Positions 1 to 15,159 of a DNA stretch of 15,159 nucleotides are shown here, piece by piece. The notes under the pieces are model-generated. The model made no database searches. It worked only from the letters and a program-made list of their open reading frames with translations, and had not been told where the DNA came from. This DNA is from a virus (Duplodnaviria > Heunggongvirae > Uroviricota > Caudoviricetes). Where the stretch lies: the IMG/VR virus record IMGVR_UViG_2711768072_000011; one strand, 5' to 3'. Both the position numbers and the translations under genes were made by a program. How positions within the stretch are numbered: the stretch's first letter is position 1; every line of letters starts with the position of its first letter.

Positions 1-15
1 AGAAACTGACAGGCC

Positions 16-294
16 TCATCGAGTGTGAGGCTGTATGATTCCATGGTTACCTCTGCTTTTTGAACGCATGTCACGTAACTTCTTAATGTGTTCTGCCGTT
101 TCGATCTCTTCTGCTATCCGATCTGCATCAGCTTTATTCACAGGTTCAAAGTCATGATTAAAGCGGAACATGCTGGCGATACATGTTCTGCCTTTTCGGA
201 TGTAGTGAACTTTGTTGTGGGTAGAACGCAGGATTTTGCAGGGAGTGCCGTGGTGGTCGACGTACCAGGTGTTAGGAAAAATGATTCTGAACAT
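16..294 (-). CDS. Hypothetical phage early-left protein, 92 aa, Cys/His-rich (possibly an Ea8.5-like zinc-binding protein)
   Basis: Complete ORF on the same strand as the exo/bet operon; contains several His and Cys in the N-terminal half (HHGTPC...H...H...C). Assignment to Ea8.5 is by size and position only and is not verified. Confidence 0.45.
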   Translation of the reverse strand: MFRIIFPNTWYVDHHGTPCKILRSTHNKVHYIRKGRTCIASMFRFNHDFEPVNKADADRIAEEIETAEHIKKLRDMRSKSRGNHGIIQPHTR

Positions 295-341
295 TTTTAC
301 ACCTCAGTTGGACGATGTTGAAATTTGCTGCTTTGAGGCCA

Positions 342-560
342 TCACAATCCCCATTGTTTGTTCTTAAGTTCGATCTCCTCCTGGCAACTTGCACAAGTCC
401 GACAACCCTGAACGGCCAGGCGTCTTCGTTCATCTATGGGATCGCCACACTCACAACAATGAGTGGCAGATATAACCTGGTGGTTCAGACGACGCATTTT
501 TATTGCTGTATTGCGCTGTAATTCTTCGATTTCTGATGCTGAATCAATGATGTCTGCCAT
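342..560 (-). CDS. TraR/DksA-family C4 zinc-finger protein, 72 aa
   Basis: Translation has a CxxC...(17 aa)...CxxC motif (CECGDPIDERRRLAVQGCRTCASC), which resembles the zinc finger of F-plasmid TraR and of phage-encoded TraR-like RNAP-binding proteins. Same strand and operon context as the Red genes. Confidence 0.6.
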   Translation of the reverse strand: MADIIDSASEIEELQRNTAIKMRRLNHQVISATHCCECGDPIDERRRLAVQGCRTCASCQEEIELKNKQWGL

Positions 561-658
561 CTTCCATTAATCCCTGAATTGTTGGTTAATACGCTTGAGG
601 GTGAATGCGAATAATAAAAAAGGAGCCTGTAGCTCCCTGATGATTTTGCTTTTCATGT

Positions 659-940
659 TCATCGCTCCTTAAAGACGCCGTTTAACATGCCGATCGCCAG
701 GCTTAAATGAGTCGGTGTGAATCCCATCAGCGTTACCGTTTCGCGGTGCTTCTTAAGTACGCTACGGCAAATGTCATCGACGTTTTTATCCGGAAACTGC
801 TGTCTGGCTTTTTTGATTTCAGAATTAGCCTGACGGGCAATGCTGCGAAGGGCGTTTTCTTGCTGAGGTGTCATTGAACAAGCCCCATGTTGGCAAGCAT
901 AAGCACACAGAATATGAAGCCCGCTGCCAGAAAAATGCAT
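659..940 (-). CDS. Hypothetical small early protein (93 aa from the first ATG; alternative start at 874 giving 71 aa)
   Basis: Complete ORF between the TraR-like gene and the orf63-like gene on the operon strand. Neither start has a strong Shine-Dalgarno sequence. Confidence 0.4.
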   Translation of the reverse strand: MHFSGSGLHILCAYACQHGACSMTPQQENALRSIARQANSEIKKARQQFPDKNVDDICRSVLKKHRETVTLMGFTPTHLSLAIGMLNGVFKER

Positions 941-950
941 TCAGTGGTTG

Positions 951-1142
951 TCATACCTGGTCTCTCTCATCTGCTTCTGCTTTCGCCACCATCATTTCCA
1001 GCTTTTGTGAAAGGGATGCGGCTAACGTATGAAATTCTTCGTCTGTTTCTACTGGTATTGGCACAAACCTGACTCCAATTTGAGCGAGGCTATGTGCCAT
1101 CTCGATACTCGTTCTTAACTCAACGGGAGATGCTTTGTGCAT
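951..1142 (-). CDS. Lambda orf63-like small protein, 63 aa
   Basis: 63-aa ORF ([23 protein letters not shown]...) in the position and with the length of lambda orf63, upstream of the orf60a-like gene and exo. Confidence 0.6.
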   Translation of the reverse strand: MHKASPVELRTSIEMAHSLAQIGVRFVPIPVETDEEFHTLAASLSQKLEMMVAKAEADERDQV

Positions 1143-1297
1143 ACAGCTCCCCGTTTATTATTTATCTCCTCAGCCAGCCGCTGTGCTTTCAGGGGATTTC
1201 GGATAACAGAAAGGCCGGGAAATACCCAGCCTCGCTTTGTAACGGAGTAGACGAAAGTGATCGCGCCTACCCGGATATTATCGTGAGGATGCTTCAT
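1115..1297 (-). CDS. Lambda orf60a-like small protein, 60 aa
   Basis: ORF 1115..1303 contains [19 protein letters not shown]...; starting at the second Met gives 60 aa, with the start overlapping the exo stop, as in lambda. Confidence 0.55.
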
Positions 1298-1974
1298 CGC
1301 CATTGCTCCCCAAATACAAAACCAATTTCAGCCAGTGCCTCGTCCATTTTTTCGATGAACTCCGGCACCATCTCGTCAAAACTCGCCATGTACTTTTCAT
1401 CCCGCTCAATCACGACATAATGCAGGCCTTCACGCTTCATACGCGGGTCATAGTTGGCAAAGTACCAGGCATCTTTTCGTATCACCCACATGCTGTACTG
1501 CACCTGGGCCATGTAAGCCGATTTTATGGCCTCGAAACCACCGAGCCGGAACTTCATGAAATCCCGTGAGGTAAACGGGCATTTCAGTTCAAGGCCATTG
1601 CCGTCACTGCATAAACCATCGGGAGAGCAGGCGGTGCGCATACTTTCGTCGCGATAGATGATCGGGGATTCAGTAACATTCACGCCGGAAGTGAACTCAA
1701 AGAGGGCTCTGGCGTCGTTCTCGTACTGTTTTCCCCAGGCCAGCGCCTTAGCGTTAACTTCCGGAGCCACACCGGTGCAAACCTCGGCAAGCAGGGTGTG
1801 GAAGTAGGACATTTTCATGTCAGGCCATTTCTTTCCGGAGCGGGGTTTTGCTATCACATTGTGAACTTCTGAAGCGGTGATGACGCCGAGCCGTAATTTG
1901 TGCCACGCATCATCCCCCTGTTCGACAGCTCTCACGTCGATCCCGGTACGCTGCAGGATAATGTCCGGTGTCAT
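1294..1974 (-). CDS. exo: Lambda exonuclease (Red alpha), 226 aa
   Basis: 226-aa translation [44 protein letters not shown]... matches lambda Exo over its full length as I recall it. Its start overlaps the bet stop (ATGA-type coupling). Confidence 0.95.
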
Positions 1975-2756
1975 GCAGCCACCTTCTGTTCAGAGGCTTT
2001 CTGTTTCAGGAATCCAAGAGCTTTCACTGCTTCGGCCTGTGTCAGTTCCGACGATGCGCGAATGTCGCGGCGAAATATCTGGGAACAGAGCGGCAATAAG
2101 TCGTCATCCCATGTTTTGTCCAGGGCAATCAGCAGAGTGTTAATCTCCTGCATGGTTTCATCGTTAACCGGAGTGATGTCGCGTTCCGGCTGACGTTCTG
2201 CAGTGTATGCGGTATTTTCGACAATGCGCTCGGCTTCATCCTTGTCATAGATACCCGCAAATCCGAAGGCGAGACGGGCACACTGAATCATGGCTTTATG
2301 CCGTAACATCCGTTTAGGATGCGACTGCCACGGCCCCGTGATTTCTCTGCCTTCACGGGTTTTGAATGGTTCGCGGCGGCATTCATCCATCCACTCGGTA
2401 ACGCAGATCGGATGATTACGGTCCTTGCGGTAAATCCGGCATGTGCAGGATTCATTGTCCTGCTCAAAGTCCATGCCATCAAACTGCTGGTTTTCATTGA
2501 TGATGCGGGACCAGCCATCAACGCCCACCACCGGAACGATGCCGTTCTGCTTATCAGGGAAGGCGTAAATTTCTTTCGTCCACGGATTAAGGCCGTACTG
2601 GTTGGCAACGATCAGTAATGCGATGAACTGCGCATCGCTGGCATCACCTTTAAATGCCGTCTGGCGAAGAGTGGTGATCAGTTCCTGTGGGTCGACAGAA
2701 TCCATGCCGACACGTTCAGCCAGCTTCCCAGCCAGCGTTGCGAGTGCTGTACTCAT
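1971..2756 (-). CDS. bet: Red beta single-strand annealing protein (Bet), 261 aa
   Basis: 261-aa translation [66 protein letters not shown]... matches lambda Bet. Gene order exo-bet-gam is as in lambda. Confidence 0.95.
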
Positions 2757-2761
2757 CCGTT

Positions 2762-2873
2762 TTATACCTCTGAATCAATATCAACCTGGTGGTGAGCAAT
2801 GGTTTCAACCATGTACCGGATGTGTTCTGCCATGCGCTCCTGAAACTCAACATCGTCATCAAACGCACGGGTA
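2762..2873 (-). pseudogene. gam: gam remnant: only the 3' end (about 35 C-terminal codons) of the Gam gene
   Basis: Reverse-complement translation from the stop at 2762-2764 gives ...[36 protein letters not shown], the Gam C-terminus. Homology stops near 2868-2874, where IS2 sequence begins, and there is no start codon. Confidence 0.8.
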
Positions 2874-3566
2874 TGGGCGCTGCTTCGCAGACAGGCAGAA
2901 CTTGATGGTATGCCTGCGATCAATGCCAAACGTGTTTACCGGATCATGCGCCAGAATGCGCTGTTGCTTGAGCGAAAACCTGCTGTACCGCCATCGAAAC
3001 GGGCACATACAGGCAGAGTGGCTGTGAAAGAAAGTAATCAGCGATGGTGCTCTGACGGGTTCGAGTTCCGCTGTGATAACGGAGAAAAACTGCGAGTCAC
3101 GTTCGCGCTGGACTGCTGTGACCGTGAGGCACTGCACTGGGCGGTCACTACGGGCGGCTTCAACAGTGAAACAGTACAGGACGTCATGCTGGGAGCGGTG
3201 GAACGCCGCTTCGGCAACGAGCTTCCGGCGTCTCCAGTAGAGTGGCTGACGGATAATGGTTCATGCTACCGGGCTAATGAAACACGGCAGTTTGCCCGGA
3301 TGTTGGGGCTTGAACCGAAGAGCACGGCGGTGCGGAGTCCGGAGAGTAACGGCATAGCAGAGAGCTTCGTGAAAACGATAAAGCGTGACTACATCAGTGT
3401 CATGCCCAAACCAGACGGGTTAACGGCAGCAAAGAACCTTGCAGAGGCGTTCGAGCATTATAACGAATGGCATCCGCATAGTGCACTGGGTTATCGCTCG
3501 CCACGGGAATATCTACGGCAGCAAGCCAGTAATGGGTTAAGTGATAACAGGTGTCTGGAAATATAG
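2868..3566 (+). pseudogene. insD: Truncated IS2 transposase InsD (OrfB), N-terminal part missing
   Basis: The frame is continuous from the gam/IS2 junction through the listed 2910..3566 ORF. The Met at 2910 is internal to InsD and not a real start. The expected upstream insC and frameshift window are absent. Confidence 0.8.
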
Positions 3567-3577
3567 GGGCAAATCCA
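2868..3577 (+). mobile_element. Partial IS2 (right-hand ~0.7 kb: 3' part of insD plus right terminal repeat); left half including insC is missing
   Basis: Plus-strand translation from the junction reads ...[47 protein letters not shown]... to ...[11 protein letters not shown], the C-terminal ~230 residues of IS2 InsD. The sequence then ends in ...TAGGGGCAAATCCA, which I recall as the IS2 right terminus, directly followed by emrE-internal sequence. Confidence 0.85.
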
Positions 3578-3821
3578 ATGGCCATCTGTTGGTACAATTA
3601 TTTGTTATTGTGCATCATTCTGGTTATTAGCTCAGACGCTGGCTTATATTCCTACAGGGATTGCTTATGCTATCTGGTCAGGAGTCGGTATTGTCCTGAT
3701 TAGCTTACTGTCATGGGGATTTTTCGGCCAACGGCTGGACCTGCCAGCCATTATAGGCATGATGTTGATTTGTGCCGGTGTGTTGATTATTAATTTATTG
3801 TCACGAAGCACACCACATTAA
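3578..3821 (+). pseudogene. emrE: emrE 3' fragment (small multidrug resistance transporter), first ~33 codons replaced by IS2
   Basis: The frame reads WPSVGTIICYCASFWLLAQTLAYIPTGIAYAIWSGVGIVLISLLSWGFFGQRLDLPAIIGMMLICAGVLIINLLSRSTPH*, which is EmrE from about residue 31 to the C-terminus. There is no start codon, and the IS2 end lies immediately upstream. Confidence 0.85.
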
Positions 3822-3851
3822 AATAATTTGTTTCTAAACGACTAAAATATG

Positions 3852-3892
3852 GAGGCTCTTATATTTATATGAGCCTCGTTTTATGCTTTTTG
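3852..3892 (+). terminator. Putative rho-independent terminator downstream of emrE
   Basis: Inverted repeat GAGGCTC (3853-3859) / GAGCCTC (3871-3877) with an AT-rich loop, followed by GTTTTATGCTTTTTG. Confidence 0.5.
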
Positions 3893-4076
3893 TTAATGTC
3901 TTTATTTTTTATGTATTCTTTTGTGCTTTCAAGATTATGGCGTAAGAAAATTGCAATACGATTATTGTTGTATATTCAAGATAATGTGACCTTAATTGTC
4001 TTTTTAAATAAAAAATAAACAAAAAATTATATCCCACCACTAAGGTTTATAAAAGCATACGTTAGCAGGTGTCACC

Positions 4077-5603
4077 ATGAAAAAAGCCATAGCATATATG
4101 CGATTTTCATCACCAGGTCAGATGTCTGGCGACTCATTAAACCGACAGAGAAGACTTATTGCTGAATGGTTAAAGGTAAATAGTGATTATTATCTTGATA
4201 CCATAACATATGAAGATTTAGGATTAAGTGCATTCAAAGGAAAGCATGCACAATCAGGAGCTTTTTCGGAATTTTTAGATGCTATAGAGCATGGTTATAT
4301 ATTGCCAGGAACTACATTGTTAGTTGAAAGTCTGGACAGACTTTCAAGAGAAAAAGTCGGTGAAGCGATTGAACGTCTGAAATTGATTTTGAATCACGGT
4401 ATTGATGTTATAACTCTTTGCGACAATACAGTCTATAATATTGACTCTTTGAATGAGCCATATTCATTAATAAAAGCCATACTTATAGCACAAAGGGCAA
4501 ATGAAGAAAGCGAGATAAAGTCAAGTCGGGTTAAATTATCATGGAAGAAAAAACGGCAGGATGCACTGGAATCAGGTACGATTATGACGGCGTCTTGTCC
4601 GAGATGGCTCTCCTTAGATGACAAAAGAACGGCTTTTGTTCCAGACCCCGACAGGGTGAAAACTATTGAGCTAATTTTTAAACTCAGGATGGAAAGGCGC
4701 TCATTGAATGCAATAGCCAAGTATTTAAATGATCATGCTGTAAAGAATTTCTCAGGAAAAGAAAGTGCATGGGGACCTTCTGTAATTGAAAAATTATTAG
4801 CGAATAAAGCTCTGATAGGTATATGCGTACCTTCATATCGTGCAAGAGGGAAAGGGATAAGTGAAATCGCTGGCTATTATCCCAGAGTCATATCAGATGA
4901 TTTGTTTTACGCTGTACAGGAAATTCGGTTGGTACCTTTTGGTATTAGCAATAGTAGCAAGAATCCTATGCTAATAAATCTACTTCGAACAGTTATGAAG
5001 TGTGAGGCTTGTGGTAATACCATGATTGTTCATGCGGCATCTGGAAGTTTGCATGGCTATTATGTTTGTCCGATGAGAAGATTACATCGATGTGACAGGC
5101 CATCAATAAAAAGAGATTTGGTTGATTATAATATCATTAATGAATTGCTTTTTAATTGTAGCAAAATTCAACCAGTTGAAAACAAGAAAGATGCTAATGA
5201 AACTTTAGAGTTAAAAATTATTGAGCTTCAGATGAAAATTAATAATTTAATCGTTGCATTGTCTGTCGCGCCTGAAGTTACCGCTATAGCAGAGAAAATA
5301 AGACTATTAGATAAGGAATTACGAAGGGCTTCGGTATCATTGAAAACTTTGAAGAGTAAAGGTGTAAATTCATTCAGTGATTTTTATGCTATTGACTTAA
5401 CCAGTAAAAATGGACGAGAGTTATGCCGTACACTTGCCTATAAAACATTCGAAAAAATCATAATTAATACGGATAATAAAACCTGTGATATCTATTTTAT
5501 GAATGGCATTGTTTTTAAACACTATCCTTTAATGAAAGTAATATCCGCCCAGCAGGCGATAAGTGCTCTCAAATATATGGTTGATGGTGAGATTTATTTC
5601 TAA
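4077..5603 (+). CDS. ybcK: Large serine recombinase (resolvase/invertase-type catalytic domain, recombinase domain and zinc ribbon), 508 aa
   Basis: N-terminus AYMRFSSPGQ...LLVESLDRLSREK resembles the serine-recombinase catalytic motifs. A C-terminal Cys cluster (CEACGNT...YYVCPMRRLHRC) fits a zinc ribbon. Length and sequence fit DLP12 YbcK. AT-rich codon usage. Confidence 0.85.
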   Translation: MKKAIAYMRFSSPGQMSGDSLNRQRRLIAEWLKVNSDYYLDTITYEDLGLSAFKGKHAQSGAFSEFLDAIEHGYILPGTTLLVESLDRLSREKVGEAIERLKLILNHGIDVITLCDNTVYNIDSLNEPYSLIKAILIAQRANEESEIKSSRVKLSWKKKRQDALESGTIMTASCPRWLSLDDKRTAFVPDPDRVKTIELIFKLRMERRSLNAIAKYLNDHAVKNFSGKESAWGPSVIEKLLANKALIGICVPSYRARGKGISEIAGYYPRVISDDLFYAVQEIRLVPFGISNSSKNPMLINLLRTVMKCEACGNTMIVHAASGSLHGYYVCPMRRLHRCDRPSIKRDLVDYNIINELLFNCSKIQPVENKKDANETLELKIIELQMKINNLIVALSVAPEVTAIAEKIRLLDKELRRASVSLKTLKSKGVNSFSDFYAIDLTSKNGRELCRTLAYKTFEKIIINTDNKTCDIYFMNGIVFKHYPLMKVISAQQAISALKYMVDGEIYF

Positions 5604-6067
5604 ATAATGATCTCGGATTTTAAGTTATGCTATGGTGATAAAGTGCAAGACAGAATTAATTATCTTTGACGAAACTTAATGGGTAATTACTTTGTTTGCT
5701 CCCACAAGCGAGTTTTGTACGGCTGTATTGGGGTAGTAAATGAGCTATACAATCTTAATCATTTGTTAGGTGAGAACTCTTGGTCGCAGATTCAAATACT
5801 GAAAATACGTGACAAATTATTATGAGCAAAATGGTGTATGTCACGTATTTTGAATGGTAGGTTAAAAAATAACACCGACTTTCGTAGGTATTACTAATAA
5901 TAAAGCAGAGTTTTTAGATAGTATCAATGTGCTTTGTGTATATTGTGGCAAATAATTGGGTTGGGGGTACAATTGTGATTGCTTTTGCATGAACATTGCG
6001 CCTTTATGCATAATGAGATAAAGGAATATCAAATAAAATAACGATAGGTCATAACAAAGAGGTTTTT

Positions 6068-6619
6068 ATGAAAACACTTATCGTTTCAACTGTATTGGCA
6101 TTCATAACATTTTCTGCGCAGGCTGCAGCATTTCAGGTCACTAGTAATGAAATAAAAACAGGAGAGCAACTTACAACGTCTCATGTCTTTTCTGGATTTG
6201 GGTGTGAAGGTGGTAATACATCGCCCTCATTAACCTGGTCTGGTGTTCCTGAAGGTACCAAAAGCTTTGCCGTAACTGTATATGATCCAGATGCACCTAC
6301 AGGCAGTGGTTGGTGGCATTGGACTGTTGTTAATATTCCAGCAACAGTAACATATTTGCCCGTTGATGCAGGGAGACGTGATGGAACAAAACTGCCGACT
6401 GGTGCTGTTCAAGGCCGAAATGATTTTGGCTATGCTGGGTTTGGTGGCGCATGTCCTCCTAAAGGAGATAAACCACATCATTACCAGTTTAAAGTATGGG
6501 CTCTAAAAACTGAAAAGATTCCTGTAGATTCTAACTCCAGCGGAGCGTTAGTTGGTTATATGCTTAATGCTAATAAAATCGCAACCGCTGAGATAACACC
6601 AGTTTATGAGATAAAGTAG
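6068..6619 (+). CDS. ybcL: Periplasmic PEBP/RKIP-family (UPF0098) protein with signal peptide, 183 aa
   Basis: N-terminal signal peptide (MKTLIVSTVLAFITFSAQA) and conserved PEBP-like segments (DPDAP...WWHW...GACPPKGDKPHHYQF). Matches DLP12 YbcL in length and sequence as I recall it. Confidence 0.85.
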   Translation: MKTLIVSTVLAFITFSAQAAAFQVTSNEIKTGEQLTTSHVFSGFGCEGGNTSPSLTWSGVPEGTKSFAVTVYDPDAPTGSGWWHWTVVNIPATVTYLPVDAGRRDGTKLPTGAVQGRNDFGYAGFGGACPPKGDKPHHYQFKVWALKTEKIPVDSNSSGALVGYMLNANKIATAEITPVYEIK

Positions 6620-6628
6620 GGTGAGAGT

Positions 6629-7426
6629 ATGCTGGCAAGAGGTAAGACTAACTTAAAGATCGAAGAAATACGGATGCATAAACATCATGAGATTCATAGG
6701 GTTAAGCCTCTTATGCCAGCTTTGTGTCGTATCCGTCAGGGAAAGAAAGTTATCAATTGGGAGACGCATACTTTAACTGTTGATAATAATCAAATAATAT
6801 TATTTCCTTGTGGTTATGAATTTTATATTGAGAATTATCCTGAAGCAGGGCTTTATCTTGCAGAAATGCTTTACTTACCCATTGATTTAATTGAGAGTTT
6901 CCAAAAACTTTATACGGTAACTGATCAAATACGTAACAAAACAAGTTTCTTTTTACCTCAGAATCCTGAGTTAATATATTGTTGGGAGCAACTAAAAACA
7001 TCTGTTTCCCGAGGCTTCTCAACTAAAATTCAGGAGCACTTAGCAATGGGCGTTCTACTTTCGTTAGGAGTGAATCATGTTAATCATTTACTTTTATCAT
7101 ATAGTAAACAATCATTGATAAGTCGTTGTTATAACCTGCTGCTATCCGAACCCGGCACAAAATGGACAGCAAACAAGGTTGCTCGATATCTCTACATTTC
7201 TGTTTCTACATTACATCGCCGTCTAGCAAGCGAGGGGGTAAGTTTCCAAAGTATACTGGACGATGTGAGGTTAAATAATGCGTTGTCTGCTATACAAACG
7301 ACGGTAAAACCTATAAGCGAGATTGCCAGAGAAAATGGTTATAAGTGTCCTTCTCGTTTTACTGAAAGATTTCATAATCGTTTTAATATAACACCAAGAG
7401 AGATAAGAAAAGCTTCCAGAGAGTAA
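6629..7426 (+). CDS. ybcM: AraC/XylS-family transcriptional regulator, 265 aa
   Basis: C-terminal helix-turn-helix region typical of AraC family ([21 protein letters not shown]...[31 protein letters not shown]). AG-rich ribosome-binding site upstream. Position and length fit DLP12 ybcM. Confidence 0.8.
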
Positions 7427-7542
7427 AAGTGTTTTAAGAAGGAGCAATTCTATCGATTTTGATTTTGGGAAATCAACACGGCATAATTATGTCACCGGAG
7501 CCTGAACAACTCCGGTGACTTCTGCGCTAAACGGGGACGTTT

Positions 7543-7644
7543 ATGCGCACATACAATCCAAACTATCTTCTCCTTTCACAGATGCAGAAATGCACCTGCA
7601 ATTCTTTGCATCTAGCGTTTGACCTCTGCGGAGGTGAAGCGTGA
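7543..7644 (+). CDS. ylcH: Small ORF, 33 aa (ylcH-like), with its stop overlapping the ybcN start
   Basis: ATG at 7543 to TGA at 7642-7644 encodes [33 protein letters not shown]. Position corresponds to the small ylcH gene of DLP12. No clear ribosome-binding site, so low confidence. Confidence 0.3.
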
Positions 7645-8096
7645 ACCTCCCACAAGACGGCATCAAATTACATCGCGGCAACTTCACCGCTATCGGCCAG
7701 CAGATCCAGCCTTATCTGGAGGAAGGCAAATGCTTTCGCATGGTGCTTAAACCGTGGCGCGAGAGACGCAGTCTTTCCCAGAATGCACTCAGCCACATGT
7801 GGTACAGCGAAATCAGTGAATACCTCATCAGCAAGGGTAAAACGTTCGCTACTCCAGCTTGGGTAAAAGATGCTCTCAAACACACATATCTCGGTTATGA
7901 AACCAAAGACCTGGTTGATGTCGTAACCGGTGATATCACCACTATCCAGTCGTTACGCCATACCTCCGATCTTGATACCGGAGAGATGTATGTCTTCCTG
8001 TGTAAGGTTGAAGCCTGGGCGATGAATATTGGTTGCCACCTGACTATTCCACAGAGCTGCGAGTTTCAGCTGCTGCGCGACAAGCAGGAGGCGTAA
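7641..8096 (+). CDS. ybcN: NinB/Orf-family recombination protein (YbcN, DNA base-flipping protein), 151 aa, GTG start
   Basis: GTG start preceded by GGAGGTG. Contains the NinB-like RxRSLSQN motif. Length and sequence fit DLP12 YbcN. First gene of the nin-like block. Confidence 0.8.
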
Positions 8097-8266
8097 TGGC
8101 TACACCGCTTATTCGTGTCATGAACGGACACATCTACAGAGTACCAAATCGTCGTAAGCGTAAACCTGAGCTGAAGCCATCCGAAATACCAACACTGCTC
8201 GGATATACCGCCAGCTTGGTTGATAAAAAATGGTTGCGACTGGCAGCAAGGAGGAGTCATGGCTGA
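8096..8266 (+). CDS. ninE: NinE-family small protein, 56 aa
   Basis: ATG overlaps the ybcN stop (TAATG) and follows an AGGAGG ribosome-binding site. Translation [56 protein letters not shown]. Confidence 0.7.
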   Translation: MATPLIRVMNGHIYRVPNRRKRKPELKPSEIPTLLGYTASLVDKKWLRLAARRSHG

Positions 8267-8549
8267 TTTGAGAAAAGCAGCGCGTGGTCGGGAATGCCAG
8301 GTAAGAATCCCTGGCGTATGTAATGGCAACCCTGAAACGTCTGTACTGGCACATATCCGGCTGGCTGGATTGTGCGGTACCGGTATCAAACCGCCAGACC
8401 TGATTGCCACCATTGCATGTTCTGCCTGCCACGACGAAATCGACCGCCGCACACATTTTGTCGATGCTGCATATGCAAAAGAATGCGCGCTGGAAGGTAT
8501 GGCGAGAACACAGGTTATCTGGCTGAAAGAGGGGGTTATTAAGGCGTGA
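8259..8549 (+). CDS. ybcO: DUF1364-family putative nuclease YbcO, 96 aa
   Basis: Start [14 protein letters not shown]... is preceded by a strong AAGGAGG ribosome-binding site. Cys/His-rich (C..C...H...C..C..H). Overlaps the ninE 3' end and the rusA start. Confidence 0.75.
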
Positions 8550-8908
8550 ATACCTACAGCATCACATTACCCTGGCCTCCGAGCAATAATCGCTATTACC
8601 GCCATAATCGCGGGCGCACGCACATCAGCGCAGAGGGGCAGGCATACCGCGATAACGTCGCCCGAATCATTAAAAACGCAATGCTGGATATCGGCCTGGC
8701 TATGCCTGTGAAAATCCGCATTGAGTGCCACATGCCGGATCGCCGTCGCCGTGACCTGGATAATCTGCAAAAAGCCGCTTTTGACGCACTCACTAAAGCA
8801 GGTTTCTGGCTGGATGATGCTCAGGTCGTTGATTACCGCGTTGTGAAGATGCCCGTTACCAAAGGTGGGAGGCTGGAACTGACCATCACCGAAATGGGGA
8901 ATGAATGA
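8546..8908 (+). CDS. rusA: RusA Holliday-junction resolvase, 120 aa, GTG start
   Basis: Translation [103 protein letters not shown]... matches RusA. Confidence 0.9.
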
Positions 8909-9045
8909 TGTTTGAGTTTTATATGGCAGAACTTCTTCGCCACCGCTGGGGGCATCTGCGCTTATATCGTTTCCCCGGTTCTGTTTTGACCGATTACCGA
9001 ATACTGAAGAATTACGCCAAAACCCTGACAGGAGCAGGAGTATGA
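8905..9045 (+). CDS. ylcG: Small protein YlcG-like, 46 aa
   Basis: ATG overlaps the rusA stop. Encodes [46 protein letters not shown], preceded by GGGGA. Position as in DLP12. Confidence 0.5.
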
Positions 9046-9130
9046 AGTCAGAGATAACAATCAACTAATACTGTTTTGTTGATTTTTGCTTGTGATTGGC
9101 GTTCTGGTCTGATTTTTGTGGAGTAAGTTG

Positions 9131-9514
9131 ATGCGTGATATTCAGATGGTTCTTGAGCGTTGGGGAGCGTGGGCGGCTAATAATCATGAAGATGTGACCT
9201 GGTCGTCCATTGCCGCCGGTTTTAAGGGATTAATTCCTTCAAAAGTAAAATCTCGCCCGCAATGTTGTGACGATGACGCGATGATCATTTGCGGGTGCAT
9301 GGCCCGTCTGAAAAAGAACAACAGCGATTTGCACGATTTATTAGTAGATTATTATGTAGTCGGTATGACATTCATGTCACTGGCAGGTAAGCATTGCTGC
9401 TCTGATGGTTATATCGGGAAAAGGTTACAGAAGGCTGAGGGCATAATTGAAGGGATGTTAATGGCATTAGATATCCGGTTAGAGATGGATATCGTTGTTA
9501 ATAACTCTAATTAA
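9131..9514 (+). CDS. quuD: Late-gene antiterminator Q (phage 82/21-type), 127 aa
   Basis: Translation [36 protein letters not shown]... fits the Q82-family antiterminator QuuD. GGAG lies 8 nt upstream of the ATG at 9131; the upstream ATG at 9116 is a less likely start. Confidence 0.8.
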
Positions 9515-9539
9515 TATGCCAATTGTTTACTAAAAATTA

Positions 9540-9566
9540 TTAAAAATGGGGCGTTGAGACGCCCCC
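9540..9566 (-). terminator. Putative intrinsic terminator acting on the minus strand (candidate nmpC terminator)
   Basis: Hairpin GGGGCGT/ACGCCCC (9548-9565) with a 4-nt loop. On the minus strand it is followed by a T-rich run (complement of CTAAAAATTATTAAAAAT). Confidence 0.45.
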
Positions 9567-9654
9567 AAAAATAAAGGGTAATATATAACAGAAGGTTTAT
9601 ATAGTTAGAAGCAAGGTTGTGCTTCTAAAGGAAGTGGCTTGAGGGAGCCACTTA

Positions 9655-9695
9655 TATGTTGGGGAGGCAACGCCTCCCGCAACATATCTTTTTCG
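9655..9695 (+). terminator. Putative plus-strand intrinsic terminator downstream of Q (tR'-like), within the late promoter-proximal region
   Basis: GC-rich hairpin GGGAGGC-AAC-GCCTCCC (9662-9678), extended by ATGTTG/CAACAT arms, followed by ATCTTTTTCG. It lies just past the nmpC stop, so it may also act bidirectionally. Confidence 0.55.
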
Positions 9696-9703
9696 TAATC
9701 AGA

Positions 9704-10801
9704 TTAGAACTGGTAAACCAGACCTACAGCAACGATGTCATCAGTGCTTACACCGAGTGCTTTAGTGAAGTCATTTTTGTCAAGCAGGTTGATTTTGTAA
9801 TCAACGAAAGTAGACATATTTTTGTTGAAGTAATAGGTTGCACCTACATCAACATATTTGACTAAGTCCTGATCGCCCCATACTCCAAGATCTTTACCTT
9901 TAGATTGCAGGTAAGCAACGGACGGACGCAGACCGAAATCGAACTGATATTGTGCAACAGCTTCGAAGTTTTGGGCTTTATTAGCAACGAAGTGATCAGC
10001 AAATACAGTCATATTCTGGGTTTCAGAATAGGTAGTGGCCAGGTAAATGTTGTTAGCGTCATATTTCAGACCTGCGGCCCAAACTTCTGCATTTTTACCG
10101 GAAGCAAATACTTCAGGAAGAACTTTCCCTGCATTAACTTGAGTGTCGGTACGATCAGATTTCGCATAAGTTGCACCGATACCGAATCCTTCGTATTCAT
10201 AGGTAGCAGAGAAACCGAAGCCATCACCGTTACCTTCAGTGTAGTTATCGAAATCGCTACGATCGTTTTTGCCTTGGTACTGAGCAGCAAAGTTCAGACC
10301 ATCAACCAGACCAAAGAAGTCGTTGTTACGATAGGTTGCAACACCAGTGGTGCGACCAGTCATGAACACATCTGTTTGGGTCCAGGTATCGCCACCGAAT
10401 TCTGGCAGAACGTCAGTCCACGCACCGATGTCGTATGCTACACCGTAGTTACGGCCGTAATCGATTGAGCCGTAGTCACCGAATTTCAGGCCTGCAAATG
10501 CAAGACGGGTTTTGTCTTTGGAGGAACCTTGAGATTCAGCGCGGTTGCCTTTGAATTCATATTCCCACTGACCGAAACCAGTCAGTTGATCGTTGATTTG
10601 GGTTTCACCTTTGAAGCCAAGACGGGCATAAGTAGTATCACCATCATCTGCATCATTAGAGGAGAAGTAGTGCTTGGCATTAACTTTCCCGTACAGATCC
10701 AGCTTGTTACTGTCTTTATTATAAATTTCAGCTGCCTGAGCAGACATCGCCATCAGTACTGATGCAGCTACAGCAGAAATTGCCACTGTTAATTTTTTCA
10801 T
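9704..10801 (-). CDS. nmpC: OmpC/PhoE-family general porin (NmpC / Lc-type), 365 aa, apparently intact
   Basis: Signal peptide [23 protein letters not shown] followed by porin motifs, ending in the C-terminal ...VGLVYQF beta-signal. Full-length ORF with no IS interruption, located antisense between Q and the lysis genes. Confidence 0.9.
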
Positions 10802-11389
10802 CGTGAGCCCTTTTTTTTGAACTATTATTAAAAAATGATGTCACTGCGCGATAAATATTCATCTAATCAATGTGATTATTTCAAGATGTAAGTTTTGGTT
10901 TCTCGTTTGATTTGTGAAGTAGATCTCTATTTTTATCTGAACTTTTTTCTATCGAATCCTATTCATAGCTCTTGGCTGAATAAAAATAAATCTATTAGCC
11001 AATTTATATTAACGGCTGTTATTTATAAGTGCTCTATAATTTGAAGGTTCAATTTAAATCGGCTAAAAATAACACTGGAAATTATTTGTTGGTTATTTGT
11101 TGAGGTTTTCTTATGTATTTGTGGTGGTGTTTTGAACACTCGGTAGCATTCTCATAAATATCATTCAGTGGTTTACGTACGTAAAAAATTGGTTATGCTG
11201 TTAAGAGTGGTTACTTCGTCACACAGCTTAACCCGCCGTCGAGCTGGTTTTTCCATTTTTTGAGTCTCGATATTAGCTGATAACTCAATACCTGAGTTAT
11301 TCACTGACTCCGAGTCTGTTACGTTTCTGCTTTTTTGCGATACGTTGTATTCCCTCAATTTACACCCGCTTTGTCTGCGAGGTGGGGTT

Positions 11390-11605
11390 ATGAAATCCAT
11401 GGATAAGTTAACAACGGGTGTCGCCTATGGCACCTCAGCAGGTAGTGCCGGTTACTGGTTTTTACAGCTGCTCGATAAAGTCACGCCCTCACAGTGGGCA
11501 GCAATAGGTGTGCTGGGTAGCCTGGTATTTGGCCTGCTGACGTACCTGACAAACCTTTATTTCAAGATTAAAGAAGATAAGCGCAAGGCTGCGAGAGGTG
11601 AATAA
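11390..11605 (+). CDS. essD: Phage-21 S-type pinholin, 71 aa, with dual-start motif
   Basis: Translation [71 protein letters not shown]. The Met1-Lys-Ser-Met4 start is the S21 holin/antiholin dual-start arrangement. It sits directly upstream of the endolysin. Confidence 0.85.
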
Positions 11606-12102
11606 TGCCTCCATCATTACGAAAAGCCGTTGCTGCTGCTATTGGTGGCGGAGCAATTGCTATAGCATCAGTGTTAATTACTGGCCCAAGTGGTAACGAT
11701 GGTCTGGAAGGTGTCAGCTACATACCATACAAAGATATTGTTGGTGTATGGACTGTATGTCACGGGCATACAGGAAAAGACATCATGCTCGGTAAAACGT
11801 ATACCAAAGCAGAATGCAAAGCCCTCCTGAATAAAGACCTTGCCACGGTCGCCAGACAAATTAACCCGTACATCAAAGTCGATATACCGGAAACAATGCG
11901 CGGCGCTCTTTACTCATTCGTTTACAACGTGGGTGCTGGCAATTTCAGAACATCGACGCTTCTTCGCAAAATAAACCAGGGCGATATCAAAGGCGCATGT
12001 GATCAGCTACGTCGCTGGACATATGCTGGCGGTAAGCAATGGAAAGGTCTCATGACTCGTCGTGAGATTGAGCGTGAAATCTGTTTGTGGGGTCAGCAAT
12101 GA
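11605..12102 (+). CDS. rrrD: SAR endolysin (T4-lysozyme-like, phage 21 R-type), 165 aa
   Basis: N-terminal Gly/Ala-rich signal-anchor-release segment ([16 protein letters not shown]), and residues E35, D44, T50 in the positions of the R21 catalytic triad. Confidence 0.9.
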
Positions 12103-12560
12103 ACAGAGTAACCGCGATTATCTCCGCTCTGGTTATCTGCATCATCGTCGGCCTGTCATGGGCTGTTAATCATTACCGTGATAACGCCATTACCTACAAA
12201 GCCCAGCGCGACAAAAATGCCAGAGAACTGAAGCTGGCGAACGCGGCAATTACTGACATGCAGATGCGTCAGCGTGATGTTGCTGCGCTCGATGCAAAAT
12301 ACACGAAGGAGTTAGCTGATGCGAAAGCTGAAAATGATGCTCTGCGTGATGATGTTGCCGCTGGTCGTCGTCGGTTGCACATCAAAGCAGTCTGTCAGTC
12401 AGTGCGTGAAGCCACCACCGCCTCCGGCGTGGATAATGCAGCCTCCCCCCGACTGGCAGACACCGCTGAACGGGATTATTTCACCCTCAGAGAGAGGCTG
12501 ATCACTATGCAAAAACAACTGGAAGGAACCCAGAAGTATATTAATGAGCAATGCAGATAG
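12099..12560 (+). CDS. rzpD: Rz inner-membrane spanin (i-spanin), 153 aa
   Basis: ATG overlaps the endolysin stop (ATGA). N-terminal transmembrane segment, then a coiled-coil-rich periplasmic region. Position after the endolysin. Confidence 0.85.
12319..12501 (+). CDS. rzoD: Rz1 outer-membrane lipoprotein spanin (o-spanin), 60 aa, embedded in the +1 frame of Rz
   Basis: Translation [24 protein letters not shown]... has a lipobox (VVGC) and a proline run (PPPPP). Entirely contained within rzpD in a different frame, the classic Rz/Rz1 arrangement. Confidence 0.8.
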
Positions 12561-12591
12561 AGCTGCCCATATCGATGGGCAACTCATGCAA

Positions 12592-12885
12592 TTATTGTGA
12601 GCAATACACACGCGCTTCCAGCGGAGTATAAATGCCTAAAGTAATAAAACCGAGCAATCCATTTACGAATGTTTGCTGGGTTTCTGTTTTAACAACATTT
12701 TCTGCGCCGCCACAAATTTTGGCTGCATCAACAGTTTTCTCCTGTCCAATTCCCGAAACGAAGAAGTGATGGGTGATGGTTTCCTTTGGTGTTACTGCTG
12801 TCGGTTTGTTTCCAACAGTAAACGTCTGTTGAGCACATCCTGTAATAAGCATTGCCAGAGCGGCAGAAAACAACATTTTTTTCAT
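12592..12885 (-). CDS. borD: Bor-family outer-membrane lipoprotein, 97 aa
   Basis: From the Met at 12885: MKKMLFSAALAMLITGCAQQ..., with lipobox LITGC. Matches lambda Bor/DLP12 BorD. Antisense to the late operon. Confidence 0.85.
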   Translation of the reverse strand: MKKMLFSAALAMLITGCAQQTFTVGNKPTAVTPKETITHHFFVSGIGQEKTVDAAKICGGAENVVKTETQQTFVNGLLGFITLGIYTPLEARVYCSQ

Positions 12886-13247
12886 CTTATTATCCTGCAT
12901 TGTTAAAAACGGCAGAATCCTATGTGACAACAATTAAACGATAGTTAAATGGATTGATGAAAATTAAAACTATATAGGTGTACGCTCAGACTATTGGAGG
13001 AAGTTGGGGACACTCAGAATCCTGTGGAATGAAATAAACCGGTCTATCCGTCTATTACCCTTTTAGCTGCGCTGTATCGTCGCCGTATTCCCGCATTAAC
13101 CATGACCGTAGCCCGACGGGGAATTCCTTCTGCGTGAGTGTGCGGGAATAATCAAAAACGATGCACACCGGGTTTTACTGTGCTGACAGACGCAGGGTTA
13201 CCCTCATAGTCGCTTTTCCGGTGCGATGGTGGAAGAAACCGGGATGT

Positions 13248-13442
13248 TCATCCATCATCACTCTGGATTGATGTATATGCTCTCTTTTCTGACGTTAGTC
13301 TCCGACGGCAGGCTTCAATGACCCAGGCTGAGAAATTCCCGGACCCTTTTTGCTCAAGAGCGATGTTAATTTGTTCAATCATTTGGTTAGGAAAGCGGAT
13401 GTTGCGGGTTGTTGTTCTGCGGGTTTTGTTCTTCGTTGACAT
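13248..13442 (-). CDS. Small ribbon-helix-helix-like protein, 64 aa (YlcI/DUF3950-like; the last gene before cos in lambda-type genomes)
   Basis: Translation MSTKNKTRRTTTRNIRFPNQMIEQINIALEQKGSGNFSAWVIEACRRRLTSEKRAYTSIQSDDG. A basic N-terminus followed by a beta-strand/helix pattern resembles RHH (Arc/CopG-like) DNA-binding proteins. Family assignment is from memory. Confidence 0.5.
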   Translation of the reverse strand: MSTKNKTRRTTTRNIRFPNQMIEQINIALEQKGSGNFSAWVIEACRRRLTSEKRAYTSIQSDDG

Positions 13443-13589
13443 GAGGTTGCCCCGTATTCAGTGTCGCTGATTTGTATTGTCTGAAGTTGTTTTTACGTTA
13501 AGTTGATGCAGATCAATTAATACGATACCTGCGTCATAATTGATTATTTGACGTGGTTTGATGGCGTAGATGCACGTTGTGACATATAG

Positions 13590-13830
13590 ATGATAATTAT
13601 TATCATTTTGCGGGTCCTTTCCGGCGATCCGACAGGTTACGGGGCGGCGACCTCTCGGGTTTTCGCTATTTATGAAAATTTTCCGGTTTAAGGCATTTCC
13701 GTTCTTCTTCGTTGTAACTTAATGTTTTTATTTAAAATACCCCCTGAAAAGAAAGGAAACGACAGGTGCTGAAAACGGGCTTTTTGGCCTCTGTCGTTTC
13801 CTTTCTCTGTTTTTGTCCGTGGAATGAACA
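13590..13830 (+). other. Lambda-type cos site (cosQ-cosN-cosB); predicted 12-nt cohesive end GGGCGGCGACCT at 13642-13653
   Basis: Sequence ...GATAATTATTATCATTTTGCGGGTCCTTTCCGGCGATCCGACAGGTTACGGGGCGGCGACCTCTCGGGTTTTCGCTATTTATGAAAATTTTCCGG... is nearly identical to the lambda right-end/left-end junction as I recall it, immediately upstream of the Nu1 homologue. Confidence 0.8.
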
Positions 13831-14376
13831 ATGGAAGTCAACAAAAAGCAGCTGGCTGACATTTTCGGTGCGAGTATCCGTACCATTCAGAACTGGCAGG
13901 AACAGGGAATGCCCGTTCTGCGAGGCGGTGGCAAGGGTAATGAGGTGCTTTATGACTCTGCCGCCGTTATAAGATGGTATGCCGAAAGGGATGCTGAAAT
14001 TGAGAACGAAAAGCTGCGCCGGGAAGTTGAAGAACTGCGGCAGGCCAGCGAGGCAGATCTCCAGCCAGGGACTATTGAGTACGAACGCCATCGACTTACG
14101 CGTGCGCAGGCCGACGCACAGGAGCTGAAAAATGCCAGAGACTCCGCTGAAGTGGTGGAAACCGCATTCTGTACTTTCGTGCTGTCGCGGATCGCAGGTG
14201 AAATTGCCAGTATTCTCGACGGGATCCCCCTGTCGGTGCAGCGGCGTTTTCCGGAACTGGAAAACCGACATGTTGATTTCCTGAAACGGGATATCATCAA
14301 AGCCATGAACAAAGCAGCCGCGCTGGATGAACTGATACCGGGGTTGCTGAGTGAATATATCGAACAGTCAGGTTAA
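13831..14376 (+). CDS. nohD: Terminase small subunit (lambda Nu1 homologue), 181 aa
   Basis: Translation MEVNKKQLADIFGASIRTIQNWQEQGMPVLRGGGKGNEVLYDSAAVIRWYAERDAEIENEKLRREVEELRQ... is essentially lambda gpNu1 (winged-helix N-terminus). Follows cos. Confidence 0.9.
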   Translation: MEVNKKQLADIFGASIRTIQNWQEQGMPVLRGGGKGNEVLYDSAAVIRWYAERDAEIENEKLRREVEELRQASEADLQPGTIEYERHRLTRAQADAQELKNARDSAEVVETAFCTFVLSRIAGEIASILDGIPLSVQRRFPELENRHVDFLKRDIIKAMNKAAALDELIPGLLSEYIEQSG

Positions 14377-15159
14377 CAGGCTGCGGCATTTTGTCCGCGC
14401 CGGGCTTCGCTCACTGTTCAGGCCGGAGCCACAGACCGCCGTTGAATGGGCGGATGCCAATTACTATCTCCCGAAAGAATCCGCATACCAGGAAGGGCGC
14501 TGGGAAACACTGCCCTTTCAGCGGGCCATCATGAATGCGATGGGCAGCGACTACATCCGTGAGGTGAATGTGGTGAAGTCTGCCCGTGTCGGTTATTCCA
14601 AAATGCTGTTGGGTGTTTATGCCTACTTCATAGAGCATAAGCAGCGCAACACCCTTATCTGGTTGCCGACGGATGGTGATGCCGAGAACTTTATGAAAAC
14701 CCACGTTGAGCCGACTATTCGTGATATTCCGTCGCTGCTGGCGCTGGCCCCGTGGTATGGCAAAAAGCACCGGGATAACACGCTCACCATGAAGCGTTTC
14801 ACAAAGCGTATTGAAGGCTCGGTCTGGCCAAAGTCCATCCGTGGCTCCACGCCCAAAGTGAGAGGCACCTGTCAGATTGAGCGTGCAGCCAGTGAATCCC
14901 CGCATTTTATGCGTTTTCATGTTGCCTGCCCGCACTGCGGGGAGGAGCAGTACCTTAAATTTGGCGATAAAGAGACGCCGTTTGGCCTCAAATGGACGCC
15001 GGATGATCCCTCCAGCGTGTTTTATCTCTGCGAACATAATGCCTGCGTCATCCGCCAGCAGGAGCTGGACTTCACTGATGCCCGTTATATCTGCGAAAAG
15101 ACCGGGATCTGGACCCGTGATGGCATTCTCTGGTTTTCGTCATCCGGTGAAGAGATTGA
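14351..15159 (+). CDS. Terminase large subunit (lambda gpA-like), 5' part; the frame stays open to the window edge but appears to carry a ~47-codon in-frame deletion
   Basis: GTG start overlaps the Nu1 3' end. Translation MNISNSQVNRLRHFVRAGLRSLFRPEPQTAVEWADANYYLPKESAYQEGRWETLPFQRAIMNAMGSDYIREVNVVKSARVGYS... matches gpA including the Walker A-like KSARVGYS. After ...TLTMKRFT the sequence jumps to KRIEGSVWPKSIRGSTPKVRG..., skipping the segment that in lambda gpA (from memory) contains the Walker B/E179 region. No stop codon in frame within the window; not listed in the ORF track because it runs off the end. Confidence 0.75.
   Translation, partial: MNISNSQVNRLRHFVRAGLRSLFRPEPQTAVEWADANYYLPKESAYQEGRWETLPFQRAIMNAMGSDYIREVNVVKSARVGYSKMLLGVYAYFIEHKQRNTLIWLPTDGDAENFMKTHVEPTIRDIPSLLALAPWYGKKHRDNTLTMKRFTKRIEGSVWPKSIRGSTPKVRGTCQIERAASESPHFMRFHVACPHCGEEQYLKFGDKETPFGLKWTPDDPSSVFYLCEHNACVIRQQELDFTDARYICEKTGIWTRDGILWFSSSGEEI

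Follow-up and report, generated by a model that had tools for sequence, protein, structure and literature searches.

How did truncated copies of gam, the transposase gene of the insertion sequence IS2 and emrE come to be joined head to tail in a lambdoid prophage, and is the point at which the IS2 copy is broken an arbitrary one? The stretch of viral DNA that raises this question (IMGVR_UViG_2711768072_000011, one strand of 15,159 nucleotides, here termed the window) is, taken as a whole, ~98.7% identical to E. coli chromosomes, with only 710 bp of IS2 falling outside the match. Its best match is E. coli strain JNE141411, in which an intact lambdoid prophage adjoins tRNA-Arg and intD. The order of genes in this relative is exo, bet, gam, kil, a gene for an S24-peptidase repressor, a cro-like regulator gene, ydaT, O, P, ren and emrE, followed by ylcJ, ybcK, ybcL, ybcM, ybcN, ninE, ybcO, rusA, ylcG, quuD and a porin gene and, further to the right, by essD, rrrD, rzpD, iss/bor, ylcI, nohD and the large terminase gene. 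The window is therefore best described as an argU-integrated, DLP12-like lambdoid prophage of an E. coli lineage.

Alignment to the JNE141411 locus (L003) places window positions 1-2876 at 3001-5877 and positions 3578-14802 at 10739-21960, while the 4,864 bp between them in the intact prophage (L003 5875-10738) are replaced in the window by an IS2 fragment. JNE141411 thus serves as the intact DLP12-like relative with which a comparison had been proposed, and it supplies the list of lost genes: the 5' part of gam, kil, the repressor and cro-like genes, ydaT, O, P, ren and nucleotides 1-89 of emrE. The immunity region (repressor, cro and early promoters) and the O/P replication genes of an inducible prophage are consequently lacking, as the sequence-only reading had supposed. 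Retained are exo, bet, the nin region, rusA, Q, the porin gene and the lysis cassette. The exo gene (1294-1974, minus strand; Pfam YqaJ, E=3.9e-29) encodes an intact lambda exonuclease family protein of 226 aa, equal in length to the JNE141411 gene, and forms part of the retained left arm. It is followed by bet (1971-2756, minus strand; Pfam RecT, E=2.7e-33), which encodes an intact RecT family protein of 261 aa, is annotated as bet in relatives and is the final intact gene ahead of the scar. To the right of the scar lie ylcJ (3869-4018, plus strand; intact, 49 aa; Pfam YlcJ in identical contigs and annotated in relatives) and ybcK (4077-5603, plus strand), which encodes an intact large serine recombinase of 508 aa with Pfam Resolvase, Recombinase and Zn_ribbon_recom domains and was called the first intact gene on this side. 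The porin gene at 9704-10801 is likewise intact (365 aa). The large terminase gene, at the window's right edge, exhibits an in-frame deletion of 141 bp (47 aa, residues 152-198) within the part that is inside the window, and in the complete genomes in which they occur the two halves of this gene never adjoin. An Rfam search of the window returned no match.

The region 2762-3821 was confirmed to be a join of truncated gam, IS2 and emrE, exact to the base. The gam remnant (2762-2873, minus strand) comprises codons 63-98 and the stop codon (TRAFDDD...DSEV), matching positions 63-98 of the 98 positions of the Pfam Gam family (PF06064, E=7e-20). Codons 1-61 are gone and of codon 62 only the last base remains, so that the 98-residue domain is incomplete in the window, whereas the intact relative encodes all 98 aa. 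When the window was compared with intact gam and with full-length IS2 copies, gam homology was found to stop at 2873 and IS2 homology on the plus strand to begin at 2868 (IS2 nt 622). The parental sequences consequently overlap at 2868-2873 (IS2 nt 622-627), where this three-way comparison identifies the hexamer CGGGTA at both parental sites with a single copy left at the junction, which we term junction 1. The last two bases of the overlap are the TA at IS2 nt 626-627, the recurrent break site discussed below, and the same boundary occurs in nine other contexts.

The IS2 fragment itself occupies 2874-3577 on the plus strand (IS2 nt 628-1331), or 2868-3577 (nt 622-1331) when the overlap is counted, and matches positions 70-301 of the 301 positions of the NCBIfam IS2 TnpB family (NF006918). 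Its 710 bp agree at 710/710 positions with a full IS2 of strain 210205630, and their identity to the CFSAN029787 copy is 96.5%. The fragment encodes the C-terminal 230-232 codons of InsD/OrfB, with the stop codon at 3564-3566; it retains Pfam rve and rve_3, and a partial match to HTH_21 stays below its cut-off. The right inverted repeat (3537-3577) is intact and the same as the right end of full copies, terminating in ...GGGGCAAATCCA at 3577, with ...CAAATCCA as its final bases and a CA-3' tip. Upstream of nt 622 the sequence is that of gam, and the left inverted repeat (TAGACTGGCC...) and the IS2 promoter are lacking, as are orfA, the frameshift window and site, and a full orfB, from which the OrfAB transposase would be made. 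The fragment is accordingly immobile, since it is devoid of the left repeat, orfA, the frameshift site and the promoter.

At the second junction, window position 3578 corresponds to emrE nt 90 and to L003 10739, directly after the IS2 right end at 3577. The emrE remnant (3578-3821, plus strand) comprises nt 90-333, i.e., codons 31-110 and the stop codon, and matches positions 31-110 of the 110 positions of NCBIfam EmrE (NF042984, E=5e-51). Its first complete codon is W31 (3579-3581), its stop codon lies at 3819-3821, and it stands in frame behind the stop codon of the IS2 orfB. EmrE is a member of the SMR family with 110 aa, four transmembrane helices and an essential Glu14 in helix 1. The stretch lost here includes this glutamate. 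Residues 1-30 and the start codon are gone and the first in-frame ATG, GTG or TTG corresponds to Met91, for which reason the remnant is incapable of expression as EmrE and the gene is inactivated. Most of what had been read from the window by itself is thus borne out by alignment to the intact relative and to full-length IS2, namely the three-part anatomy with both of its breakpoints, the IS2 derivation of 2868-3577, the bases around CGGGTA held in common by gam and IS2, the position of the IS2 right terminus at 3577 against emrE at about codon 31, and the loss of EmrE function.

The scar is probably the product of decay in two steps, in which IS2 entered emrE and a single deletion then ran from a non-random site inside IS2 into gam. 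In the first step, a full IS2 would have inserted at emrE nt 90-94 with ATGGC as its target and its transposase gene co-directional with emrE; bases 3578-3582 are ATGGC and would represent the right copy of the target duplication. In the second step, for which the junction is observed, a deletion would have fused IS2, at its TA of nt 626-627, to a TA of gam within the common CGGGTA, removing IS2 nt 1-621/627 together with 4,864 bp of prophage DNA. The flanks of the IS2 fragment (...ACGGG(TA) on the left and ATGGC on the right) do not form a 5-bp direct repeat. The outcome would be a harmless prophage that lacks immunity, replication genes and early promoters and is thus locked in place, with an immobile IS2 stump and a dead emrE.

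The first step is in keeping with the behaviour of IS2 at this gene elsewhere. Full IS2 copies flanked by 5-bp duplications were found 126 bp upstream of emrE (duplication GTGCC) and 13 bp upstream of it (GAAAG), as well as at three sites in a second copy of the gene, located in an emrE-ybcL-ybcM island beside fliE, namely at emrE nt 11-17, at nt 45-49 and at the 3' end. At all five of these independent sites, as in the copy of the window, the transposase gene reads toward emrE. Because five other insertions cluster at emrE in the same orientation, a direct hit at nt 90-94 is unremarkable and represents the simplest origin of the second junction. The string predicted for the intermediate, in which the IS2 left end lies in emrE (...GGTTATGGC followed by TAGACTGGCC), is absent from 5,426 complete E. 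coli genomes. The order that the sequence-only reading had proposed, i.e., IS2 into emrE and then a leftward deletion, thus stands as the most economical reading and is favoured by the five insertions at emrE, although a genome representing the intermediate was not found among those searched.

The position of the break within IS2 is where the present data depart from that reading. IS2 is cut at the same TA (nt 626-627) in ten independent contexts, i.e., the window and nine unrelated ones, among them the remnant in the Qin prophage of K-12. In each of the other nine, IS2-derived sequence begins with TGGGCGCTGC at nt 628, always with TA just before it. This recurrence came to light through a 218-aa ORF of the IS2 remnant, which was considered as a scar-specific marker and rejected since it occurs elsewhere too. 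Loci recovered by look-up of this ORF were aligned on IS2, a route that permits only breakpoints at nt 569-663 (95 positions), the nearest upstream in-frame start being at nt 568. Five of the six real junctions obtained in this way, the window included, were situated at the same TA|TGGGCG, the four others in unrelated contexts; the probability of five out of six junctions at one of 95 positions is roughly 1e-7. The Qin prophage of K-12 was the sixth context, drawn from an unbiased sample of IS2 copies in GTDB representative genomes, and four more flanks came from metagenomes scanned for this boundary preceded by a base at nt 625 that is not the one of IS2. Within IMG/VR, the boundary was found only at the Qin locus and at the window's own scar.

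Seven of the ten contexts have two bases in common with IS2 to the left of nt 628, two have six and one has nine. The truncated copies stem from both IS2 sequence types; wherever the contig reaches that far, the right junction is a clean IS2 terminus; and in none of the five contexts that were compared are the 5 bp of the left flank repeated on the right of IS2. The TA is native to the partner at each of the three sites tested, namely gam, the exonuclease gene of Qin and cbeA. Furthermore, one reciprocal product was found, in which IS2 nt 1-627 is joined to a phage tail-fibre-like gene, so that both polarities are represented. A few kb of neighbouring DNA are lost in these events. Other apparent left truncations in the unbiased samples, at nt 10, 64, 73, 220, 345, 444 and 450, proved to be indel artefacts of ungapped extension, while those at nt 15, 24 and 118-121 appear, from their flank sequence and the IS1 end, to be insertions of IS1 into IS2. 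An IS2-specific hotspot at the TA of nt 626-627 is therefore well supported, and because nine other unrelated contexts are cut at the same point, the breakpoint appears to be a property of IS2 and not a matter of chance. Searchable literature on IS2 and emrE, IS2 truncation and cryptic ends contained no description of such a breakpoint, older papers in subscription journals being outside the scope of the search. The sequence-only reading had deemed an internal truncation of an IS unusual, a view that is hard to maintain for an element that is broken at precisely the same place in nine further contexts, all of them unrelated.

The same observations weigh on the explanation that survives best among the alternatives, in which a RecA-independent slipped-strand or end-joining event took place between the two copies of CGGGTA after IS2 had reached emrE, with no site set by IS2. 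Short overlaps are well established as being typical of illegitimate recombination in E. coli. Such overlaps are also discussed in a study of copy-out elements (bioRxiv 10.1101/2023.06.07.543989), and the window indeed displays an exact 6-bp overlap present in both parents and flanked by further, imperfect similarity between gam and IS2; six or more common bases would occur by chance at a random junction with a probability of ~1.3e-3. A generic microhomology join, however, has endpoints that are untied to a specific site, and the IS2 endpoint is constant in ten contexts, nine unrelated loci having their IS2 boundary at the same nucleotide and seven having only TA in common (P ~1e-7 for the coincidence, as given above). 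An ordinary microhomology event at an arbitrary point of IS2, as the join had at first been interpreted, is for this reason unlikely.

It is also improbable that the second junction is itself a deletion endpoint, such that an IS2 located upstream of emrE underwent a right-end adjacent deletion of ~100-215 bp into emrE and, separately, a leftward deletion from nt 626. In related prophages (strains 210205630 and CFSAN029787), complete copies of IS2 with this orientation do lie 13 bp and 126 bp upstream of the gene, that of 210205630 being the copy identical to the window fragment at 710/710 positions, and adjacent deletions in which IS3-family elements retain the IS end are documented (PMC11708052). 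Against this, one extra event is required, complete identity to this IS2 type is common while the flanks of the 210205630 copy are just 96.7% identical to the window, and simple insertions with duplications are known inside emrE itself, at nt 11-17 and nt 45-49.

An alternative history is allowed by the occurrence of ATGGC at both sites: intact gam reads CGGGTA|ATGGC at the breakpoint, ATGGC also directly follows IS2 on its right, in emrE, and the gam and emrE sites agree at 8/9 positions, GGT(A/T)ATGGC. IS2 could thus first have entered gam at ATGGC, whereupon a 632-bp deletion from CGGGTA to CGGGTA would have removed the left duplication and IS2 nt 1-621/627, and a 4.86-kb deletion from ATGGC to ATGGC at emrE nt 90-94 would then have removed the early region. 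This route needs three events and disregards the recurrent activity of IS2 near emrE; moreover, the right junction predicted for an IS2 at this point in gam (...CAAATCCA followed by ATGGCTTTTTTGC) was not found in the complete genomes, and we regard the route as very unlikely.

Regarding the authenticity of the scar, sister assemblies were located through the exact YbcK protein sequence of the window. Both junction strings are present in GCA_001286425.1, GCA_014399285.1, GCA_012595405.1 and GCA_039059165.1, the contigs of which are 99.99-100% identical to the window, and in IMG isolate 2671181019 (UViG_2671181019_000016), which is 99.69% identical over 12 kb and diverges afterwards. At least five other assemblies or isolates thus carry both junctions, and over 6-12 kb they are 99.69-100% identical to the window. 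A contig from Logan (run ERR175737; reported in 11 samples) is likewise 99.99-100% identical and, as it starts within IS2, contains the second junction only. Neither junction occurs in the 5,426 complete E. coli genomes, and the string of junction 1 is absent from 185,579 GTDB species representatives. Since both junctions recur in at least five assemblies and in none of the 5,426 complete genomes, the scar is real and lineage-specific. A collapsed or chimeric assembly across IS2 copies, with gam, IS2 and emrE intact in the true genome, was a legitimate concern for a multicopy element at which short-read assemblies often break or mis-join, but it is scarcely credible given that both junctions are identical in at least five independent assemblies and several sequencing runs, on contigs of up to 75 kb, and that a collapse would not join unique gam sequence to an internal point of IS2.

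With insertion into emrE followed by a deletion from a fixed IS2 site as the preferred history, the nature of that site may be considered. Its tip is a TA, as at the left end of IS2, and within it lie a TGG(G/C)C(G/C)C stretch and a CAGACA resembling that of both terminal repeats. The transposase may take TA-TGGGCGCTG...CAGACA as a poor copy of the left end which, paired with the real right end, would promote an adjacent deletion. If a cryptic left end acted in concert with the real right end, this would account for the fixed boundary, the adjacent deletion, the missing duplication and the fact that the right junction is intact. On sequence similarity alone, a cryptic end is nevertheless unconvincing, as both terminal repeats have better matches elsewhere inside the element and its CAGACA is 5-6 bp nearer the tip than in the real ends. 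A cryptic end would also leave the TA and the extra homology of the partner unexplained, which points to an annealing step, for example template switching. Direct strand transfer needs neither the 6-9 matching bases seen in three of the ten contexts nor a TA in the partner, and this counts against it. Adjacent deletions by IS3-family elements are documented (PMC11708052), as are microhomology joins tied to copy-out transposition, and template switching has been proposed for copy-out elements (bioRxiv 10.1101/2023.06.07.543989). That the transposase drives breakage at nt 626-627 is a guess.

Several other explanations of the site were considered and set aside. A mobile 'mini-IS2' spanning nt 626-1331 was rejected, as matching 5-bp flanks were absent from the five contexts compared and a circle-like junction of the right end with the internal site was not encountered among 90 loci. 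A hairpin or cruciform at the break site was also rejected, the 58-nt region folded as DNA giving z = 0.48 against shuffled sequences. Chi, cosN-like nicking, a gyrase consensus, Gin/Pin or resolvase sites, primase sites and CRISPR self-targeting presumably fit poorly and were dropped.

A broader proposal can be put forward tentatively, as one that may well be correct but for which we would not claim the greater likelihood. IS2 may possess an internal, site-specific breakpoint at the TA of nt 626-627 (CGGGTA|TGGGCG), acting as a transposase-linked cryptic end from which deletions would leave the element in either direction. The other end of such a deletion would be a TA nearby, often with extra matching bases, and the result, besides the loss of a few kb, would be either a stump of 706 bp (nt 626-1331) or the reciprocal product (nt 1-627). 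The window, the Qin remnant and at least eight other loci would be products of this process, and IS2 a recurrent agent of prophage and island decay.

Comparison with known systems places the scar among both prophage remnants and IS-mediated deletions. DLP12 of K-12, integrated at argU, resembles the prophage of the window in that the intact relative occupies the same integration site and the gene order from emrE to nohD is the same (intD ... emrE-ybcK-ybcL-ybcM-ybcN-ninE-ybcO-rusA-ylcG-quuD-nmpC-essD-rrrD-rzpD-borD ... nohD in DLP12). It too is a defective lambdoid prophage with IS elements beside emrE; K-12 carries IS3 in renD and IS5 in nmpC. The window differs from it in having intact exo, bet and porin genes, in the loss of its early region by one 4.86-kb deletion bounded by an IS2 stump, and in the destruction of emrE. 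A close structural twin of the scar is the annotated IS2 remnant, presumably insD-7 (b1578), that lies between ydfE and intQ in the K-12 Qin prophage. There, a TA joins IS2 nt 626/628-1331 to ydfE, an exonuclease gene from which the part for the C-terminus is gone, and on the other side the right end of IS2, itself intact, is followed directly by an intQ without its N-terminus. Compared with an intact Qin-like prophage, ~2.2 kb are missing, namely the remainder of the exonuclease gene, xis and the beginning of int. The prophage and the partner genes are different, and only TA is common at the Qin junction as opposed to CGGGTA in the window.

Adjacent deletions by IS1, IS903, IS150 and other IS3-family elements (PMC11708052) are similar to the scar in that one flank is unchanged, the other consists of DNA from a few kb away, and there is no duplication. 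In the classical form, however, the IS remains whole and the endpoint lies at its terminus, whereas in the window the endpoint is internal and fixed (nt 626-628) and the left 626 bp of the element are lost; the right terminus is intact and its flank may be the original insertion site. Loss of copy-out elements, such as that of ISApl1 from Tn6330 and the IEE-stimulated excision and deletions of IS629, offers a further parallel in its 2-6 bp joins beside or into the IS, which are thought to arise in transposition-linked replication (bioRxiv 10.1101/2023.06.07.543989). In those cases the IS is removed and the endpoints are scattered near its ends, whereas the window keeps one IS end and its internal endpoint is invariant.

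Taken alone, the scar represents ordinary prophage decay by IS elements and short-homology deletion, and the recurrent, site-specific break point of IS2 is the added result and the interesting part. If a fixed break site is indeed a feature of IS2, many of the annotated 'IS2 fragments' of E. coli and Shigella, including one in the K-12 reference genome, would have a single mechanistic origin, and annotators could recognize such events by the signature flank-TA-TGGGCGCTGC with no target duplication. IS2 would then have a second, destructive reaction, by which it removes adjacent DNA while killing the element itself.

The IS2 breakpoint of the scar, located at the dinucleotide TA of IS2 nt 626-627, was found to be a recurrent one, with nine contexts other than the window exhibiting an IS2 element that is cut at the identical position. 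Among the comparison loci retrieved, such truncated copies are present in L004/L011, L006, L007, L012 (IS2 nt 628 being at locus position 7965), L034 (position 1112), L209-L212 and L089 (about 2198-2900), and the Qin prophage remnant of K-12, with the arrangement ydfE'-IS2'-intQ', is one of the nine contexts. The reciprocal product, i.e., IS2 nt 1-627 ending in ...CGGGTA, was found only once, in L208 (1983-2609), where it is fused to an ORF resembling a phage tail-fibre or esterase gene.

In DH10B and many other K-12 derivatives, the intQ gene of Qin contains a second, full IS2 (L089 3223-4451) in the opposite orientation, which is separated from the IS2 stump on its left by about 320 bp. In L012 (7965-9002), only the dinucleotide TT separates the IS2 stump (nt 626-1331) from a further IS2 copy, which begins with its left end. 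The two elements are thereby joined head to tail across a 2-bp spacer, as in an IS2 dimer or minicircle junction, and this arrangement suggests that IS2 is actively transposing at that locus.

The pentanucleotide ATGGC directly follows the breakpoint in the intact gam gene of E. coli JNE141411 (L003 about 5874-5878, equivalent to window 2874-2878), and the same five bases form the start of the emrE remnant next to the right terminus of IS2 (window 3578-3582). The gam and emrE sites are identical at eight of nine positions, a match with a chance probability of about 1e-3 to 1e-4. Independent IS2 insertions were identified at six sites inside or adjoining emrE, across two chromosomal loci, i.e., the argU prophage and the fliE-yedD island. 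These sites, located at the emrE 5' region, correspond to L002 5380-6710, L001 5380-6710, L022 4380-5710, L023 4380-5710, L024 about 4259-5590 and window 3577/3578. The transposase is directed toward emrE in all six, and 5-bp duplications are present at each of the four sites checked. The emrE region could be a hot region for IS2 targeting; alternatively, the two upstream sites could reflect selection for emrE activation, activation by an upstream IS2 having a known precedent in acrEF (PMC9783932).

Elsewhere in the window, ybcL is intact (183 aa, 6068-6619), its homolog in the closest complete relative carrying an internal stop, as is the prophage porin gene (365 aa, 9704-10801), nmpC being its IS5-disrupted counterpart in K-12. 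The scar is also carried by an IMG isolate (L088), which has the left and centre of the prophage in common with the window and diverges from it from about 12.3 kb rightward (L088 beyond 12002; window 12343 onward); this different late region suggests that recombination post-dated scar formation.

The large terminase gene (window 14351-15159) exhibits an in-frame 141-bp deletion, with its junction near 14795-14805 and similar KRF/KRI codons at its borders, through which residues 152-198 (NGRGFWCLGGKAAKNYREKSVDVAGYDELAAFDEDIEQEGSPTFLGD) are missing. By reference to lambda gpA, this stretch would contain the Walker-B region of the ATPase that drives packaging. The two terminase halves lie 141 bp apart in those complete genomes that have both, which marks the deletion as a second decay lesion that is specific to the lineage.

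Follow-up and report, generated by a model that had tools for sequence, protein, structure and literature searches.

Separately exchangeable modules and a large serine recombinase gene in the AT-rich accessory slot of a DLP12-type prophage

The moron hotspots of lambdoid phages, such as those of bor and lom in lambda or those with BstA and PD-lambda-1, show differing content at a fixed core position, deviant composition and autonomous promoters. The large serine integrases, e.g., SPbeta SprA/YokA, A118/LI, PhiC31, Bxb1 and TP901-1 Int, share one domain order, i.e., a catalytic domain, the long helix E, a recombinase domain and a zinc ribbon with a coiled-coil insertion. TnpX and TndX (Tn4451, Tn5397) are also large serine recombinases; they move small cargo elements in which the recombinase gene lies at one end. 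As to the genes considered here, ybcLM form an operon that is bound and autoregulated by YbcM and is tied to oxidative-stress survival by an H2O2 phenotype (PMC8464067). A crystal structure of YbcL exists, the variant from UPEC suppresses the migration of neutrophils (PMC4810123 and references therein), and one residue decides this activity (PMC4810123). For ybcK, a Rho-dependent terminator has been studied in the untranslated leader (PMC4150792), and knockout and overexpression altered the tolerance of BL21 to sabinene (PMC7181518), a hint of an effect at the level of the host.

We have analysed a stretch of 15,159 nucleotides (the window) from a virus of the Caudoviricetes (IMG/VR record IMGVR_UViG_2711768072_000011), in which positions 3578-7700 are 99.8% identical to DLP12 of E. 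coli K-12 at nucleotide level (8 mismatches and 1 gap). Its AT-rich block is emrE-ylcJ-ybcK-ybcL-ybcM, the known accessory region in E. coli lambdoid prophages of the DLP12 type (Table 1), and is in this respect largely ordinary. Overall, the block is probably an accessory ("moron") slot of DLP12/phage-82-like phages, a patchwork of separately exchangeable modules in which YbcK would be a functional phage-level recombinase.

Table 1 Features of the AT-rich block and its borders (positions in the window).
Feature	Position	Strand	Basis
IS3-family (IS2-like) element, 3' fragment, 710 bp	2868..3577	+	99% match to IS3-family element in comparison locus L001
emrE 3' remnant (SMR efflux pump gene), ~81/110 codons	3578..3822	+	aligns to emrE of comparison loci L001-L005
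ybcK leader, 27% GC, includes ylcJ	3823..4076	+	Pfam YlcJ; terminator literature
ylcJ, 49-aa hydrophobic small protein	3869-4018	+	Pfam YlcJ 6.6e-36
ybcK, intact, predicted integrase-type large serine recombinase, 508 aa	4077..5603	+	Pfam, PHROG, residues, fold
Conserved 3' flank of ybcK, common to all cargo variants	5604..5644	+	homology to loci L003, L004, L005 stops at 5644
268-bp spacer, specific to DLP12-type ybcK-ybcLM arrangement	5645..5912	+	genome survey
ybcLM promoter region	5913..6067	+	homology to ybcK-less chromosomal copy starts at 5913
ybcL, periplasmic PEBP/Raf-kinase-inhibitor-like protein	6068..6619	+	Pfam PBP 3.2e-42
ybcM, AraC-family regulator	6629..7426	+	Pfam HTH_18 9.5e-17, HTH_AraC 1.1e-6
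nin-gene leader, conserved, non-cargo	7458..7644	+	homology regained at 7457/7458; promoter scan; phage 82 record X92588
Putative -35/-10 hexamers	7459-7487	+	promoter scan; putative promoter and stem-loop (7459-7519) annotated in X92588 (phage 82)
Stem-loop, "possible regulator-binding site"	7491-7519		perfect 10-bp inverted repeat, 9-nt loop; annotated in X92588
ylcH	7543-7644	+	within conserved nin leader
ybcN (ninB-type gene)	7641-8096	+	follows ylcH

Composition, borders and contents of the slot

The GC content is 0.363 in 3578-7457 and 0.360 in 3822-7520, the limits proposed by an earlier sequence-only reading, versus 0.479 in the remaining window. The AT-richness is significant in 200-bp bins (19 inside, 54 outside; Mann-Whitney p=8e-8), and GC3 is 0.26-0.29 for ybcK, ybcL and ybcM versus 0.59 for ybcN and rusA. 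The sequence-only reading was correct in describing AT-rich cargo with differing codon use inside a lambdoid prophage, and the stem-loop that it reported does exist. Its limits for the block hold in part. The AT-rich block is there, but the right edge of the variable DNA lies at 7457/7458, where every cargo variant regains homology, and the stem-loop belongs to the conserved ylcH-ybcN leader. On the left, the block had been placed after emrE; however, the slot begins at the ren stop, and emrE, present here only as a 3' remnant, should therefore be counted as cargo. Besides the three genes that the reading listed, there is a fourth annotated gene, ylcJ, which it missed. The homology breakpoints against the comparison loci are 3823/3824, 5644/5645, 5912/5913 and 7457/7458, and the last, the shared right border, bears the dyad TTGATTT...AAATCAA. 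From the AT-richness, we have assumed that the block is silenced by H-NS.

At the left end, the IS fragment truncates emrE (junction 3577/3578) and stands in place of the gam-to-ren part of the prophage; IS3/IS2 transposase annotations also underlie the matches to query positions 1-178. Full-length emrE gives an NCBIfam match of 3.6e-72 and falls into the PHROG category "moron".

The slot is bordered by ren and by ybcN, a gene of the ninB type. In the 85 prophage loci examined that bear ybcK, the DNA is hypervariable from 41 bp past the ybcK stop. At least 9 contents occur there: ybcLM in 33 loci, a BD-FAE alpha/beta hydrolase in 11, a 281-bp near-empty state in 7, and, among the others, P22AR-C together with one of several ORFs. 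One of these ORFs is BstA (PADLOC 3.6e-121), which occurs only as alternative cargo in other prophages. In PhiR30_1, PhiR26_1 and PhiR5_1, the ren-ninB slot holds unrelated cargo, i.e., an acyltransferase with a lipoprotein, PD-lambda-1, or Rha. Variable, dispensable contents between core genes, together with a GC content of 0.36 versus 0.48, characterize this position as a moron/accessory slot. The boundaries have also been compared for flanking repeats, as the sequence-only reading had suggested, and none surround the block. With no flanking direct repeats, a self-contained integrative element finds no support, and an att site of YbcK is likewise not apparent from repeats around the block.

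The YbcK protein

Our HMM searches agree with all three domain assignments of the sequence-only reading (serine recombinase, PEBP and AraC), and, with the AF2 model and Foldseek, point to a serine-recombinase fold in YbcK, which is predicted to be a genuine large serine recombinase. The Pfam matches are Resolvase (5.5e-19, residues 4-161), Recombinase (2.6e-14) and Zn_ribbon_recom (4.6e-8), and the protein matches PHROG 95 "integrase" at 4.5e-119. In YbcK and 31 homologues, down to 30% identity, the residues R9, S11, Q15, D87, R88 and R91 are invariant, and so are the zinc-binding C309, C312, C331 and C339. Profile matches include SPbeta SprA (3e-19) and the A118 integrase (3e-16). The AF2 model (pLDDT 79.6) has long helices at 346-426, and its top Foldseek matches are the SPbeta, PhiC31, Bxb1 and A118 integrases, with E from 6e-18 to 1e-10.

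Two other roles have been rejected. YbcK is not the prophage's own integrase, since ybcK is internal and always lies between emrE and the nin genes; the prophages that bear it are located at argU, icd or ybhC, in each case beside a tyrosine integrase. Nor is it an invertase of the Hin/Gin/Cin/Pin type (~190 aa), given its 508 aa and large-recombinase architecture; the PHROG "DNA invertase" family matches the catalytic domain only. The gene is carried by viable phage isolates (PhiR34_1, Perceval, 4A7 and Turner), and relatives at 50-59% identity are found either at prophage ends, where they adjoin ssrA or lepA, or within the nin region in other lambdoid prophages.

As in the sequence-only reading, we have identified neither an att site nor an invertible segment. 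Around neighbouring segments, inverted repeats do not exceed what chance would give, the homologues share no conserved motif upstream of the gene, and neither recombination activity nor a binding site or rearrangement product of YbcK has been seen; the spacer next to ybcK is intact and single-copy in all 675 cases. The papers on ybcK that we consulted describe no recombination assay of the protein. Weak similarity past the 3' flank of ybcK runs on to ~5676.

Distribution of the modules and alternative readings

We have surveyed 5426 complete E. coli genomes, a set skewed to laboratory and outbreak strains, so that the counts are not population frequencies. The ybcK gene is present in 1424 of them, and ybcLM in 3258 (672 at 95% identity or more, 2586 at 90-95%), while the full block, i.e., ybcK adjoining ybcLM, is found in 669. 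In all of the 1398 genomes with full-length ybcK, emrE-ylcJ-ybcK is contiguous, and this left linkage is never broken. The 90%-identity copy of ybcLM lies, without ybcK, in the order fliE-emrE-ybcL-ybcM-porin-yedK in ~2586 genomes. Since this fliE-side copy retains scraps of ren, ylcH and quuD, it is recognisable as a decayed prophage reduced to its cargo. The ylcJ-ybcK unit may either have been inserted between emrE and ybcL or have been deleted from the chromosomal remnant.

The spacer between ybcK and ybcL is found in 675 of the 5426 genomes, one copy each, and is at least 99% identical in 672. Phage PhiR34_1 carries an annotation for its ORF of 48 codons (5679-5825), of which the other loci show no homologue. 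The only notable dyad is a 13+24+13 hairpin or palindrome in this spacer, at 5802-5851 (RNA fold -18.9 kcal/mol, z=-3.2), which is symmetric in its outer 13 nt only, confined to one lineage and never split; perfect inverted repeats of at least 13 nt arose in 4 of 200 shuffles.

The ybcLM module is self-contained, with its own promoter and operator, and autonomous from ybcK. The published ChIP-exo site of YbcM, which has a signal-to-noise of 357 and is bound by RNAP (PMC8464067), maps to 5967-6000 in the window (570015-570048 in NC_000913.2; coordinate system checked against ucpA), inside the module and 68-101 bp upstream of ybcL. Promoter-like hexamers were found by the promoter scan at 5945-5973. 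The ybcM start lies 9 nt past the ybcL stop, and dN/dS is 0.09 for ybcL and 0.12 for ybcM. YbcL matches the NCBIfam equivalog NF007330 with 400 bits (cutoff 277) and TIGR00481 with 189 bits, its N-terminus, as read off the sequence, is signal-like (MKTLIVSTVLAFITFSAQAAA), and it has zero differences from K-12 YbcL. Position 99 of the precursor, presumably the residue that matters for neutrophil activity, is V where B2/UPEC-type copies have T. The statement of the sequence-only reading that the function of the trio is not established is outdated for ybcLM (PMC8464067, PMC4810123).

It seems unlikely that YbcK-family genes are minimal selfish mobile units hopping between phages in the manner of TnpX/TndX, with ylcJ-ybcK as an insertion between emrE and ybcL. 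Two Atlantibacter homologues do share only the gene and 68 bp upstream at 76% nucleotide identity, one lying behind Mu-like tail genes beside ssrA and the other in a lambdoid nin region, but with 76% identity, the divergence is old enough for the flanks to have been rearranged. At the loci L015 and L022, recombinase-KGG-DinI lies between two directly repeated copies (229 bp, 83% identical) of the 5' end of a DUF1367/NinB-like gene, the left copy truncated and the right intact, as after site-specific insertion into this gene. In addition, the emrE-ybcL junction of the ybcK-less copies resembles an empty site, with AATAAT at both ends as the only microhomology against ~90% background identity. 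On the other hand, terminal inverted repeats and conserved end motifs are absent around ybcK and across its homologues, the gene never moves within E. coli (1398/1398 copies beside emrE), and the positions of the cargo joints past ybcK differ between variants, as in ordinary lambdoid mosaicism.

Very unlikely is the proposal of the sequence-only reading that ybcK-ybcL-ybcM form one module, or the remnant of a single captured integrative element, in which YbcK would have mobilised the PEBP/AraC pair in the past or would control it still. The three genes are adjacent on the same strand with similar AT content, and the whole block travels in the viable phage PhiR34_1. Also, emrE and ybcLM are similarly diverged from the chromosomal copy (dS 0.23-0.38), and an ancestral full block that later lost ybcK may therefore have existed. 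Nevertheless, the distribution data largely refute this proposal: ybcLM occur without ybcK in ~2586 genomes, about half of the ybcK copies are followed by other cargo, and the two assort independently, being adjacent in only about 670 of 5426 genomes. The repeats that would bound a single element, direct or inverted, have not been found at the flanks, and the promoter and operator of ybcLM lie within their own module. The sequence-only reading had itself named, as counting against it, a lack of joint occurrence of the trio beyond this prophage lineage, and such joint occurrence is essentially absent; the trio with its 268-bp spacer is confined to one lineage (675 genomes, identity at least 99%).

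That ybcK is a functionless relic hitchhiking with emrE is highly improbable. Such a relic would fit the lack of a recombination-linked phenotype, the gene being kept off by Rho-dependent termination, and its truncation or loss in decayed prophages. However, dN/dS is 0.05-0.11 (dS up to 0.17), and all 7 alleles compared keep 508 codons with no frameshift, while the neighbouring ylcJ is frameshifted in two variants or only 69-88% identical where YbcK stays 97-99% identical; the invariance of the catalytic and zinc-binding residues argues the same way. Judged from these substitutions, ybcK is under purifying selection, which could also stem from a non-recombinase role. Finally, an integron-integrase-like YbcK that captures or exchanges downstream cassettes is hardly credible: although ybcK is constant before hypervariable cargo that includes a defence gene, and all variants share the right border with its dyad, the left joints differ (5644, ~5676, after the P22AR-C ORF), the cargo types form nested mosaics and not discrete cassettes, the cargo is not enclosed by any repeated att-like site, no 30-50 bp motif is shared at cassette borders, and the ren-ninB slot is equally variable in phages without ybcK.

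The modular slot compared with known systems

In the patchwork slot that we prefer, the AT-rich modules would have been acquired horizontally: the efflux pump gene emrE; ylcJ-ybcK, a leader with a small ORF followed by an intact large serine recombinase gene; and a hypervariable position, occupied here by the spacer and the ybcLM operon. The latter would be host-benefit cargo, kept even after the rest of the prophage has decayed. YbcK would be neither the prophage integrase nor a partner of ybcLM, as these phages integrate by tyrosine integrases at differing chromosomal sites. We infer that it acts as a phage-level site-specific recombinase of integrase type, normally near-silenced by Rho, whose DNA targets may lie outside the block and whose ancestors may have been integrases or mobile recombinase genes of other prophages. 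A bolder view, which we consider improbable, takes YbcK as a distinct, unstudied class of large serine recombinases inside lambdoid phages that already have a tyrosine integrase, heading a hypervariable accessory/defence slot in the nin region or lying behind tail-fibre genes, and either moving as minimal recombinase-plus-cargo units between phages or giving a second, conditional pathway, e.g., alternative integration or cargo capture.

Compared with the large serine integrases, YbcK has the same domain order and conserves the catalytic Ser, the Arg and the four Cys, and they are its best profile and fold matches, although the identity is only ~14-22% over the Foldseek alignments. Unlike them, it sits mid-phage in a phage already equipped with a tyrosine integrase, neither an attP-like site nor an RDF or a product of recombination has been found for it, and it has an extra C-terminal beta-rich region of its own (residues 458-507, PHROG 2371). 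No close sequence relationship to TnpX/TndX was seen, and neither the ends of an element nor a circular form or a pattern of target duplication has been found for ylcJ-ybcK.

The slot resembles the lambdoid moron hotspots in all the features named at the outset. In relatives it holds known defence genes, whereas YbcK, YbcL, YbcM, YlcJ and EmrE match no known defence family in PADLOC; the cargo of the window comprises a recombinase, an efflux pump, and the periplasmic PEBP protein together with the regulator of its operon. With ybcLM of K-12 and UPEC, the window shares the distance of the YbcM operator/promoter from ybcL, while its YbcL is of the K-12 type and not of the B2/UPEC type. Finally, DLP12 of K-12 (b0543-b0546, b4733) has the same gene content, order and spacing as the window; there, IS3 lies inside renD and emrE is intact, while the window has lost the emrE 5' end and the gam-to-ren part to an IS3-family fragment.

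Identity and limits of the block

Relative to the cryptic prophage DLP12 of E. coli K-12, the segment 3578–7700 differs by 8 mismatches and 1 gap (99.8% identity). Its genes are in the order emrE, ylcJ, ybcK, ybcL, ybcM, ylcH and ybcN, and it is a region already annotated and partly characterised in K-12. The window itself is distinct from the K-12 copy. An IS3-family fragment links the interior of gam to emrE at about its codon 30, so that the window lacks kil-cI-O-P-ren together with the emrE 5' end. As the deletion takes away the genes for immunity and replication (kil to ren), this prophage is defective; exo and bet are intact (see the table). In scans of the entire window, no Rfam family and no tRNA or tmRNA gene were found, the counts of predicted promoters and terminators were not above those of shuffled sequence, and PADLOC matched no known defence family among the proteins.

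The sequence-only reading had proposed an AT-rich cargo island with deviating codon use at 3822–7520, and its compositional part is confirmed. The GC content is 0.363 in 3578–7457 and 0.479 in the remainder of the window (200-bp bins, p=8e-8), and GC3 is 0.26–0.29 in ybcK, ybcL and ybcM versus 0.59 in ybcN and rusA. Its domain calls were also right: Resolvase, Recombinase and Zn_ribbon_recom domains are present in YbcK, the PEBP protein YbcL scores above the NCBIfam equivalog cutoff, and YbcM is of the AraC type. The gene list was incomplete, since ylcJ was overlooked and the truncation of emrE was not seen. Further AT-rich patches flank an nmpC-like porin gene and also lie 3' of the lysis genes; AT-rich cargo is thus not confined to the reported block.

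Comparison with other E. coli prophages gives four breakpoints, at 3823/3824, 5644/5645, 5912/5913 and 7457/7458, and homology is regained at 7458 in every variant. Here begin a putative promoter and a hairpin, which is annotated as a "possible regulator-binding site" in the phage 82 nin-region record X92588; the stem-loop that had been taken as the right edge of the island is therefore part of the conserved leader of ylcH-ybcN. At the left end, homology to the chromosomal copy lacking ybcK already starts in the 3' end of ren, 76 bp before emrE; therefore the cargo slot extends from ren to 7457, with emrE included.

Features of the window and of comparison loci (L-numbers) from other genomes or phages
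Feature	Location	Strand	Remark
exo	1294–1974	minus	intact
bet	1971–2756	minus	intact
IS3-family (IS2-like) element, 3' fragment	2868–3577		710 bp
ylcJ	3869–4018
ybcK-ybcL spacer	5645–5912		268 bp
48-codon ORF	5679–5825		annotated in phage PhiR34_1, absent from K-12 annotation
Dyad	5802–5851		13+24+13, symmetry in outer arms only
ybcLM module	5913–7457
YbcM ChIP-exo site	5967–6000		within the ybcLM module
AT-rich patches	9200–9800, 10800–11200, 12800–13000		GC 0.29–0.40
nmpC-like porin gene	9704–10801	minus
PD-lambda-1	L017 2191–3693		phage PhiR26_1, between ren and ybcN
YbcK homologue, 59% identity	L009 11530–12432		Atlantibacter
Direct duplication, 229 bp	L015 9623–9851 and 12609–12831		83% identical; arrangement also in L022
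fliE-emrE-ybcL-ybcM-porin-yedK	L188 4912–8355		E. coli Nissle derivative; also in L002

Independent cargo modules in the ren-ninB slot

That ybcK, ybcL and ybcM form a single module, as the first reading had suggested, does not agree with their separate distributions among 5426 complete E. coli genomes. The gene ybcK is present in 1424 genomes and the complete block in 669, and ybcLM, the operon of ybcL and ybcM, is found in 3258 (672 at ≥95% identity and 2586 at 90–95%). The left side of ybcK is always emrE plus ylcJ, in 1398 genomes, which equals the number with full-length ybcK. The ybcK-ybcL spacer occurs in 675 genomes, as a single and nearly invariant copy in each. The ~90%-identity ybcLM copy, which accounts for ~2586 genomes, adjoins fliE in the order emrE-ybcL-ybcM(-porin)-yedK and retains small remnants of ren, ylcH and quuD as well as of the porin region, with the core phage genes and ybcK gone. 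It is a DLP12-like prophage pared down to exactly its cargo genes, without ybcK.

Across 85 ybcK-bearing prophage loci, the stretch from ybcK to the ylcH leader was further compared, and at least 9 alternative contents were seen. These are ybcLM (33 loci), a BD-FAE alpha/beta hydrolase (11 loci), a P22AR-C fragment followed by an ORF of 118, 260, 168 or 79 aa or by BstA, and two small ORFs (63 and 105 aa); in 7 loci there are 281 bp only. The BstA cargo, a known anti-phage gene, is a 309-aa ORF in an IMG/VR prophage (L169; PADLOC 3.6e-121). The joints between variants lie at varying positions and the cargo types are nested mosaics, a pattern of ordinary lambdoid recombination and not of cassette exchange at a single site. 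In related phages without ybcK, the ren-ninB slot holds other cargo, including the defence gene PD-lambda-1.

Overall, the proposed three-gene module is unsupported, and the block combines independent cargo modules as a mosaic, in a phage hotspot of known type, so ybcK, ybcL and ybcM should not be handled as one system. The ren-ninB position is a cargo and defence hotspot at which ybcLM, BstA, PD-lambda-1 and several unknown ORFs alternate. The ORFs of 118, 168, 260 and 105 aa gave no Pfam or PADLOC match; as they alternate with known cargo and defence genes, they are candidates for new phage-carried functions.

The ybcLM operon and the adjacent spacer

The ybcLM module, which is also found without ybcK, is autonomous and already studied. 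ChIP-exo of YbcM has revealed one very strong, RNAP-bound site upstream of ybcL, with a signal-to-noise ratio of 357, and a ybcM mutant shows 8-fold lower survival of H2O2 (PMC8464067). For mapping this site to the window, its coordinates were taken as NC_000913.2, which was checked with the ucpA site, as the latter lies upstream of ucpA only in that numbering. For YbcL, a crystal structure exists, and migration of neutrophils is suppressed by the UPEC variant (PMC4810123). The protein encoded in the window is that of K-12, residue 99 of the precursor being V, versus T in B2 strains. Purifying selection acts on both genes (dN/dS 0.09 for ybcL and 0.12 for ybcM), and ybcLM is a host-benefit operon outliving the phage.

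In the spacer, the dyad forms a hairpin when folded as RNA (z=-3.2), and 4 of 200 shuffles gave an equal or better one (p ~0.02). It was rejected as the YbcM operator because the ChIP-exo site maps 116 bp farther downstream. It is also a weak candidate for an attP, being symmetrical in its outer arms only, present in a single lineage, never split, and with that p value in the shuffles. The 48-codon ORF has its stop codon in the loop of this perfect 13-bp-stem hairpin, and both are restricted to the DLP12-type lineage.

YbcK as a serine integrase-type recombinase

YbcK matches PHROG 95 "integrase" at 4.5e-119, and R9, S11, Q15, D87, R88, R91 and four Cys do not vary between YbcK and its homologues (n=31). 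A PDB search with the single sequence gave no match; the profile of the 31 homologues was required, and it matches the SPbeta SprA and A118 integrases. The best fold matches of the AlphaFold model (pLDDT 79.6) are the SPbeta, PhiC31, Bxb1 and A118 integrases. Between alleles, dN/dS is 0.05–0.11 with dS up to 0.17, over 508 codons in all, and ybcK is intact and constrained. The neighbouring ylcJ carries a frameshift in two of the prophage variants and shows 69–88% identity in others (against L003, L004 and L008), next to which YbcK remains 97–99% identical; it may be that ylcJ is a leader ORF under weak constraint and not a conserved protein.

The gene is carried by isolated viable lambdoid phages, namely PhiR34_1 (with the entire block), Perceval, 4A7 and Turner. 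Prophages with near-identical ybcK are integrated at argU, icd or ybhC and have a tyrosine integrase at each of these sites, and YbcK is not the prophage integrase. The first reading had seen no att site or invertible segment around ybcK, and our searches likewise gave no att-like repeats, invertible segment or conserved flanking motif there; on either side of ybcK, of ybcLM or of the block in full, direct and inverted repeats amounted only to short chance-level matches. No conserved motif was found upstream of the recombinase gene among 15 homologues, no recombination site or product of YbcK was seen in this analysis, and no recombination assay was found in the published work on ybcK. According to that work, the leader of ybcK contains a Rho-dependent terminator (PMC4150792), and the dosage of ybcK affects tolerance to sabinene (PMC7181518).

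The IMG/VR scan yielded E. coli copies of ybcK only, and served the cargo census and not the search for distant contexts. Relatives of 42–61% identity occupy two kinds of location. One is the nin region, in lambdoid prophages of Atlantibacter and Pantoea and in metagenome contigs; in Pantoea, at least, the prophage also encodes a tyrosine integrase of its own. The other is the prophage edge directly behind tail-fibre genes, at the 3' end of ssrA (Atlantibacter) or at lepA (Erwinia), with similar cases in Yersinia and Ewingella. Such an edge position would fit an integrase.

A prophage carrying Mu-like tail genes ends with the L009 homologue, which is separated by ~540 bp from the 3' end of ssrA, the tmRNA gene, a spot expected for the prophage's integrase. 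Marker-protein mapping of 25 Enterobacterales loci classified ~8 of them; the rest are without the phage markers used, some on plasmids. Relatives of 37–43% identity (L029 on Pantoea plasmid pC3_2, L032 on an Enterobacter ludwigii plasmid, and L035–L041) are in plasmid and chromosomal contexts without any phage marker gene tested, which indicates that the YbcK family is not limited to prophages.

Two Atlantibacter homologues, one in a nin region and one at a prophage edge, have only the gene and 68 bp upstream in common. In the nin region of L015, a recombinase-KGG-DinI segment is flanked by the direct duplication, the duplicated sequence being the 5' end of a NinB-like DUF1367 gene, truncated in the left copy and intact in the right. 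This arrangement looks like an insertion into the DUF1367/NinB-like gene; the phage collection checked for an empty site contains only intact DUF1367 genes, in unrelated flanks. Together, the gene-only sharing and the duplication are hints, but no proof, that the recombinase gene is mobile.

Most likely, YbcK is a functional phage-level serine recombinase that descended from prophage integrases and has its targets elsewhere, an activity and role which we infer from the purifying selection, the presence in viable phages and the loss from the decayed remnant. It is a well-conserved enzyme of the serine integrase type in the best-studied bacterium; if its sites are found, an old annotation question will be answered, and a Gram-negative large serine recombinase could be added to the genome-engineering toolbox.

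Follow-up and report, generated by a model that had tools for sequence, protein, structure and literature searches.

An intact lc/nmpC porin gene at the quuD-lysis junction of a defective DLP12-like prophage

Introduction

The closest described relatives of the gene analyzed here are lc of the viable phage PA-2 and nmpC of the prophage DLP12 (qsr') in Escherichia coli K-12. The PA-2 record (GenBank J02580.1) annotates the lc coding sequence, a 23-codon signal peptide, and two CRP sites. In K-12 MG1655, nmpC (b0553) is annotated as a pseudogene consisting of two fragments with IS5B between them. The K-12 promoter PnmpC has been described as being of the typical sigma-70 kind; it carries two CRP sites, starts at a G, and is active enough to drive the only detectable transcript of the IS5 transposase (ins5A) (PMC11677980). 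The relationship of Salmonella OmpD to the NmpC/Lc-type porin has also been stated (PMC3333887), and post-transcriptional repression of ompC has been attributed to IpeX (PMC3333887, PMC5745476).

Here, we compare with these systems a porin gene found in a 15,159-nucleotide stretch of DNA recorded as a tailed-phage sequence (IMG/VR record IMGVR_UViG_2711768072_000011). This whole stretch is referred to below as the window.

Results

The porin gene and its neighbors

The porin gene lies on the minus strand, opposite to the antiterminator gene on its left and the lysis genes on its right, and the same layout is found in the annotated loci that match it. The genes of the junction are as follows.

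9131 to 9514, plus strand: quuD, Q-family late antiterminator of 127 aa (PF06530, E=8.5e-54; RefSeq annotation of near-identical loci)
9704 to 10801, minus strand: lc/nmpC porin gene, 365 codons and stop (open reading frame list and translation)
10733 to 10801, minus strand: signal peptide of the porin, codons 1-23 (translation; in agreement with the 23-codon sig_peptide of the PA-2 record)
9707 to 10732, minus strand: mature lc/nmpC porin
11390 to 11605, plus strand: essD, P21-type holin with dual start (Pfam Phage_holin_2_1; RefSeq annotation of matching loci)
11605 to 12102, plus strand: rrrD, lysozyme (Pfam Phage_lysozyme; RefSeq annotation of matching loci)
12099 to 12560, plus strand: rzpD/rzoD (RefSeq annotation of matching loci), at the end of a lysis cassette that occupies 11390 to 12560

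The translation of 365 aa contains no internal stops; its signal peptide would be cleaved between MKK...SAQA and AEIYNK, and its C-terminus reads ...VGLVYQF. Residues 29-365 match the Pfam profile PF00267 (Porin_1) over positions 1-337 of 337 with E=1e-156. The protein scored 526.5 against the NCBIfam OmpC subfamily model, above the cutoff of 484, and fell below the cutoffs of the PhoE and OmpF equivalog models. The best solved homologues were OmpC and OmpK36 chains (E ~1e-135, residues 24-365). The protein thus shows a full-length profile match, a cleavable signal peptide, and a C-terminal aromatic residue, as is expected of a general porin.

A first-pass annotation of this DNA, which gave no strand and ended its interval at 11389, the base before the essD start codon, had described a full-length porin gene with its own AT-rich upstream region at the junction of Q and the lysis genes. 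All of this agrees with the present analysis, in which the G+C content was 44.2% in the porin open reading frame, 29.5% in the upstream region (10802-11170), and 44.9% in the whole window.

Comparison with PA-2, K-12, and other porins

The window and PA-2 lc share 99.1% DNA identity over 1,951 bp (window 9500-11450), a match that spans the 3' untranslated region (UTR), the open reading frame, the upstream region, and the start of the holin gene, with the same orientation and neighbors. The two porins are identical at 363 of 365 residues, the differences being R99H and V154F. The loci differ by seven upstream point changes and by one A at 11229 that the window lacks, and PA-2 is a viable phage, whereas the porin of the window belongs to a defective prophage.

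The resemblance to DLP12 of K-12 extends to the locus and to the gene order, ybcK ... rusA, ylcG, quuD, nmpC, essD, rrrD, rzpD, bor. The 189-bp spacer between Q and the porin gene is identical; in contrast, the upstream regions share 94.6% identity, and 16 bp, at window 11327-11342, are deleted in K-12. The site at which K-12 nmpC is interrupted could be placed in the window from the K-12 annotation, the junction sequences, and reconstruction of the open reading frame.

9762 to 9765, no strand assigned: TTAG (CTAA on the gene strand), the IS5B insertion site of K-12 nmpC

This TTAG is single-copy and uninterrupted in the window. Removal of IS5 and one 4-bp target copy from K-12 nmpC restored an open reading frame of 365 aa, whose product is identical to the window porin at 363 of 365 residues (G149Q, T151A). 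The disruption of K-12 nmpC by an insertion sequence and the kinship with PA-2 Lc, both of which the first-pass annotation had put forward together with the alignments that would check them, are therefore confirmed.

Two further strains carry the locus in the same form. E. coli AW1.7 and G4/9 (porin WP_000737266.1) share with the window, without a single nucleotide difference, the open reading frame, the 3' UTR, the Q-porin spacer, quuD, and essD. However, the prophage backbone on the left is unlike that of the window, G4/9 carries other IS elements, and AW1.7 has a second matching place in its genome (two in total). The K-12 paralogues OmpC, OmpF, and PhoE are 62%, 58%, and 62% identical in amino acid sequence to the window porin; they share its Pfam family and length class, but the window porin is prophage-borne. 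By every sequence criterion tested, the window porin is an Lc/NmpC porin.

Two small open reading frames that overlap the cassette were considered as genes and rejected. The "ORF1" of the PA-2 record (9656-9865, plus strand) and an open reading frame of 75 aa (11173-11400, minus strand) have no Pfam match, and both are broken in K-12, the former by IS5 and the latter by the 16-bp deletion.

Allelic variation was observed among porins in phage genomes. The first ~200 residues of the porins of phages 2G7b, ev207, ev099, and ev017 (L014-L017) are identical to those of the window protein, and the differences are confined to the C-terminal half, where they form short blocks with indels, e.g. RTDV---TEANG. 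This mosaic is consistent with loop variation or recombination. The porin of phage PhiR68_2 (L018 504-1647) is annotated as two overlapping coding sequences, which suggests a frameshifted allele in that phage genome record.

The 3' untranslated region

Downstream of the stop codon, the gene has a structured and highly conserved tail.

9538 to 9703, minus strand: lc 3' UTR, 166 nt, with four or five stem-loops (terminator scan, fold, and conservation)

The terminator scan placed an intrinsic terminator at the end of this region, with a hairpin at 9565 to 9548 on the minus strand, GGGGCGTCTCAACGCCCC, followed by a T-run. The predicted fold had an energy of -63.4 kcal/mol and z = -8.7, and 0 of 200 shuffled sequences folded as well. 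All 166 nucleotides are identical in PA-2, K-12, AW1.7, and G4/9, and even phage alleles with a markedly different C-terminal half of the porin show only a few substitutions here. In stem 2, two changes occur among the available alleles, which differ at few positions only, and these changes are not compensatory. A search of 9000-11700 against Rfam at permissive E-values returned no model for the 3' UTR and only a chance snoRNA hit (E=0.95). We take the 166-nt region to be the published ipeX element, which Castillo-Keller et al. (2006) reportedly mapped to the nmpC/lc 3' UTR.

The upstream region and a putative late promoter

The interval between the porin start codon and the holin gene contains two blocks with different composition, and the following features were assigned to them.

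10802 to 11170, minus strand: AT-rich lc leader and regulatory region (29.5% G+C; 98.6% identical to PA-2)
10884 to 10879 and 10860 to 10855, minus strand: tentative lc promoter, -35 TTGAAA and -10 GAATAT with an 18-nt spacer, start near the G at 10849 (hand reading)
10913 to 10928: CRP-like site with core TGTGAAGTAGATCTCT, which matches the consensus half-sites at 8/10 positions (annotated at 10910-10930 in the PA-2 record)
11171 to 11252, plus strand: putative pR', short leader, and tR' (resemblance to the segment after Q in Stx phage BP-4795)
11172 to 11177 and 11194 to 11199, plus strand: putative pR' hexamers, -35 TTTACG and -10 TATGCT with a 16-nt spacer

Neither the lc promoter nor the putative pR' was called by a consensus promoter scan, and both were read by hand; the hexamer assignment for lc is tentative. 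The CRP-like site would be centered near -71.5 relative to the tentative lc start. The second CRP site of the PA-2 record corresponds to 11206-11226, ~405 bp upstream of the lc start codon. It coincides there with the first nucleotides of the putative late transcript, and if the site has a target at all, this may be pR' and not lc.

The putative late promoter was placed by comparison with Stx phages. A distant search showed that many Stx phage records match the query in two pieces within ~505 bp, namely Q and a short segment near query position 2153. In BP-4795, this segment starts inside the last codons of Q and is 78% identical to window 11171-11252 over 82 bp (E=5e-14). The -10 of the BP-4795 counterpart is TATCAT, and TAAGAGTGGTTAC is fully conserved between the two sequences. 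In the window, a hairpin followed by TTTTT, the putative tR', ends near 11252. The annotation of phage 21, whose Q belongs to the same Pfam family as quuD, places pR', a Q-binding element, a sigma-dependent pause element, and a terminator within ~85 bp directly after Q, and the geometry of this block matches that of window 11171-11252. A step in G+C content, from 29.5% to 42.7%, also falls exactly at 11171. From these comparisons, we infer that 11171-11252 represents pR'-tR'.

This segment is 100% conserved in PA-2, K-12, AW1.7, G4/9, and JNE141411 except at two positions. An A after 11229 (CAGCTTA[A]ACCCG) is present in all five and missing in the window only; the position belongs to the loop of the putative tR' hairpin, and the loss may reflect either genuine variation or a sequencing error in a homopolymer. 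K-12 has a T-to-G change in the 3' arm of the same hairpin. The hairpin is weak in the window (z = -1.2), whereas the K-12 stem, CCCGC/GCGGG, is stronger.

The porin cassette (~9515-11170) appears, then, to be situated between Q and pR'. With pR' to the right of the cassette, Q-dependent late transcription would not cross lc, and the lc promoter and the putative pR' would be divergent. The arrangement in BP-4795 is different: Q is immediately followed by the pR'-like segment, with stx farther downstream on the same strand, whereas in the window the porin cassette separates Q from that segment and is encoded on the opposite strand. The distance from the end of the Q match (position 2835 of the BP-4795 sequence L006) to the pR'-like segment (2924) is 89 bp, compared with a gap of 1,708 bp in the window.

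The Stx phages and phage Lambda_ev087 nevertheless share with the window the insertion of an accessory gene at the Q-lysis junction, and their Q proteins belong to one family with that of the window, at 81-86% amino acid identity: quuD is 81% identical to Q of BP-4795 and 86% identical to that of Lambda_ev087, compared with 33% identity to Q21. Lambda_ev087 has a different cargo, a lipocalin Blc gene (L007 3066-3590, minus strand), directly after Q and thus alike in orientation and place to the porin gene; no pR'-like segment was found within the 5.4 kb of Lambda_ev087 examined. The cassette is therefore absent in BP-4795 between conserved flanks and is replaced by another cargo in Lambda_ev087, the pattern of presence and absence expected of a moron. 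Other traits of a moron are only partly apparent: a terminator was located, but the promoter comes from hand reading and the K-12 literature, and the low G+C content is confined to the upstream region. The first-pass annotation had placed the porin at the classic moron site of lambdoid phages. This is correct insofar as the gene is found between Q and the holin gene, but the site apparently lies upstream of pR', unlike that of the Stx-type cargo downstream of pR'/tR'.

State of the prophage

The window is collinear from ybcK to nohD with the argU-site prophage of JNE141411 and with DLP12 of K-12, and ybcK, ybcL, and ybcM follow the K-12 order. A 701-bp segment (2877-3577) replaces kil, cI, cro, O, P, and ren of JNE141411 (L003 8877-13739). 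This segment encodes the C-terminal part of an IS3-family (IS2-like) transposase, and it truncates emrE, which has lost ~the first 30 codons and whose remnant runs to 3821. A search of 5,426 complete genomes did not return the exact junction of gam and the IS. The large terminase gene (start 14351; 14351-15159) has an in-frame 141-bp deletion at 14802 relative to JNE141411, by which 47 residues, including ...VDVAGYDEL..., are lost; this deletion probably inactivates the enzyme.

Because the immunity and replication genes are lost and the terminase gene carries this deletion, the element cannot be an active phage, and since the prophage is defective, the porin gene is in effect a fixed chromosomal gene. 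The first-pass annotation had described the gene as a lysogenic-conversion moron. Its origin as phage-derived porin cargo is upheld; however, judged from the gene content of the window, it is a resident gene of a cryptic prophage and not a case of conversion by an active phage.

Distribution of the locus

Among 5,426 complete E. coli genomes, 2,464 contain the Q-porin-holin module at 80% or more query coverage, as do 36 phage records, for some of which the host is listed as ECOR13, K-12, or C. The exact window protein occurs on at least 1,000 contigs in a large protein collection, where it bears source names such as "outer membrane porin protein LC" and "porin OmpC". A 151-bp probe over the IS5 site matched 2,098 genomes, with a class of 80-90% identity that consists in part of the paralogue annotated ompC, and the site was uninterrupted in 1,798 of them. 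Among the split examples listed, three are near 540-575 kb, the region that holds DLP12 in K-12, and a fourth is near 3.2 Mb.

Since the IS5 site is uninterrupted in most of the probe-matched genomes, an intact lc/nmpC is the usual state in E. coli, and the IS5-disrupted gene of K-12 is the exception. The copy in the window is intact, as the first-pass annotation had emphasized, but this property is common in E. coli and does not distinguish the strain.

Discussion

Our analysis indicates, with a probability of about 0.92, that the window carries an intact allele of lc/nmpC, present as a self-contained and oppositely oriented cargo at the quuD/lysis junction of a DLP12-like prophage that occupies the argU site of E. 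coli and is defective. The gene, its IS5-split counterpart in K-12, its phage origin, its regulation, and the RNA of its 3' UTR are already known from the literature. What we add is modest, namely the defective state of the prophage in the window and the putative location of the cassette ahead of pR'.

As far as can be judged from its sequence, the gene is probably functional. From what is known of the family and of PnmpC, lc would have a sigma-70, CRP-dependent promoter of its own that is active in the prophage state, and the precursor would be exported by the Sec system and assembled by BAM into a trimeric, 16-stranded pore like those of OmpC and OmpF. The 3' UTR, if it acts as ipeX, would lower OmpC and OmpF post-transcriptionally, so that the phage porin would partly replace the host porins. 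Such a down-shift of OmpC and OmpF may alter permeability as well as phage and colicin receptors, and in the original phage the replacement of porins would limit the adsorption of OmpC-dependent phages.

The alternative that survives best, although we consider it unlikely, is that the gene is intact but quiescent, giving no useful expression and remaining as a neutral passenger of a decaying prophage. Silencing could arise, for example, by an H-NS-type mechanism acting on the upstream region of 29.5% G+C, or through a missing activator. The very AT-rich upstream region and the decay of the surrounding prophage agree with this explanation, and PMC11677980 argues that nmpC is perhaps useless to the cell. 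The title of Prilipov et al. (1998) applies the word "quiescent" to the porin gene nmpC of E. coli B, and intact copies of nmpC can therefore, going by that label, be silent. Against this, the K-12 promoter drives the only detectable ins5A transcript (PMC11677980), NmpC was detected in 89% of UPEC outer-membrane proteomes (PMC9609314), and nmpC was induced at 37 C in CFT073 (PMC12890032). Moreover, the open reading frame, the 3' UTR, and the promoter region are near-invariant across lineages despite the loss of neighboring prophage genes. NmpC is reportedly highly expressed in AW1.7, and its overexpression is reported to raise heat survival (Ruan et al. 2011, as cited in later work). AW1.7 has two matching places, and the published NmpC protein is thus likely, though not certain, to come from the allele identical to that of the window.

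It is far less probable that the window belongs to an active, inducible PA-2-like converting phage in which the porin is a present superinfection-exclusion device. The 99.1% identity to PA-2 and the occurrence of the cassette in 36 phage genome records, some with ECOR13, K-12, and C hosts, would suit such a phage; however, the IS3-family fragment stands in place of kil, cI, cro, O, P, and ren, the large terminase has lost 47 codons in frame, and the element is at the DLP12 position with ybcK, ybcL, and ybcM ordered as in K-12. Finally, a chromosomal core porin of the ompC/ompD type misassigned to a prophage can be dismissed with near certainty. The OmpC subfamily is indeed the best NCBIfam model, and the identical protein is called "porin OmpC" in many database entries, but the identity to K-12 OmpC is only 62%, the direct flanks are the Q, holin, endolysin, and spanin genes, and the same DNA is found in phage genomes.

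Within the preferred reading of the locus as resident prophage cargo, a more elaborate organization can be imagined, which we regard as doubtful, somewhat more so than quiescence. The porin and the regulatory RNA of its 3' UTR could form a two-part device for swapping porins, inserted between Q and the target promoter of Q, with the lc promoter and pR' diverging from a shared AT-rich region that contains CRP-like sites. The catabolite state of the cell could then co-control porin replacement and the retained lysis cassette, and readthrough of the lc terminator would be antisense to Q.

The main value of these results lies in annotation. The gene in the window should be named lc/nmpC, an intact prophage porin, and not OmpC. 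The strain is expected to carry a third or fourth general porin, and an extra porin can change how sensitive a cell is to phages and colicins, how permeable it is to antibiotics, and, reportedly, how well it tolerates heat. Where the cassette lies relative to pR' clarifies, in a small way, how such cargo may be insulated from late transcription. None of these results raises a new question.

Two further observations concern related cargo. The P1-like plasmid prophage P7 contains an annotated nmpC precursor gene (AF503408.1 25399-26709) with ~74% DNA identity to the window porin. In the window itself, a Bor/Iss-type lipoprotein gene (12592-12885, minus strand; Pfam Lambda_Bor, E=6e-31) follows the lysis cassette and is a second oppositely oriented cargo gene of the same prophage.

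Follow-up and report, generated by a model that had tools for sequence, protein, structure and literature searches.

The gene considered here compares most directly with the large terminase subunit of phage lambda (gpA, or TerL; PF05876 GpA_ATPase and PF20454 GpA_nuclease). In lambda TerL, Ortiz et al. 2018 assigned Walker B to VAGYD and the role of catalytic carboxylate to Glu179 (PMC6379665). All 11 of the 11 substitutions tested at position 179 were lethal, and nonconservative changes there abolished both ATP hydrolysis and translocation; E179A and E179Q still folded, assembled into protomers and tetramers, and cut cos but were dead for ATP hydrolysis and packaging (PMC6379665). A second relative is the aaaD pseudogene of the Escherichia coli K-12 prophage DLP12, likewise a lambda-type A remnant lying after nohD in a defective, argU-site prophage. 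Whereas K-12 aaaD consists of a 309-bp N-terminal stump attached to tail fiber genes, the A gene described here runs in frame for at least 269 codons and lacks an internal segment.

The sequence analyzed, here called the window, is the whole 15,159-bp contig CYGB01000065.1 from the draft E. coli assembly GCA_001285165.1, and its features are collected in Table 1. As in lambda, the A gene starts with a GTG that overlaps the 3′ end of Nu1 and has cos and Nu1 upstream. No stop codon interrupts its frame before the window runs out, at the equivalent of lambda residue 316. The reason is that the window is a complete draft contig terminating within A: the contig end cuts the gene 352 bp past the deletion junction, and the remaining 325 of 641 codons, including those for the nuclease domain and the portal-binding tail, lie outside it. 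The database entry for the product, WP_072174228.1, bears the name [quoted passage not shown] No paper mentioning the assembly accession was found.

Table 1. Features of the 15,159-bp window discussed in the text
Feature	Position	Strand	Details
IS2 right-hand remnant	2879..3577	+	~700 bp; IS end TAGGGGCAAATCCA at 3564-3577
Heptamer GGGTCCT, presumed cosQ	13612..13618	+	exact string; same in lambda alignment
cosN	13637..13658	+	12-nt cohesive end GGGCGGCGACCT at 13642-13653; G-to-T at 13655
cosB	13692..13806	+	R3-like GGCATTTCCGTTCTTC at 13692-13707; AT-rich IHF-site region; R2/R1 pair
R2/R1 inverted pair	13750-13775 / 13781-13806		26-nt inverted repeat, 85% complementary
Small terminase subunit gene Nu1 / nohD	13831..14376	+	181 aa, intact
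Large terminase subunit gene A	14351..15159	+	first 269 codons; open frame, ends at contig edge
Walker A / P-loop codons K76-SARVGYS-83	14576..14599	+	kept; motif per PMC6379665 Table 1
Deletion junction in A	14802..14804	+	141 bp (codons 152-198) gone between C14802 and A14804
Junction-spanning sequence			TTTCACAAAGCGT

In a BLASTP comparison of the window protein with lambda gpA, 269 of 269 aligned residues are identical (100% over residues 1-151 and 199-316), and the alignment is interrupted by one 47-residue gap corresponding exactly to lambda residues 152-198, NGRGFWCLGGKAAKNYREKSVDVAGYDELAAFDDDIEQEGSPTFLGD. At the DNA level, the 141 bp absent from the window are present in lambda, in phage PhiR26_1, and in the EC11 and JNE141411 prophages. 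A 1570-bp query from the window spans 1710-1712 bp in every match listed, both from phages (30/30) and from E. coli (40/40).

The lost segment contains the Walker B motif VAGYD (174-178) and the catalytic Glu179, and other functional positions remain. The Walker A residues K76-SARVGYS-83 are the same as in lambda and Tyr46 is kept, as is IRGSTPK at window residues 163-169, which includes lambda GST 212-214 and is invariant in the homologue alignment; we take G212-S-T214 to be the C (coupling) motif. The window protein still matches PF05876 GpA_ATPase with 133 bits (cut-off, 25.6), in two stretches, the earlier one running over profile positions 3-112 of 247; for lambda gpA the match to the same profile is a single stretch, positions 3-237. 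Segment 152-198 is kept by 23 of 23 homologues, down to 54% identity, and the window protein alone is without it. Across those homologues, 23 residues of the segment are nearly invariant, among them Y177, D178, and E179. A preliminary description of this DNA, made from its letters, had proposed an in-frame loss of 141 bp removing about 47 gpA residues after residue ~151, VDVAGYDE with E179 among them, and leaving a Walker A-like KSARVGYS at 76-83. The alignments bear this out in size, position, and content, and against both lambda and all 23 homologues they give a gap instead of colinearity. By its sequence, then, the window A gene is a gpA homologue by descent and not a functional member of the family.

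Since Glu179 is catalytic and every substitution tested there is lethal, loss of the packaging ATPase follows, as the preliminary description had anticipated. From the published E179 data, we predict that packaging ATPase activity and DNA translocation are lost and, at the level of the module, that cutting at cos and DNA packaging are lost as well. No sequence match to gpA was found in the PDB, and AlphaFold models were therefore built. The intact N-terminal domain was modeled with a pLDDT of 75.8 and a pTM of 0.78, and its best PDB match is the ATPase domain of T4 gp17 (2o0j; E = 1.4e-5); it also matches the large terminases of P74-26 and HK97 with weak E-values (0.03 and 0.07). Its strands lie at residues 71-76, 101-105, 147-149, 155-160, 174-177, and 208-213, and the pair at 155-160 and 174-177 falls inside the deleted interval. 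In this model, the deletion thus takes two core β-strands of the ASCE ATPase fold, one of which carries Walker B. In the model of the deleted form, no strand forms ahead of residue 187, and pLDDT falls below 50 at residues 77-80 (the P-loop), 100-108, and 139-170. Judging from these predictions, the ATPase domain of the deleted protein probably does not fold. The window allele shares with the lambda TerL E179 mutants the loss of the catalytic carboxylate; unlike E179A and E179Q, which keep fold, assembly, and cos cleavage (PMC6379665), it probably has its domain fold destroyed.

The gene sits in an element that was already damaged. The argU/intD-adjacent prophage of strain JNE141411 matches 95% of the contig at 98.7% identity, and the contig’s gene order follows that of K-12 DLP12, running through exo, bet, emrE, ybcK, ybcL, ybcM, ybcN, ninE, ybcO, and rusA and then quuD, the porin gene, essD, rrrD, rzpD, bor/iss, ylcI, nohD, and A. 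With argU and int themselves beyond the contig, it is gene order and the match to JNE141411 that identify the element as a DLP12-type cryptic lambdoid prophage of E. coli. Relative to JNE141411, an IS2 remnant (TnpB by NCBIfam, profile positions 84-301 of 301; E = 7e-153) stands in for ~4.86 kb of prophage DNA comprising the 5′ part of gam, kil, the repressor and cro-like genes, O, P, and ren, together with the first ~86 nt of emrE. The resulting IS2-emrE junction was found in none of the complete genomes. This IS2-associated deletion took the immunity, N, O, and P region, so that the prophage could already neither regulate nor replicate itself, in keeping with the earlier suspicion of a decaying prophage. 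Because such a prophage cannot make phage anyway, we infer that the terminase lesion is a neutral step of prophage decay.

Upstream of Nu1 and A, by comparison, the module is well preserved. The heptamer that we take to be cosQ, the cohesive end, the R3-like repeat, the IHF region, and the R2/R1 pair are all colinear with lambda, the names R3, R2, and R1 being our presumed assignments of the cosB repeats. Nu1 is identical to lambda gpNu1 at 179 of 181 residues, differing by K48R and L132I, and matches Pfam Phage_Nu1 over its full length (335 bits; profile positions 1-164 of 164).

The deletion endpoints constrain how the lesion arose. Reading left to right, the junction consists of AAGCGT (14792-14797), TTCAC (14798-14802), a single A (14803), and a second AAGCGT (14804-14809), so that codon 151 reads ACA (Thr) and codon 152 is AAG, the equivalent of lambda K199. 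In the four relatives aligned, Thr151 is encoded by ACT or ACC and Asp198 by GAC, so that neither flank supplies a template for A14803; the right-flank match never runs past AAGCGT in any record of the E. coli and phage collections. The event can be described either as a 141-bp deletion with a substitution or as a 142-bp deletion with one inserted base. A parent allele that would template the junction base, with codon 151 as ACA or codon 198 as GAA, was sought in the E. coli and phage collections, and none was found.

Short AAGCGT repeats had been suggested to flank the deletion. They are indeed present near the junction, but simple slippage between them is rejected as the mechanism: both copies are kept, their spacing in the intact gene is 153 bp and not the 141 bp lost, and no repeat of ≥7 nt was found at the deletion endpoints. 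The joining instead looks illegitimate and essentially without homology. The silent change from ACT or ACC to ACA and the kept frame are also what would be expected under selection for a translatable product, a point against the reading that we favor below.

We then asked how widespread the allele is. Scans for the junction gave 0 matches in 5,426 complete E. coli genomes and 0 in 50,697 phage records, and exact scans gave 0 in GTDB genomes (one per species), IMG/VR, and JGI metagenomes. The deleted protein forms a singleton cluster among ~15 billion proteins. A protein search with 60 aa centered on the junction returned short proteins only, the window’s own product not being returned either, and an exact look-up of the 208-aa antisense open reading frame across the junction found nothing. 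The junction is known from one draft contig, with no second assembly showing it, which also counts against the favored reading.

The surrounding gene pair is common by comparison. The assembly collection has the exact Nu1 protein in 8,446 blocks, and at 8 of the 10 places shown a 641-residue A comes next. Of the other two, one has a 994-residue in-frame A-J fusion after Nu1 (L008) and one has no called A gene there (L015). Protein searches recovered further broken versions of A, including frameshifted alleles (P0073, P0074, and P0084), other in-frame internal deletions (P0080 and P0087/P0093), and fusions to capsid, protease, tail fiber, and J genes (P0005, P0083, P0085, and again L008). These are independent lesions of the same gene in nearly identical backgrounds; none has the 151|199 junction, and most lose far more sequence. 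On the sequences compared, the window allele is unique, yet the kind of event that it represents is routine prophage decay. The event also appears to be recent, since the DNA flanking the deletion is 99.4-99.5% identical to intact prophage genes and no amino acid change has accumulated.

The explanation that best fits these observations, to which we would give a probability of roughly 0.8, is a recent, strain-private inactivating deletion in an already defective prophage, in frame by chance. One illegitimate-recombination event would have taken out the 141 bp without useful homology, leaving one odd base, and the reading frame would have been kept by luck, for which the prior is one in three. 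On this reading, the lesion is a single, ordinary instance of loss of function and not a new system.

The same contig would result if the strain carried an intact A, perhaps in two or more lambdoid copies, and contig ends had been misjoined during assembly or gap closing with 141 bp dropped. We consider this unlikely. The draft contig does stop inside A, which is what colliding prophage copies would produce, and the region is often multicopy in E. coli, occurring in up to 8 places per genome; however, the contig is without N, and because no repeat longer than 6 nt joins the endpoints, a k-mer graph would have no path across them unless the reads held the junction. Several details at the gap could betray a misjoin between alleles: its left edge is a polymorphic wobble site (ACT versus ACC), several sites that vary between prophage alleles lie inside or adjoin it, and the junction base fits neither flank. 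Against these stand a gap that is an exact multiple of three and perfect sequence on either side of it. That neither junction nor protein occurs elsewhere in the collections searched would likewise suit an artefact, but the contig bears a second private lesion, at IS2-emrE, which argues that its lineage is simply unrepresented in the reference collections.

A very improbable reading is that the in-frame allele has been kept because it is useful, truncated gpA acting as a dominant-negative defense against packaging by superinfecting lambda-type phages. Under an equally improbable version of the mechanism, the Q protein of an incoming phage would turn on the cryptic late operon, and gpA without Walker B would act as a decoy that titrates gpNu1 or stalls the terminase ring. 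The N-terminal region of gpA, its first 151 residues, interacts with gpNu1. These residues are 100% identical to lambda in the window and the frame is kept, but a random deletion has one chance in three of being in frame anyway. The neighboring Nu1 and cos are intact; expression is nonetheless doubtful in a prophage without its early regulatory region, and the C-terminal half of the gene is beyond the contig end. Mixed rings are conceivable, given that E179A and E179Q assemble normally though dead (PMC6379665), but AlphaFold predicts loss of the whole ATPase sheet and not a tidy dead enzyme. A search of the literature on dominant-negative lambda gpA found none. A dominant-negative terminase had been offered in the preliminary description beside a neutral remnant; that proposal has nothing here to support it, as the allele is a singleton that neither recurs nor spreads, shows no sign of having been selected, and is modeled without a formed ATPase sheet.

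A functional, naturally short terminase with its Walker B and catalytic residues elsewhere is effectively refuted, since it has an open reading frame and nothing more in its favor, while the segment with D178-E179 is kept throughout the homologues, every intact A beside the same Nu1 protein in the places shown is 641 aa, tested changes at E179 are lethal (PMC6379665), and the model of the deleted form offers no other acidic pair after a hydrophobic strand.

Read as a private inactivating deletion, the allele is of little consequence outside annotation. WP_072174228.1 is labeled just “partial”; it is internally deleted and, by prediction, catalytically dead, and is best handled as a pseudogene. 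The locus offers a clean natural case of lambdoid prophage decay in which a small illegitimate deletion comes atop IS-mediated loss, and, should the strain be available, its natural Walker B deletion could be used to ask whether dead TerL subunits disturb lambda-type packaging. Were the decoy mechanism true, a dead prophage would gain a superinfection-interference function; were the junction an artefact, it would serve as a warning over draft contigs whose ends fall in multicopy prophage genes.

One departure from lambda in the cos region deserves mention. The preliminary description had called cos and Nu1 intact and nearly identical to lambda, which holds for Nu1 and for the recognizability of every cos element but has to be amended for cosN, where a G14T change at 13655 corresponds to lambda position 14, two bp right of the cohesive-end sequence. 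Feiss and colleagues reported that mutations in cosN’s right half, at bp 7-12, have minimal effect (PMC4669245), and by analogy with these G14T is probably benign. Position 14 sits just beyond the bp 7-12 range of that study. We had considered G14T as a private, cos-killing mutation and rejected this, as the change is not private: an exact 50-mer match places it in 227 complete E. coli genomes and in no record of the phage collection. One of the carriers, strain 120899, has an IS66 element splitting its A gene.

Deletions within the lambda-type large terminase gene A are not confined to the allele in the window. Among the A-related proteins of E. coli prophages returned by protein search, we recognized four distinct deletion or fusion alleles (P0080, P0085, P0087/P0093, and P0088) that share a break directly after FDED186 and that are joined on the right to different partners, either a later part of A or a tail-fibre gene. 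Among the sequences fetched, three of the partners could be traced in undeleted sequence, and in each an Asp lies just before the join. This suggests that the site may be a deletion hot spot, with breaks arising via microhomology at GAT-GAG/GAT-GAT codons. At one of the places where the exact Nu1 protein of the window occurs (L008), the N terminus of A continues in frame into the tail-tip protein J; this fusion is a single-step deletion of the entire head and tail-shaft region that kept the reading frame open.

Features of the window and of the L008 locus, with coordinates
Feature	Location	Strand	Remarks
IS2 right-hand remnant	window 2879-3577		~700 bp; TnpB profile positions 84-301 of 301
IS2 end	window 3564-3577		TAGGGGCAAATCCA
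ybcL	window 6068-6619	plus	183 aa, intact
Prophage porin gene, OmpC/NmpC-like	window 9704-10801	minus	365 aa, intact
G-to-T change, cosN right half	window 13655 (lambda position 14)		two bp right of cohesive-end sequence
Antisense ORF inside A	window 14411-15037	minus	208 codons; spans deletion junction
A N terminus fused in frame to J	L008 10521-13505 (GCA_042139115.1)		994 residues

The antisense ORF was listed among the called genes of the contig; it had no Pfam match and is almost certainly spurious. An exact look-up of its product returned nothing. The exact 50-mer carrying the change in the cos nicking region (cosN) was present in 227 complete E. coli genomes and absent from the phage records; an IS66 element splits A in strain 120899, one of the carriers.

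Comparison with the related argU prophage of E. coli JNE141411 indicated that the IS2 remnant replaces ~4.86 kb of prophage DNA, comprising the 5′ part of gam, kil, the immunity genes, O, P, ren, and the first ~86 nt of emrE. The prophage is therefore without an immunity or replication region, and emrE is truncated. A scan of 5,426 complete genomes gave no match to the IS2-emrE junction.

Relative to DLP12 of K-12, the window lacks ybcV and ybcW, as does JNE141411. Its ybcL is intact, whereas that of JNE141411 has an internal stop, and its porin gene is likewise intact, in contrast to K-12 nmpC, which is split by IS5.
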